NCBI GenBank assembly: GCA_044220955.1
Contig: JBGAQA010000042.1
Location: 1 to 54,629, forward strand
Direction: 5' to 3'
Length of the DNA stretch: 54,629 nt
Source: Sandaracinaceae bacterium
GTDB lineage: Bacteria; Myxococcota_A; Polyangia; Polyangiales; Sandaracinaceae
Shown here one piece after another: positions 1 through 54,629 of the stretch (positions are counted from its first letter, which is position 1; every line of letters begins with the position of its first letter). The translations under genes and the position numbers were made by a program. A model generated the notes under the pieces. The model ran no database searches and was not told the origin of the DNA. It was given only the letters and a program-made list of their open reading frames with translations.

Positions 1-1838
1 TTGGGCTCGCTCGCGTCGACCCGAAGCGCGGGCGAGACCGCGCCGGTGCCGTCCGCGATCACGACGTACACGCCCGGCGACGGATACGTCTCCCAGCCGA
101 CCGCGAACGCGCGGCCGTCCCAGGCGATGCGCGGCAGGCGGTTCTCGCCGCCGCCGATGCCGGTGCTCACCGTGAAGGGGCCCGACGCGATGCGACCGTC
201 ACGATCGAGCAGCGTGAGCTGCACGCGGCCGTCCGCGCTCGCGGTCGCCAGGCCCGCCTGCACGCCGGCGGCGACGAGGTCCGGCGGCGAGTACGAGTCG
301 ATCGCCGAGAGGTCGTTGGGCGTCCCGAGCGCGCTGGCGGTCACGACCACCGACGCGAAGGGACCGCGGCGCAGGCCGCTGCCCGTCCCCCACGCGACGA
401 GGAACCTGCCGTCGACGAACGCCGCGGCGGGACCCTCCGAGTTCGAGTCGAGGCCGAAGCTCGTCGGCGCTCCGCTCGAGACCGACGCTCCCGTCACCTC
501 GTCGAAGATCGCGTACGCGAGCCGCTCCGCGATGCCGCCCGCGCGCGAGGCCCACGCGACCAGCACCCGTCCGTCGCCGTACGCGATGCGATGGTCGCTC
601 CCCTCTCCCGCGAGGTCGGCGGTCCACGTCGGCGCTCCGTGCGCGTCGAGGCGCGCGAGGTGGCCCTCCGCGTGCGCGGACTGCGTGTAGGTGGTGTACG
701 AGACGAGCGGGCCCGCGCTCGTCGCGCAGACGCCGCTCGGATAGCCCGTGACGCGAGTCGTGACGCGCGAGGCGGCGCCATCGCCCGCGACCGTGAACAG
801 ATCGAAGGGCGCGCCCTCGTCGCCCGCGTACGCGATCCAGCGCGAGGCGCCCTCGCTCGAGAGCGTCGTGCGATCGCCGTACGCCCACGGTCCGTGCTCG
901 CTCGCGTCGTGGCGGCCCACCACCTCGAGGCCGTAGGGACACGCGCTCGGCCCGCGACTCGCGGCAACGCTCGGGGCCGTGATGATCGCGACGCCGGGCC
1001 ACGCGGGCGCGCCGAGCAGACCGGCGGAGCGGCCGGAAGAGGGCGACCGTGGTCCGGTCCCCCGCGCGCGGGTCCACGGGCTCGCGCCCAGCTCGGTCCC
1101 GGCGGCGTCGACGAGCACCACCTGGACCTCGACCGAGGTGCCGGCCGGCAGCGCGATCGGGTCGGGGTCGCAGAGCATGTCGCCCGCGTAGAGCGAGTCG
1201 AGCCCGGCGGCGAGCTCGCTCACCACCGTGCCCATCGAGCGGACGCGCAGCTCGACCACGTCCGTCGGCAGCACGCCCGCCGGCAAGGACAGCTCCGTCG
1301 AGACCGCCGTGGCCGGCCCGCAGTCGCCGCCGCCGTGGGCGAAGTGCAGTCGCGCCGTCGTGATCGCCGGCGCGATCGCGCGCGTCGTCGCGACGCCGCT
1401 GCCCGTGTGGAAGGCCGAGACCGGGTACCACACGCCGCGCGCCGTGCCGTGCGCGCCGAGTCGCTCGAGATCGGACAGACGCGTCCCGCTCGCGTCGAAG
1501 GCGAAGACCTGCTCGAGCACGTAGTCCGCGTCCGCCGAGAGCCGCGCGCGGGGTCGCAGATCCAGCCGGGCGCCCACGACCTGCACGTCGAGCGGGACCA
1601 GCGCCCCGGCCGCGTCGCGCAGCCGGTACTCGGCGCCCACCGCGGCCCGGGTGCTCGCCGGGAAGCCGTCGAGCATCACGCGCACGACTGCGTCGATCGG
1701 GAAGTCGACGCTACGATCCGCGGGCACGATCCGCCGCTCGAGGTGCGGCTCCACGCACGAGCACGCCCGCGCGCGGCCGGGCGTTCCGGCCAAGAGGCCC
1801 ATCCACGTCGCGACCAGGAGCACTTCCATTCGCCGCAT
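1..1838 (-). CDS. Secreted hypothetical protein (signal peptide, beta-rich C-terminal region), 3' end runs off the window
   Basis: Own translation of the minus strand from ATG 1838: MRRMEVLLVATWMGLLAGTPGRARACSCVEPHL...FLVAW...FAVGWETYPSPG...LRVDASEP, open to position 1; absent from the ORF track because it has no stop in the window. Confidence 0.75.
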   Translation of the reverse strand, partial: MRRMEVLLVATWMGLLAGTPGRARACSCVEPHLERRIVPADRSVDFPIDAVVRVMLDGFPASTRAAVGAEYRLRDAAGALVPLDVQVVGARLDLRPRARLSADADYVLEQVFAFDASGTRLSDLERLGAHGTARGVWYPVSAFHTGSGVATTRAIAPAITTARLHFAHGGGDCGPATAVSTELSLPAGVLPTDVVELRVRSMGTVVSELAAGLDSLYAGDMLCDPDPIALPAGTSVEVQVVLVDAAGTELGASPWTRARGTGPRSPSSGRSAGLLGAPAWPGVAIITAPSVAASRGPSACPYGLEVVGRHDASEHGPWAYGDRTTLSSEGASRWIAYAGDEGAPFDLFTVAGDGAASRVTTRVTGYPSGVCATSAGPLVSYTTYTQSAHAEGHLARLDAHGAPTWTADLAGEGSDHRIAYGDGRVLVAWASRAGGIAERLAYAIFDEVTGASVSSGAPTSFGLDSNSEGPAAAFVDGRFLVAWGTGSGLRRGPFASVVVTASALGTPNDLSAIDSYSPPDLVAAGVQAGLATASADGRVQLTLLDRDGRIASGPFTVSTGIGGGENRLPRIAWDGRAFAVGWETYPSPGVYVVIADGTGAVSPALRVDASEP

Positions 1839-1896
1839 GACCCCTTAGATACTGACTCGACGCGCGGGTTCCTTCCCTGAGATAAATGGCGGCGAA

Positions 1897-3522
1897 ATGG
1901 CCAAGACCCCGATCGAGCAGATCGCCGCCCTCCTGGGCTCCGAGGCGCCCGAGAAGCAGATCGCGGCCGCGATCGTGCTCGGCGAGCTCGGCGCCAAGAC
2001 GCCCGAGGTGGTCAAGGGGCTGATCTCGCTGCTCGAGACCGAGAGCCCGCCCCTGCAGCGGCCTGCGCTGACGGCCCTGGTCAAGATCGGCAGCGCGCGC
2101 GTGTCCGCCTCCATCTTCCCGCTCCTGGCGAGCAAGGACGCCGACGTACGTGCGCTCGCGATCGACGCGCTCGTCGCCTGTGGGGACGACGTCGTCCCGA
2201 AGGTGAAGGAGCGGATGGCCGTTGCCGAGGGCGTCGAGCGCAAGGCGCTCGACGGCATCCTCGCGCGCTTCGGCGACCGCAAGGACGCCGTGACGGCGCT
2301 GCTCGCCGGGCTCGAGAGCACGGAGTCGGACGTCGCGCGCAACGTGGCCTTCGAGGTGCGCCCGCGCGTGAAGGACGCCGACGGCAAGATGCGGCGGCTC
2401 TGGCTGAACGAGGTGCTCCGCATCCTCGAGAAGATGCGCAAGAGCCCGCCACCGTCGCCGATCCCGATGGCCACCGCGGTGAAGATCCTGGGCTACCTCG
2501 AGGATCCGAAGGGCACGGACCCTCTGCTCGAGCTCGCGCGGGACGCCCGCGCGCCCTTCGCGGTCCGCCAGGAGGCGTTGATCGCGCTCCGCTTCGCGCT
2601 CGCCGACGAGGATCGCGCGGGCGAGATCGTCGACACGATGGTGGCCGCGGCCGAGAGCGACGACCGCATGCTCGCGCAGGCCGCCCTGATGGGCCTCGTC
2701 GCGGTGGAGCTGCCGGCCAAGCACGCGGGGCGCATCGTGCGGCTCGCCGCGCATCCCGACCCCGAGCGGGCGCGCATCGCGATCGAGAAGCTCTCGCGGC
2801 AGCCCGGCGAGGCGGTGACGAAGGCGTTGGTCGACGTCGTCTCCAAGGCGGACCGGCGGCGCGCCGAGATGGCCATGAAGGCGCTCGAGCCGCGCGAGGG
2901 CGCGGGCGTCTTGCTCGCGCAGGCCATGATCGAGGCGACGGACGCGGACCGCGCGAACATCCTGCGCCAGGCGCTCAAGCCCTTCGCGCGCGCGCTGCCG
3001 CCGCCGACCCGGAAGAAGCTCGTCCTCGCCGCGCTCGAGCGGATGGGCGAGGGCGAGGGCTGGCAGGCGCACGCGGACGTCGCGCGCGAGGCGGACGGGA
3101 AGGCGCTCGCCGAGGGGCTGCGCGAGCTCGCGCAGAAGCTCGGTCGCAGCAAGAAGGACGGCCCGCTCAAGAGCGTGCTCACGCTGCTGGCCCGGAGCGA
3201 GCACGGCACGTCCGACGATCGCTATCGGCTGGCGAGCATCCTGCTCAAGGACGGTCACAAGGACACGCGGCCCGCGGCGCGCGCGTCGGACGAGGCGCTC
3301 GCGCTGCTCGAGGGCCTCTCGGGATCGTCGTTCGACGTGGCGGCGGCGCTGCGCAAGGACCGCTCGCTCGAGCTCGACGACCTCTACTACGTCGGCTTCC
3401 ACTTCGCCGAGGAGAACCACCCGCTCGGTCAGGAGCTGCTCGCCGAGGTGGTCAAGAAGGCGGGCCGTACCAAGATCGGCAAGATGGCCAAGAACAAGCT
3501 CGGCATCAGCGCCGAAGCCTAG
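1897..3522 (+). CDS. HEAT/armadillo repeat protein
   Basis: Repeated helical units (AAAIVLGELG, VRALAIDAL, VRQEALIAL); typical codon bias. Confidence 0.75.
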   Translation: MAKTPIEQIAALLGSEAPEKQIAAAIVLGELGAKTPEVVKGLISLLETESPPLQRPALTALVKIGSARVSASIFPLLASKDADVRALAIDALVACGDDVVPKVKERMAVAEGVERKALDGILARFGDRKDAVTALLAGLESTESDVARNVAFEVRPRVKDADGKMRRLWLNEVLRILEKMRKSPPPSPIPMATAVKILGYLEDPKGTDPLLELARDARAPFAVRQEALIALRFALADEDRAGEIVDTMVAAAESDDRMLAQAALMGLVAVELPAKHAGRIVRLAAHPDPERARIAIEKLSRQPGEAVTKALVDVVSKADRRRAEMAMKALEPREGAGVLLAQAMIEATDADRANILRQALKPFARALPPPTRKKLVLAALERMGEGEGWQAHADVAREADGKALAEGLRELAQKLGRSKKDGPLKSVLTLLARSEHGTSDDRYRLASILLKDGHKDTRPAARASDEALALLEGLSGSSFDVAAALRKDRSLELDDLYYVGFHFAEENHPLGQELLAEVVKKAGRTKIGKMAKNKLGISAEA

Positions 3523-3532
3523 GAGACGGTCC

Positions 3533-5227
3533 ATGCGTGTACGCATCCTCGCGGCCCTCGCGCTCGCGTCGCTCGGTGGATGCAGCGGTGCCGCCGTCGC
3601 GCCCGACGCCGCCACCGACGACGCTGCGCTGGACGACGCCGCGCGCGAAGACGCCCCGAGCGACGACGCGGACCTGCCGCGCGACGCGTGGCGCAGGCCG
3701 CGCGACATGGGCACCGACGCGCCCAACGGGCGCACCGCGATCTGCGATCCGAGCGCCGCGCCGCCGGGCCCCTATCCCGCCGCGGACGCGTTTCCCGCAC
3801 CGCACGGCCCCGGGCTCGGTCATCCCGACACGAGCGCCCACCCCGTCGGCACCAACTGCGCGTTCCTCGACGGTGGTCCCACGGACACCGCGGACCACCA
3901 CAACATCGGCGTCATGTACGACGGATACCTCCTGCTCCCGTGGGCGCCGGAGTGGGGCGCGGGGGGCCTCAGCTTCTTCGACGTCAGCGATCCCTGCGCG
4001 CCGAGCCTCGTGGGCACCGGCCTCTCGGCGACGATGCGCGAGACGCACGCGATCGGCTTCTCGCACTTCCGCGGCCGGTTCGCGGTGGTCGATCAGATGA
4101 CGGCGCCCTTCCGGGGTGGCGGGATCCAGTTCTGGGACGTCGCCGACCCGACGGCGCCGCGCGCGATCGCCGACCTCGAGCTGCCGCACTTCGGCTACCC
4201 GGATGCCTACGCGCGCCCGACGCTGAGCGCGTTCTGGCAGGTGCCCTACGTGTTCGTGGGCGCGGCCGACACGGGCGTGCACGTCGTCGATGCTTCCGAT
4301 CCCGCGCACCCGGCGCTCGTCACCACGATCGCCATCGATCCGGTCCTGCGCGTCGGGCAGGTGCAGGCGATCGGCAACCTGCTCGTGATCACGGCCGCAG
4401 AGGGCCCTCGCACGGCGCTCTTCGACATCTCGGACCCCGAGCGCCCGCAGCCCGTGCCGGGCGGCGACTTCGACGCGGTCGACGCGGCGGGCGAGGCCCG
4501 CGACGCCTACTTCAGCTCGGCGACCGGCGGATACGTCTTCTACGCACGCAAGGAGGGCGGCGGCGGTCTCATCGTGATGGACATCCACGACCCGACGCGC
4601 CCGGCATACGCCGCCGACCGCGTGAGCGACGGCAACGGGGGCTACGTGTTCGTCCACGAGGGCTTCGCGTTCGTCGGTGAGTCGAACCTCGCGCGCGTCT
4701 ACGACGTGAGCGATCTCTTCGACGCCGACCCCGAGCGCGTGATCCCGGCGCCGGTGCTGGAGCTGGACCTCGAGGGCGACCTCGACATGGCCGTGCCCGT
4801 CGGCGGGATGACGCTGCTCTCGGTGGACGAGCACGCCATGCCCGATCAGGGCAGCGCGCTCGTGCCGTGGTCGGCGGCGGCCGACACGACCCCGCCGGTC
4901 GAGACGTGGGTGTGGCCGGCGCCGGTGGGCTCGCCGCTCGAGGCGCCGCTGCCCGTGACGTCGCGCTTCGGCGTCACCTTCTCCGAGATGATCCAGGTCG
5001 AGAGCGCGTGGGACGGATCGGTCCGCCTCTACCGCGCGGATGCCGCGAGCCCCGACGCCGGACGCGTGGCCGGGATCGTCAGCGCGCAGGAGGGGATCGT
5101 GTCGTTCGTGCCGATCTGCCCGCTCGAGGCGGGCGTCGAGTACGTGCTCGAGCTGCCGGCGGGCGGCCTCCGCGACGCGAGCGGCAACGCGCTCGTCGCG
5201 ACGATCACGCACCGGTTCCGCACGTGA
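3533..5227 (+). CDS. Lipoprotein with LVIVD-type beta-propeller repeats and C-terminal Ig-like (Big_5/SbsA-type) domain
   Basis: Lipobox LGGC; repeats FFDVSDP, FWDVADP, VVDASDP, LFDISDP, VMDIHDP; C-terminal VTFSE...PLEAGVEY...GGLRDASGNAL. Confidence 0.75.
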   Translation: MRVRILAALALASLGGCSGAAVAPDAATDDAALDDAAREDAPSDDADLPRDAWRRPRDMGTDAPNGRTAICDPSAAPPGPYPAADAFPAPHGPGLGHPDTSAHPVGTNCAFLDGGPTDTADHHNIGVMYDGYLLLPWAPEWGAGGLSFFDVSDPCAPSLVGTGLSATMRETHAIGFSHFRGRFAVVDQMTAPFRGGGIQFWDVADPTAPRAIADLELPHFGYPDAYARPTLSAFWQVPYVFVGAADTGVHVVDASDPAHPALVTTIAIDPVLRVGQVQAIGNLLVITAAEGPRTALFDISDPERPQPVPGGDFDAVDAAGEARDAYFSSATGGYVFYARKEGGGGLIVMDIHDPTRPAYAADRVSDGNGGYVFVHEGFAFVGESNLARVYDVSDLFDADPERVIPAPVLELDLEGDLDMAVPVGGMTLLSVDEHAMPDQGSALVPWSAAADTTPPVETWVWPAPVGSPLEAPLPVTSRFGVTFSEMIQVESAWDGSVRLYRADAASPDAGRVAGIVSAQEGIVSFVPICPLEAGVEYVLELPAGGLRDASGNALVATITHRFRT

Positions 5228-7470
5228 GCACCGGCGTCCGGACGCTCGCGCTGGTGCTCGCGGCGAGCGCGTGCGGCACCCCCGCGACGCCGGGGACGGA
5301 TGCAGGGCTCGATGCCGGAGCGCCCGACGCGCCGCGGCCGGATGCGTTCGTTCCGTCGCCGGACGACGCCGGGACGGACGCGGCGGAGCTGCTCGCGGCC
5401 ATCGCCGAGGACGTCGTCGGCTACGTCGGCGAGGACGTGGTGCTCGACGCGTCGGCGTCGACGGGCGCGGCCACGTACGAGTGGTGGCCCGGGGACGGCC
5501 GCCGCCTCCCACGCGGCGCAGATCCGGTCGCGCACGTCACGTTCACGGATCCGGGTCACTACAGCGCGTCGCTCCTCGTGTACGACGGGGCGTCGATGCG
5601 CCGCACGGCGTCGGTGCTGGTGACGATCGTGCGGCGCCCGGTCTTCGTGCCCCGCGCCTCGTCCAGCGTCGCGGCGCTCGGGACGACGCTCGCGATCGTG
5701 AGCCCGGACTCCGACGAGCTCACGACGTACGAGGTCGGCGCCGACGGAACGCTCGTCACGCCGCACCGTGTCACCGTGTGCGATCGCCCGCGCACGGTGA
5801 CCGCGGTCTCGGCCGATCGCTTCGCCGTGGCCTGCCAGGAGGATGCCCGGCTCGCGATCGTCCCGCGCGCCGGCGGCGCGCCCACGTTCGTCACGCTGCC
5901 CCGCGCGTCGCGCCCGTACGGCGTGATCGCGCTCGACGCCGACCGCGTCGTCGTGTCCCTCGAGGCCACGGGCGAGCTCGCCCTGGTCTCGACGGCGAGC
6001 GCGACCCTCGTGCGCACCCTCGCCGCGATCGCGGACGCGCGTGCGCTCGCGCTCCTTCCGGACGGTCGCGTCGTCGTCAGCCGCCTCCGATCACCGGACT
6101 CGGGCGGCGAGCTCGCGGTGATCGACGTCGCGACGGGAGCGCGCACGCCGATCACGCTCGCGGTCGATCCGCAGATCGCGTCCGACACCGAGATCGGCGG
6201 GGTGCCGACCTACCTCGCGTCGATCGCCGTCTCGCCCGACGGGACGCGGATCGCGGTCGCGGGCATGCAGGTGTCGCTGCAGGAGGGTGGCTTCCGTTCT
6301 GGACGGCCGCTCCGCTTCGACACGGCGCTGCGCGCGATGGTCGCGAGCATCGACACGGCCACGCTCACCGAGGACTTCGCGCGGCGCCGGCAGCTCGACA
6401 ACCGCGGCTTCGCGAGCGCCGCCGCGTTCTCGCCGCTCGGGGACTTCCTCTACGTCGCCACGCGCGGCAACCGCACCGTCGAGCGCATCGACGTCCTGCG
6501 GGACGTCGCCAGCGGGTCGGTTCAGGACGTCGGGCTCGCGCTCGAGGGACTCGCGCTCGTCGGCGGCACGCGCTTCGCCGTGGACGCCTTCCGCTCGCGC
6601 GAGGTCGTGCTCGTCGAGGACGCCCCGCACACCGGGCTCGCGACCGGCGCGCGCGCCGCGATCACCGCCCGCGAGCCGCTCGCTGCCGACGTGGCGCGCG
6701 GCGGCGTGCTCTTCGACGACAGCGCGGACACCCGCATCGCCGCCGACGGCTACATGGCGTGCGCGCACTGCCACCTCGAAGGTCACGACGATCACCGCGT
6801 CTGGGACTTCAGCGATCGCGGCGAGGGCCTGCGCAACACGATCGAGCTCGTCGGCCGCGCGGGCGCCGCGCCGATCCACTGGAGCGCGAACTTCGACGAG
6901 GTGCAGGACTTCGAGAGCGACGTCCGCAACGCGTTCGGCGGCCGCGGCCTGCTCGCGGACGCCGACTGGGCCACGCACATGACGACGCTGGGTCCCTCGC
7001 GCGCGGGGCTCTCCGCCGACCTCGACGCGCTCGCCGCGTACGTGCGCTCGCTCTCCACGTTCCCCCCGAGCCCGCACCGGGCGGCCGACGGATCGCTGCC
7101 GCCCGCCGCCGTGCGCGGCCGGGCGATCTTCGAGCGTGCGGATGTCGGGTGCACGACGTGCCACGCGGGGGCGGATCTCACCGACAGCGCGTTCGTCTCG
7201 CCCGGCGTCCCGCGGCTCCACGACGTGGGCACGCTCGGCGCCGGCTCGGGGCATCGTCTCGGTGCCGCGCTCACCGGCCTCGACACCCCGACGCTCCACG
7301 GCGTCTGGGGCACGGCGCCCTATCTGCACGACGGAAGCGCGGCGACTCTCCGCGAGGTCCTGGTCGAGCGAAACGCCGGCGACCGGCACGGTGCGACGAG
7401 CCTGCTGAGCGCGAGCGCGATCGACGACCTCGTCGCCTACCTGCTCTGCCTCGACGGCCGCACCGACTGA
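5224..7470 (+). CDS. Lipoprotein: PKD domain + YVTN-like beta-propeller + di-heme cytochrome c (peroxidase/MauG superfamily-like) domain
   Basis: GTG 5224 overlaps the upstream stop (GTGA); lipobox ASAC; PKD-like LDASAS..YEWWPGDG; two CxxCH motifs (CAHCH 6760-6774, CTTCH 7150-7164); TPTLHGVWGTAPYLHDGS. Confidence 0.8.
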   Translation: MSTGVRTLALVLAASACGTPATPGTDAGLDAGAPDAPRPDAFVPSPDDAGTDAAELLAAIAEDVVGYVGEDVVLDASASTGAATYEWWPGDGRRLPRGADPVAHVTFTDPGHYSASLLVYDGASMRRTASVLVTIVRRPVFVPRASSSVAALGTTLAIVSPDSDELTTYEVGADGTLVTPHRVTVCDRPRTVTAVSADRFAVACQEDARLAIVPRAGGAPTFVTLPRASRPYGVIALDADRVVVSLEATGELALVSTASATLVRTLAAIADARALALLPDGRVVVSRLRSPDSGGELAVIDVATGARTPITLAVDPQIASDTEIGGVPTYLASIAVSPDGTRIAVAGMQVSLQEGGFRSGRPLRFDTALRAMVASIDTATLTEDFARRRQLDNRGFASAAAFSPLGDFLYVATRGNRTVERIDVLRDVASGSVQDVGLALEGLALVGGTRFAVDAFRSREVVLVEDAPHTGLATGARAAITAREPLAADVARGGVLFDDSADTRIAADGYMACAHCHLEGHDDHRVWDFSDRGEGLRNTIELVGRAGAAPIHWSANFDEVQDFESDVRNAFGGRGLLADADWATHMTTLGPSRAGLSADLDALAAYVRSLSTFPPSPHRAADGSLPPAAVRGRAIFERADVGCTTCHAGADLTDSAFVSPGVPRLHDVGTLGAGSGHRLGAALTGLDTPTLHGVWGTAPYLHDGSAATLREVLVERNAGDRHGATSLLSASAIDDLVAYLLCLDGRTD

Positions 7471-7482
7471 CCGGAACCCCGC

Positions 7483-7650
7483 GGGGTCACTCCACACCCA
7501 CTCAACCCAGCGAAATCGTGACGCTCTGGCGGCAAGGTGCGCGATCCGTCCTCGTGGCGTGGCGAGCGCGCCCGCCCGGCCGGCGTCCTCCGGCGTCCGA
7601 TCTTACGCACGCGAAACACAGGCCGCGTCGGTTGCGCTAGATCATCCCCC
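7483..7650. repeat. Copy 1 (right arm degenerate) of the GGGGTCACTCCA-ended intergenic element
   Basis: GGGGTCACTCCACACC..CAACCCAGCGAAATCGT...GCGGCAAGGTGCGCGAT closely matches the left arm at 22078. Confidence 0.7.
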
Positions 7651-7672
7651 CGAGCCCCGGGGCAGCAGACGC

Positions 7673-8977
7673 ATGTCCTCGCCTACGCGCGCCGGTGATC
7701 AGATCGAGGGACGCTACGAGCTGCTCCAGTCGCTCGGGATGGGCGCGCAGGCGACCGTCTGGCGCGCTCGCGATCTGCACCTCGAGCGAGAGGTCGCGAT
7801 CAAGATCCTCAAGGGCGGGGCCCGGAGCACCATCACCGATCCCGCGCGCTTCCGCCGCGAGGCTGCGATGCTCGCCCGCCTGCGCAGCGCGCACCTCGCC
7901 ACGGTGTTCGCGTTCGGCTTCCACGAGGGGGCGCCCTACTTCGCGATGGAGCTGATCGAGGGCCGCGGCCTCTTCGACCTCTGGCAGTCGCACGCGCGAG
8001 AGGGCATCCCCATGCCGCTCGCGAGGACGATCGAGATCGTGGCGACGGCGGCGCGCGCTCTCTCGGTCGCACACGCGCAAGGGATCGTCCACCGCGACGT
8101 GAAGCCGGAGAACATCCTCGTCGAGAGCGACACGGGGCGCGTCGTGCTCGTCGACTTCGGCGTCGCCCGCGGCCAGACCGAGGCGAGCGATGGCCGGATC
8201 TACGGCACGATCGAGTACCTCTCACCCGAGGTGCTCCTCGGCGAGGACGCGAGCCCATGGAGCGACCAGTACGCGCTCGCGGTGGTCGCCTACGAGCTGC
8301 TCGCGGGCGCGCTGCCGTATGCGCCCGGGGGCACCTGGCGCGAGGCAAGGCAGCGACCGCTGGAGCTGCCCCCGCCCTCACGGCTCCGCTCGGAGCTCGC
8401 GCCCATCGACTCGGTGATCCTCCACGCCCTCTCGCCTGCACCCACGGCTCGGTACGCCACCTGCCTCGCCTTCGGGGGTGCGCTCGCGGAAGCGGCCGCG
8501 TCGACGCGCGCGAGCAGCGTCCCGCCGGAGGGAGAGGCCGTCGTGATCGGCCGCGCTCCGGGCGCGCTCCGCGTGCTGGTCGTGGACGACGATCCGCTCT
8601 TCGTGAAGCTCGTGACGCGCTGCTTGCAAGTCGCTCTGGTCGGCATCCCGCTCGCCGTGTCGAGGACGACCGATCCCCTCGCCGCCGTCGAGAAGTGCCG
8701 GAGACGGATGCCGGACCTGGTGGTGCTCGACTACTCGATGCCGGGGATGGACGGCGTGGAGCTTCTCGGCGCGCTCCGGACGCTGCCGGACGCGGATCGG
8801 CTCCGCGCAATCGTCGTGAGCGCGACGACGGACGAGCGTGCGCGAGGCCGCTTCGCGATGCTCGGCGTGCGGGCGTTCGCGAACAAGCCGATCGAGTTCG
8901 GTCCGCTCGTGCAGCTGCTGCACAGCGTCGCGCGGCAGAACGGCTGGATGGGGCGGGCGGACGACGCGCCACCTTGA
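7673..8977 (+). CDS. Ser/Thr protein kinase with C-terminal receiver (REC) domain
   Basis: LGMGAQATV, VAIK, HRDVKPEN, DFG, GTIEYLSPE; C-terminal VLVVDDD...DLVVLDYSMPGMDG...KP. Confidence 0.9.
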   Translation: MSSPTRAGDQIEGRYELLQSLGMGAQATVWRARDLHLEREVAIKILKGGARSTITDPARFRREAAMLARLRSAHLATVFAFGFHEGAPYFAMELIEGRGLFDLWQSHAREGIPMPLARTIEIVATAARALSVAHAQGIVHRDVKPENILVESDTGRVVLVDFGVARGQTEASDGRIYGTIEYLSPEVLLGEDASPWSDQYALAVVAYELLAGALPYAPGGTWREARQRPLELPPPSRLRSELAPIDSVILHALSPAPTARYATCLAFGGALAEAAASTRASSVPPEGEAVVIGRAPGALRVLVVDDDPLFVKLVTRCLQVALVGIPLAVSRTTDPLAAVEKCRRRMPDLVVLDYSMPGMDGVELLGALRTLPDADRLRAIVVSATTDERARGRFAMLGVRAFANKPIEFGPLVQLLHSVARQNGWMGRADDAPP

Positions 8978-9070
8978 AGGGCGGTCGCGCGCCCGTCCCG
9001 CCGCCCGCATCCCCGGAAGGACCCCACGAGCCGCCTCACGCTCCGAGCTCGAGCCGCCCGCGCGACGCGG

Positions 9071-10126
9071 TCAACGACAGGCCCCGAGGATCCGCACCGT
9101 CGCGCCGTCCCGCATGGCGAGCGCGCACGCTTCGCCGTAGAGGTCGAACGTTCCGCTCGCGCCGAGCGTCCAGCCCTCGGTCCGGCTCTCGTCTCGCTCG
9201 ATCCGGGTCTCACCGACCACGAGCACCGCTGCCTCGCCGTCCACGCGGCCGTCGGGGAAGAAGGAGCAGCGCGACACCCTCGTCGCGATGTCGCCGAACG
9301 CCGCACGCAGATCGTCGGGGTTGCGCACGTCGTAGTAGGGCTCGCTCGCGTCCGTCCGGCGGCGCCCGCCGGCCCTCGCCATCGCGCGGAGCGCCTCGAC
9401 CAGGTAGCTCTCGCTCACGTCCATCGCGATCACGTACGTCGGGACACCCATCGCGAGCGCCTGGCCGATCGCGGCCTCCGTGCGAGGGGTGTCGAGACAC
9501 GCGTGTGGGTCGACGCCGCTCTCCGCGCAGGTCTCCGGCGCCTGGCCGAACCAGGGCTCCGCGCGGTCGGCGGGGTCGCAGTTCGGGCCCCCGTCGGTCG
9601 CGAGCACGATCGACTGCGGCACGCCCGAGCGCGCTCGCGCGGCGAGGGCACGCGCCGCCAGCTGGATCGCCTCCGTCGTCGGCGTCCCGCCCGAGGGACC
9701 GTGCGACTCGAGCGCCCCGAGGATCGCCGCCCCGCCGCCGATCCCGATCCCCACGTCGAGCGACGCGCCCACGTCGCATACCGTGCCCGCGCTGAGGGTC
9801 GCGTCGGGCGTCGGGAAGATGGCGGCGCCGAACGCGACGCTCGCGTCGAACGCGGGAAGCGCCAGCCCGAGCGCGAAGTGAAGCGCGTCCCAGCGTGTCG
9901 TCGCCGAGCTCGCGAGCGCGCGCGTCATCGAGCCCGAGCGATCGAGCACCAGGAGAACCTCGGCGTGCGCCGGCAGCAGGGAGACGTCGGGCGCGCAGAT
10001 CGGGCCCGCGTCGCTGCGCGCGCCCGTGTCGGCAGGGTCGTGGGCCGGGACCTCGAGGCCGGTGCGCGCGCCGCAGCCGAGGGCGAGTGCGCCTGCGAGC
10101 ATCGCGCCGGCGAGGATGCGGAACAC
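9071..10126 (-). CDS. VWA-domain lipoprotein
   Basis: Lipobox LGC; MIDAS DRSGSM, GGTPT, LATDG. Confidence 0.85.
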   Translation of the reverse strand: MFRILAGAMLAGALALGCGARTGLEVPAHDPADTGARSDAGPICAPDVSLLPAHAEVLLVLDRSGSMTRALASSATTRWDALHFALGLALPAFDASVAFGAAIFPTPDATLSAGTVCDVGASLDVGIGIGGGAAILGALESHGPSGGTPTTEAIQLAARALAARARSGVPQSIVLATDGGPNCDPADRAEPWFGQAPETCAESGVDPHACLDTPRTEAAIGQALAMGVPTYVIAMDVSESYLVEALRAMARAGGRRRTDASEPYYDVRNPDDLRAAFGDIATRVSRCSFFPDGRVDGEAAVLVVGETRIERDESRTEGWTLGASGTFDLYGEACALAMRDGATVRILGACR

Positions 10127-10157
10127 CGGCGCAGCTTCGGGGAAAGCCGACCGCCGA

Positions 10158-10799
10158 TCAAGCGCGCGCGTCCGCCGTGCTCGCGCCCGTCGCGCGGTCG
10201 CGCCGCTCCTGCCACGTCGCGATCGCGAGCCCGATGGCTCCGGCGATCATCACCAGGTCGATCCACACGCCCAGCCGGAGGGCGCCCACGAGCGCGTAGA
10301 ACCCCGAGGCGCCGATGAGCAGGGTGGGCCACGCGCGGCCCGCCGGTCGGACCCCGAGGAGCGCGAGTCCGAGCATCATCGACAGAGTCGGGCAGGGCAC
10401 GAGGCCCAGAGGCGCCGCGACGAGGTAGGCGGAGGGCGACGCGTCCAGGAAGTGCGGGTAGATCCAGCCGAAGCCCGCGAGCAGGGCCCCGAGCCAGCGC
10501 GGCCAGCCGACGCGCAGTGCGATCGGCGTGCGATCGCTCCGCGCGGCGACGGCCGCAAGCCCTGCGCCCAGCAGCGCAAAGACTGCGCCGTTGAACGGGT
10601 TGCCGTACGCCCAAGCGAGCCCGCTGACGGAGAGCGGAAGGGCGCTCGACGCCAGTCCGGTCGCCCGCCCCGAGGGTCGCGCGCCGTTGAGCATCGCGCC
10701 CGCCGCAATCGCCACGAGCGCGTGCCACGCGAGCGCGAGGAACCACGCATCGTTGGCGATGTGCCCGAGGCCCGCGAGGATCTCCGTCGGCGTCGGCAT
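10158..10799 (-). CDS. Polytopic membrane protein of unknown function
   Basis: About 7 hydrophobic segments; GNPFNG and PCPT motifs. Confidence 0.7.
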   Translation of the reverse strand: MPTPTEILAGLGHIANDAWFLALAWHALVAIAAGAMLNGARPSGRATGLASSALPLSVSGLAWAYGNPFNGAVFALLGAGLAAVAARSDRTPIALRVGWPRWLGALLAGFGWIYPHFLDASPSAYLVAAPLGLVPCPTLSMMLGLALLGVRPAGRAWPTLLIGASGFYALVGALRLGVWIDLVMIAGAIGLAIATWQERRDRATGASTADARA

Positions 10800-10820
10800 G
10801 ACGAGCTCGGTCCGCGCCGG

Positions 10821-10836
10821 AGCAACGCTCGTGCCG
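10821..10836 (-). promoter_or_regulatory. Putative sigma-54 (-24/-12) promoter for the 10158-10799 gene
   Basis: Minus strand CGGCACGAGCGTTGCT matches TGGCAC-N5-TTGC with exact GG-N10-GC spacing, ~20 nt upstream of the ATG. Confidence 0.6.
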
Positions 10837-10873
10837 CCGCAGCCAGGACGATCGCTGGTAGAGTCCGCGAACG

Positions 10874-12511
10874 ATGAAGATCGAGTGCGACTACCTCGTG
10901 CTGGGCAGCGGCGTCGCGGGGCTGACGCTCGCGCTGGAGGCCGCGCGGCATGGCGCCGTGGCCGTCGTCACCAAGCGCGGGCTCGTGGACTCGAACACGA
11001 GCTGGGCGCAGGGCGGGATCGCCGCCGTGATGGATCCGGGCGACAGCTTCGCCGCGCACACGAGCGACACGCTGAACGCGGGCTACGGCCTCAACAAGCG
11101 CGCGGCGGTGGAGATGGTGGTCGAGGGCGGGCCGGCCGGGATCCGCCGCCTGATCGAGCTCGGTGCGGGGTTCGACACGCGACACGACACGGAGCCCGGC
11201 GTCGTCGTCGATGGCCGCGCGGTCGAGCCCCCGCTCGACCTGACGCGCGAGGCGGCACACACCGCGCGCCGCGTCGTCCACGCCGGCGACGTCACGGGTC
11301 GCGAGGTCTCGCGCGTGCTCGTGGAGGCGGTGCGCGCGAACGCGAACATCCGCGTGTACGAGCACCACATGGCGATCGACCTCGTCGAGCTGAGCAAGCT
11401 CGGCGGGCCGCACCAGGTCGCGGGCGCGTACGTGCTCGACACGACGAAGGGGGAGATCCACACGTTCGTCGCGCGCGCGACCGTGCTCGCGACGGGCGGG
11501 GCGGGGAAGGTCTACCTGTACACGACCAACCCCGACGTCGCGACGGGCGACGGCGTCGCGATGGCCTACCGTGCAGGCGCGCTCGTCGCGAACATGGAGT
11601 TCTTCCAGTTCCACCCGACGTGCTTGTTCCACCCCCAGGCCAAGAGCTTCCTCATCAGCGAGGCGCTGCGCGGGGAAGGCGGGGTGCTGCGGCTGGCCGA
11701 CGGCGAGGCGTTCATGGCGCGGCACCATCCGCTCAAGGATCTCGCGCCGCGCGACGTGGTCGCGCGCACGATCGACTTCGAGATGAAGCGAACGGGCGCC
11801 GACTGCGTGTACCTGGACATGTCGGCGCGTCCGGCCGCGTACCTGAAGGACCGCTTTCCGACCATCTACGCCGAGTGCCTGCGCTTCGGGATCGACCTCA
11901 CTTCGCAGCCGATCCCGATCGTGCCGGCGGCGCACTACATGTGCGGCGGCGTCGTGGTGGACCTCGAGGGTCGCACGAACATCCCCGGCCTCTGGGGTGT
12001 CGGCGAGGTCACTTGTTCGGGCCTGCACGGGGCGAACCGCCTCGCGTCCAACTCGCTGCTCGAGGGGCTCGTGTACGGCGCGCGAGCGGCCGAGTCGCTG
12101 CGCAAGGTGAGCCGCACGAGCGTCTTTCCCGACGTCCCGGACTGGGACTCGGGCGAGGCGGTGCCGAGCGACGAGGGGGTCGTCATCAGCCAGAACTGGG
12201 ACGAGCTGCGTCGCTTCATGTGGAACTACGTCGGGATCGTGCGGAGCGACAAGCGGCTGCGCCGCGCGGCTCGGCGCGTCGCGCTGCTCAAGGACGAGAT
12301 CCGCGAGTACTACTGGAAGCACAGCGTCACGAGCGACCTGCTCGAGCTCCGCAACATCGCGGACGTGGCCGAGATGATCATCGGCTGCGCGAGCGTGCGG
12401 CGCGAGAGCCGCGGGCTGCACTACAACATCGACTACCTCGAGACGGATCCGAAGCTCGCGCGCGACACGCTGATCGTCTGCGGGGAGCCGCCGCATCTGG
12501 CCAAGGAGTGA
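10874..12511 (+). CDS. nadB: L-aspartate oxidase
   Basis: GSGVAG, WAQGGIAA, MEFFQFHPT, FLISEALRGEG, LAPRDVVAR, PAAHYMCGG, GLHGANRLASNSLLEG, ESRGLH. Confidence 0.95.
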   Translation: MKIECDYLVLGSGVAGLTLALEAARHGAVAVVTKRGLVDSNTSWAQGGIAAVMDPGDSFAAHTSDTLNAGYGLNKRAAVEMVVEGGPAGIRRLIELGAGFDTRHDTEPGVVVDGRAVEPPLDLTREAAHTARRVVHAGDVTGREVSRVLVEAVRANANIRVYEHHMAIDLVELSKLGGPHQVAGAYVLDTTKGEIHTFVARATVLATGGAGKVYLYTTNPDVATGDGVAMAYRAGALVANMEFFQFHPTCLFHPQAKSFLISEALRGEGGVLRLADGEAFMARHHPLKDLAPRDVVARTIDFEMKRTGADCVYLDMSARPAAYLKDRFPTIYAECLRFGIDLTSQPIPIVPAAHYMCGGVVVDLEGRTNIPGLWGVGEVTCSGLHGANRLASNSLLEGLVYGARAAESLRKVSRTSVFPDVPDWDSGEAVPSDEGVVISQNWDELRRFMWNYVGIVRSDKRLRRAARRVALLKDEIREYYWKHSVTSDLLELRNIADVAEMIIGCASVRRESRGLHYNIDYLETDPKLARDTLIVCGEPPHLAKE

Positions 12512-12558
12512 GCGCGGATCCGTGACCCGCGCGTGCCGCTCGCGCACAATGGGCCTCG

Positions 12559-13227
12559 ATGCGCGTGCTCGTGGTCGACGACGACGAAGAGACGCGTGAG
12601 CTCGTCGGTGCTGCGCTCGCGCGCGAGGGCTACGAGCTCGCGCTGGTGGCCACGGCGGGCGCTGCGATGGAGCGGGCGCGCGCCTCGCGCTTCGACGTGG
12701 TCGTCCTCGACGTGATGCTCGCCGGCGAGTCCGGCCTCGATCTCTGCGCCAGGCTCCGCGAGGGTGGCGTCGAGACGCCCATCCTCTTCCTGAGCGCCCG
12801 GGGCGCGGTGGACGCTCGCATCGAGGGGCTCGAGGCCGGAGGGGACGACTACCTCCCCAAGCCGTTCGCGCTCAAGGAGCTCTGCGCGCGCGTGCGGGCG
12901 CTCGGCCGGCGCGGCCCGGGACTGCGTCCCGACCGGCTCGTGCTGGGCAAGCTGGTGCTCGACTTCGGAGCGCGGAGCGCCTCGTCGTCTGGCGTGAGCG
13001 TCCCGATCACGGCCCGCGAGTGGGAGCTCTTGCGGGTGCTCGCGGACGCGCGCGGTCGGGTCGTGCCCTTCGAGGACGTGCTCGATCGCGCCTGGGGTGA
13101 GGTGTCGGAGCGCTCGCGTGCGAGCCTCGACGTGATCGTCGCGCGGCTGCGCAAGAAGCTCGCGCCCATCCGCACGGTGCGCGGCGTCGGCTACGTGCTC
13201 GAGCTGGAACGCGAAGGGCGAGCGTGA
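12559..13227 (+). CDS. OmpR-family response regulator
   Basis: REC domain (VVDDD, LDVML, DDYLPKPF) plus winged helix (RLRKKL, IRTVRGVGY). Confidence 0.92.
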   Translation: MRVLVVDDDEETRELVGAALAREGYELALVATAGAAMERARASRFDVVVLDVMLAGESGLDLCARLREGGVETPILFLSARGAVDARIEGLEAGGDDYLPKPFALKELCARVRALGRRGPGLRPDRLVLGKLVLDFGARSASSSGVSVPITAREWELLRVLADARGRVVPFEDVLDRAWGEVSERSRASLDVIVARLRKKLAPIRTVRGVGYVLELEREGRA

Positions 13228-14561
13228 GCGCTCGCGAGTCCATCGCGCGGAGGGTCTCGCGCACGTACCTGATCGGGCTCGTGCTGGCGGCCACGAGCAT
13301 CGTGGGCGTGAGCGCGGTCGTGGGTACCGGCGTCGTGATCGTGCGCGACGACGCCGACGCGATCGCGCTCGGGCGAGTGCTCGTCACCGAGCTCGACGAT
13401 CACGAGGACGAGCACGACCGCGTGGTGCGGCACGAGCTCGCGGAGCAGCACTGGTTCGCGCGCCGCATCGAGGTGTGGAGCGGGTCCGACCGCATCGGCG
13501 GCGAGGAGCGAGAGGGCACCCTGGCTCGCTTCGCCGAGCGCCCGAGCGGGAGCTGCGAGCTGGCGTCGGTCGAACCGGCGTACGAGCGGGTCTGCGTCGT
13601 CCACGCGAGCAGCGGCGAGGCGGTGATCGTGGCCTCGGAGCTCGCGCCGATGCTCGGCTCCATGCTGCCGATGCTGGCATCGCTCGCGCTCGTCGCGCTG
13701 GCCGCCACGCTGCTCTTCGGCATCCTCGGCCGTCGGGCCGTCGGCCGCAGTCTCGAGCCGCTCGCGCGCTTCGAGGCCGCGATCGCCGCCGTTCCGGCGC
13801 GGGCCGGCTCGCGCGGCGTGACGGCGGCGTGGGGCTCGACCGAGCTCGACTCGCTCGCCGCCACCTTCAACGCGATGCTCTCGCGCATCGACGCGGCGGC
13901 CGTGCGCGAGCAGCGCTTCGTCGCCGACGCCGCCCACGAGCTTCGCACGCCGCTCACGCGCCTGCGCGCACAGCTGGAGCTGGCGCGCGCCGAGAGCGCC
14001 GAGGGCAAGCCGGTCGATGCGCGCCTCGCGGCGTCGGTTCGAACCGCGATCGAGCTCGCGAGCACGACGGAGGCGCTGCTCGCGCTGGCGCGGGACGCGA
14101 TCGGCAAGACCGAGCCCGTCGAGCTCGCCGAGGTGGTCGAGACGTGCGTGGCGCGCCTCGGCGACGAAGAGCGGGCGCGCGTCCGCTTCGTCGGGACCGA
14201 CGGTGTGAGCGTGATCGCCGACGGCGTCGAGCCACTCCTCGTGCTCGCCGCCGGGAACCTCATCGACAACGCGCTCAAGTACGGGACCGGGCCGGTCGAC
14301 GTCACGATCGGCGCCGAGGGCGACGTGGTGGCGGTCGTCGTCGCCGACGTCGGCCCCGGAATCGCGGAGGACGACCTCGCGCGCGTCGCCGAGCCCTTCG
14401 TGCGTGGCGCGTCCTCGGGCGCGGTGCGCGGGGCGGGCCTCGGCCTCGCGCTGGTCGACCACGTCGCGCGCTTGCACCACGGGAGCCTCTCGCTCGCCAA
14501 CCAGAGGCCGCGAGGGCTCTGCGCGCGTCTCGCCCTCCAGCGCTGGCAGGCGGCGGCCTGA
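13224..14561 (+). CDS. Sensor histidine kinase (2 TM, HAMP, HisKA, HATPase)
   Basis: FVADAAHELRTPL H-box, NLIDNALKY, DVGPGI, GAGLGLA; overlaps the regulator stop. Confidence 0.92.
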   Translation: MSARESIARRVSRTYLIGLVLAATSIVGVSAVVGTGVVIVRDDADAIALGRVLVTELDDHEDEHDRVVRHELAEQHWFARRIEVWSGSDRIGGEEREGTLARFAERPSGSCELASVEPAYERVCVVHASSGEAVIVASELAPMLGSMLPMLASLALVALAATLLFGILGRRAVGRSLEPLARFEAAIAAVPARAGSRGVTAAWGSTELDSLAATFNAMLSRIDAAAVREQRFVADAAHELRTPLTRLRAQLELARAESAEGKPVDARLAASVRTAIELASTTEALLALARDAIGKTEPVELAEVVETCVARLGDEERARVRFVGTDGVSVIADGVEPLLVLAAGNLIDNALKYGTGPVDVTIGAEGDVVAVVVADVGPGIAEDDLARVAEPFVRGASSGAVRGAGLGLALVDHVARLHHGSLSLANQRPRGLCARLALQRWQAAA

Positions 14562-14567
14562 GGGCTG

Positions 14568-14588
14568 GCCGTTCAAGAGCCGTTAAGG
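14568..14588 (+). promoter_or_regulatory. Putative OmpR-family tandem binding box upstream of the efflux operon
   Basis: GCCGTTCAAGA-GCCGTTAAGG direct repeat with 11-bp period in the short intergenic gap. Confidence 0.4.
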
Positions 14589-14609
14589 CGCACGTCGTAC
14601 GCCTGCGGC

Positions 14610-15830
14610 GTGACCCGATGCATGCTCGCGCTGCTCGCGCTCGGGCTGGCCGCGCCGCGCGTCGCGTCCGCGCAGGGTGGGTCCGCGCCCGGAGCGATGC
14701 CCCTGACGATCGCCGAGGCGCTCGCGCGGGCTGACGAGCACGCGCCCGACGTCGCGATCGCCGCGGCTCAGGCGGCGGTGGCCCACCGCGACGTGGGTGT
14801 CGCCGGGATCCTGCCGACCCCACGCATCGGTGGCGGCCTCTCGGTCGACTACGCGGGTGTGCTCGACCTCTACGTGCTCTTGCCGATCTTCGGGCAGCTC
14901 GACACGGCGTCGGACGCCGCGCGCGCTCGCGCGCGGGTCGCCGACGAGTCGATCGACGTCGCGCGGCTCGACGCGCGGCTCGCCGTCGCGCTGGCGTGGA
15001 CCGACCTCTGGCTCGCCGAGCAGAGCGCCGCGCTCGCGCTCGGCGAGCAGACGCGCCGCCAGCAGCTCGCGGAGGCGGCCGCAGCCCGCCTCGACGAGGG
15101 GACGGTCGCCCGCATCGATCTCGTCCGTGCCTCGGCCGAGGCGGTCCGTGCCTCCGCCGACGCGAGCGCCGCGGCGAGCGCGACCCGGGGCGCGTCCGCG
15201 CGCCTGGCGGGCACTCTGGGCGAAGATCCGACGGCGGTGTCGCTCGCGACACGCGGCGAGCCGCTCGGGGCGAGCGCCGCACCGATCGATCTGGCCGCGA
15301 TGCTCGACGCGCACCCGCTGGCCGTGCGCGCGGCCGTGGGCGTCGACGCGGCGCAGGCCGCCACCGAGCACGAACATCGCTCGCGCTGGCCCCGCCTCGG
15401 CGTCCAGGTCTCCGACTGGATCCACCGGAGCAACGACCAGCACGACGTGCGCCTCATGCTCACGATGGAGCTCGCGCTCTTCGACGAGCCTCGGATCGAG
15501 CGCGCGGAGAGCGCGCGCGAGCAGGCGCACGTGGAACAGGACGCGGTGCGCGGGCGCCTGCGCGCGGCCGCGCTCGCTGCGCGCGAGGACTACCTCGGCG
15601 TCGCCGAGCGATGTCGCGCGCAGAGCGAGAGCGTGGTGCCGATGGCGCGCGAGGCAGCGGATCTCGCGCGCGAGGGCTACGAGGAAGGCAGCGTGGATCT
15701 CACGACGACGCTCGCCGCCGCGCAGGCGCTCGCGGACGCCGAGCGCTCGCTCGCCGCGTGCCTCGCGGACCGTGCGCGCGCCGCGGCGCGACTCGACCAC
15801 GCGGAAGGACGGGCCGATGACTGGCAGTGA
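14610..15830 (+). CDS. TolC-family outer membrane efflux protein
   Basis: Signal peptide, LTIAEALARA, two OEP repeats, REGYEEGSVDLTTTLAAAQAL. Confidence 0.85.
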   Translation: MTRCMLALLALGLAAPRVASAQGGSAPGAMPLTIAEALARADEHAPDVAIAAAQAAVAHRDVGVAGILPTPRIGGGLSVDYAGVLDLYVLLPIFGQLDTASDAARARARVADESIDVARLDARLAVALAWTDLWLAEQSAALALGEQTRRQQLAEAAAARLDEGTVARIDLVRASAEAVRASADASAAASATRGASARLAGTLGEDPTAVSLATRGEPLGASAAPIDLAAMLDAHPLAVRAAVGVDAAQAATEHEHRSRWPRLGVQVSDWIHRSNDQHDVRLMLTMELALFDEPRIERAESAREQAHVEQDAVRGRLRAAALAAREDYLGVAERCRAQSESVVPMAREAADLAREGYEEGSVDLTTTLAAAQALADAERSLAACLADRARAAARLDHAEGRADDWQ

Positions 15831-16902
15831 GTGGCGCAGCGGTGCGCTCTGGTTCGTCGTGCTCGCGAGCGCGTGCGGGGGTCCCGGCGCGGAGGCGGAG
15901 GGCGAGCCCGAGGTCGAGGTCCCTCCGGCCCCGACCTGCGCCATCGAGCACGCCCAGCTCGGCGACCGGCGCACACTGCACGGCGTGATCGACACGCCGC
16001 CCGACGCGCGCGCGTCGGTCGCCGCCCAGGTCGCGGGTCGCATCCAGCGGGTCCTCGTCCGCGAGGGCGACGTCGTCGAGACGGGCGCGCTGCTCGCCGA
16101 GATCGAGGCAGGCCCGTCGTCCGACGCCCGGTCCCAGGCGCGCGCGCAGCTCGCGGAGGCCGAGACGCTCGTGGCGACGCAGCGCGCCGCGCGCGATCAC
16201 CTGGCGCGCCTGGTCGAGCGCGGCATCGCGCCGCGCGCACAGCTCGAGGAGGCGGACGGCCACCTCGCGGCGCTCCAGCAGGCGGCGGTGGCGGCCCGTG
16301 CCGTCTCGAGCGAGGCAGCGCGCGGCCTGTCGCGGACCCGCGTCACGAGCCCGATCGCGGGCACGGTGCTGCGCCTCGCGCGACACCCTGGCGAGACGGT
16401 CGATGGCACGCCGGCGACCCCGATCGTGGAGGTGGCCGACACGCGCTCGCTCGAGCTCGTGGCCAGCGCGGCCGCGCGCGACCTGCTCGTCATCGCGCGT
16501 GACCAGGCGGCTCGCGTGACGATCGACGGGCTCTCCGACGCCGTCGACGGGACGGTGCGCTCCGTCTCGCCGCTCCTCGACCCGACGACCGGGACGGGGA
16601 CCGTCCGCATCGCGCTGACCGGGCTCGGTCGCTCGCTGCCCCTGGGCCTCGCCGCCGAAGCGGTGATCGAGACGGGCATGCACGATGCGCTCGTCGTCCC
16701 CGAGGACGCCGTGCGCAGCAGCGCCGCCGGTACGACGGAGCTGCTCGTGTGTGAGGACGGCGTGGCCCACCCGCTCGCCGTCACCGTCGGCCAGCGGGTC
16801 GACGGTCGCGCCGAGATCATCAGCGAGATCGACGAGAGCGCGCGCGTGGTCGCGCGCGCGATCGGGCGCGAGGACGACGCTGCCTGCGAGCCGGCCCCGT
16901 GA
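15817..16902 (+). CDS. RND efflux periplasmic adaptor (membrane fusion protein)
   Basis: Lipobox ASAC; VAGRIQRVLVREGDVVETGALL and VTSPIAGTV lipoyl half-motifs. Confidence 0.88.
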   Translation: MTGSEWRSGALWFVVLASACGGPGAEAEGEPEVEVPPAPTCAIEHAQLGDRRTLHGVIDTPPDARASVAAQVAGRIQRVLVREGDVVETGALLAEIEAGPSSDARSQARAQLAEAETLVATQRAARDHLARLVERGIAPRAQLEEADGHLAALQQAAVAARAVSSEAARGLSRTRVTSPIAGTVLRLARHPGETVDGTPATPIVEVADTRSLELVASAAARDLLVIARDQAARVTIDGLSDAVDGTVRSVSPLLDPTTGTGTVRIALTGLGRSLPLGLAAEAVIETGMHDALVVPEDAVRSSAAGTTELLVCEDGVAHPLAVTVGQRVDGRAEIISEIDESARVVARAIGREDDAACEPAP

Positions 16903-19900
16903 GCCTCGGTGCCTTCGTCCTGCGGCACCGCGCGGTGGTCGCGCTCGCGACGCTCACGCTGGTGCTCGGCGGCGTGCTCGCGGCGACCTCGCTGCCGAGC
17001 GGCGTGTACCCCGAGGTCGACTTCCCGCGCATCGTGGTCGTGGCGCACGCGGGTGATCTTCCGGCGGACGTCGCGGTGACCTCGCTCGCGCGGCCCCTCG
17101 AGGAGACGCTCGCGACGGTCATCGGCGTGGTCCGCGTGCGCTCGCGCTCGGTTCGGGGTGCGTCGGAGGTGTCCCTCACGTTCGCGTCGGGCAGCGACAT
17201 GGAGGCGGCGCTCCAGCACGTCGAGAGTGCGGTGACGCGCGCGCGCGGCGCACTGCCGCCGGGCACCGAGCTCGAGGTCGAGCGCCTCACGCCCACGGCG
17301 TTTCCGGTCGTCACGTTCAACCTCGCGGGGCCCATCGATACCCGTGCGCTGCGGGAGCTCGGCGAGCTGGTGGTGCGTCCAGCGCTCTCTCGCGTGCCCG
17401 GTGTGGGCTTGGTCCGCGTGCACGGCGGCGACGTCCGCGAGGTGGAGGTCGTGCTCGATCCGCTCGCCGCCTCCTCCGCCGGTGTCGGTCCTCTCGACGT
17501 CGCGGCGCGTCTGCGTGCCGAGACGGCGCTCGGGCCCGGAGGACGGCTCGAGCTCGACCGCGCCCGCCTGCCGCTGCTCGTGTCGGGAGACGCGCGCGAT
17601 CTCGACGAGCTGCGCGCGCTCCCCGTCGCGACGTCGCTCGACGGAGCGCCGCTCGCGCTGAGCGCCGTGGCCCGCGTCGAGGAGGGTGCAGCGGATCGCA
17701 CCTCGCGCGTCAGCGGTCCGCGTGGGGCCACGGTCGTCGTCAGCGTCTCGCGCTCTCCGGGCGCGGGCACGCCGGAGGTCGTGCGTGCCGTCGAGGAGGT
17801 CGCGCGCGGCCTCGCGCTGCCCGACGGAGTGACGCTCGAGCCCGTCTACGATCAGGCGGATCTGGTCGAGGAGAGCCTGGCCTCGGTCCGCGAGGCGATC
17901 CTCGTCGGGATCGCGCTCTGCCTCGTCGTGCTCGGCCTCTCGCTCCGCGACCTGCGGGCGGGCGTCATCGCCGCCGCGACGGTCCCCATCGTGCTCGCGG
18001 CGACCCTCCTCGTGATGCGCGCGCTCGGCGCGACCCTGAACTTGATGTCGCTCGGCGGCATGGCCATCGCGGTCGGGCTCGTCATCGACGACGCCATCAT
18101 CGTGCTCGAGGCGATCGCACGCCGGCTCGAGCACGGCGAGCCGCCGGAGCAGGCTGCCGCGGGCGGTGTGAGCGACATCGGCCCGGCGGTCGTCGGTACG
18201 ACCCTGACGACGGTCATCGTGCTGGTGCCTCTCGCGTTCGTCGCGGGTCTCGTCGGCGAGTTCTTCACGGCCCTGGCGATCCCGCTCTCGGCCGCGGTGC
18301 TGCTCTCGCTCGTCGTCTCCTTGACGTCGCTGCCGATCGCGGCGGCGCGCTGGCTCGCCGCCCACCCGCAGGTCCCCGGGACGCCGCGGCTCGAGGTGCT
18401 CTATCGCCGCATCGCCGGCTGGGGCGCGCGTCGCGCCTGGGTCGGGCCGCTGCTCGTGGTGCTCACGCTCGCGCTCGGAGTCTTCCTGGCGCGAGCGACG
18501 CCGTCCGGGTTCTTGCCTTCCCTCGACGAGGGCTCGTTCGTGCTCGACTACTTCATGCCGCCAGGGACCTCGCTCGAGGAGACCGATCGCGTCGCGCGTC
18601 GGGTCGAGGCGATCCTGCGCGAGACGGCCGAGGTCGAGAGCTACACGAGGCGCACCGGCATCGAGCTCGGGCCGGCCGCAGCCACGGCCGAGAACGGCGG
18701 CGACATGATGGTGCGCCTGGTGGCGCGCTCGCAGCGCGAGCGCTCCTCGGAAGACGTCGAGGACGAGATCCGTGTTCGCATCGAGACGGAGGTTCCCGAG
18801 CTGCGCATCGAGCTCATCGCCGTCCTCGAGGACGTGCTGAACGACCTCTCCGACGCGCCGCACCCGATCGAGATCAAGGTGTTCGGTGACGACCAGGCGC
18901 AGATCGAGGCGACCGCGCACGCGATCGGCGAGCGGCTCGCCCCGATCGAGGGTCTCGCCGACCTCTTCGACGGGATCGAGGGCGCTTCGCCCGTGCGCGT
19001 CGCTCGGGTGGACGCCGACGCGACGTCGCGCGCGCACCTGAGCGCCCAGGACGTGCTCGACCGCGTCGGCGCGGGTCTGCTCGGCGCTTCCGGTGGAACG
19101 ATGCCGTTCCGCGACCGGCGCCTGCCGATTCGCGTGCGCTACCCCGACGCGCTCCGCTTCGATCCGAGCCGCGTGCTCGAGATGCCTCTGGTCGTGCCGG
19201 GCGTCGCGGGGAGCGTCGCGCCCACGATCCCGCTCGGCAGCATGGTGCACTTCGAAGACGCACCCGTGCCGGTGCAGCTCTCGCGCGAGGCGCTCCGCCC
19301 GGTCGTGCTCGTCTCGAGCGACACCGAAGGGCGCGACCTCGGCTCGATCGCGGCGGACGTGCGAGCCGCGCTCGAGGGGATCGCGCCGCCCGCGGGCGGC
19401 AGCATCGACGTCGGCGGGCAGGCCGCCGCGCAGGAGCGCTCGTTCCGCGACCTCGGCGTGGTGCTCGGCTTCGGCCTGCTGCTCACGCTGGTGGCGCTGG
19501 TCGCGCAGTTCCGGCGCGTCCGGCCGGCGGTCGCGGTGTTGCTCACGACGCCCTTCGCTCTCACCGGCGCGCTCGCGCTCCTGCTGCTCACGGGCACGCC
19601 GCTCGACGTGTCGGCGATGATGGGCATGGTGCTCCTCGTCGGTCTCGAGGTGAAGGCGGGCATCCTCCTGCTCGAGGTGGCCGAGGAGCACGCCGCCGAG
19701 GGGATGAAGTACGTCGACGCGCTCGAGCGCGCCTGCGCCCGCCGCATCCGCCCGATCATGATGACCGCGACCGCCACGCTCGCCGGCGTGCTCCCACTGG
19801 CGCTCGAGCAGGGACCGGGCGCCGAGATGCAGCGTCCGCTCGCGATCGCGGTCCTCGGCGGCATCGGCCTCTCGAAGTTCGTCACCCTCGTGGCGCTGCC

Positions 19901-19970
19901 CGCGCTCGCGGCCGCGCTCGATGGTGGCAGACGAGCGAAGCCTGCCTCGGATATCGTCCCGCCCGCATGA
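16899..19970 (+). CDS. RND efflux permease (CBA-type gene order)
   Basis: 1023 aa; LNLMSLGG, GLVIDDAIIVLE, GLEVKAGILL, RIRPIMMT proton-relay motifs. Confidence 0.93.
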   Translation: MSLGAFVLRHRAVVALATLTLVLGGVLAATSLPSGVYPEVDFPRIVVVAHAGDLPADVAVTSLARPLEETLATVIGVVRVRSRSVRGASEVSLTFASGSDMEAALQHVESAVTRARGALPPGTELEVERLTPTAFPVVTFNLAGPIDTRALRELGELVVRPALSRVPGVGLVRVHGGDVREVEVVLDPLAASSAGVGPLDVAARLRAETALGPGGRLELDRARLPLLVSGDARDLDELRALPVATSLDGAPLALSAVARVEEGAADRTSRVSGPRGATVVVSVSRSPGAGTPEVVRAVEEVARGLALPDGVTLEPVYDQADLVEESLASVREAILVGIALCLVVLGLSLRDLRAGVIAAATVPIVLAATLLVMRALGATLNLMSLGGMAIAVGLVIDDAIIVLEAIARRLEHGEPPEQAAAGGVSDIGPAVVGTTLTTVIVLVPLAFVAGLVGEFFTALAIPLSAAVLLSLVVSLTSLPIAAARWLAAHPQVPGTPRLEVLYRRIAGWGARRAWVGPLLVVLTLALGVFLARATPSGFLPSLDEGSFVLDYFMPPGTSLEETDRVARRVEAILRETAEVESYTRRTGIELGPAAATAENGGDMMVRLVARSQRERSSEDVEDEIRVRIETEVPELRIELIAVLEDVLNDLSDAPHPIEIKVFGDDQAQIEATAHAIGERLAPIEGLADLFDGIEGASPVRVARVDADATSRAHLSAQDVLDRVGAGLLGASGGTMPFRDRRLPIRVRYPDALRFDPSRVLEMPLVVPGVAGSVAPTIPLGSMVHFEDAPVPVQLSREALRPVVLVSSDTEGRDLGSIAADVRAALEGIAPPAGGSIDVGGQAAAQERSFRDLGVVLGFGLLLTLVALVAQFRRVRPAVAVLLTTPFALTGALALLLLTGTPLDVSAMMGMVLLVGLEVKAGILLLEVAEEHAAEGMKYVDALERACARRIRPIMMTATATLAGVLPLALEQGPGAEMQRPLAIAVLGGIGLSKFVTLVALPALAAALDGGRRAKPASDIVPPA

Positions 19971-19992
19971 CGCAATCGGCGGGGGCCCTCTC

Positions 19993-22059
19993 GTGACCAA
20001 GACGAAGATCGCGATCCTCGGCGGCGGGCTCGGATCGATCGCCGCCGCGTACGAGCTCACCTGCACCGCGGAGCTGCGCGAGCGCTTCGAGGTGACCGTC
20101 TACCAGCAGGGCTGGCGCCTGGGCGGCAAGGGCGCGAGCGGGCGCAACGCTGCGATGAACCAGCGCATCGAGGAGCACGGGCTGCACGCGTTCCTCGGTT
20201 TCTACGAGAACGCCTTCGCGCTGATGCGCGATGCGTACGACGACTTCGCGGTGCTCAAGCCGAACGCACGCTGGAGGAGCTGGCGCGACGCGTTCGAGCC
20301 GCAGCGACAGGTGACGGTCGAGGAGTGGGTGCCGGAGCACGCGCGCTGGTCGAGCTGGACGATCGCGCTGCCGAAGCTGCCGGGAGAGCCCGGCGACGGG
20401 GTGCCCGTGCCGCTGGTCGAGCGTCTGCTCGCCTCGGTCGTCGGGATCCTGCTCGAGTTCCTGGAGAGGCTCCTCCTGCGGGAGCCGGCGAAGTTCGCGC
20501 ACGTCGTGCTCGACGTGCTGAAGAGCGCACTGGCGAGCGGGAACCTGCTGACGAGCGACGTCCGCGGGTTCCTCGACGATCTCGCGAGCGGGCTCGAGAC
20601 GCACGAGGACGACGACACGTTCGACGACGACGTCCGCCGCGCGATCCTCGGAGCGCTGCTCGCCGTCGCGATCCTGCGTGGGCTGATCGACGACGTACTG
20701 CCGCGGGGCGAGCTCGCCGGCTTCGCGTACATCGATCAGTGGGACTTCAAGGCGTGGCTGATTCGCAACGGGGCGAGCCCGCGCGTCGCGTTCTGGGGCC
20801 CGGTGCGGGCGCTCTACGACCTCGGCTTCGCGTACGAGGACGGGCGCGGCGACGAGAGCGACGCGCGCGCCGCGGCGGGTGTCTCGCTGCGCATCCTCAT
20901 GCTGCTCGGCCTCGGCTACAAGGACGCGCCGCTGTGGAAGATGAAGGCGGGGATGGGGGACACCGTCTTCGGTCCCTTGTATCTGGTGCTCAAGAGCCGC
21001 GGCGTGAAGTTCGAGTTCTTCCACCGCGTCACGAACCTCGGCCTCTCCGCCACCTCGAGCCTCGTCTCGACGATCACCCTGAGCGAGCAGGTGAAGCTCG
21101 CGGCGCCGCCCTACCAGGCGCTCGAGTGGATCCACGACCTGCCGTGCTGGCCGAGCCAGCCGCGCTGGGGCGAGATCCAGAACGGGGCGGCCATCGCGGC
21201 GGCGCTCGCCGCCGACGAGCTGACGCTCGAGAGCGCCTGGTGCAGCCAGAGCGTCGGGACCAAGACGCTGAGGCTCGGGGTGGACTTCGACCGCGTCGTG
21301 CTCGGCATCTCCATCGCGGCGCTGCCGGACGTCGCGCCGGAGCTGATCGCCGCGAGCGACGCGTGGCGCAAGGCGATCGCGAGCTCTCGCACCGTGCAGA
21401 CCCAGGCGCTGCAGCTCTGGCTCGACCGCAAGACGTCCGAGCTCGGTTGGACCGACGGGCTCACGATCCTCACCGGGTACGTGGAGCCCTTCGACACGTG
21501 GGGCGACCTCACGCACCTGATCCCCGAGGAGGACTGGCCCGCCGCGGGTCGCCCCAAGAGCCTCGCGTACTTCTGCAACGTGATGCAGGACGCGCATCCG
21601 ATCGCGCCGTACACCGACCCCACGTTCCCCAAGGCGCAGAAGGCGCGCGTGTACCAGAACGGCAGGCACTTCCTCGAGACGGCGATCGGCACCCTCTGGC
21701 CGAAGGCGGTCTCGCCTCCCGGCTCGCAATCGCTCGACGGGTCGCTCCTCCACGACGCGAGCGGCGCCGTCGGCCTCGATCGCCTCAAGGCGCAGTATTG
21801 GCGCGCGAACGTCGACCCGACCGAGCGCTACGTGCTCTCGCCCCCGGGCAGCATCGCGCTGCGCATCAAGCCGGGCAGCACGGGTTTCCTCAACCTCGTC
21901 GTCGCGGGCGACTGGGTCTGCACGTCGCTCAACGGCGGCTGCGCCGAAGCGGCGATCGAGGGAGGCCTGCGCGCCGCGCATGCGCTCATCGGCTACGCGC
22001 CGCGCCCCTTCACGGACCGCCACGTGCAGGACGACAGCACCCTCGCCACCGGCGACTGA
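19993..22059 (+). CDS. FAD/NAD(P)-binding oxidoreductase (phytoene desaturase/amine oxidase superfamily-like)
   Basis: GTG start; KIAILGGGLG, WRLGGKGASGR, IEEHGLH.FLGFYENAF, C-terminal NLVVAGDW...GCAEAA. Confidence 0.85.
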   Translation: MTKTKIAILGGGLGSIAAAYELTCTAELRERFEVTVYQQGWRLGGKGASGRNAAMNQRIEEHGLHAFLGFYENAFALMRDAYDDFAVLKPNARWRSWRDAFEPQRQVTVEEWVPEHARWSSWTIALPKLPGEPGDGVPVPLVERLLASVVGILLEFLERLLLREPAKFAHVVLDVLKSALASGNLLTSDVRGFLDDLASGLETHEDDDTFDDDVRRAILGALLAVAILRGLIDDVLPRGELAGFAYIDQWDFKAWLIRNGASPRVAFWGPVRALYDLGFAYEDGRGDESDARAAAGVSLRILMLLGLGYKDAPLWKMKAGMGDTVFGPLYLVLKSRGVKFEFFHRVTNLGLSATSSLVSTITLSEQVKLAAPPYQALEWIHDLPCWPSQPRWGEIQNGAAIAAALAADELTLESAWCSQSVGTKTLRLGVDFDRVVLGISIAALPDVAPELIAASDAWRKAIASSRTVQTQALQLWLDRKTSELGWTDGLTILTGYVEPFDTWGDLTHLIPEEDWPAAGRPKSLAYFCNVMQDAHPIAPYTDPTFPKAQKARVYQNGRHFLETAIGTLWPKAVSPPGSQSLDGSLLHDASGAVGLDRLKAQYWRANVDPTERYVLSPPGSIALRIKPGSTGFLNLVVAGDWVCTSLNGGCAEAAIEGGLRAAHALIGYAPRPFTDRHVQDDSTLATGD

Positions 22060-22077
22060 CCGGGCTCGAGACTGACC

Positions 22078-22240
22078 GGGGTCACTCCACACCGCTCCAA
22101 CCCAGCGAGATCGTTCCGATCGGGCGGGTAGGTGCGTGATTCGCAGGAGACGCCGTCATTCGTGGGGTTTCCGACGAATCGCGCACTTGGCCGCAGGAGC
22201 GCTTTCGTTTCGCCGACTTGAGGACCCCTGGAGTGACCCC
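22078..22240. repeat. Copy 2 of the fold-back intergenic element (163 bp)
   Basis: Terminal inverted repeats GGGGTCACTCCA (22078-22089) / TGGAGTGACCCC (22229-22240); arms imperfectly complementary. Confidence 0.85.
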
Positions 22241-22256
22241 CGGGCAGAACCCCCGG

Positions 22257-24437
22257 TCAGAAGCGGGAGGGCTTCTTCGTGCAGAACCACTCGCCCACGA
22301 TGTCCAGGCGCTCGCCCGAGATCGCGCGCGCACAGTCCATGCCGCTCATGACGGCGGCCTCGACGCAGGTCGCGTTGATGCCCGTGCGCAGCCACGCGCC
22401 CGCGAGGAAGAGGTTCTCGAAGCCGGACTCGTCCGCCTTCAGGCGGAGCTTGCTCGTGCCCGGGAGCGATGCCTCGACGCACTCGGTGGGATCCACGTTC
22501 GGCCTTATCCACTGGAAGTCGACCCTCGCCGCGCCGCTCGCCCCGGTCGGGTCGAAGAGCGCGCTCCAGTCGAGCCCCGCAGGGTTCGCCGGGTCCCTCG
22601 CGGCCGGCCACATGTAGCCGACGTGCTGCTTCAGCCAGTCGATCGCGCTCGCTCTCACCTCGTCGTACGCGGCCTGGGGGACCGCGAGGTCCGTCCGCGG
22701 CTTCACCGTCAGCCCGTTCTTCCACGGGCCACAGAAGTAGAAGACGCCTTTGGGCCCGGAAGCGGGCCACTGCTCCTTCGGCAGCACGTGGCTGCAGTCG
22801 GCCCACACGCTGTAGGGCTCGGGTGCGGCGTTCATCGCTGGCGGGCTCGCCTCGATCGCGCGCCAGCCGAGGCCTCGCAGATCGTCGTTCGTCCAGATCT
22901 GGAACGACTGCGTCGGGACGATCGCGAGGCCCTTCACCATCGCGCCGAAGCGCGGGCTCTCGGGGATCAGCTCGTCGCACATGCCGACGTCGCTCGCGTT
23001 GAGCGGCTTGAACGCCGCGAGCGCGATCCCGAGCACCACCTGGTCGAAGTCGACGCCGAGCTCGATGGTCTCGGTCCCGACGGGCGGCACCGGGCACCAG
23101 TTCGACTCGAGCGAGCTCCTCTTGGCGTCCAGCTGCGCCTTGATCGACGCGCCGTTCTGGATCTGCCCCCAGAACGGCTCGCTCGGCCAGCACGTCACAC
23201 CATCGACGCGGTACACCGGGTCGTACGTCGGCCCGACGAGATCCACCTGGCGGTCGAAGTGCACGCGCGCGATCCAGCGCTTGTCGGGCGAGAGCTCGAG
23301 GCGAGTGACCTTCTTGAAGAACTCGAACTTCACGCCCTGCTGGGCGAGCACCTCGTAGATCGGCGCGACCACGACCTCGCCCATTCCCGCCTGCATCTCG
23401 AAGAAGCACGCCTCCTTGTAGGTGAACACGATCCGCATGAGGATGCGCACGGCCGTCCCCGCACCGAGGCCTGGCTTGGCGATGTCGCCCTCGTCGTACG
23501 CGAACGGAAGGTCGTAGAGCGCGCGCAGGTAGGGCGACTTCTTCACCACCCAGTCGTTGCATCCGTTGTCGAGCAGCCACTGCCGGAACTCGAGGTGGTC
23601 GATCACGTCGAGGTCGAGCTCGAGGTCGGGCTGCACGATGCCGTACCTGGGGTCGAGCACGCCGAGCATCGTCGTCATCGCGATGTCGAGGATCGAGAAG
23701 TAGCGGCGGAACTCCGGATCACCGAGGCGCTGCGTGGCCTGCGCCTGCACGAGCGAGCGCACCTTCTCGGAGAGCGTACGGAAGGACGCCAGCGCCGGGA
23801 CGAACTGCGCGAGCGGCTGGTCGGCGAGGTCGCAGATCACCTCGAGCGCGGCCAGCAGGGCGCTGATCTCGGCGAGCAGGATCGCGTCCCTGATCTTGTC
23901 GAGCAAGCCGCCCCCGCTCGCGTGCGAGACGAGCTTCTCGAGGAACGTGCGCAGGACGGACGCCAGCTCGGAGAGCACCGCTTGTGGGCTGGGGAGCACT
24001 CGGCCGTCGCCCGGCACGTCGGTGTTCGTCGGCCACACGAGCGGCCAGTAGCCGAGCGGTCCCGTGTCGGCGGGGCCGGCGCCCGTCGGCGGGTACCAGG
24101 TCTCGCCGATGGGCGTGTACGAGCACGGCGCGAAGCCGTCCCGCCAGGTCACCAGCCGATCGTCGGGGCGCGACGGCTTGCGCGCGTACACCTCCTGGAT
24201 CGTCCGGAACGCGTTCTCGTAGAAGCCGAACCAGAGGTGCAGGCCGTGCTCCTCGATGCGCTCGCCCTCGTTCGCGTTCCGCGAGCGTCCGCTCGCGCCC
24301 TTGCCGCCGAGGCGCCAGCCCATCTGGTAGAGCGTCACGTCGAACTTCTCGCGCAGCTCCGGTGTCCGCGAGAGGTAGTGCGCCGTGACGAGCGAGCCGA
24401 CGCCGCCGCCGAGGATGACGATCTTGCGCTTCGTCAT
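22257..24437 (-). CDS. FAD/NAD(P)-binding oxidoreductase, paralog of 19993-22059
   Basis: ATG 24437; KIVILGGGVG, WRLGGKGASGR, IEEHGLHLWFGFYENAF, NLFLAGAW...TCVEAA. Confidence 0.85.
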   Translation of the reverse strand: MTKRKIVILGGGVGSLVTAHYLSRTPELREKFDVTLYQMGWRLGGKGASGRSRNANEGERIEEHGLHLWFGFYENAFRTIQEVYARKPSRPDDRLVTWRDGFAPCSYTPIGETWYPPTGAGPADTGPLGYWPLVWPTNTDVPGDGRVLPSPQAVLSELASVLRTFLEKLVSHASGGGLLDKIRDAILLAEISALLAALEVICDLADQPLAQFVPALASFRTLSEKVRSLVQAQATQRLGDPEFRRYFSILDIAMTTMLGVLDPRYGIVQPDLELDLDVIDHLEFRQWLLDNGCNDWVVKKSPYLRALYDLPFAYDEGDIAKPGLGAGTAVRILMRIVFTYKEACFFEMQAGMGEVVVAPIYEVLAQQGVKFEFFKKVTRLELSPDKRWIARVHFDRQVDLVGPTYDPVYRVDGVTCWPSEPFWGQIQNGASIKAQLDAKRSSLESNWCPVPPVGTETIELGVDFDQVVLGIALAAFKPLNASDVGMCDELIPESPRFGAMVKGLAIVPTQSFQIWTNDDLRGLGWRAIEASPPAMNAAPEPYSVWADCSHVLPKEQWPASGPKGVFYFCGPWKNGLTVKPRTDLAVPQAAYDEVRASAIDWLKQHVGYMWPAARDPANPAGLDWSALFDPTGASGAARVDFQWIRPNVDPTECVEASLPGTSKLRLKADESGFENLFLAGAWLRTGINATCVEAAVMSGMDCARAISGERLDIVGEWFCTKKPSRF

Positions 24438-24441
24438 CGCG

Positions 24442-25404
24442 TCACGGAGCCGACCAGACCCGCGTGCCCGCGGGCACCGAGAAGTCCATGTCGATGTAGA
24501 GCCCGAACTGTACCGGGAACACAGGACCGGCGCCCGAGAGGCCGAGGTCACCCGCGACGTCGTGGCTGCCGTACTTCGGGACCTCGATCTCGAAGTCACC
24601 CTTGAGCTTGCCCGCGCCGCGGATCGCCGTGAGCGTCATCGGCGCCGTGCAGATCTCCTGGTAGCTCGCGTTCGCCGCGTTGGTCGTGTCGGGCAGCTGC
24701 TTGAGGTTCACGACCGGGAACGAGCGGTGCAGGATCTGGTTCGCGAGGTCGATCCCGACCTCGAGCAGCTCGCCCGGCGACCAGCCGGTCAGGAGCGACG
24801 TGATGGCGTCGATCGCATCGTCGAACGCCTCGACCGCGTCCTCGATCGGGTGGTCGGGGCCGATGCGCCGGACCGTGTAGAGCGGCTTCCACTCGATCAG
24901 GGTCTTGGGCGTCAGCTTCTGGAAGACCTGCGCGCGCGCCTCGAACACGTCGAGCGGGCCCGGCAAGGTGGGCACGTAGAACTGCCCGAGCCCCTTGAGG
25001 AACCCGAAGAGCTCGCGGCCTGCGATGCAGCCCATCGGGTCGCCGATGAGGACGTAGGGCATCCAGTTCACGAGCTTGGCGTCCGTGCCGCCGCCAGGCT
25101 GCGTGACCTTCATGATCAGCGGCATCGAGGGCGCGCTCTCGTAGTCGTCGACGAACCCCGAGGGGTACGCGGGGCTCGCGGAGCGCAGCTGAGGTGCGCG
25201 CAAGAAGAAGAACACGGCCGTGTCGCCGAGCGGCGTGAAGTGCACCTTGCCGGGCGCGGCCTTGTTGAGGAACGAGTCGAGCGAGGCCTGCATCCTGACC
25301 TTGTCGCACTTGACGGTGAACGCGTAGAGCGTCGCGCCCGTCGTGAGGCAGGGCGGGTCGTAGACCTGGGTACCGTGTCCGTAGCGACTGATGATCGCGG
25401 GCAT
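24442..25404 (-). CDS. Acetoacetate decarboxylase-like (ADC superfamily) protein
   Basis: DYES, PYVLIG, GRELFGFLK resembling the ADC GRExxGxPK Schiff-base lysine motif; NLKQLPD...YQEI. Confidence 0.7.
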   Translation of the reverse strand: MPAIISRYGHGTQVYDPPCLTTGATLYAFTVKCDKVRMQASLDSFLNKAAPGKVHFTPLGDTAVFFFLRAPQLRSASPAYPSGFVDDYESAPSMPLIMKVTQPGGGTDAKLVNWMPYVLIGDPMGCIAGRELFGFLKGLGQFYVPTLPGPLDVFEARAQVFQKLTPKTLIEWKPLYTVRRIGPDHPIEDAVEAFDDAIDAITSLLTGWSPGELLEVGIDLANQILHRSFPVVNLKQLPDTTNAANASYQEICTAPMTLTAIRGAGKLKGDFEIEVPKYGSHDVAGDLGLSGAGPVFPVQFGLYIDMDFSVPAGTRVWSAP

Positions 25405-25429
25405 CTCGTCTCCTTGAGGGTCGTTCGGG

Positions 25430-26032
25430 CTAGCGCAGGCGGATGGTGTAGTCGGCGTCGCGCGGCGAGAGCGCGTCGACCGTGATCTCGTAGTCGGCGC
25501 CGTAGTGCCGGCAGAGCCCCTCGATGGTGCCGATCGGGTAGTACTCGGCGAGGCCCGGGAAGTCGCGGTACGTCAGCCGGACGCCGCCCTCGTGGCTCGC
25601 GCCGCGCACCTTCGCCGTGCCCTTGAGGATGGCTCCGTAGAGCCGCTCGGCCTGGAGCAGCGTCGAGCGCACGTCGCCGGCGAAGCTCAGCATCACGCGG
25701 CCGACCATGCTCTCCGCGAGCCGCTCGAAGTCACGCACCGACACGCGACGCATCGCCTCCACGTTGGAGACGCGCGGGTGCATGCGCGTCGCGATCTCGT
25801 GGATGAGCGAGTAGTAGTCGGCGACCGGGTAGTCACCGAAGGTGCGGTAGTTGCGGAGCAGTCGGGCCGGGAGCACCTGGGGCCCGATTCCAGCGGTCTT
25901 GCCGAGGTCGAGGATGCGCTCGAAGAACATGCCCTTCAGCGTGTCGATGCTCGTCGCGTCGGCGATGCGCTCTTCGAGCACGAACGACTGCGTGAGCGTC
26001 GAGGTCGGGAGCACCCGAAACGACTTCCCCAT
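25430..26032 (-). CDS. Myxobacterial DUF2378 (TIGR02265-like) protein
   Basis: LKGMFF, YRTFGDYPVADY, SMVGRVM, GTIEG pattern. Confidence 0.7.
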   Translation of the reverse strand: MGKSFRVLPTSTLTQSFVLEERIADATSIDTLKGMFFERILDLGKTAGIGPQVLPARLLRNYRTFGDYPVADYYSLIHEIATRMHPRVSNVEAMRRVSVRDFERLAESMVGRVMLSFAGDVRSTLLQAERLYGAILKGTAKVRGASHEGGVRLTYRDFPGLAEYYPIGTIEGLCRHYGADYEITVDALSPRDADYTIRLR

Positions 26033-26207
26033 GTCCGGCGGCACGTTACCGGAACGCGGGCGGGGTGGGAACGAGGAGGCGCGCCCGGCCGCGAATCCAT
26101 CGGGCGTGAAGGTGGTGGAATCCGTCCCGGGCCGACCGGGCCGGGATGGCCACGTGCGACATGGCCGCCTGCGCTCGCCGGCCGACCTCGATCGCGCGCC
26201 GCGCTGG

Positions 26208-26767
26208 TCAGCTCGCGGCCAGCGCCTCGAGCAGCGCGCGCGTCGCAGCGTCCGCCGGGAAGTACGCCTCGATGCTCAGCTCCTCGGCCGTCACGTCGAG
26301 CGGCGTGCCGAGGGTGGTGAGCATCGTGAAGAAGCGCGCCTCGACTCCGTCGCGGTGCCCGGCGGCAGGAGCATCGGCAAGAAGCGCGTCGCCGCCGCGT
26401 TCATCCGCAGGATGTCCCACCCACGATCGACGACGATCGCCGGATAGGGCTCGAGCTTGGCGAGCAAGAGGCCGATCGCACCGTCGAGCTCGCGCATGGC
26501 GTCGTCGTCGAGGCGCGACTCGTGGTAGGCGGGCGCGAACCCGGCTGCGTCGAGCAGCAGGTTGCGATCGCGGAGCGCCAGCTCGAGCGCGCTCGCCAGG
26601 ACGAGCACCATCTCGCGGCTCGGCGCGGCTCGGCCCGTCTCGAGGTACGAGAGGTGTCGCGTCGAGACCTCGGCCGTCGCGCCCAGACGCTCCTGGCTCA
26701 TCCCTCGCGCGACACGGTGGCTGCGGAGAAGGGGACCGAACCTGCATTCCGGTCGGACGATCTGCAT
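26208..26767 (-). pseudogene. XRE-HTH / MmyB-type regulator with internal deletion and frameshift
   Basis: N-terminal frame FGPLLRSHR..MSQERL..STRHLSYLETGR..PYPAIVVDRGWD; C-terminal FFTMLTTLGTPLDVTAEELSIEAYFPADAAT lies in another frame, junction ~26355. Confidence 0.75.
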
Positions 26768-26794
26768 CCCGAGAGAGTACGCGCCGCGATCCGG

Positions 26795-26818
26795 GAGGTC
26801 ATGACCTCGGAGGTCATG
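26795..26818. promoter_or_regulatory. Overlapping palindromic operator between the divergent regulator and membrane gene
   Basis: GAGGTCATGACCTC (perfect 14-bp palindrome) overlapping CATGACCTC-G-GAGGTCATG (26800-26818). Confidence 0.65.
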
Positions 26819-26884
26819 GAGCGCGCGCACCCAGACGTCATGGTCGACGCAACCGGTCGATCACGGCCGTCACCAGGAGGACCC

Positions 26885-27211
26885 ATGACCCGCACCCTCG
26901 CGCTCGCCCTCACCGTGCTCGTCTCGTTCGTCGCCTTCACGATCTACTGCGGCGAGGCGGAGGGGCCGATCGGCTTCGTGTCGCTCGCCCTCGGCCGCGC
27001 CTGGGGCATGCAGATGCTGCTCGACGTCGGGATCTCGCTGGGCATCGCCTCGTTCTGGATCCTGCCCGACGCCCGCGAGCACGGGATCAACCCCTGGCCC
27101 TATCTCGTCGCGTGCCTCGGGCTCGGCTCGACCGCCGCGCTGGGCTATGTCGTCCATCGCGAGCTGCGCGAGGCGACGTCGCGCGCGTCGGGCACACGGC
27201 CGAGCCGCTGA
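26885..27211 (+). CDS. Small membrane protein (DUF2834-like)
   Basis: AGGAGG RBS at 26875-26880; 3 TM segments; QMLLDV..W.LPDARE.G..PWPY..LGS pattern. Confidence 0.7.
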   Translation: MTRTLALALTVLVSFVAFTIYCGEAEGPIGFVSLALGRAWGMQMLLDVGISLGIASFWILPDAREHGINPWPYLVACLGLGSTAALGYVVHRELREATSRASGTRPSR

Positions 27212-27277
27212 GCCGGCGGATCGTGCCCGAGTCGACGTACCCTCGTCGGGGCCTCGAGCTCTCGGGAAGGCGGCGGA

Positions 27278-27553
27278 CTACTGCGGAGCCGACGACGCGC
27301 TGCCGCCCTCGCCCTCGTGGACCTCGGGCGGGATGTGGACGGCCATCCAGATCAGCACGGTGATGAACACCAGGAACGGCACGATGCCGAGCATCGCGCC
27401 CAGCACGGAGGGCGAGAGCGCCGAGCGCATCTCCTGCTCCGTCGTGCCCGCTCCGAGGTTCGGGGCCTCCATGTTCGCGCCGATTCGCTGGCCCAGGAAG
27501 GCGAGGCCGGCGGTGGCGAGAATGACGACGATGACGATGATGGCTAAAACCAT
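27278..27553 (-). CDS. Small two-TM membrane protein
   Basis: MVLAIIVIVVILATAGLAFLG...GIVPFLVFITVLIWMAVH; GGAG upstream. Confidence 0.6.
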   Translation of the reverse strand: MVLAIIVIVVILATAGLAFLGQRIGANMEAPNLGAGTTEQEMRSALSPSVLGAMLGIVPFLVFITVLIWMAVHIPPEVHEGEGGSASSAPQ

Positions 27554-27644
27554 GGATGCGCTCCGCGGAGGCGGACAATAACCAGACTGCCCGCCTTTCG
27601 CCAAGCCCCGTGTGCTCGGCCGGCGGCGCGCGCCCCACGACGCG

Positions 27645-30443
<2,799 letters not shown>

Positions 30444-30575
30444 GAACGCTCCCCTTCCGAGGCCCCCGAGGGACGTGGTCTCGAGCCGCGTCGAGATCAC
30501 GAATGGAAGGCGAAGTGTGCGGCGCCGGGGTTTGGAGCGTCAAGCTCGCGGCCACCTTTGGCCCAGCGTCCCGCC

Positions 30576-30605
30576 TTGACCCCCCTCGGCAAGGATCGGT
30601 ATCGT
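30576..30605 (+). promoter_or_regulatory. Putative sigma-70 promoter
   Basis: TTGACC-N18-TATCGT upstream of ATG 30630. Confidence 0.5.
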
Positions 30606-30629
30606 GCGCATCTCTACGAGGACCTTGCG

Positions 30630-31031
30630 ATGACCCGAACCGCGGCCCGTGCTCTCTCGCTCCTGGCTCTCACCTCTCTACCGCTGCTCGGCTGCGGCGA
30701 GGAGGGTGGCCCGATGGACGTCTACAACCTCGAGCCTCGCCACGGGCAGACCTCCGGCGAGCAGGCCGTCCGGATCACGGGCGCGAACTTCCGCCAGGAC
30801 ATCGGCTACGCGGTGTACTTCGGCTCCGAGCGCGCGACGCAGGTCACGATCATGGACACGAGCACGCTGCTCGTCGCGACGCCGCAGCACGACCTCGGCA
30901 CGGTGGACGTGGTCGTCGCCTCGGAGGCCGGCCCGGCGTTCCGCATCCACGAAGCGTTCGCGTTCGACGACACCGGCGGTACCGCCGCGGATCACGCGGG
31001 ATCGTCGGCCGGCGGCGCCGAGCGCTATTGA
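30630..31031 (+). CDS. IPT/TIG-domain lipoprotein
   Basis: Lipobox LLGC; LEPRHGQTSGEQAVRITGANF..VYFG..TP..GTVDVVV. Confidence 0.8.
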   Translation: MTRTAARALSLLALTSLPLLGCGEEGGPMDVYNLEPRHGQTSGEQAVRITGANFRQDIGYAVYFGSERATQVTIMDTSTLLVATPQHDLGTVDVVVASEAGPAFRIHEAFAFDDTGGTAADHAGSSAGGAERY

Positions 31032-31040
31032 TCGGCCCGG

Positions 31041-31484
31041 CTACTCGGCGGCCAGCTCGTCGTCGCCGGTGAGCGTCGGGAGCATCGCGGTCGCCTCGCT
31101 GCGCGCGCGGCGCTTCCGAGTCGGGCGCGCCGCCTCGGTCGGGCGCGGGCTCAGCGCATCGAGCTTCTCTGCGAGCGCGGCGTCGTCCTCGGCGAGCACG
31201 CGGACGTAGGCCAGCGCGCGCCGCGCGAGCTTGCCGAGCTCCACCGTGCGCTCCCCGAGATCGCGGCGCGAGCGCTCGAGGTCCCGCTCGGCGGCTTCGA
31301 CGACGAGCTGCGCGTCGCGAGCCCTCCGCGCCGCGCCGACCAGGATGGCGCGATCGACGCCCGGGAAGCCCACGCCAGCGAGCGGACCCTCGAAGAGCCC
31401 GATCAAGGCGTGCTCGAACGAAGGGATCGGATCGCGCTCGGGCTCGGCCGGCGGGGTCTGCGTCGTCTTCTTCATCTCCGTCAT
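31041..31484 (-). CDS. Hypothetical coiled-coil protein
   Basis: GAGGAG upstream; LFEGPLAGVGFPGVD...ALAYVRVLAE; typical codon bias. Confidence 0.65.
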   Translation of the reverse strand: MTEMKKTTQTPPAEPERDPIPSFEHALIGLFEGPLAGVGFPGVDRAILVGAARRARDAQLVVEAAERDLERSRRDLGERTVELGKLARRALAYVRVLAEDDAALAEKLDALSPRPTEAARPTRKRRARSEATAMLPTLTGDDELAAE

Positions 31485-31587
31485 GCGAGGCTCCTCGTTC
31501 GTGGGGATCGACTGAGTTGACTGAACGTATGACCAGTATCACGCCGCAAAGCGGCCGCGCAAGGAAGCGGCGTGCTACTCCGCCCGC

Positions 31588-32322
31588 ATGCGAGCTCGCC
31601 TGCCCGCCGTGATCGCCCTCGCGAGCGCCTCGTTCGTCGTCGGAGTGCTCGTCTCGGCGCCCTCGCGCGCGCAGGACGACGCGGGCGCGCCGCCGACCGC
31701 CGTGCCGGCGTGCAACGAGCAGCAGCCGCAGGACTTCCTCGTCCGTGGCAACTGGCAGACCAAGGCCCGCATGCCCGTGGAGGAGCAGCGCGCGCGCCGC
31801 GCCGTGGCCGCGCACGCGGTCCGCTACCGCACGGAGCACTACGGCTTCTTCGAGGGCTTCGGCCAGAGCGACTGGAACCCCCACCCGCCGAGCTTCTACG
31901 CGCGCTGGATCACGGTGTTCGGCCTCCGTGTGCGCCTGAACGAGCGCATCCTGCCAGCCGTCCGCTGCGCCGAGGCGGCGATCGCGTCGGCGTGCACCGC
32001 GACGCCTTACTCACCCCACCGTCTGTCGGGCCTGCGCGATCGGAACACGTATCACAACGGCGAGGTCAGCAACCACGTGTACGGCATCGCGATCGACATC
32101 GATCCCGACACCAACACGTGCTGTCACTGCGTCGCCGAGTGGGCCGAGCATCCGCTCTGCCAGCGCGAGGTCAGTTCGATCTTCGAGCGCATGTCGATGC
32201 CCGAGTGCTGGGTCACGCAGTTCGAGCGCTTCGGCTTCTACTGGCTCGGGCACGACCAGCTCGAGGACACGATGCACTTCGAGTTCCTGGGCGATCCCGA
32301 TCGCATCCTCGCGACTCCCTGA
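31588..32322 (+). CDS. Secreted M15-family Zn peptidase (D,D-carboxypeptidase/L-Ala-D-Glu type)
   Basis: Signal peptide; SNHVYGIAIDID and DTMHFEF zinc motifs. Confidence 0.8.
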   Translation: MRARLPAVIALASASFVVGVLVSAPSRAQDDAGAPPTAVPACNEQQPQDFLVRGNWQTKARMPVEEQRARRAVAAHAVRYRTEHYGFFEGFGQSDWNPHPPSFYARWITVFGLRVRLNERILPAVRCAEAAIASACTATPYSPHRLSGLRDRNTYHNGEVSNHVYGIAIDIDPDTNTCCHCVAEWAEHPLCQREVSSIFERMSMPECWVTQFERFGFYWLGHDQLEDTMHFEFLGDPDRILATP

Positions 32323-32342
32323 TCGACAGCCACCCCCTTCGC

Positions 32343-33245
32343 TCATCGCGCGGGCGCGACGAAGGGCCGCAGCGCGTGCGCGATCTCGGCCGACTGCGCC
32401 TCGGGGTCGGGCGGGTTGAACCAGCGGAACGGGTGCAGCCAGGTGCTCGGGTCGCGCAGCGCGAGCCCGCCGGCCGAGCACTCGACGAGCAGCGCCGCGA
32501 TGCCCTGCGCGTGGAAGTGGTCGAGCTCCATGCCGTATGCGAACGAGCCCGGCACCCAGCGTGACGATGCGTGGACCCGGTAGCGCTCACCGAGGCCGTG
32601 GTTCACCTCGCGCGCCAGCGCGGTCAGCGCCTCGTAGTCGTCGGGGCGCTTCCAGCGGCCGCCGAAGGGCAGCAGCAGCTTCCTACCGAAGCTGTGCAGC
32701 GAGACGGCCCGATCGATCTTGCCACGCTCCACGTCGAGCACGTCGAGCGTCGCGCGCGTCTCGGGCTCCGAGCCGGGCGCGGGGCCCGGCCCGCCGAGGA
32801 AGGGCAAGAGCGAGGGCCACGCGTGCCGCGCCCGGAAGTGCGTCGCGAAGTTGCGGTTGAGGTCCACGCCGCGCGCGTTGGCGCGCGTGAAGCGCCGGCG
32901 CCCTGCGCGCAGCTCCCGCTCGACCTTGGCGTAGCCGTCCGGGTTCAGCAGCGGCAGCATCACCAGGCGTCGCTCGCGCGGCGGGTCGGCGAGCCACGCG
33001 TCGAGCAGCGCGAGCGCGGTCTCGACGCCGATCCACTCCATCGCGTGAAGGCCCGCGATCACCAGCGTCACGCGCGGCGCCTCGGCCGGTCCGGCGTCGA
33101 TCCGGATCAGGGGGCGGCCCTCGTGCGATCGACCGACCTCGCGACGCCGCGCTCCCGTGATGGCCGCGACCGCGCTCGCGAGCTCGTCGAGCCCGCGGTA
33201 GCGGCCCACGCGAGCGAGGTCGACGTCCTCTGCCAGCGCGCGCAC
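32343..33245 (-). CDS. M14-family zinc carboxypeptidase
   Basis: GRSHEGRPL, GLHAMEW (HxxE), NPDG, RANARGVDLNRNF, SEPET, SLHSF. Confidence 0.88.
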   Translation of the reverse strand: MRALAEDVDLARVGRYRGLDELASAVAAITGARRREVGRSHEGRPLIRIDAGPAEAPRVTLVIAGLHAMEWIGVETALALLDAWLADPPRERRLVMLPLLNPDGYAKVERELRAGRRRFTRANARGVDLNRNFATHFRARHAWPSLLPFLGGPGPAPGSEPETRATLDVLDVERGKIDRAVSLHSFGRKLLLPFGGRWKRPDDYEALTALAREVNHGLGERYRVHASSRWVPGSFAYGMELDHFHAQGIAALLVECSAGGLALRDPSTWLHPFRWFNPPDPEAQSAEIAHALRPFVAPAR

Positions 33246-33248
33246 GCG

Positions 33249-34019
33249 TCAGTCCACGATGCGGGCGTGCTGGATGAAGTCGAGGTCGGGGAACTGCGCG
33301 CGTAGGTAAGCGTTGCCCTCGGCCTGGATCCGCGCCTGATCGGGGCCGAGCCCGGAGGGCGCGCCCTCGCCGTAGCGACTCTCGAGCGCGTCGACGGCCG
33401 TCATGTCGCGCACGCGACCGAAGGGCGAGAACCCCGTCGCATCGAGGCTCGAGTTGTCGCCGAAGTTGATGAAGAACTGGGTGGTGCGCGTGTCGGGCCC
33501 CGCCGTCGCGAACGACACGTAGCCGCGCGTGTTGTGCTGCACGACGGGATCGTCGGGGATGCTCGCGTCCTGCCACACGCGGCTCACGTCGGGCCGGCCG
33601 TGGATACCGCATTGGGCCATGAACCCGGAGATCACCCGGAAGAACGCGACGTCGTCGTAGTAACCGGCGCGCACGAGGTTGTAGAAGCGGTCGGCCCCGT
33701 GCGGTGACCACGCGCGGTGAACGTCGATCGTGATCGGCCCGGCCGTGGTGTCGAGCTCGACGGCGAAGCGGGCCGGCGCGCGCGCGTCGAGCGAGCTCGG
33801 CACCATGAGGTCGCCGGGGCCCGCGTCTCGCGCCTCGTGCGAGCGAGGCGAGGAGCTCGACTCTCTCGAGCTCGCCAGGAACCACAGCAGCGCCATGCCG
33901 GCGAGCAGGAGCGCGCCGATGCGGAGCATGCGGCTCCCGGCCTCCGGGCGCGCAGCCTGGACGGGCGCTCGCGAGGCCGCGGCGCTCGGGCCCTTCTTTC
34001 GCTTCTTGTTCTTCGTCAC
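33249..34019 (-). CDS. Cyclophilin-type peptidyl-prolyl isomerase with N-terminal TM anchor
   Basis: FFRVISGFMAQCG, NTRGYVSFA, TRTTQFFIN, GFSPFGRV. Confidence 0.9.
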   Translation of the reverse strand: MTKNKKRKKGPSAAASRAPVQAARPEAGSRMLRIGALLLAGMALLWFLASSRESSSSPRSHEARDAGPGDLMVPSSLDARAPARFAVELDTTAGPITIDVHRAWSPHGADRFYNLVRAGYYDDVAFFRVISGFMAQCGIHGRPDVSRVWQDASIPDDPVVQHNTRGYVSFATAGPDTRTTQFFINFGDNSSLDATGFSPFGRVRDMTAVDALESRYGEGAPSGLGPDQARIQAEGNAYLRAQFPDLDFIQHARIVD

Positions 34020-34110
34020 GGGCCGAATCTGGGCCGGAGATCGCCGACGTGCACGGCCCGGCGGCGTTGCCCGCTACCCGCGGAGCCCGCCGCCGTGATA
34101 GTTCGTCTGC

Positions 34111-34854
34111 ATGCGGGCCCTCGTCCTCGCCCTCGTCCTCGCGCTCCCGCTCGCCGCGCACGCGCAGGGGACCGACACCGCCGCCGTGGAGGCGTCGGAC
34201 GCGTATGCGCCGCCCCGTGGGGACCGGCCGACGAGCGGGGACGCGTCGCTCCTGTCGGGCCGCACGCTCGGGGTGGGCAACGTGATGATCGCGGCGATGG
34301 CCGGCTGGCCGGGCGCCTACGTGCACCTCGAGCTCGCGCCGACCTCGCTCTTCAACCTCGGCATCCGCGGCGGCTTCCTCTGGGGCTCGCCGCTCATGGG
34401 CCTGACGGTCGGGCTCGGCGGTGAGCTGGCGGTCCCGATGCGGCTGCGCATCTGGGGCGAGCACCAGACGGACCTCGCGATCGTGCTCGAGCCGATGTTC
34501 GCGGTCGGCCCCGGGCCGCTCTACGGCGAGAGCGGGTTCCCCGGCTCGTTCTCCTACGGCACCCGGCTCGACGCCGGAGCGCGCCTCGGCTGGGAGGCCG
34601 ACCCACGCTTCACGCTCTTCGGCGGTGTCATGGCGGGCGGCGGCCTGAGCGAGGTGCCGCACGCCGGCAGCTCGGTCCAGCCGCTCGGGGTCGTCTACGG
34701 GACTCTCGGGGCCGAGATCCTCACCTCGCGCGACTTCATGCTCCTGGTCCGGATCGACGGGGGCTACGGTCTGGCGCCGGAGCGCTCGGGTCTGGCGTAC
34801 TTCGCCGACCGAGCCTTCCTGCGGGTCGTGTTCGGCGGCGCGTTCCTGCTCTGA
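34111..34854 (+). CDS. Putative outer-membrane beta-barrel protein
   Basis: Signal peptide (AHA), alternating Gly/hydrophobic strands, C-terminal strand FGGAFLL. Confidence 0.55.
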   Translation: MRALVLALVLALPLAAHAQGTDTAAVEASDAYAPPRGDRPTSGDASLLSGRTLGVGNVMIAAMAGWPGAYVHLELAPTSLFNLGIRGGFLWGSPLMGLTVGLGGELAVPMRLRIWGEHQTDLAIVLEPMFAVGPGPLYGESGFPGSFSYGTRLDAGARLGWEADPRFTLFGGVMAGGGLSEVPHAGSSVQPLGVVYGTLGAEILTSRDFMLLVRIDGGYGLAPERSGLAYFADRAFLRVVFGGAFLL

Positions 34855-34916
34855 ACGGAGCCGCCATCCCTGGCTTTTTGGCGCGCACGGCCGCGGCAGA
34901 GTAGCCTCCTGTCTCG

Positions 34917-35564
34917 ATGGCCGAAGACCAGCTCTTCGCGCGGTTCGGTAAGACGTGCGAGGCAGGCGAGGTGCTCTTCCGCGAGGGGGAGCCTGGTGAG
35001 CACATGCTCGTCTTGCAGGCGGGTACCGTGCGAATCACCAAGAGCGGGCGCACGGGCGAGAAGACGCTCGCGGTGCTCGGGCCGGGCGAGTTCTTCGGCG
35101 AGATGTCCATCCTCAACGCGAAGCCACGCAACGCGACGGCGACGGTCGAGACGCGCGCGAAGGTGCTCGTCATCGACGCGCGGACCTTCGAGCAGATGGT
35201 GATCGGCAACGCGGAGATCGCCGTGCGGCTCATCAAGAAGCTCGCCCGGCGCCTCGACTCGGCCAACGAGCTGATCGACGTGCTCATGCACCGCGACCCG
35301 AAAGCGCGCGTGATCCTCGGGCTCTCGCGCCAGGCCGACATGATCGGGCGTCCGCGCGAGGACGGGGGCGTCGTCGTGCCCATCACGAAGGAGGACCTCG
35401 CGGAGGAGGTCGGGCTCGCCGTCGAGGAGGTCGACGAGGTGATCGCGCGCCTCGTGCGTCTGCGCATCGTCCAGGAAGAGAAGGGCGGCCTCGTCGTCAG
35501 CGAGATGTCGCGGCTCGACGAGTTCCTCGAGTTCCTCGAGATGCGCGAGAAGTTCGGGGACTGA
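34917..35564 (+). CDS. Crp/Fnr-family cyclic-nucleotide-binding protein
   Basis: LFREGEPG, GEFFGEMSIL..PRNATA phosphate-binding cassette; ITKEDLAEEVG HTH-like segment. Confidence 0.88.
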   Translation: MAEDQLFARFGKTCEAGEVLFREGEPGEHMLVLQAGTVRITKSGRTGEKTLAVLGPGEFFGEMSILNAKPRNATATVETRAKVLVIDARTFEQMVIGNAEIAVRLIKKLARRLDSANELIDVLMHRDPKARVILGLSRQADMIGRPREDGGVVVPITKEDLAEEVGLAVEEVDEVIARLVRLRIVQEEKGGLVVSEMSRLDEFLEFLEMREKFGD

Positions 35565-35592
35565 CGATGACGTCCGCCGAGGCCAGCCTCTG

Positions 35593-36363
35593 ATGGAGCT
35601 CCGTGTCCTCGGCTGTCATGGCGGCGAGACGCCGAAGCACAAGACCTCGAGCTTCCTGCTCGACGGTCGCGTGGGGGTCGACGCCGGCGCGGTGACGAGC
35701 ATGCTGACGCTCGAGGAGCAGCACGCGATCGAGGCCGTCCTCGTCAGCCACGCGCACCTCGACCACGTCCGCGACCTGGCGACGCTCGCGGACAACCGCT
35801 GCCAGCAGGGCGGGCCCACGCTCGAGATCGCGGCGATCCCCGAGACGATCGCCGTCCTCAAGAAGCACTTCTTCAACGACCTGCTCTGGCCGGACTTCTC
35901 CAAGATCGAGACCAAGCTCGGGCCCACGATCGCCTTTCGCGAGCTCACGCCGGAGAAGACCGTGTCGGTCGCGGGGATGAAGGTCACGCCGGTCCTCGTC
36001 ACGCACACGATCGACGCGTGTGGTTTCGTGATCGAGAACGGCCATGGCGGCGCGATCGGCTACTCGGGGGACACCGGTCCGACCGAACGCTTCTGGGAGG
36101 TGCTCGGCGCGCATCCCAACCTGCGCGGCCTGCTCATGGAGATCTCGTTCCCGAACGACCGTCAGTGGCTCGCGAAGGCCTCCGGTCACCACACGCCCGA
36201 GACGCTCGCCAGGGATCTCGACAAGCTGCACGATCACCGCGGCCTGCCGACGCTCCTCTATCACATCAAGCCCGTCTTCGAGCAGGCCGTGGAGCGTGAG
36301 GTCGCCAAGATCCGCGACAAGAGCCTGGAGATCTGCCGCCTCGGTGACTCGTTCATCCTGTAG
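35593..36363 (+). CDS. Class II 3',5'-cyclic-nucleotide phosphodiesterase (MBL fold)
   Basis: MELRVLGCHGG, VDAG, SHAHLDHV, HFFNDLLWPDF, SGDTGPT, EISFPN, GHHTP, YHIKP. Confidence 0.85.
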   Translation: MELRVLGCHGGETPKHKTSSFLLDGRVGVDAGAVTSMLTLEEQHAIEAVLVSHAHLDHVRDLATLADNRCQQGGPTLEIAAIPETIAVLKKHFFNDLLWPDFSKIETKLGPTIAFRELTPEKTVSVAGMKVTPVLVTHTIDACGFVIENGHGGAIGYSGDTGPTERFWEVLGAHPNLRGLLMEISFPNDRQWLAKASGHHTPETLARDLDKLHDHRGLPTLLYHIKPVFEQAVEREVAKIRDKSLEICRLGDSFIL

Positions 36364-36468
36364 ACGGGAGTGCTCGCGGACGGAGGGCGCAGCCCGCCGA
36401 CGGAAGGGGCCGAGCGCGAGCGGCTCGCATTCGGAAATGTTCGAACGACGCGGCGCGTAGAGAGCGCG

Positions 36469-37827
36469 ATGACCACGGCGGAGCTCATGGACGTCGCGCC
36501 CGACCTCGAGGACCGAGAGACCGACACGCGCGGGCCGCGCGTCTTGCCGCGCCCGACGGCCAGCGCGGTGGTCACGCGCGTCCTGGTGGTCGCGGCCGTC
36601 TTGCTCTGGTTCGGCGTGCGACGCCTCTGGGGCGCGCTCACCGAGACGCTCGACGGCCCCGCGGCGCTGCGCATGGCGTTCGAGCGGCTCGGGCCGATCT
36701 ACGTGAAGCTCGGCCAGCTCGTCGCGTCGGGCGAGGCGCTCTTCCCCAAGCCCTACTCCGAGGAGTTCCGGACCCTGCTCGATCGTGTGCCACCGATCCC
36801 CTTCGAGGAGGTGGCGCGCGTGGTGCGCGAGGATCTCGGCCGCCCTCTCGAGGACGCGTTCGCGGAGGTCGACAGGGCGCCACTGGCCGCCGCGAGCATC
36901 GCGCAGGTCCACAGCGCGAGGCTCCACGACGGGACCGAGGTGGTCGTGAAGGTGCAGCGACCGGGCATCGCCGAGCTGGCCGCAGCCGACGTCGCGATCC
37001 TGCGCGGCGTCGCGCGCTTCGCGGAGTGGGCGTCCGACCTCGCGCACGGCTCGAACGTGGTCGCGTTCGTGGACGACTTCGAGAAGAACCTCGAGCGCGA
37101 GCTCGACTTCCGCCTCGAGGCCCAGCGCATGCGCGACTTCATGGAGGTCATGCGCGAGATGGGCAACGACGTGACCGCTGCGCCCCGCGTCCACGATGCG
37201 CTCACGCGGGCGCGCGTGCTCACGATGGAGCGCTTCCGAGGCTGGCGCATCGACGACGTGCCCGCGGTGCGCGCCAGCGGCTACGACGTGGAGGAGCGCC
37301 TGCTCCAGGGCATCCGCGCGTGGTTCCAGCCGCTGATCTTGCGCGGGTTCTTCCACGGCGACGTGCACGCCGGGAACTTCATGCTCCTCGAGGACGGCCG
37401 CATCGGCTTCCTCGACTTCGGTATCGTGGGCGACCTCGAGCACATGGACCGCAAGGGTGTCATCGAGTTCGTCGCCGGGTTCCAGCAGCGCGACTTCGAG
37501 CGCGTCGCGGGCGCGATGGTCGCGATGCGCACGGCGTGCGGCGACGTGCCGGTGGACGCGGCCGCGCTCGGGCGCGACCTGAGCGCGGCATTCGCCAGCA
37601 CGACGCCGGACGAGTTCGATCTCAAGGACTTCGTACCGGGGATGATCGGCGCGGCCCGCAAGCACGGCTTGCGCATGCCGCGCGATCTCGTGCTCGTGAC
37701 CAAGCAGCTCGTCTACCTCGACCGCATCACGCGGACCTACGGCGGCGCGCGCACCAACGTGCTGACCGACGAGCGGCTGACGAACCTGATCACCCAGGAC
37801 GTGCTCGCGGCGCTCTTCGCCCGCTGA
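36469..37827 (+). CDS. ABC1/UbiB/AarF-family atypical kinase
   Basis: LGPIYVKLGQ, PLAAASIAQVH, VVKVQRPG, ELDF, GFFHGDVHAGN, LDFG. Confidence 0.92.
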   Translation: MTTAELMDVAPDLEDRETDTRGPRVLPRPTASAVVTRVLVVAAVLLWFGVRRLWGALTETLDGPAALRMAFERLGPIYVKLGQLVASGEALFPKPYSEEFRTLLDRVPPIPFEEVARVVREDLGRPLEDAFAEVDRAPLAAASIAQVHSARLHDGTEVVVKVQRPGIAELAAADVAILRGVARFAEWASDLAHGSNVVAFVDDFEKNLERELDFRLEAQRMRDFMEVMREMGNDVTAAPRVHDALTRARVLTMERFRGWRIDDVPAVRASGYDVEERLLQGIRAWFQPLILRGFFHGDVHAGNFMLLEDGRIGFLDFGIVGDLEHMDRKGVIEFVAGFQQRDFERVAGAMVAMRTACGDVPVDAAALGRDLSAAFASTTPDEFDLKDFVPGMIGAARKHGLRMPRDLVLVTKQLVYLDRITRTYGGARTNVLTDERLTNLITQDVLAALFAR

Positions 37828-37846
37828 CGAGGCGAGCCGTGCCGCG

Positions 37847-38308
37847 TCACCGTGCCCAGAGCTCGAGCTGCGCGCGTCCGCCGCCGGGGAGGTTCGCGTA
37901 GTGGAAGTCCACGCGGCGGATCACCCGCGCCGCGCCGGGCAGGTCGATCTCGCGCGTCGCCGTGTCCTCGGCGAAGACGAAGCGCGTGCCCGGCGAGAAC
38001 GTCTGGCTGTCGCCGAACGTGACCGTGACGTCGAAGAGCTCCAGGGCGCTGTGCTCCACGCGCAGCGCGATCTGCCGGAACGTACCGGACACCGCGGTCA
38101 CCACGATCGTGTCGTGGTCGGCGCCGCCCTGCACCCAGCGCTCGCCCAGGCGCGTCCAGCCGCTCATCGCCGGAGCCGCGCGGTCGCGGACGTCGTCGCG
38201 CCTCTCCTCGCGGCGCTCTTCGCGCCTGGCGCGTCCCGGCTGGGCCGCGGACGAGAACGGGACGATGGCGACGAGCACGAGCGCGACGAGTGCGAAGAAC
38301 CGGGTCAT
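37847..38308 (-). CDS. Secreted protein (DUF2541-like)
   Basis: Signal peptide; WTRLGER.V...DHDTI, VTVTFGD, IDLPG..RVIRRV. Confidence 0.6.
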   Translation of the reverse strand: MTRFFALVALVLVAIVPFSSAAQPGRARREERREERRDDVRDRAAPAMSGWTRLGERWVQGGADHDTIVVTAVSGTFRQIALRVEHSALELFDVTVTFGDSQTFSPGTRFVFAEDTATREIDLPGAARVIRRVDFHYANLPGGGRAQLELWAR

Positions 38309-38387
38309 GGTGAGCCCTCCCTCGCGTCGAGCTTACGACGAGCAGCCCACGAATCGAAGGGGGTGGCTCGGCTCACCCGGAGCTCCG

Positions 38388-38419
38388 TTGCCGATGGATG
38401 CAGATCGATGCATTCTGCA
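38388..38419 (+). promoter_or_regulatory. Putative leaderless sigma-70 promoter and operator of the TA operon
   Basis: TTGCCG (38388)-N17-CATTCT (38411), start codon 7 nt downstream, no SD; TGCAGA..TCTGCA inverted repeat overlaps it. Confidence 0.5.
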
Positions 38420-38422
38420 CGC

Positions 38423-38683
38423 ATGCCCAAGGACGCCGCCGTGACAGTGCGCCTGCCGATCGCGCTGAAGCGTCGGCTCGAGCTCCGTGCACGCGCCCAT
38501 CGCCGATCGACGTCCGCGCAGATGGTCCACGATCTCGACGCGATGCTCTCGGTCGAGCCGGCCGTCGCGCCGAGCGTGGTCCCCGTGCTCGGACGATTCG
38601 CCGGCAGCTCCCTGCCGAGCGACACGGACGTCCGCGACGTCCGGCAGCGCCTCTGGTCACGGCTCGCGGCGCCGCGGGGCTGA
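38423..38683 (+). CDS. Ribbon-helix-helix (Arc-like) antitoxin
   Basis: MPKDAAVTVRLPIALKRRLELRARAHRRSTSAQM; 86 aa directly upstream of a PIN gene. Confidence 0.75.
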   Translation: MPKDAAVTVRLPIALKRRLELRARAHRRSTSAQMVHDLDAMLSVEPAVAPSVVPVLGRFAGSSLPSDTDVRDVRQRLWSRLAAPRG

Positions 38684-38685
38684 GC

Positions 38686-39081
38686 ATGACGTCGTACGTC
38701 CTCGACACGCACAGCTGCCTGTTCGCGCTCGGGGCTCCGCGGAAGCTCGGCAGGAGTGCGGCCACGGCGTTGCGCCAGCTCGACCGCGGCAAAGCGACTG
38801 CGTGGATTCCGGCCCCGGTCGTCGCCGAGATCGTGATGCTCCGCCAGCTCGGTCGCACGGAGATCGGGCTGCCACAGCTCGAGGCGGCGATCGCGGACGC
38901 ACCGGCGCTCCGTTTTCTCTCGCTCGATCTGAGCCAGCTCCACGAGTTCGCCGCTCTCGCGTCGATTCGCGATCCGTTCGACCGCATGATCGTGAGCGCG
39001 GCACGCGTGACGAGGTCCAAGCTCATCACCAAGGACGGGCTGCTCGCCGAGTCGGGCCTGATCGAGACCGTGTGGGATTGA
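38686..39081 (+). CDS. vapC: PIN-domain (VapC-family) toxin
   Basis: YVLDTH, VVAEI, RDPFDRMIVSAA, LITKD. Confidence 0.88.
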   Translation: MTSYVLDTHSCLFALGAPRKLGRSAATALRQLDRGKATAWIPAPVVAEIVMLRQLGRTEIGLPQLEAAIADAPALRFLSLDLSQLHEFAALASIRDPFDRMIVSAARVTRSKLITKDGLLAESGLIETVWD

Positions 39082-39086
39082 GCAGT

Positions 39087-39118
39087 GAAGAGCTGTCCCG
39101 AATTCGGGACGGCTCTTC
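39087..39118 (+). terminator. 32-bp palindrome/hairpin immediately after vapC
   Basis: GAAGAGCTGTCCCGAA|TTCGGGACGGCTCTTC, self-complementary with one G-T pair. Confidence 0.55.
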
Positions 39119-39267
39119 TCGCGTTGCGATACGAAGGGGCCCCCAGCTTGGGCTCGAGGATCTGCGTGCGCGGGGTGTCGTCCGCTGAAGGCAACGGTTC
39201 GGCGCCGTGTCGTCTCACCGGTGTCGCCGTGGCACGCTCCGGTGAACAGACCAGGCTGCGACCGAAC

Positions 39268-39765
39268 ATGATCCCCGTCGACCCGAACGAGCTGCTCGCC
39301 CCCGGCCGCTCGCGCGAGACGCGCATCCGGCGCGACGCGTGCGGGCGCTGGTGGAACGGCGAGGACGCGATCACGCACCCGGGGCTCGTGCGCGCGTTCG
39401 ACGCCTGGATCGAGCTCACGAGCGAGGGCCGCTACGTCCTCTCGAACGACATCAACTGGGCGTACGTCACGATCGAGGGCGCGCCGATCGACGTGCGCGC
39501 GTGCCGCCTCGCGCCGGAGGGCTGCACGCTGGTGCTCTCGGACGGGCGGGAGGAGCCGCTCGCGCTCCGCACCCTGCGCGAGTCGGAGGACGGCGTGCTC
39601 TACTGCACGGTCCGCGGCGGCACGATGCCCGCGCGCTTCGACGCGCACGCGGCCGTGCAGCTCTCCGACGCGCTCGTCGAGACGCCGGAGGGCCCTGCGC
39701 TCGCGATCGGCGGCGAGGCGTTCGTGCCCCCGCGCACGCGCGACCCGCTCGTGCCCGCTCACTGA
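39268..39765 (+). CDS. DUF1285-like protein
   Basis: IRRDACGRWWNGEDAITHPGL..F, AYVTIEGAP, LSDGREEPL, LYCTV...ARF. Confidence 0.6.
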   Translation: MIPVDPNELLAPGRSRETRIRRDACGRWWNGEDAITHPGLVRAFDAWIELTSEGRYVLSNDINWAYVTIEGAPIDVRACRLAPEGCTLVLSDGREEPLALRTLRESEDGVLYCTVRGGTMPARFDAHAAVQLSDALVETPEGPALAIGGEAFVPPRTRDPLVPAH

Positions 39766-40214
39766 GCCGTCGATCCCTCGGGCAGCGCCGTGGTCGTCGC
39801 GAACGCCGCCTCGGGCGAGACGGGCACGCTCGGCGGCGAGTGCAGGATCGCCACGATCGCGTGCATCGGCGCGATGCCGACGACCGTGCCGATCCGCACC
39901 TCCACGAAGTCGTCGAGGGGGCGGACGACCTCGGCCGGGATGATCCCACCGGCGTGCGCGAGCAGCACCCACGCGTCGGGCGCGAGCGCGGGCGTGCTGA
40001 GCGCCGCCTCGCGAACCCAGATCTCGCGGCCGTCGTTGGTGCGCACGAGCATGTGGCCCTCGATCGGGCCCTCGAGCGTCTCGCCGATCGTGTCGGCCTG
40101 CTCGCCCGCGATCGCGACACGGCGTGTCTCGCGCATCGGCAGCGTGGGCGGAGTGCCCGCGCACGCGCTCAGGCAGAGGGCGAGCGAGGCGATGGTGAGC
40201 GCGGTGCGGTGCAT
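39759..40214 (-). CDS. Hypothetical lipoprotein
   Basis: MHRTALTIASLALCLSAC lipobox. Confidence 0.65.
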   Translation of the reverse strand: MHRTALTIASLALCLSACAGTPPTLPMRETRRVAIAGEQADTIGETLEGPIEGHMLVRTNDGREIWVREAALSTPALAPDAWVLLAHAGGIIPAEVVRPLDDFVEVRIGTVVGIAPMHAIVAILHSPPSVPVSPEAAFATTTALPEGSTAQ

Positions 40215-40234
40215 GGATCCGCGAGCGTACTCGA

Positions 40235-42361
40235 TCACTCCATCCGCGCGTGACCGGTCAGCGCCGTCGAGAGGAACGTGCCGATGCGCGCGTGCGTCTC
40301 GGCGATCGGGTTGTCGTAGTGCACCGGCATGGGGAGGCGCACGTAGGGCGGCTCGATCGGGAGCGCGTAGCTCGCGTCGGCGCCCAGCACCTCCGGCAGG
40401 CCGTGGCTCGCCGGGTCGACGCGGACGACGAGCGCGGTCGGGCTGCCGCTCGCGAGGAGCAGGTTCGCGCTCGCGGGCAGCGTGATCGGCGCGACCGGCG
40501 CGCTCGCGAACGTGCCGACGCCCGGCAGGCCCGCGACCGAGAACACCGACTCGGACGCCGGCGGCGAGGCGATCTCGTCGTTGGACGCGGTGATCCAAAC
40601 CCCGTCGGGCCGGGGACCGGGAAAGAGCGGCTCCGCGTAGAAGTGCGGCGCGAGCGCGAGCGGGTCGATGGGCTCGAGGGCCCAGCGAAACAGATCGACG
40701 ATCGGCTCGCCGACGCACGCGTGCTCCGTCTCGTCGAAGCGGCCCTCGATCCGGAGCAGGCCCGCGAGCGTGACGGCGGTGAGGTTGCGGAACGCGACGC
40801 CCTCGCAGAGCGTCTCGACGATGGAGCCGGGCGGGACCAGGAGGACCGCGGCGCGCACGTCGGGCTCGGCGGCGACGACCGAGGCGCCGACGACGCTGCC
40901 CATCGAGATGCCGAGGTAGGCGACGTGATCTCGGTCGAGGGAGAGCCCGCCGAGGAGCGGGTCGTGCGTGAGCGGCGTGAGGTCACCGTCGCGCAGGTAG
41001 CGGACCGAGCTCATCACGTCGGCGGCGAACTGCATGAACGCGCCGAGCGGATAGGCCGGGTAGAGCTCCATGCCGGAGGGCGGACCCTCGATCCCGAACG
41101 TGCGCGCCGAGACGCTCGCCATGGACGACTCGGAGAGGCCGTCCTCGCCCGCCGAGCCGCGCACGTCGTGCAGCACGTCCGTCGCGCTCGCGGCGCGCCC
41201 GCCGTGCTGGTACGCGTCGATGCCGAAGGTCGCGTAGCCGGCGCGCGCGGCAGTGTTGCTCATCGTGAGCGCGGTGACCCGCGAGGCGTTGAAGCCGTGG
41301 TGGACGAAGAGGACGGGATGGCCCGTCACCGGCGGCGAGCCGAGCGGCAGCACCAGCACGAAGGGCACGTCCTCGACGGGCCCGGCCATCGGCATCCCCG
41401 AGGCGTCGGTGAGCAGCGTCCCGACCTCGGTCCCCGACCCCGTGAGCACGCGCGGCGCCGAGAGGTGGCCGAGCACGACCATCCCGACCGCGTCGTGCAC
41501 CATCGCGTGCGGGCCCGCGGCGCCGGGCAGCGATGCGACGTCCACCCCGGGGCGATCCTCGGCGGGGACGCCGAAGAGATCGTCGAGCGTGCCGTCGCCT
41601 GCGCGGTAGATGCGGTCGAGCGTCGCCGTCGGCAGCGGCGTCGCGTGCAGCGCCTCGCGCATCGCCGCCAGCTCCACGCCGGTCGAGCCCGTGGTGAACG
41701 CCGTCGCGCCCACGATCGAGGCGCGCGGGACGCCGGCCGCGACGAGCGCGTCGATCGCTGCGCCCGTGGTCGCGTGGGACGTGTCGTGAGCGTCGCGGAT
41801 GGCCGCGAACGCCTCGCTCGCGCGCAGCGGCGTGCCATCCATCGCGCGCAGCTGCGAGGTGATCGCCAGCGCCCAGCGGTGCGCGCCGCCGAGCGTGATC
41901 CCGCGCACCGGGCGGAACGAGAGGTGATCGTGGGCCGGGTCGTACCAGACGCGGAGCGGCACGAGGCGCGGCGAGGGCGCGTCGAGGTCGAGGAGCACGA
42001 TGGCGTCGGTCGGACGCGCCGTGGAGGTCGGGGTCGCGGAGGCCGGGACGCTCGCGGGGTCGAGCGCGCCGTCGACGTACGCGTGGAGCGAGCAGGTCGA
42101 GCAGAATCCGTCCCGCGCCGCGAGCAGTGCGCGCAGCGACGTGAAGAAGGGCGCCTCGCTCCGACTCGTCGGCAGCGCCCCGAGCGCGAGGGTGCCCGAC
42201 GCGTCGAGGTAGAGGTCGGACGGGAAGGGCACGTCGCCGAAGTCGAGCGGCTCGCCTGCGGCGGGAGGCGCGAATCGCAGGACCGCGCCGCCGCCGGCCG
42301 GTGGAGGCGGGGCCGCGCAGGCCGCGAGGACGATCCCGAGCAGAGTGGCGCGAGCCCGCAT
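40235..42361 (-). CDS. Lipoprotein alpha/beta hydrolase (extracellular lipase-like)
   Basis: Lipobox LAAC; PFPSDLY N-terminal motif; HHGF, ID..HGGR, GISMG nucleophile elbow. Confidence 0.8.
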   Translation of the reverse strand: MRARATLLGIVLAACAAPPPPAGGGAVLRFAPPAAGEPLDFGDVPFPSDLYLDASGTLALGALPTSRSEAPFFTSLRALLAARDGFCSTCSLHAYVDGALDPASVPASATPTSTARPTDAIVLLDLDAPSPRLVPLRVWYDPAHDHLSFRPVRGITLGGAHRWALAITSQLRAMDGTPLRASEAFAAIRDAHDTSHATTGAAIDALVAAGVPRASIVGATAFTTGSTGVELAAMREALHATPLPTATLDRIYRAGDGTLDDLFGVPAEDRPGVDVASLPGAAGPHAMVHDAVGMVVLGHLSAPRVLTGSGTEVGTLLTDASGMPMAGPVEDVPFVLVLPLGSPPVTGHPVLFVHHGFNASRVTALTMSNTAARAGYATFGIDAYQHGGRAASATDVLHDVRGSAGEDGLSESSMASVSARTFGIEGPPSGMELYPAYPLGAFMQFAADVMSSVRYLRDGDLTPLTHDPLLGGLSLDRDHVAYLGISMGSVVGASVVAAEPDVRAAVLLVPPGSIVETLCEGVAFRNLTAVTLAGLLRIEGRFDETEHACVGEPIVDLFRWALEPIDPLALAPHFYAEPLFPGPRPDGVWITASNDEIASPPASESVFSVAGLPGVGTFASAPVAPITLPASANLLLASGSPTALVVRVDPASHGLPEVLGADASYALPIEPPYVRLPMPVHYDNPIAETHARIGTFLSTALTGHARME

Positions 42362-42414
42362 CCGATCACGATACCGTGGCCGGCGACCCACGTCTGGAGT
42401 ACATCGCGTGCTCG

Positions 42415-43065
42415 ATGGCACCCCTGGGAACGGCGATCGGCACGAGGCGCCGCGGGATCGCGGTCGCGGACGTGATCGCTGCCGCGCTCGTGCTCTTGAT
42501 CGGCGGGCCCCTCGTGTTCACGTTCGCGAGCGCCTTCGCCGACGGCGAGACGCGCCGGCGCGAGGCGCCCCTGCGCGCGCTCTTCGGCTCCGCGACGTAC
42601 GAGCAGCTCGTGAACGGGGACGCGATCCCGCAGCACTACCTGGGCAACGACCGGCTCGCGCCCGACTTCACGCTGAACGACCAGGATGGCCACCCCTGGC
42701 GCCTGCGCGACCACCGCGGGCACGTCGTGGTGCTGAACTTCTGGACCGTCACCTGCGGTCCCTGTGTCGAGGAGATGCCCTCGCTCGTCGACCTCTCGCG
42801 CATCGCCGCCGAGCGCGGGGACTTCGAGCTCGTGACGGTGTCGGTCGATCACTCGTACGCCGAGGTCCGAACGGTCGTCCCCGAGGACGCGCACCTGACC
42901 GTGCTGCTCGACTCGGATCGCACGGTCACGCGCGATCTCTTCGGCACGCGGCTCTTTCCCGAGACGTGGATCGTCGATCCCCGTGGCGTCATCCGCGCGC
43001 GCGTCGACGGTGGCCGCGACTGGGCCAGCGGCATCACCCAGGACGCGATCCGGTCCTTCCTGTGA
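42415..43065 (+). CDS. TlpA/ResA-family membrane-anchored thioredoxin
   Basis: TM helix; APDFTL, VVLNFWTVTCGPCVEEMP, FPET cis-Pro. Confidence 0.9.
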   Translation: MAPLGTAIGTRRRGIAVADVIAAALVLLIGGPLVFTFASAFADGETRRREAPLRALFGSATYEQLVNGDAIPQHYLGNDRLAPDFTLNDQDGHPWRLRDHRGHVVVLNFWTVTCGPCVEEMPSLVDLSRIAAERGDFELVTVSVDHSYAEVRTVVPEDAHLTVLLDSDRTVTRDLFGTRLFPETWIVDPRGVIRARVDGGRDWASGITQDAIRSFL

Positions 43066-43089
43066 TCGTTGTAGGCTAGCGGCCCGGCC

Positions 43090-44847
43090 ATGAAGGTCTG
43101 TCCGACCTGCCAGCTCCGTTACTCGAACGACGACGAGCGCTGCTTCGTCGACTCGGCCGTGCTCGTGCCGATGCAAGACGCGCGCATCGGGACCGTGATC
43201 AACGGGCGCTTCCTGATCGAGGCGCAGCTCGGCGAGGGCGGGATGGCCGTCGTCTACCGGGCGCAGAACACGCTCGTGCACCGCGTCGTCGCCCTCAAGG
43301 TGATGAACCGCGAGATGGCGCGTGACCCGAAGATGAAGGAGCGCTTCCGCCGCGAGGCGAAGAACACCGCGGCGCTCGCGCACCCGAACATCGTCGAGAT
43401 CCAGGACTACGGCGAGGCCGAGGACGGCTCGCCCTACCTCGTGATGGAGCTGCTCGACGGGCAGCCGCTCGACAAGATCATCGCCAAGGGCCCGATGCCG
43501 GCGGCGCAGGTCGCGACGCTCGGCGCGCACATCGCCCGCGGGCTCGCGCGCGCGCACGACTTCCAGGTGGTGCACCGCGACCTCAAGCCCGAGAACGTCT
43601 TCGTCACGCGCGCGCCGAGCGGGCGCGGCGTCGCGAAGATCCTCGACTTCGGCATCGCGCGCTCGATGCACGACCAGCGCCTCACGAGCGCCGGGCAGAT
43701 CTTCGGCACGCCGCAGTACATGGCGCCCGAGCGCGTCACCTCGATCGACACGGGGCCGGCCGCGGACCTCTACGCGCTCGGGGTGATCCTCTTCGAGATG
43801 GTGACGGGACGGCTGCCCTTCGGCGGCACCGACGTGACGGCGTTCCTGGTCGCGCACCTGCGCGAGCCGCCGCCGCGGCCGAGCTCGATCGTGCCCACGG
43901 TGCCGCGGCGCCTCGAGGAGCTGATCCTGAAGCTCCTCGAGAAGCGGCCCGAGGACCGCCCGGTCGACGCGCACCAGGTCGACAAGGAGCTCACCGCGCT
44001 CGCACCGCCCGAGGAGGCGACCGCGGACCTCGAGGACACGCACCAGTCCGTCCTGCCGCGCCCGCCGGCCGCGACGCTGCCGCCCACCTCGCTCGACCAG
44101 TGGTCGCAGCGCGCCCTGCTCTTCGACGAGATGCTGCGGCGCGCGTACCCGACGGAAGCGGCGCCCGGCGCGATCACCGAGATCCTCGGCCACATCCACG
44201 GCAACCTGCAGCGCATCGAGGGGCTGCGCGCCTCGGCGCTGCGCGAGCAGCGGAAGCTCGAGTCCATGGAGCAGTTCGCGCGCGAAGGGCGCCAGCGCCT
44301 CGGCTACGCCATGAGCACGCTCGGCAACGATCTCTCCCAGGCGCGCACGGAGGTCCGGCAGGCGGAGATCGAGGTGCGCCCGTACTTCGAGCCGGTGACG
44401 GCGGCCGAGCGCACGTACCGCGACGTGTTCCGCAAGCTCGCCGCGCTCGGCGGCGTGAGCGAGGCGAGCACGCCATCGCCCGCCGTGGTCGCGGGCCTCC
44501 GCGACGTCGCCGACGCGATGGACCGCTGGCTGCTCGCGCAGGGCACGGCGGAGAAGGCGCGCGCGTGGGTCGAGAGCAAGACGCGCGAGGTCAAGGATCT
44601 CGAGTTCCAGACCGACGCGCTCCGGGCGCAGCTCGAGAAGCTCGAGACGAGCTACGAGGACGAGCGCAAGTCGATCGAGGACACGATCGCGAGCGCCGGC
44701 CGCGAGATCGAGACGCTCGGCCAGGAGCTCACGGCGCTCGGCACGCGCTTCGTCGAGCCCCTCCGCGGGCGCCGCGATCTCGCGGATCTCTTCGCGCGCC
44801 TCGAGTCCGGTGGCACGCCCGCCGTGGGGATCCCCCGCCCGCGCTGA
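43090..44847 (+). CDS. Ser/Thr protein kinase with N-terminal Cys motif and C-terminal coiled coil
   Basis: [41 protein letters not shown]. Confidence 0.93.
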
Positions 44848-44929
44848 AGGGCCGTCGATCCATCGGGGCGAGGAATGCAAAGCGACGAACGGATCCTGAG
44901 CCCCGGAGCGCGGGGTGGCCCCGGAGCGC

Positions 44930-45091
44930 GGGGTCACTCCACGCCCGCCAACCGCGCGGAACGAAAGGCTTCCTGCGGGTAGGTGCGCGTTTTCCCCGGA
45001 TGGGCCGGAAACAAGGTCGTTCGCGAAGAACGCGCACCTACCCGCTGGAGCGAAATGTTTTCGCGCGGTTGCGAGGGTGTGGAGTGACCCC
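44930..45091. repeat. Copy 3 of the fold-back intergenic element (162 bp)
   Basis: GGGGTCACTCCAC...GTGGAGTGACCCC ends; ~65-nt arms pair extensively (GCGGGTAGGTGCGCGTT / AACGCGCACCTACCCGC). Confidence 0.88.
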
Positions 45092-45143
45092 ACTGGGGGG
45101 ACCCCCTGGACCCCACTGGGGGGACCCCACTGGGGGGACCCCC
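45087..45143. repeat. Short tandem repeat ACCCCACTGGGGGG x3 abutting the element end
   Basis: Units at ~45087, ~45110 and ~45124; the left flank also has CCCCGGAGCGCGGGGT x2 (44901, 44919). Confidence 0.8.
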
Positions 45144-45155
45144 GAGGGCCCCTCG

Positions 45156-45689
45156 TCAGGGGTGCGAGAGCTCGCGGGCGAGCGTGTCGAGGAACGTCGA
45201 CTCCGGGTAGTCCTGCCGGAAGTCCACGTAGCGTCGCTCGACCTCCTGCTCGCGGCCGAGCGCGTGCAGCGCGAGCAGCGTGTAGGCGTCGCGGTCCTCG
45301 GAGAGCGCACCGGTCGGGAAGCGCTCGCGGTGCTGGTCGAGCAGGGTCAGGCACGTGGCCGCGTCGTCCTCGGCGAGCGCGTCGCGCGCCTCGGAGAGGA
45401 TCCGCATCTCGGCGCCGAGGTCGTCGCCGCGCTCGTCCTCGCTCGCGCCTGCCGGGTGCGCCCGGGCGACGTGCGTCCCCGCCGGGAGCGTCGGCACCGC
45501 AGGCAGGTCCGGCACGAAGCCCGCGGGCAGCTCCTTGCTCGGCGCGTCGTGCTCTGCCAGCGGCATGCCGGGATCACCGAGGCGCATCGGGGGCGGCTCC
45601 GCCGTCTCGTCGCCGCCGAGGCTGCCCGCGATGAGGAACGCGAGCGTCGCGAGGGCAGCTCCGAAGACGACGATCGCGGTGCGCCTCAT
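45156..45689 (-). CDS. Membrane-anchored protein with C-terminal TPR-like helical domain
   Basis: N-terminal TM; LGAEMRILSEARDAL...HRERFPTGAL..ALHALGR..YPES. Confidence 0.7.
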   Translation of the reverse strand: MRRTAIVVFGAALATLAFLIAGSLGGDETAEPPPMRLGDPGMPLAEHDAPSKELPAGFVPDLPAVPTLPAGTHVARAHPAGASEDERGDDLGAEMRILSEARDALAEDDAATCLTLLDQHRERFPTGALSEDRDAYTLLALHALGREQEVERRYVDFRQDYPESTFLDTLARELSHP

Positions 45690-45704
45690 GCGGGCGCAGG
45701 GTTG

Positions 45705-46874
45705 TCACCGAACGCCACCGGCGTCGAGCGCCGCGACGCGGGGATCGGGCAGGCGGAACACGCGCATCGCGTTCCGATAGTAGAGCTGCTCGAGCACGTC
45801 GCGGGGTAGATCGATGCCGTCGATGGTCCAGTCGCCCTGGATGGGCGTCGGGTGCGCGAACCCGCGATCCGCCGTCTCGAAGTAGCGGAAGTGCGCATCG
45901 TAGAAGACCGGAACGCGCTCGGGCGGATCCGGCTCGCGTCCCGCGGAGCCGAGCACGAGCGTCCCGCGCTCGCCGATCTGGAAGTCCGTCCCGAACATGA
46001 TGCGATCGGCGTGACGCACGAAGAGCGCGCGCATGCGCACGGGGTCGTAGCGGCCGATCTCGGGGATGCGTGCGCCCGTCTCGACGACGAGGTTCGGGTA
46101 GGCGTCGAGCATCCGCCCGACGGTCTCCGGCTCCTCGGGCGCGTTGCCGAAGTGCGCTCCGACGAAGGTCGTCCCCGGGTGGCGCGCGACGCGCCGCTCG
46201 TACTGGTCGAAGATCTGCTGCCACGAGGGCCAGTCGCCGCCGCCCCGCGGGCGCGGGCCGTGGAACGCCCACGAGGGGTGCGCGGAGAGCTCTGCGTGTC
46301 GCTCGTTCTCGGGCCCGTCGGGGCGGAAGAACGCCTGCGGGTCGCCGCTGTGGATGAGCACGGGCAGGTGCAGCGTGCCCGCGAGGTCGAAAGCGCGATC
46401 GAGCCGCGGGTCGTCGATCGGCAGGAGCGAGCCGTCGGCGAGCGTGACGCCGAGCCCGAGGCTCTTGAAGATCTTGAGGCCGACGGCGCCTTCGTCCGCA
46501 CACGCGTGCAGCGTGTGCTCGACGTAGGCGTCCCAGCCATCGTCCTCGACGTTGCTCCAGTCGATCGAGCAGTACGGACGCAGCGCGCCGTTCGTGGCGC
46601 GCATCACCTCGACGTTGTCCTCGAGGCCGCCGCCGTCCGGATGCCCGCCCGACGCGTTGAGCGCGATGAAGACGCCGCCCTGCTCGCGGAACATCCGCGC
46701 GGCTCGCGCGGCCTGAGAAGGCGGCACGTGCACGTGGACGTCGATGCGCGGGATGAGCGCGAAGCGCGGGCGCGCAACGAGCCGCGCATCGGGCGCGCGC
46801 GGCCAGAGCAGCACCGCGAGGAGGAGCGAGCCGATCCCGATCGCCGCTGCGGCGATGCGCGCGCGGGTGGACAT
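45705..46874 (-). CDS. Amidohydrolase_2-family metallo-hydrolase with N-terminal TM/signal
   Basis: IDVHVH, GAVGLKI, PVLIH, GAHFG, RIMFGTD; start overlaps the mutM stop (TGATG). Confidence 0.85.
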   Translation of the reverse strand: MSTRARIAAAAIGIGSLLLAVLLWPRAPDARLVARPRFALIPRIDVHVHVPPSQAARAARMFREQGGVFIALNASGGHPDGGGLEDNVEVMRATNGALRPYCSIDWSNVEDDGWDAYVEHTLHACADEGAVGLKIFKSLGLGVTLADGSLLPIDDPRLDRAFDLAGTLHLPVLIHSGDPQAFFRPDGPENERHAELSAHPSWAFHGPRPRGGGDWPSWQQIFDQYERRVARHPGTTFVGAHFGNAPEEPETVGRMLDAYPNLVVETGARIPEIGRYDPVRMRALFVRHADRIMFGTDFQIGERGTLVLGSAGREPDPPERVPVFYDAHFRYFETADRGFAHPTPIQGDWTIDGIDLPRDVLEQLYYRNAMRVFRLPDPRVAALDAGGVR

Positions 46875-47698
46875 CACGCGGCCGGCTGGCAGTGCCGACA
46901 GAGGTAGGTCGAGCGGCCCGCGTGCACCTCTCGCGCGAGGGGCGCCGCACAGCGCGGGCAGGGCTCTCCCTCGCGGCCGTAGACCAGGAAGCGGTTCTCG
47001 CCGCCCGCGCTCATGTAGACGAGCGGCTCGCCCACGGCGTCGATCCGATCGAGCTCCGCGAGCGCGCGGTCGAGCGTCTCGCGGATGCCCGCGTAGAGGC
47101 GCTGCCACTCGCGCTGGGTCAGGGTGCGCGCGATGCGCAGCGGGTGGACGCGCGCGAGGAAGAGCGCCTCACCGGCGTGGATGTTGCCGAGCCCGGCCAC
47201 GCGCCCCTGGTCGAGCAGCGCTTTCTTGATCGCGACGCGGGCCCCCTCGAAGCGGCCAGCGAGCGCACGGGCGCTGGTGACGGCGCTCGCGTCGGGGCCC
47301 AGCCGGTCGTGCTTGGCGGCGCGGCGCGCATCGGCCAGGTCGCCCGCGTAGAGCCGGCCGAGCTTGCGCGGGTCGTCGAAGTGCAGCGCGCCCTCCTCGC
47401 CGAGGTCCAGCGTCACGCGCGCGAAGCGCGGCCTCGCCTCGGCAGGCCTGGCGAGCACGAGCGAGCCCGTCATCCCGAGGTGCAGCGCCAGCCCGGCACC
47501 CCCCGAGAGGTGCACCAAGAGGCTCTTGCCCCGCCGCTCGACGCTCTCGATCGAGCGCGCCCGGACGCGCTTGCCGAACGCGCTCTTCTGCTGTGCGCCC
47601 AGGACGACCGCGTCGTGCGTGAGCACCCGCTCGATGCGCGCGCCCGCGAGCCGCAGCAGCTTCCGTCTCGCGTGCTCGACCTCCGGAAGCTCGGGCAT
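46874..47698 (-). CDS. mutM: Formamidopyrimidine-DNA glycosylase (Fpg/Nei family)
   Basis: MPELPEVE, RRGK, HLGMTG, DPRKLG, LLDQ..AGLGNI, C-terminal CPRC..CRHCQ zinc finger. Confidence 0.93.
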   Translation of the reverse strand: MPELPEVEHARRKLLRLAGARIERVLTHDAVVLGAQQKSAFGKRVRARSIESVERRGKSLLVHLSGGAGLALHLGMTGSLVLARPAEARPRFARVTLDLGEEGALHFDDPRKLGRLYAGDLADARRAAKHDRLGPDASAVTSARALAGRFEGARVAIKKALLDQGRVAGLGNIHAGEALFLARVHPLRIARTLTQREWQRLYAGIRETLDRALAELDRIDAVGEPLVYMSAGGENRFLVYGREGEPCPRCAAPLAREVHAGRSTYLCRHCQPAA

Positions 47699-47755
47699 GG
47701 CCACGACGATGAGACGCGCATCTGGATCCGCAATCAAGACCCACGACGAGGGCGA

Positions 47756-49150
<1,395 letters not shown>

Positions 49151-49217
49151 CGCCGCGGGAGTCTCCCGCGTCTGCACACTTGCCGGCAACGTCCCTTCGC
49201 GTCAAACCGCTCGCGCC

Positions 49218-49847
49218 ATGACCGACTCCGCCACCGCGTTCTTCACCACGGTCCTGCCCGCCCACTTCGGCAAGGGCGTCGAGGGCCTGCGCGCCAGGAC
49301 CGGACCGGGGTCGAAGGAGGCGCTCGACGACGTGCTCGCGAGCAAGGGCGCCATCCGCCTCGTGATCGAAGGAGAGGGCGAGACCTGGCTCGTGGTCGAG
49401 GACGGAACGATGCGCGCCGACACGGCGCGGCCGGAGGGCCTCGTCGTGCGCATGGCCTTCGGCTTCACCGCAGCCGCCGCCAAGGGCGCGGTGGCGCTGC
49501 TCGAGGAGTCGGGTCGCATGAACGACCCCGAGGCGCCCGTCCGCTTCGCGCGGACGGCGTCGGCTCGCGCCGAGAAGCTCCTCGCCGGGCAGAAGCTCGA
49601 GTTCCACGTGATCATCAAGGATCTGCCCGACGAGGCCGCCGACGTGGTCATCAAGGTCGCCATCGGTGCCGATGCGCCGCCCGACAAGCCCCAGTTCACG
49701 GCGGCCATCAGCTACGACGACCTCGAGGACATGCGTGAGGGCGACATCACGCCGCAGCAGGTGCTCGGGCGGCTGCGCCTGACCGGTGACGCGTCGCGCG
49801 CGATGGCGCTCGGCATGATGCTGATGCAGCCGCCCGCGAAGAAGTGA
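49218..49847 (+). CDS. SCP2 (sterol/lipid-carrier) fold-like protein
   Basis: C-terminal [36 protein letters not shown] resembles SCP2; N-terminal half is similar. Confidence 0.55.
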
Positions 49848-49853
49848 GCCGAC

Positions 49854-50861
49854 TTGCGTCGCGGTGAACTCGTCTTGGTCGCGCTCGCGCTCGCGACGAG
49901 CGTCGCGGCGTCGGCGCGCGCGCAGACGAGCGGCGAGTCGGGAGGCGAGGGCCAGAGCGCGAGCGAAGACCCGCCGCATCTCGTCGCCGGAATCGCGGAC
50001 GAGCGCCTCGCCGACGTCGACGACGGCATCGACGAGATCTTCGCGGCGTGGGCGAGCGAGCGCCTCTTCACGGGGCCCACCCCGTCCGGCAGCTCGCTGA
50101 CGCTGCACACCGAGCTGGGCGTGCGCTTCGGCATCACGCGCGACTCGCGCGCCCGCGTCGCGTGGGGCTTCGCCTTCTCCTCGTCGCACGTCGCCGGCGA
50201 GTTCCCCGACTCGCCCATGACGACGATGCACTACGACGCGCACGTCGATCGCGTCGAGGCGCAGAACCCGGAGCTCGTCTTCGAGTGGGCGCCCGTGATC
50301 GGCAGCACCCGCTTCGCGTTCGGCGCGGGCGTCGCGGTCCCGACGGCGGCGGGCGAGAACGTCGCGACGAGCACCGAGCAGGCGGCGGTCTACGACGCCT
50401 CGAGCATCACGCACGAGCTGATGCTCGCGACCGCCGGCGGTCTCGACCCCTGGCGCTACCGGCGCGAGCGCTTCGGCGTGTTCATCCCGCTCTCGTTCAC
50501 GTTTCCGCTCGAGCAGATGACCCTCGCGATCGAGGGCGCGGCGGCGATCTCGGCGCCCGTGACCGGCGCCGGCCGCGGTGTCCCTGTCACGGGCGACCTG
50601 CAGGCAGACCTCCAGCTCGCCGGCGACCTCATCCCCGAGGTGAGGCTCGGGGCGCGCTTCGGCATCGCGCTGCTCAACATCGGCTCGAGCATCGCGCCCG
50701 GCACCGTCGTGCAGCCGTCGGCCACCGGATACGTGCGTGTCCGGCTCGACCCGGGCTTCCTCGTCGCGACCGTGCTCGCCGACCTCGGCGGCTACTACGG
50801 TCTCGGCTCGGCCGGTGGCGTCTGGTCCATGACGCTCGGCGGCGGCGCGGCGATCCCCTGA
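49854..50861 (+). CDS. Secreted/outer-membrane hypothetical protein
   Basis: Signal peptide ending ARA; amphipathic beta-strands; start codon uncertain (TTG). Confidence 0.6.
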   Translation: MRRGELVLVALALATSVAASARAQTSGESGGEGQSASEDPPHLVAGIADERLADVDDGIDEIFAAWASERLFTGPTPSGSSLTLHTELGVRFGITRDSRARVAWGFAFSSSHVAGEFPDSPMTTMHYDAHVDRVEAQNPELVFEWAPVIGSTRFAFGAGVAVPTAAGENVATSTEQAAVYDASSITHELMLATAGGLDPWRYRRERFGVFIPLSFTFPLEQMTLAIEGAAAISAPVTGAGRGVPVTGDLQADLQLAGDLIPEVRLGARFGIALLNIGSSIAPGTVVQPSATGYVRVRLDPGFLVATVLADLGGYYGLGSAGGVWSMTLGGGAAIP

Positions 50862-50939
50862 TCGGCGCCCGACCCGCCGGTCGTGCGGCCGTGGTCGCTT
50901 TAGGCTTGATTCCCGGCCCCGATCGAACGAGAAGAGGTC

Positions 50940-51269
50940 ATGGGGACTCGGAACGAGGCGAGCGCGCGGGGACCCGCGACCGAGCTGGCCGTGCGGCACA
51001 TGCGGGCGCTGAAGCCGGAGCACCAGGCGCTGCTCGCCGTCCTGATGGCCGACGAGGGAATGGGCGGCGCCACGCTCGAGACGCTCGTCGAGCACCTCTT
51101 CGAGGAAGAGGACCCGCGGCTCGTCAGCGCGCTCTATCGCGCGCGGGCGGGCGGTGGTCTGGCCTCGATCTCGGCGAGCGTGCGCGTGGGGGCGACCGTG
51201 GGGAGCTTGCGGCGCGACGCGGTGCCGCCCGCGCGTTCCGCATCCGTCGGCTCGCTCCGCGGGCGCTGA
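50940..51269 (+). CDS. Encapsulin cargo protein with two targeting peptides
   Basis: GAGG RBS; C-terminal ATVGSLRR (51192-51215) and ASVGSLRGR (51240-51266), matching the myxobacterial LTVGSLRR cargo tag; directly upstream of the encapsulin. Confidence 0.8.
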   Translation: MGTRNEASARGPATELAVRHMRALKPEHQALLAVLMADEGMGGATLETLVEHLFEEEDPRLVSALYRARAGGGLASISASVRVGATVGSLRRDAVPPARSASVGSLRGR

Positions 51270-51304
51270 CGGACGTTTCGACTTCGCTGGTTGAGGAGAG
51301 AACG

Positions 51305-52129
51305 ATGACCGAGAAGATCCCGTTGAGCCCCGAGCAGCTCGAGTTCCTGCAGCAAGAGATCGTGCGCGAGGCGCGCCGCACGCTCGTCGGACGCCGCCTG
51401 ATCGGCCTCTACGGGCCACTCGGGCCCGGGATCGCCACGGTCAACATCGAGCACTACGGCGCCGACGAGGACGCCGAGATCGACCTCGAGGGCCGCACGG
51501 ATCCCAAGCCCGTCGTCGGCTCGAGCCCCCGCGTGCTGCGCGTACCGATCCTCTACAAGGACTTCGTCCTGCACTGGCGTGACGTCGCGTTCGCCAAGAA
51601 GGTCGGCGCGCCGCTCGACGCCTCGCGCGCCATCCGCGCGGCGCACGCGGTCGCCGACCGCGAGGACACGCTGCTGTTCAACGGCGATCCGAAGATCGGC
51701 CACGAGGGCCTGCTCGACGCCAAGGGGCGGTGCAGCGTCCCGCGCAGCGACTGGAGCAAGTACGGGAGCGCCTACCGCGACATCGTGAAGGCCACCGAGA
51801 CCTTGCTCGCGCACAACCACCACCGGCCCTTCGCGCTCGCGGTCTCGGCGGGCGACTACGCGCGCCTCGTACAGCAGCGCGAGGGCCAGTTCGCCCCCGA
51901 GCTCGACTCGATCGCGCGCCTCTGCGACGACGGCGTCTACAACTCGCCGACCATCCCCGAGGGCAAGGCCGTGCTGCTCTCGACCGGCGACCAGAGCTTC
52001 GACATCGCGGTGACCGAGGATCTCACGCTCACGTTCCTCGGCGAGCGCGACCAGGACTACCCGTTCCGGGTGTACGAGTGCCTCGCGCTGCGCATCAAGC
52101 GCTCCACGGCGATCTGCACGATCGAATAG
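51305..52129 (+). CDS. Family 1 encapsulin shell protein (Linocin M18 / HK97 fold)
   Basis: GAGGAG RBS; 274 aa; ARRTLVGRRLIGLYGPLG, PILYKDFVLHWRD, PLD..AA..EDTLLFNG, FDIAV.EDL, FRVYE..LRIKR..AIC. Confidence 0.93.
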   Translation: MTEKIPLSPEQLEFLQQEIVREARRTLVGRRLIGLYGPLGPGIATVNIEHYGADEDAEIDLEGRTDPKPVVGSSPRVLRVPILYKDFVLHWRDVAFAKKVGAPLDASRAIRAAHAVADREDTLLFNGDPKIGHEGLLDAKGRCSVPRSDWSKYGSAYRDIVKATETLLAHNHHRPFALAVSAGDYARLVQQREGQFAPELDSIARLCDDGVYNSPTIPEGKAVLLSTGDQSFDIAVTEDLTLTFLGERDQDYPFRVYECLALRIKRSTAICTIE

Positions 52130-52148
52130 CGCGACGGAGGACCGAACG

Positions 52149-53534
52149 ATGCGCACGCTCATCAAAGGTGGAACGGTCCTCACGGCGACGGAGACCTTCG
52201 CCGCGGACGTGCTCGTCGACGACGGAAAGATCGCGGGCCTCGCGAAGGAATTCACCGGGCACTTCGACGAGACGATCGACGCGAAGGGGAAGTACGTCTT
52301 CCCCGGGGGCATCGACGCGCACACCCACATGGACATGCCCTTCGGCGGCACGACCTCGTCGGACGACTTCGAGTCGGGCACGACCGCGGCGGCGCACGGC
52401 GGGACGACGACGCTGATCGACTTCGCGATCCAGACGAAGGGCAGCACGCTCAAGCAGGCGCTCGACACCTGGCACGCCAAGGCCGAGGGCAAGGCGGCGA
52501 CCGACTACGCGTTCCACATGATCGCGACGGATCTTCCGCCCGCGGCGCTCGCGGAGATGGCGGACGTCGTCCGCGAGGGCGTCACGAGCTTCAAGCTCTT
52601 CATGGCGTATCCGGGCGTGCTCTTGCTCGACGACCAGTCGATCTTCCGCGGCATGCTGCGCGCGGGCGAGCTGGGCGCGCTCATCACGATGCACGCCGAG
52701 ACGGGCCTGCCGATCGACGTGCTCGTCGAGCGCGCGCTCGCGAAGGGCCACACCGCGCCGATCTACCACGGCCTCACGCGGCCCCAGGTCGCCGAGGCGA
52801 CCGGAACCGAGCGGGCGATCGCGCTCGCCGAGATGGCCGGCGTGCCCGTGTACATGGTGCACCTGTCCGCGCACCGCGCGCTCGAGCGCGTGATGGAGGC
52901 GCGCGACCGGGGCCTGCCCGCGTACGCCGAGACCTGCCCGCAGTACCTCTTCATGTCGGAGGACGACCTCAAGGGCACGCCCGAGGATCCCTTCCAGGGC
53001 GCGAAGTACGTCTGCACGCCGCCGCTGCGCCCCGCGTTCCACCACGACCACCTCTGGCGCGGGCTGCGCAACTACGACCTGCAGGTCGTGGCGACCGATC
53101 ACTGCCCCTTCTGCTTCAAGGACCAGAAGGAGCTCGGCCGCGACAGCTTCGCCAAGATCCCGAACGGCATGCCCGGCGTCGAGACGCGCCTCTATCTGCT
53201 CTGGGAGGGCGTGCGCCAGGGCCGCATCTCGATGAACCGCTTCGTCGAGATCACCTCGACCGCGCCGGCGAAGATCTTCGGCCTCTACCCGCGCAAGGGC
53301 TCGATGGGCGTGGGCGCCGACGCGGACCTCGTCGTGTGGGATCCGGAGAAGAAGCACACGCTGAGCGTGAAGACGCTCCACATGCGCGTCGACTACTCGC
53401 CCCTCGAGGGCCGCGAGGTCACCGGCTTCCCCAGCGTCGTCATGCAGCGCGGCAACGTGCTCGCGCGTGACGGCAAGTGGCACGGCAAGGCCGGCGCCGG
53501 GAAGTTCCTCCGCCGCGGCACGTTCAACCTCTGA
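52149..53534 (+). CDS. hydA: Dihydropyrimidinase / D-hydantoinase
   Basis: PGGIDAHTH, GGTTTLIDF, SFKLFMAY, MHAE, VHLS, ETCPQYL, ATDHCPF, IPNGMPGVE. Confidence 0.93.
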   Translation: MRTLIKGGTVLTATETFAADVLVDDGKIAGLAKEFTGHFDETIDAKGKYVFPGGIDAHTHMDMPFGGTTSSDDFESGTTAAAHGGTTTLIDFAIQTKGSTLKQALDTWHAKAEGKAATDYAFHMIATDLPPAALAEMADVVREGVTSFKLFMAYPGVLLLDDQSIFRGMLRAGELGALITMHAETGLPIDVLVERALAKGHTAPIYHGLTRPQVAEATGTERAIALAEMAGVPVYMVHLSAHRALERVMEARDRGLPAYAETCPQYLFMSEDDLKGTPEDPFQGAKYVCTPPLRPAFHHDHLWRGLRNYDLQVVATDHCPFCFKDQKELGRDSFAKIPNGMPGVETRLYLLWEGVRQGRISMNRFVEITSTAPAKIFGLYPRKGSMGVGADADLVVWDPEKKHTLSVKTLHMRVDYSPLEGREVTGFPSVVMQRGNVLARDGKWHGKAGAGKFLRRGTFNL

Positions 53535-53554
53535 TCGCGGGCGCGACGGACCGA

Positions 53555-54535
53555 ATGCGCGAGCTGCCCGGCTTCCAGGACTTCATGCGACCGCTGCTCG
53601 AGCTGCTCGCAGGCGAGGCCGCGCCGCTCCGTGCCCGCGAGGTCTACGAGAAGCTTGCGGATCGGATGAAGCTCGATGCGGATGAGCGAGGGCAGCTGCT
53701 TCCCAGCCGCAAGCAGCCAACCTACAGGAACCGCATCGGCTGGGCTTCGACGTACCTGCGCTTCGCCGGCCTCGTGCAGTCGCCCACGCGAGGGATCTGG
53801 ACGATCACCGATGCCGGCCGGAAGCTCCTCGCGAAGAACAAGGGACGAATCGACCTCCGCGTGCTCCAGACCATCCCCGCCTACGTGGAGGCGCGCCGCG
53901 CTGCGGAAGGTGAGGAGGGCGATTCAGCGAACGAGGCTGCGACCGTGCCGTCGCTCCCGTCCGAAGAGACGCCTGAAGAACTGCTCTTCGCGGCTCACAA
54001 GCGAATCGTCGGCTCCGTGGCCGAGCAGCTCTCCGAACTTCTCCAGCAGGCCACGCCCGACTTCTTCGAAGAACTCGTCGTCGATCTCCTCGGTCGCATG
54101 GGCTACGGGACCTCCGACGATGCGCGGGTGCGTGTGGGCCGGTCAGGTGATGGCGGGATCGATGGCGTGATCTCCCTCGACAAGCTCGGCTTGGAGAAGG
54201 TCTACATCCAGGCGAAGAAGTGGGCTCCGGGTAACAAGGTCGGCCGACCCGACGTGCAGGCGTTCTTCGGTGCGCTAGCAGGGCAGCGCGCGACGAAGGG
54301 TCTGTTCATGACGACCTCCGCGTTCTCCAAGGAGGCGGAGCAGTACGCCGCGAGCGTTTCTGGCTCCCTCATCCTGGTGGACGGGAAGCGCCTGGTTCAA
54401 CTCATGATCGATCACGGGCTCGGAGTTTCGACCGCGCACACGTTGCTGGTGCCGCGGATCGACCACGACGGCCGCCGAGGCGGTCGCGGCCCTCCCCCGT
54501 CGCGGCCGGGTCGCGGTGGGCGCCAACGCGGGTGA
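53555..54535 (+). CDS. mrr: Mrr-family type IV restriction endonuclease (aberrant C-terminus)
   Basis: Mrr_N (P.FQDFMRPLL, LPS..YRNRIGWA) + catalytic FEELVVDLL, SGDGGIDG, YIQAKKW, LILVDG. Confidence 0.9.
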   Translation: MRELPGFQDFMRPLLELLAGEAAPLRAREVYEKLADRMKLDADERGQLLPSRKQPTYRNRIGWASTYLRFAGLVQSPTRGIWTITDAGRKLLAKNKGRIDLRVLQTIPAYVEARRAAEGEEGDSANEAATVPSLPSEETPEELLFAAHKRIVGSVAEQLSELLQQATPDFFEELVVDLLGRMGYGTSDDARVRVGRSGDGGIDGVISLDKLGLEKVYIQAKKWAPGNKVGRPDVQAFFGALAGQRATKGLFMTTSAFSKEAEQYAASVSGSLILVDGKRLVQLMIDHGLGVSTAHTLLVPRIDHDGRRGGRGPPPSRPGRGGRQRG

Positions 54536-54629
54536 GCCGAGCACGCTCCTGGCCGCCCTCGCGGACGCCGCGCCGCGCTTCAACGGGCTCGAGATCGTCC
54601 AGGTGCTCTCCTTCGGGAGCGAACGCCTC
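54462..54629 (+). CDS. 5' fragment of an acetyl-CoA hydrolase/transferase-family gene (start missing, runs off the window)
   Basis: Own translation: TTTAAEAVAALPRRGRVAVGANAGEPSTLLAALADAAPRFNGLEIVQVLSFGSERL, resembling the family N-terminus (TAEEAV..GEP..L..L...VEI). Confidence 0.6.

Follow-up and report, generated by a model that had tools for sequence, protein, structure and literature searches.

The window analysed here is a stretch of 54,629 nucleotides from a Sandaracinaceae bacterium, and the locus under study consists of two adjacent genes on its forward strand, to which all features given below also belong. The first gene (50940..51269) is an ATG-start open reading frame encoding a protein of 109 aa. 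The second (51305..52129) encodes a family-1 encapsulin of 274 aa that resembles EncA of Myxococcus xanthus. The stop codon of the first is separated from the start of the second by 35 bp (51270..51304), and within this spacer a GAGGAGA ribosome-binding site precedes the shell ATG, which lies at 51305 rather than 51306. Both the small reading frame and the gap agree with the initial annotation of the locus. A scan for promoter-like and terminator-like sites between and around the two genes returned none, and in a genome this GC-rich such a scan is uninformative. The small reading frame has a coding-type profile of GC by codon position (0.78/0.55/0.89) and is under purifying selection, with pairwise dN/dS of 0.19–0.41 for four orthologues; the value for L011, a further relative, was left out because its frame is probably wrong. 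Its product consists of a variable N-terminus (residues 1–10), a helical domain (residues ~11–70), a linker rich in Ala, Gly and Ser, and two targeting peptides (TPs), and the C-terminus reads ...VGATVGSLRRDAVPPARSASVGSLRGR. The protein has no match in Pfam or NCBIfam, nor in a sequence search of the PDB.

The downstream gene had been assigned to the family-1 encapsulins, and this assignment holds: the protein scores 214.5 bits against NF041155 (cut-off 100) and matches PF04454 with an E-value of 1.9e-51. Residues 6–274 align without gaps to residues 11–279 of EncA (E 4e-62). Asp209 and Tyr212 occupy the positions of EncA Asp214 and Tyr217, and Gly34 occupies that of EncA Asp39, a residue that forms a salt bridge with the Arg of the targeting peptide according to PMC11126975. 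The same Gly is present in 14 of 14 shells associated with relatives of the small protein. These shells form one clade (support 99/99) that is nested among EncB-type systems. The separate clade and the change from Asp39 to Gly suggest that the shell has co-diverged with its cargo.

Both targeting peptides, ATVGSLRR and ASVGSLRGR, fall within the final 25 residues of the 109-aa protein, as originally noticed. The first, TP1 (A85-TVGSLR-R92, 51192..51215), has a core identical to that of the EncB, EncC and EncD targeting peptide. The second, TP2 (A101-SVGSLRGR-109, 51240..51266), forms the C-terminal end and lies 16 residues past TP1. PMC11126975 gives LTVGSLR(R) as the targeting peptide of EncB, EncC and EncD, in line with the cargo-loading role that the initial annotation had assigned to LTVGSLRR. 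Both motifs are conserved in relatives: in TP1, V87, G88, L90 and R91 are kept in 90% or more of the 55 sequences compared, and in TP2 the same is true of G104, L106 and R107. Across the 124 members of the family, two copies are found in 104, three in nine, one in eight and none in three. Two or three copies thus occur in 113 of 124 members, against none of 120 cargos of the EncB/C ferritin-like type, where all 120 matches carry a single motif. The distance between consecutive copies is 16 or 17 residues in 76 of 122 spacings, and the sequence of the intervening linker varies. The strict motif [TS]VGSL[RK] occurs only six times in the 13,243,912 residues encoded by the genome's open reading frames of 50 aa or more in all six frames. 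Two of these six are in the cargo gene, which excludes a chance origin of the double motif, and the other four fall in frames with non-coding profiles of GC by codon position. Tandem tags at a conserved distance in a natural encapsulin cargo were not described in the literature found by a full-text search, nor in the accessible portions of PMC8346489, PMC12746231 and PMC7925596.

A search for relatives placed the cargo in a family of 124 proteins, all of them small and without annotation, from Sandaracinaceae and other Polyangiales metagenome-assembled genomes and from metagenomes. An encapsulin gene lies directly downstream of the family gene in all 13 loci that were fetched (nine of nine genome loci and four of four more distant loci), and no other neighbour is conserved beyond the shell. 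Among 401 genomes sampled from the phylum, the family profile (A2) matched at least 3, one of them G000; the true number may be higher, because just 12 first-look candidates were scored per genome. Fused or longer forms of the cargo were not seen among 7999 candidates, which is weak evidence for their absence, and a search of the ESM Atlas gave no usable match. A match of DNA gyrase B to another profile (A1, E 0.06) was set aside as a fortuitous resemblance within one short helix. Scattered Pfam matches among 55 members (VIT1 in nine, best E 0.014; TetR_C_11 in seven) were rejected as inconsistent. The genome of the window, which is 88% complete, contains a single encapsulin. It has no canonical EncFtn-like or EncB-like gene, and neither the strict nor a looser C-terminal tag motif reveals another credible cargo in it. 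The other reading frames with tag motifs were rejected as off-frame or as having structured tails, such as that of a 710-aa protein ending in AVGSLREDVARFSVG. Because of the synteny, the conserved TP cores, the single encapsulin and the lack of any EncFtn- or EncB-like gene or other TP-bearing reading frame, the 109-aa protein is, as judged from sequence, a real and conserved cargo of the adjacent family-1 encapsulin, and it is the sole cargo that these searches recognise in the 88%-complete genome.

The helical domain of the cargo carries a small set of strongly conserved residues in a family that is otherwise only ~32% identical per column across its 124 sequences. Helix A (residues 26–37, KPEHQALLAVLM, 51015..51050, as delimited in an AlphaFold2 model) includes position 27, which is Glu in 117 members and Asp in the other seven. 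Next to it is His28, which is specific to this family and present in 123 of 124 members. The hairpin loop that follows, D38-x-G40-M41 (51051..51062), is likewise family-specific and nearly invariant (D38 in 123, G40 in 121 and M41 in 120 of 124). Helix B (residues 43–60, 51066..51119) contains an HxxxEE motif, H52-x3-E56-E57, in which all three residues are found in every one of the 124 members. Position 60 is Arg in 76 members, including that of the window, and His in 16, Lys in nine, and Ala and Gln in eight each. Each of the two helices is broken by a proline that is invariant in the window's clade, namely P26 and P59. Helix A has no column with ten or more aromatic residues, and the only such column in residues 8–75 is position 54 in helix B.

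The profile–profile alignment (hhalign) of the family (A2) with a profile of EncB, EncC and EncFtn (A5) has a probability of 95.4% and an E-value of 2e-8 over 24 columns, that is, over one helix. It pairs H52, E56, E57 and R60 with H42, E46, E47 and H50 of the EncB/C-type profile. The spacing from Glu27 to Glu57 is 30 residues, equal to that from E17 to E47 in EncB and EncC. The family profile also matches EncC (7s8t, E 0.028) and IMEF (6n63, E 0.055) weakly, and an EncFtn HMM matches four family members with E-values of 8e-5 to 9e-4, in part carried by the shared targeting peptide. The EncFtn signature given in the review PMC11202242 is HXXXEE62XEH65, and the full H-x3-E-E-x-E-H nonamer is present in 16 of the 124 members. 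Of the EncFtn ferroxidase ligands Glu32, Glu62 and His65, the first two are represented in the window cargo by E27 and E57 and the third is replaced by Arg60, while the preceding HXXXE (His57 and Glu61) is matched by H52 and E56. The ferroxidase His is missing from 108 members. At position 59, equivalent to Glu64, Pro is found in 73 members including that of the window, and position 34, equivalent to Tyr39, is V, T, Q, K, A, R, S or L and never Tyr. Given the missing His and the missing Tyr39 equivalent, ferroxidase activity may have been lost. On the other hand, the R. rubrum EncFtn variant His65Ala is reported to lose only ~40–55% of its activity (review PMC11202242).

Taken together, the hhalign link, the HxxxEE motif, the equal 30-residue Glu spacing and the 16 members with the full motif argue that the cargo is a remote relative of EncFtn and EncB/C and not an unrelated new class. 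It is not a canonical Flp or EncFtn protein, because the PF22277 (EncFtn-like) profile has no match at E-values up to 1 for the window cargo or for L053 and L054. On that profile, classical EncFtn proteins score 126–131 bits and an EncB-like protein 25 bits. A search with the EncB/EncC/EncFtn profile likewise did not detect the window cargo. The cargo had been called non-canonical, which these results bear out, and a member of an undescribed cargo class, which is right in that it is a genuine cargo outside the canonical Flp/EncFtn group but overstated in view of the remote relationship. The proposal that LKPEH stands where EEKEH would be is contradicted by the profile alignment, which places EEKEH on E56-E57-D58-P59-R60; LKPEH instead belongs to the first helix, in which the first ferroxidase Glu is represented by E27.

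The AlphaFold2 model of the window cargo is a kinked hairpin, and that of a distant member (P0072) is a clean two-helix hairpin (residues 8–31 and 37–63, pLDDT 95–98). Fold searches with either model returned generic helical matches only, the best being a Foldseek E-value of 3.6 and a VIA-align Z of 5.2 for the window cargo and 0.53 and 7.8 for P0072. A homodimer was predicted with an ipSAE of 0.69, compared with 0.01 for the best control. Among proteins of solved structure, 20 of 30 pairs and 1 of 23 single chains attain this score, a calibration that holds only roughly here because the job used a custom alignment and included Fe. The dimer runs agreed in 100% of contacts, with a partner pLDDT of at least 80. 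The predicted interface comprises residues 27, 31, 34–35, 37–38, 40–42, 45, 48–49, 52 and 55–56, with pairs that include 52–27' and 56–56'. It would thus be a symmetric homodimer with E27, H52 and E56 at the interface, and with E57 and H28 outside the confident contacts. Residues 40, 41, 49 and 56 are each predicted to contact themselves (as in 40–40' and 41–41'), so the helices of the predicted dimer run parallel. This differs from the EncFtn ferroxidase dimer, which is antiparallel as we read the description of the c/c' sites in the review, and the predicted arrangement is also unlike the geometry of the EncFtn decamer.

We consider it probable, with some reservation, that cargo and shell genes together make up a minimal encapsulin operon whose cargo is a dimeric, doubly tagged, divergent offshoot of EncFtn and EncB/C with a likely iron site inside an EncA-like shell. 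The helical hairpin would pair into a symmetric dimer, with E27, H28, H52, E56 and E57 predicted to cluster at or near the subunit interface, where they would most likely make up a putative iron-binding site that oxidises or nucleates iron within the shell. The canonical site would have been rewired in the window's clade, with His65 replaced by Arg60, Glu64 by Pro59, the Tyr39 equivalent gone and an invariant His28 beside the first ferroxidase Glu. The flexible linker and the two TVGSLR-type peptides, 16–17 residues apart, may tether each chain to the shell. Two tags per chain would make four anchors per dimer, and the double tag would probably supply a small oligomer of low order with the avidity that ten single tags confer on decameric EncFtn. 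One chain might occupy two neighbouring shell subunits. The tag spacing would be compatible with such bridging by our own rough estimate, in which a protomer spans ~3.5 nm and 16 extended residues at most ~5.6 nm; the estimate is our own because the H. ochraceum cryo-EM preprint gives no distance between neighbouring tag sites.

The likeness to EncB, EncC and EncFtn (PF22277) extends beyond the aligned helix. In both cases a small cargo, apparently a helical hairpin, is encoded directly upstream of a family-1 EncA-like shell, with HxxxEE in helix 2, a helix-1 Glu that precedes the bridging Glu by exactly 30 residues, and a disordered Ala/Pro-rich linker that leads to a TVGSLR-type C-terminal targeting peptide. 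However, the window's clade has Arg for the ferroxidase His, Pro for Glu64 and no equivalent of Tyr39. Lys25, His28 and Asp38-x-Gly40-Met41 are invariants of this cargo family only, there are two or three tags in place of one, and in the shell a Gly stands where EncA has Asp39. IMEF of Q. thermotolerans (PDB 6n63) is similar in being a ferritin-like cargo without the canonical EXXH and with a TVGSL-type tag, and its H-x3-EEE stretch (HHIYEEEEQRL) is the region that the family profile weakly matches. In contrast, IMEF is a 192-aa, single-tagged four-helix-bundle monomer from Firmicutes, as described in a review. Multiple shell-binding elements, engineered or natural, that raise the avidity of a cargo particle are also known from EncFtn decamers, with their ten single tags, and from phage scaffolding proteins, but in this family a single chain bears two or three successive tags whose spacing is conserved.

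The replacement of the ferroxidase His in 108 of 124 members and of Glu64 by Pro in 73, together with the absent Tyr39 equivalent, could instead point to an inactive ferritin-derived scaffold in which Arg60 fills the former metal site. Such a protein would act as a bivalent clamp on two protomers, assisting or steering the assembly, size or stability of the shell much as phage scaffolding proteins do, or would recruit untagged partners. The constrained tag spacing with its variable linker sequence, the change of the TP-contact residue Asp39 to Gly in all 14 shells of the clade and the lack of another recognisable cargo in the genome would fit this role. However, E27, H28, H52, E56 and E57 show little or no variation amid the low overall identity, a pattern typical of a ligand or metal site and unlike that of a passive spacer, and the neighbourhood holds no conserved partner besides the shell. 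Moreover, EncFtn His65Ala of R. rubrum retains roughly half of its activity according to PMC11202242. We therefore regard an inactive scaffold as rather unlikely. A "catalytically dead ferritin-like scaffold" was among the options of the initial annotation and is the nearest of them in that the ferroxidase centre is degenerate, but "dead" goes further than the example of His65Ala, which keeps activity, allows. An extension of the bridging idea, which we hold to be unlikely and offer tentatively, is that the tandem tags serve as a molecular ruler. Each chain would bind two adjacent protomers and a parallel dimer four, so that the cargo clamps the shell or scaffolds its assembly or size, while the rewired His/Glu site (E27-H28, H52, E56-E57 and possibly Met41 on the dimer axis) would hold iron or a cofactor by a mode of binding that EncFtn does not show, and the shell change from Asp39 to Gly would be matched to this arrangement.

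The EncD gene is located away from the shell gene. EncD of M. xanthus is a further point of comparison, as it is a helical hairpin of ~100 aa that forms a dimer, carries a C-terminal LTVGSLR-type tag and is loaded into an EncA-type shell (PMC11126975), features that the cargo shares in sequence or in its predicted structure. The same source describes EncD as a flavin-binding ferric reductase in which Tyr16, Leu17, Phe20, Arg12 and Arg23 contact FMN. A redox protein of this kind, or one resembling the haem-binding bacterioferritins, would hold flavin or haem in the dimer, for example between Met41 and Met41' or between two His on the two-fold axis, and supply electrons for iron release and not for storage. 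The size, predicted hairpin architecture and predicted dimer state would suit this function, as would the invariant His28 and His52 and the presence in 120 of 124 members of Met41, which is predicted to touch its counterpart on the dimer axis. However, no EncD structure was matched at E-values up to 10 by the single sequence or two profiles, although EncC and IMEF were reported. EncD is also single-tagged, and its flavin-stacking Tyr16 and Phe20 have no counterpart in the cargo, whose sole aromatic column lies in helix B. Such homology as can be detected is with the ferroxidase helix, and no separate ferroxidase cargo for such a reductase to serve is seen in the genome. The analogy with EncD drawn in the initial annotation is accordingly not upheld, and a cofactor-binding role seems improbable. 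Less probable still is an unrelated cargo family whose resemblance to EncFtn arose by convergence on an acidic amphipathic helix and a shared targeting peptide. That only a single helix aligns, that the window protein lacks Pfam, NCBIfam and PDB matches and that the fold searches were uninformative would be expected in this case, but convergence would have to account for the identical H-x3-E-E-x-E-H nonamer in 16 members, the equal spacing to the helix-A Glu, a shell lineage that is shared with and nested among EncB-type systems, and the same gene order, in which the shell gene directly follows that of a small cargo.

Two features define the encapsulated ferritins, a symmetric di-iron centre of the Glu/Glu/His type and a single tag on each chain. 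The lineage described here appears to have kept the glutamates, mostly lost the His and the Tyr, gained an invariant neighbouring His, doubled or tripled its tag at a fixed spacing and changed the tag-contact residue of its shell. The family may be viewed as a natural experiment that shows which ferroxidase residues can be dispensed with, and equally how the valency and spacing of tags govern cargo loading. The latter would be of direct use for encapsulin engineering, which in practice is limited by loading density. With 124 sequences found so far, the family escapes both Pfam and NCBIfam, and its members are annotated as hypothetical proteins. Surveys of encapsulins based on cargo domains would therefore class operons of this type as having no known cargo.

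The locus consists of two genes on the forward strand. The first (50940–51269, ATG start) encodes the 109-aa cargo, whose C-terminal end (...SVRVGATVGSLRRDAVPPARSASVGSLRGR) carries two VGSLR-type targeting peptides, or tags. A 35-bp spacer containing a GAGGAGA ribosome-binding site separates it, on the same strand, from the gene for a 274-aa family-1 encapsulin (51305–52129, +), the shell protein, which matches NCBIfam NF041155 with 214.5 bits (cut-off 100) and Pfam PF04454 with an E value of 1.9e-51. The motif [TS]VGSL[RK] occurs six times in the 13.2 million residues of six-frame ORFs from the window's genome, and two of these occurrences lie inside the cargo ORF. The other four fall in frames with a non-coding GC-by-codon-position profile, while that of the cargo ORF is of the coding type and its dN/dS against four orthologues is 0.19–0.41 (a fifth orthologue pairing, L011, is excluded because its reading frame was evidently wrong). 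Together these observations indicate that the double motif is not a chance occurrence, and they bear out the initial annotation's claim of a doubly tagged ORF preceding the encapsulin gene. This genome (87.9% complete) has one encapsulin, and neither another credible tag-bearing ORF nor a canonical EncFtn/EncB-like gene was found in it. The cargo protein has no match in Pfam or NCBIfam at E values up to 1, and no meaningful match among PDB sequences.

The association with the shell gene is well conserved. In all nine genome loci the shell gene directly follows the cargo homologue (shells 77–94% identical to that of the window), and the same holds for all four more distant loci (G400, G190 and two metagenome contigs; 70–74% identical). 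Upstream of the cargo lie genes for an SCP2-domain protein (49080–49847, +) and for a 335-aa protein whose N-terminus resembles a signal peptide and which has no Pfam family (49854–50861, +), both syntenic in the four nearest loci only. A dihydropyrimidinase (D-hydantoinase) gene begins 20 bp past the shell stop (52149–53534, +; TIGR02033, 579 bits). None of the nine related genome loci has it beside the shell; this adjacency is therefore probably incidental, and the conserved unit is cargo plus shell. Further out lie a gene for an Mrr-type restriction endonuclease (Mrr_N + Mrr_cat; 53477–54535, +) and a 477-aa ORF (47756–49189, –) whose translation suggests a sigma-54-dependent response regulator.

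A word-indexed search returned 63 clusters of cargo relatives, every one unnamed or labelled 'hypothetical protein'. HMMER, run exhaustively against 1.84 billion representatives, gave 63 proteins at E ≤ 0.001, nine at E ≤ 1e-10 and one at E ≤ 1e-30. Both searches combined yield the set P0001–P0125, of which 124 were aligned (the 710-aa P0107 was omitted). H52, E56 and E57 are present in 124/124, H28 and D38 in 123 each, G40 in 121 and M41 in 120. Position 27 is Glu in 117 members and Asp in 7, and position 25 is Lys in 109 and Arg in 12. Where records are named, the near relatives come from MAGs labelled Sandaracinaceae, Polyangiales or 'Deltaproteobacteria'. One distant member, P0100, derives from a MAG labelled 'Planctomycetes bacterium' at NCBI, which could mean that the family is not confined to Myxococcota or that the bin is mislabelled. 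Of 401 sampled genomes from the phylum, at least 3, including the window's own, match the family profile, and a family-1 shell is present in 35.

Two tags are the rule in this family. Past residue 60, [VIL]G-x-[LM] motifs number two in 104 of the 124 members, three in 9 (P0081, P0082, P0088, P0089, P0097, P0108, P0114, P0120 and P0121), a single one in 8 and none in 3; among the members with one motif or none, several look truncated. EncB/C-type proteins, in contrast, carry exactly one tag in 120 of 120 matches. The tag-to-tag spacing is 16 or 17 residues in 76 of 122 cases (range 11–40), a count inflated by relatedness, while the linker sequences vary widely. Conservation of length but not of sequence suggests a geometric constraint on tag spacing. 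In the window's clade, both copies have Ala, Ser, Thr or Gly in place of the Leu that gives the EncB/C/D tag its first hydrophobic anchor, a substitution that may weaken each copy.

The closest solved relatives of the shell are M. xanthus EncA chains (residues 6–274 align without gaps to EncA 11–279, E 4e-62). A maximum-likelihood tree was built from 25 EncA-like shells, omitting 21 of the 30 shells of loci L021–L050, which matched the window's shell in blastp more weakly than 1e-20. The 14 shells beside a two-tag cargo form one clade (99/99 support), nested among EncB-type systems. EncA Asp39 and Asp214 form salt bridges to the tag Arg, according to PMC11126975. The Asp39 position is Gly in all 14 shells of the clade (Gly34 in the window, 51404–51406) and Asp, Glu or His in the other aligned rows; the window's shell retains Asp209 and Tyr212, corresponding to EncA Asp214 and Tyr217. 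The sister shell (L050:1462–2316, genome G026) follows a gene for a 148-aa protein (L050:981–1427, +) bearing one tag, LTVGELIGR, and a helix that reads GHVLEEQWE. This protein escapes both the family profile and the EncFtn profile, and may be another unclassified mini-cargo.

An EncFtn/EncB-type ferritin-like gene adjoins the shell in 27 of the 30 loci L021–L050, fetched from the same phylum sample. The cargo family profile was compared with one built from 28 EncB/C-type proteins (NCBI-named EncB included) and two classical EncFtn proteins. The two match along 24 columns in the second helix (probability 95.4%, E 2e-8), pairing H52 with H42, E56 with E46, E57 with E47 and R60 with H50. According to the review PMC11202242, the bacterial EncFtn signature is HXXXEE62XEH65, with a ferroxidase centre of Glu32, Glu62 and His65, a secondary site of His57 and Glu61, and a conserved Tyr39. 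HxxxEE is retained throughout the family, and the full H-x3-E-E-x-E-H in 16 of 124 members. E27 and E57 are 30 residues apart, as are E17 and E47 in EncB/C, so that E27 is likely the counterpart of EncFtn Glu32. Sequence-level matches in both directions are weak but agree, and the shared tag contributes to them in part: EncC (7s8t, E 0.028) and IMEF (6n63, E 0.055) for the family profile against PDB, and four family members (E 8e-5 to 9e-4) for the EncFtn HMM. The window's protein and two relatives all go unmatched by the Pfam EncFtn-like profile. At position 60, the counterpart of EncFtn His65, Arg (76 members) prevails over His (16), Lys (9), Ala (8) and Gln (8), and position 59 is Pro in 73 and Glu in 49. 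The Tyr39 position is aromatic in none of the members, and the family's invariant His28, Asp38-x-Gly40-Met41 and Lys25 are absent from EncFtn.

Cargo type varies within the window's GTDB family: an 11-Mb genome of that family (G380) has no two-tag cargo but has a classical EncFtn (L051; PF22277, 126 bits; tag STIGALKEER) adjoining a very divergent, long-branch shell. G190, of the same order, has two encapsulin systems, one with an EncFtn-type neighbour (L035) and one with a two-tag cargo (L053), which argues that the two types are not redundant.

For the window's protein, AF2 predicts helices at 12–19, 26–37, 43–57 and 59–81 followed by a disordered tail, with pLDDT 81–89 across residues 11–70. 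The distant member P0072 is predicted as a clean two-helix hairpin (8–31 and 37–63, pLDDT 95–98); compared with this straight form, the clade-invariant P26 and P59 kink the hairpin of the window's protein. Both models were used in fold searches, which returned nothing beyond generic helical matches. A homodimer of residues 1–80 is predicted with an ipSAE of 0.69 (best control 0.01). Among proteins solved as pairs, 20 of 30 score at least this high, against 1 of 23 among those solved as single chains, although this calibration is approximate since the prediction included a custom alignment and Fe ions. Runs agree in 100% of contacts, with partner pLDDT of at least 80. The predicted symmetric interface comprises residues 27, 31, 34–35, 37–38, 40–42, 45, 48–49, 52 and 55–56, with contacts including 52–27', 56–56', 49–49' and 41–41'. 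Such self-contacts along helix B point to a parallel dimer, which would place both tails at one end and appears to differ from the EncFtn ferroxidase dimer as described in PMC11202242.

The proposal of an undescribed cargo class holds in part. No description of the family, or of natural tandem-tag cargos, was found in full-text literature searches or in the available text of a 2025 review (PMC12746231). Nor was one found in section 7 of a census from 2021 (PMC8346489), where 90 family-1 systems are listed as unassigned, though its supplements may list such operons among the 'minor' types. The second helix, however, is akin to that of EncFtn and EncB/C. This likeness could also reflect convergence. 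An EncD-like or bacterioferritin-like cofactor protein is a further alternative; EncD itself, offered initially as an analogue, is ruled out as a relative, with no EncD chain among PDB matches at E up to 10 and no counterpart in the family of its flavin-stacking aromatics (residues from PMC11126975). The cargo might instead be an inactive scaffold or clamp. Loss of the ferroxidase His costs R. rubrum EncFtn about half of its activity (PMC11202242), and the counterpart of this His is mostly gone from the family; the bridging Glu, essential in the same protein, is retained, and the invariant His28 may substitute for the lost His. The most economical reading places the two-tag system among the encapsulated ferritin-like systems as a derived lineage, in which a hairpin dimer would display the conserved Glu/His cluster and each chain would be tethered by two tags within an EncA-like shell. 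On this reading, the cargo is probably still concerned with iron.
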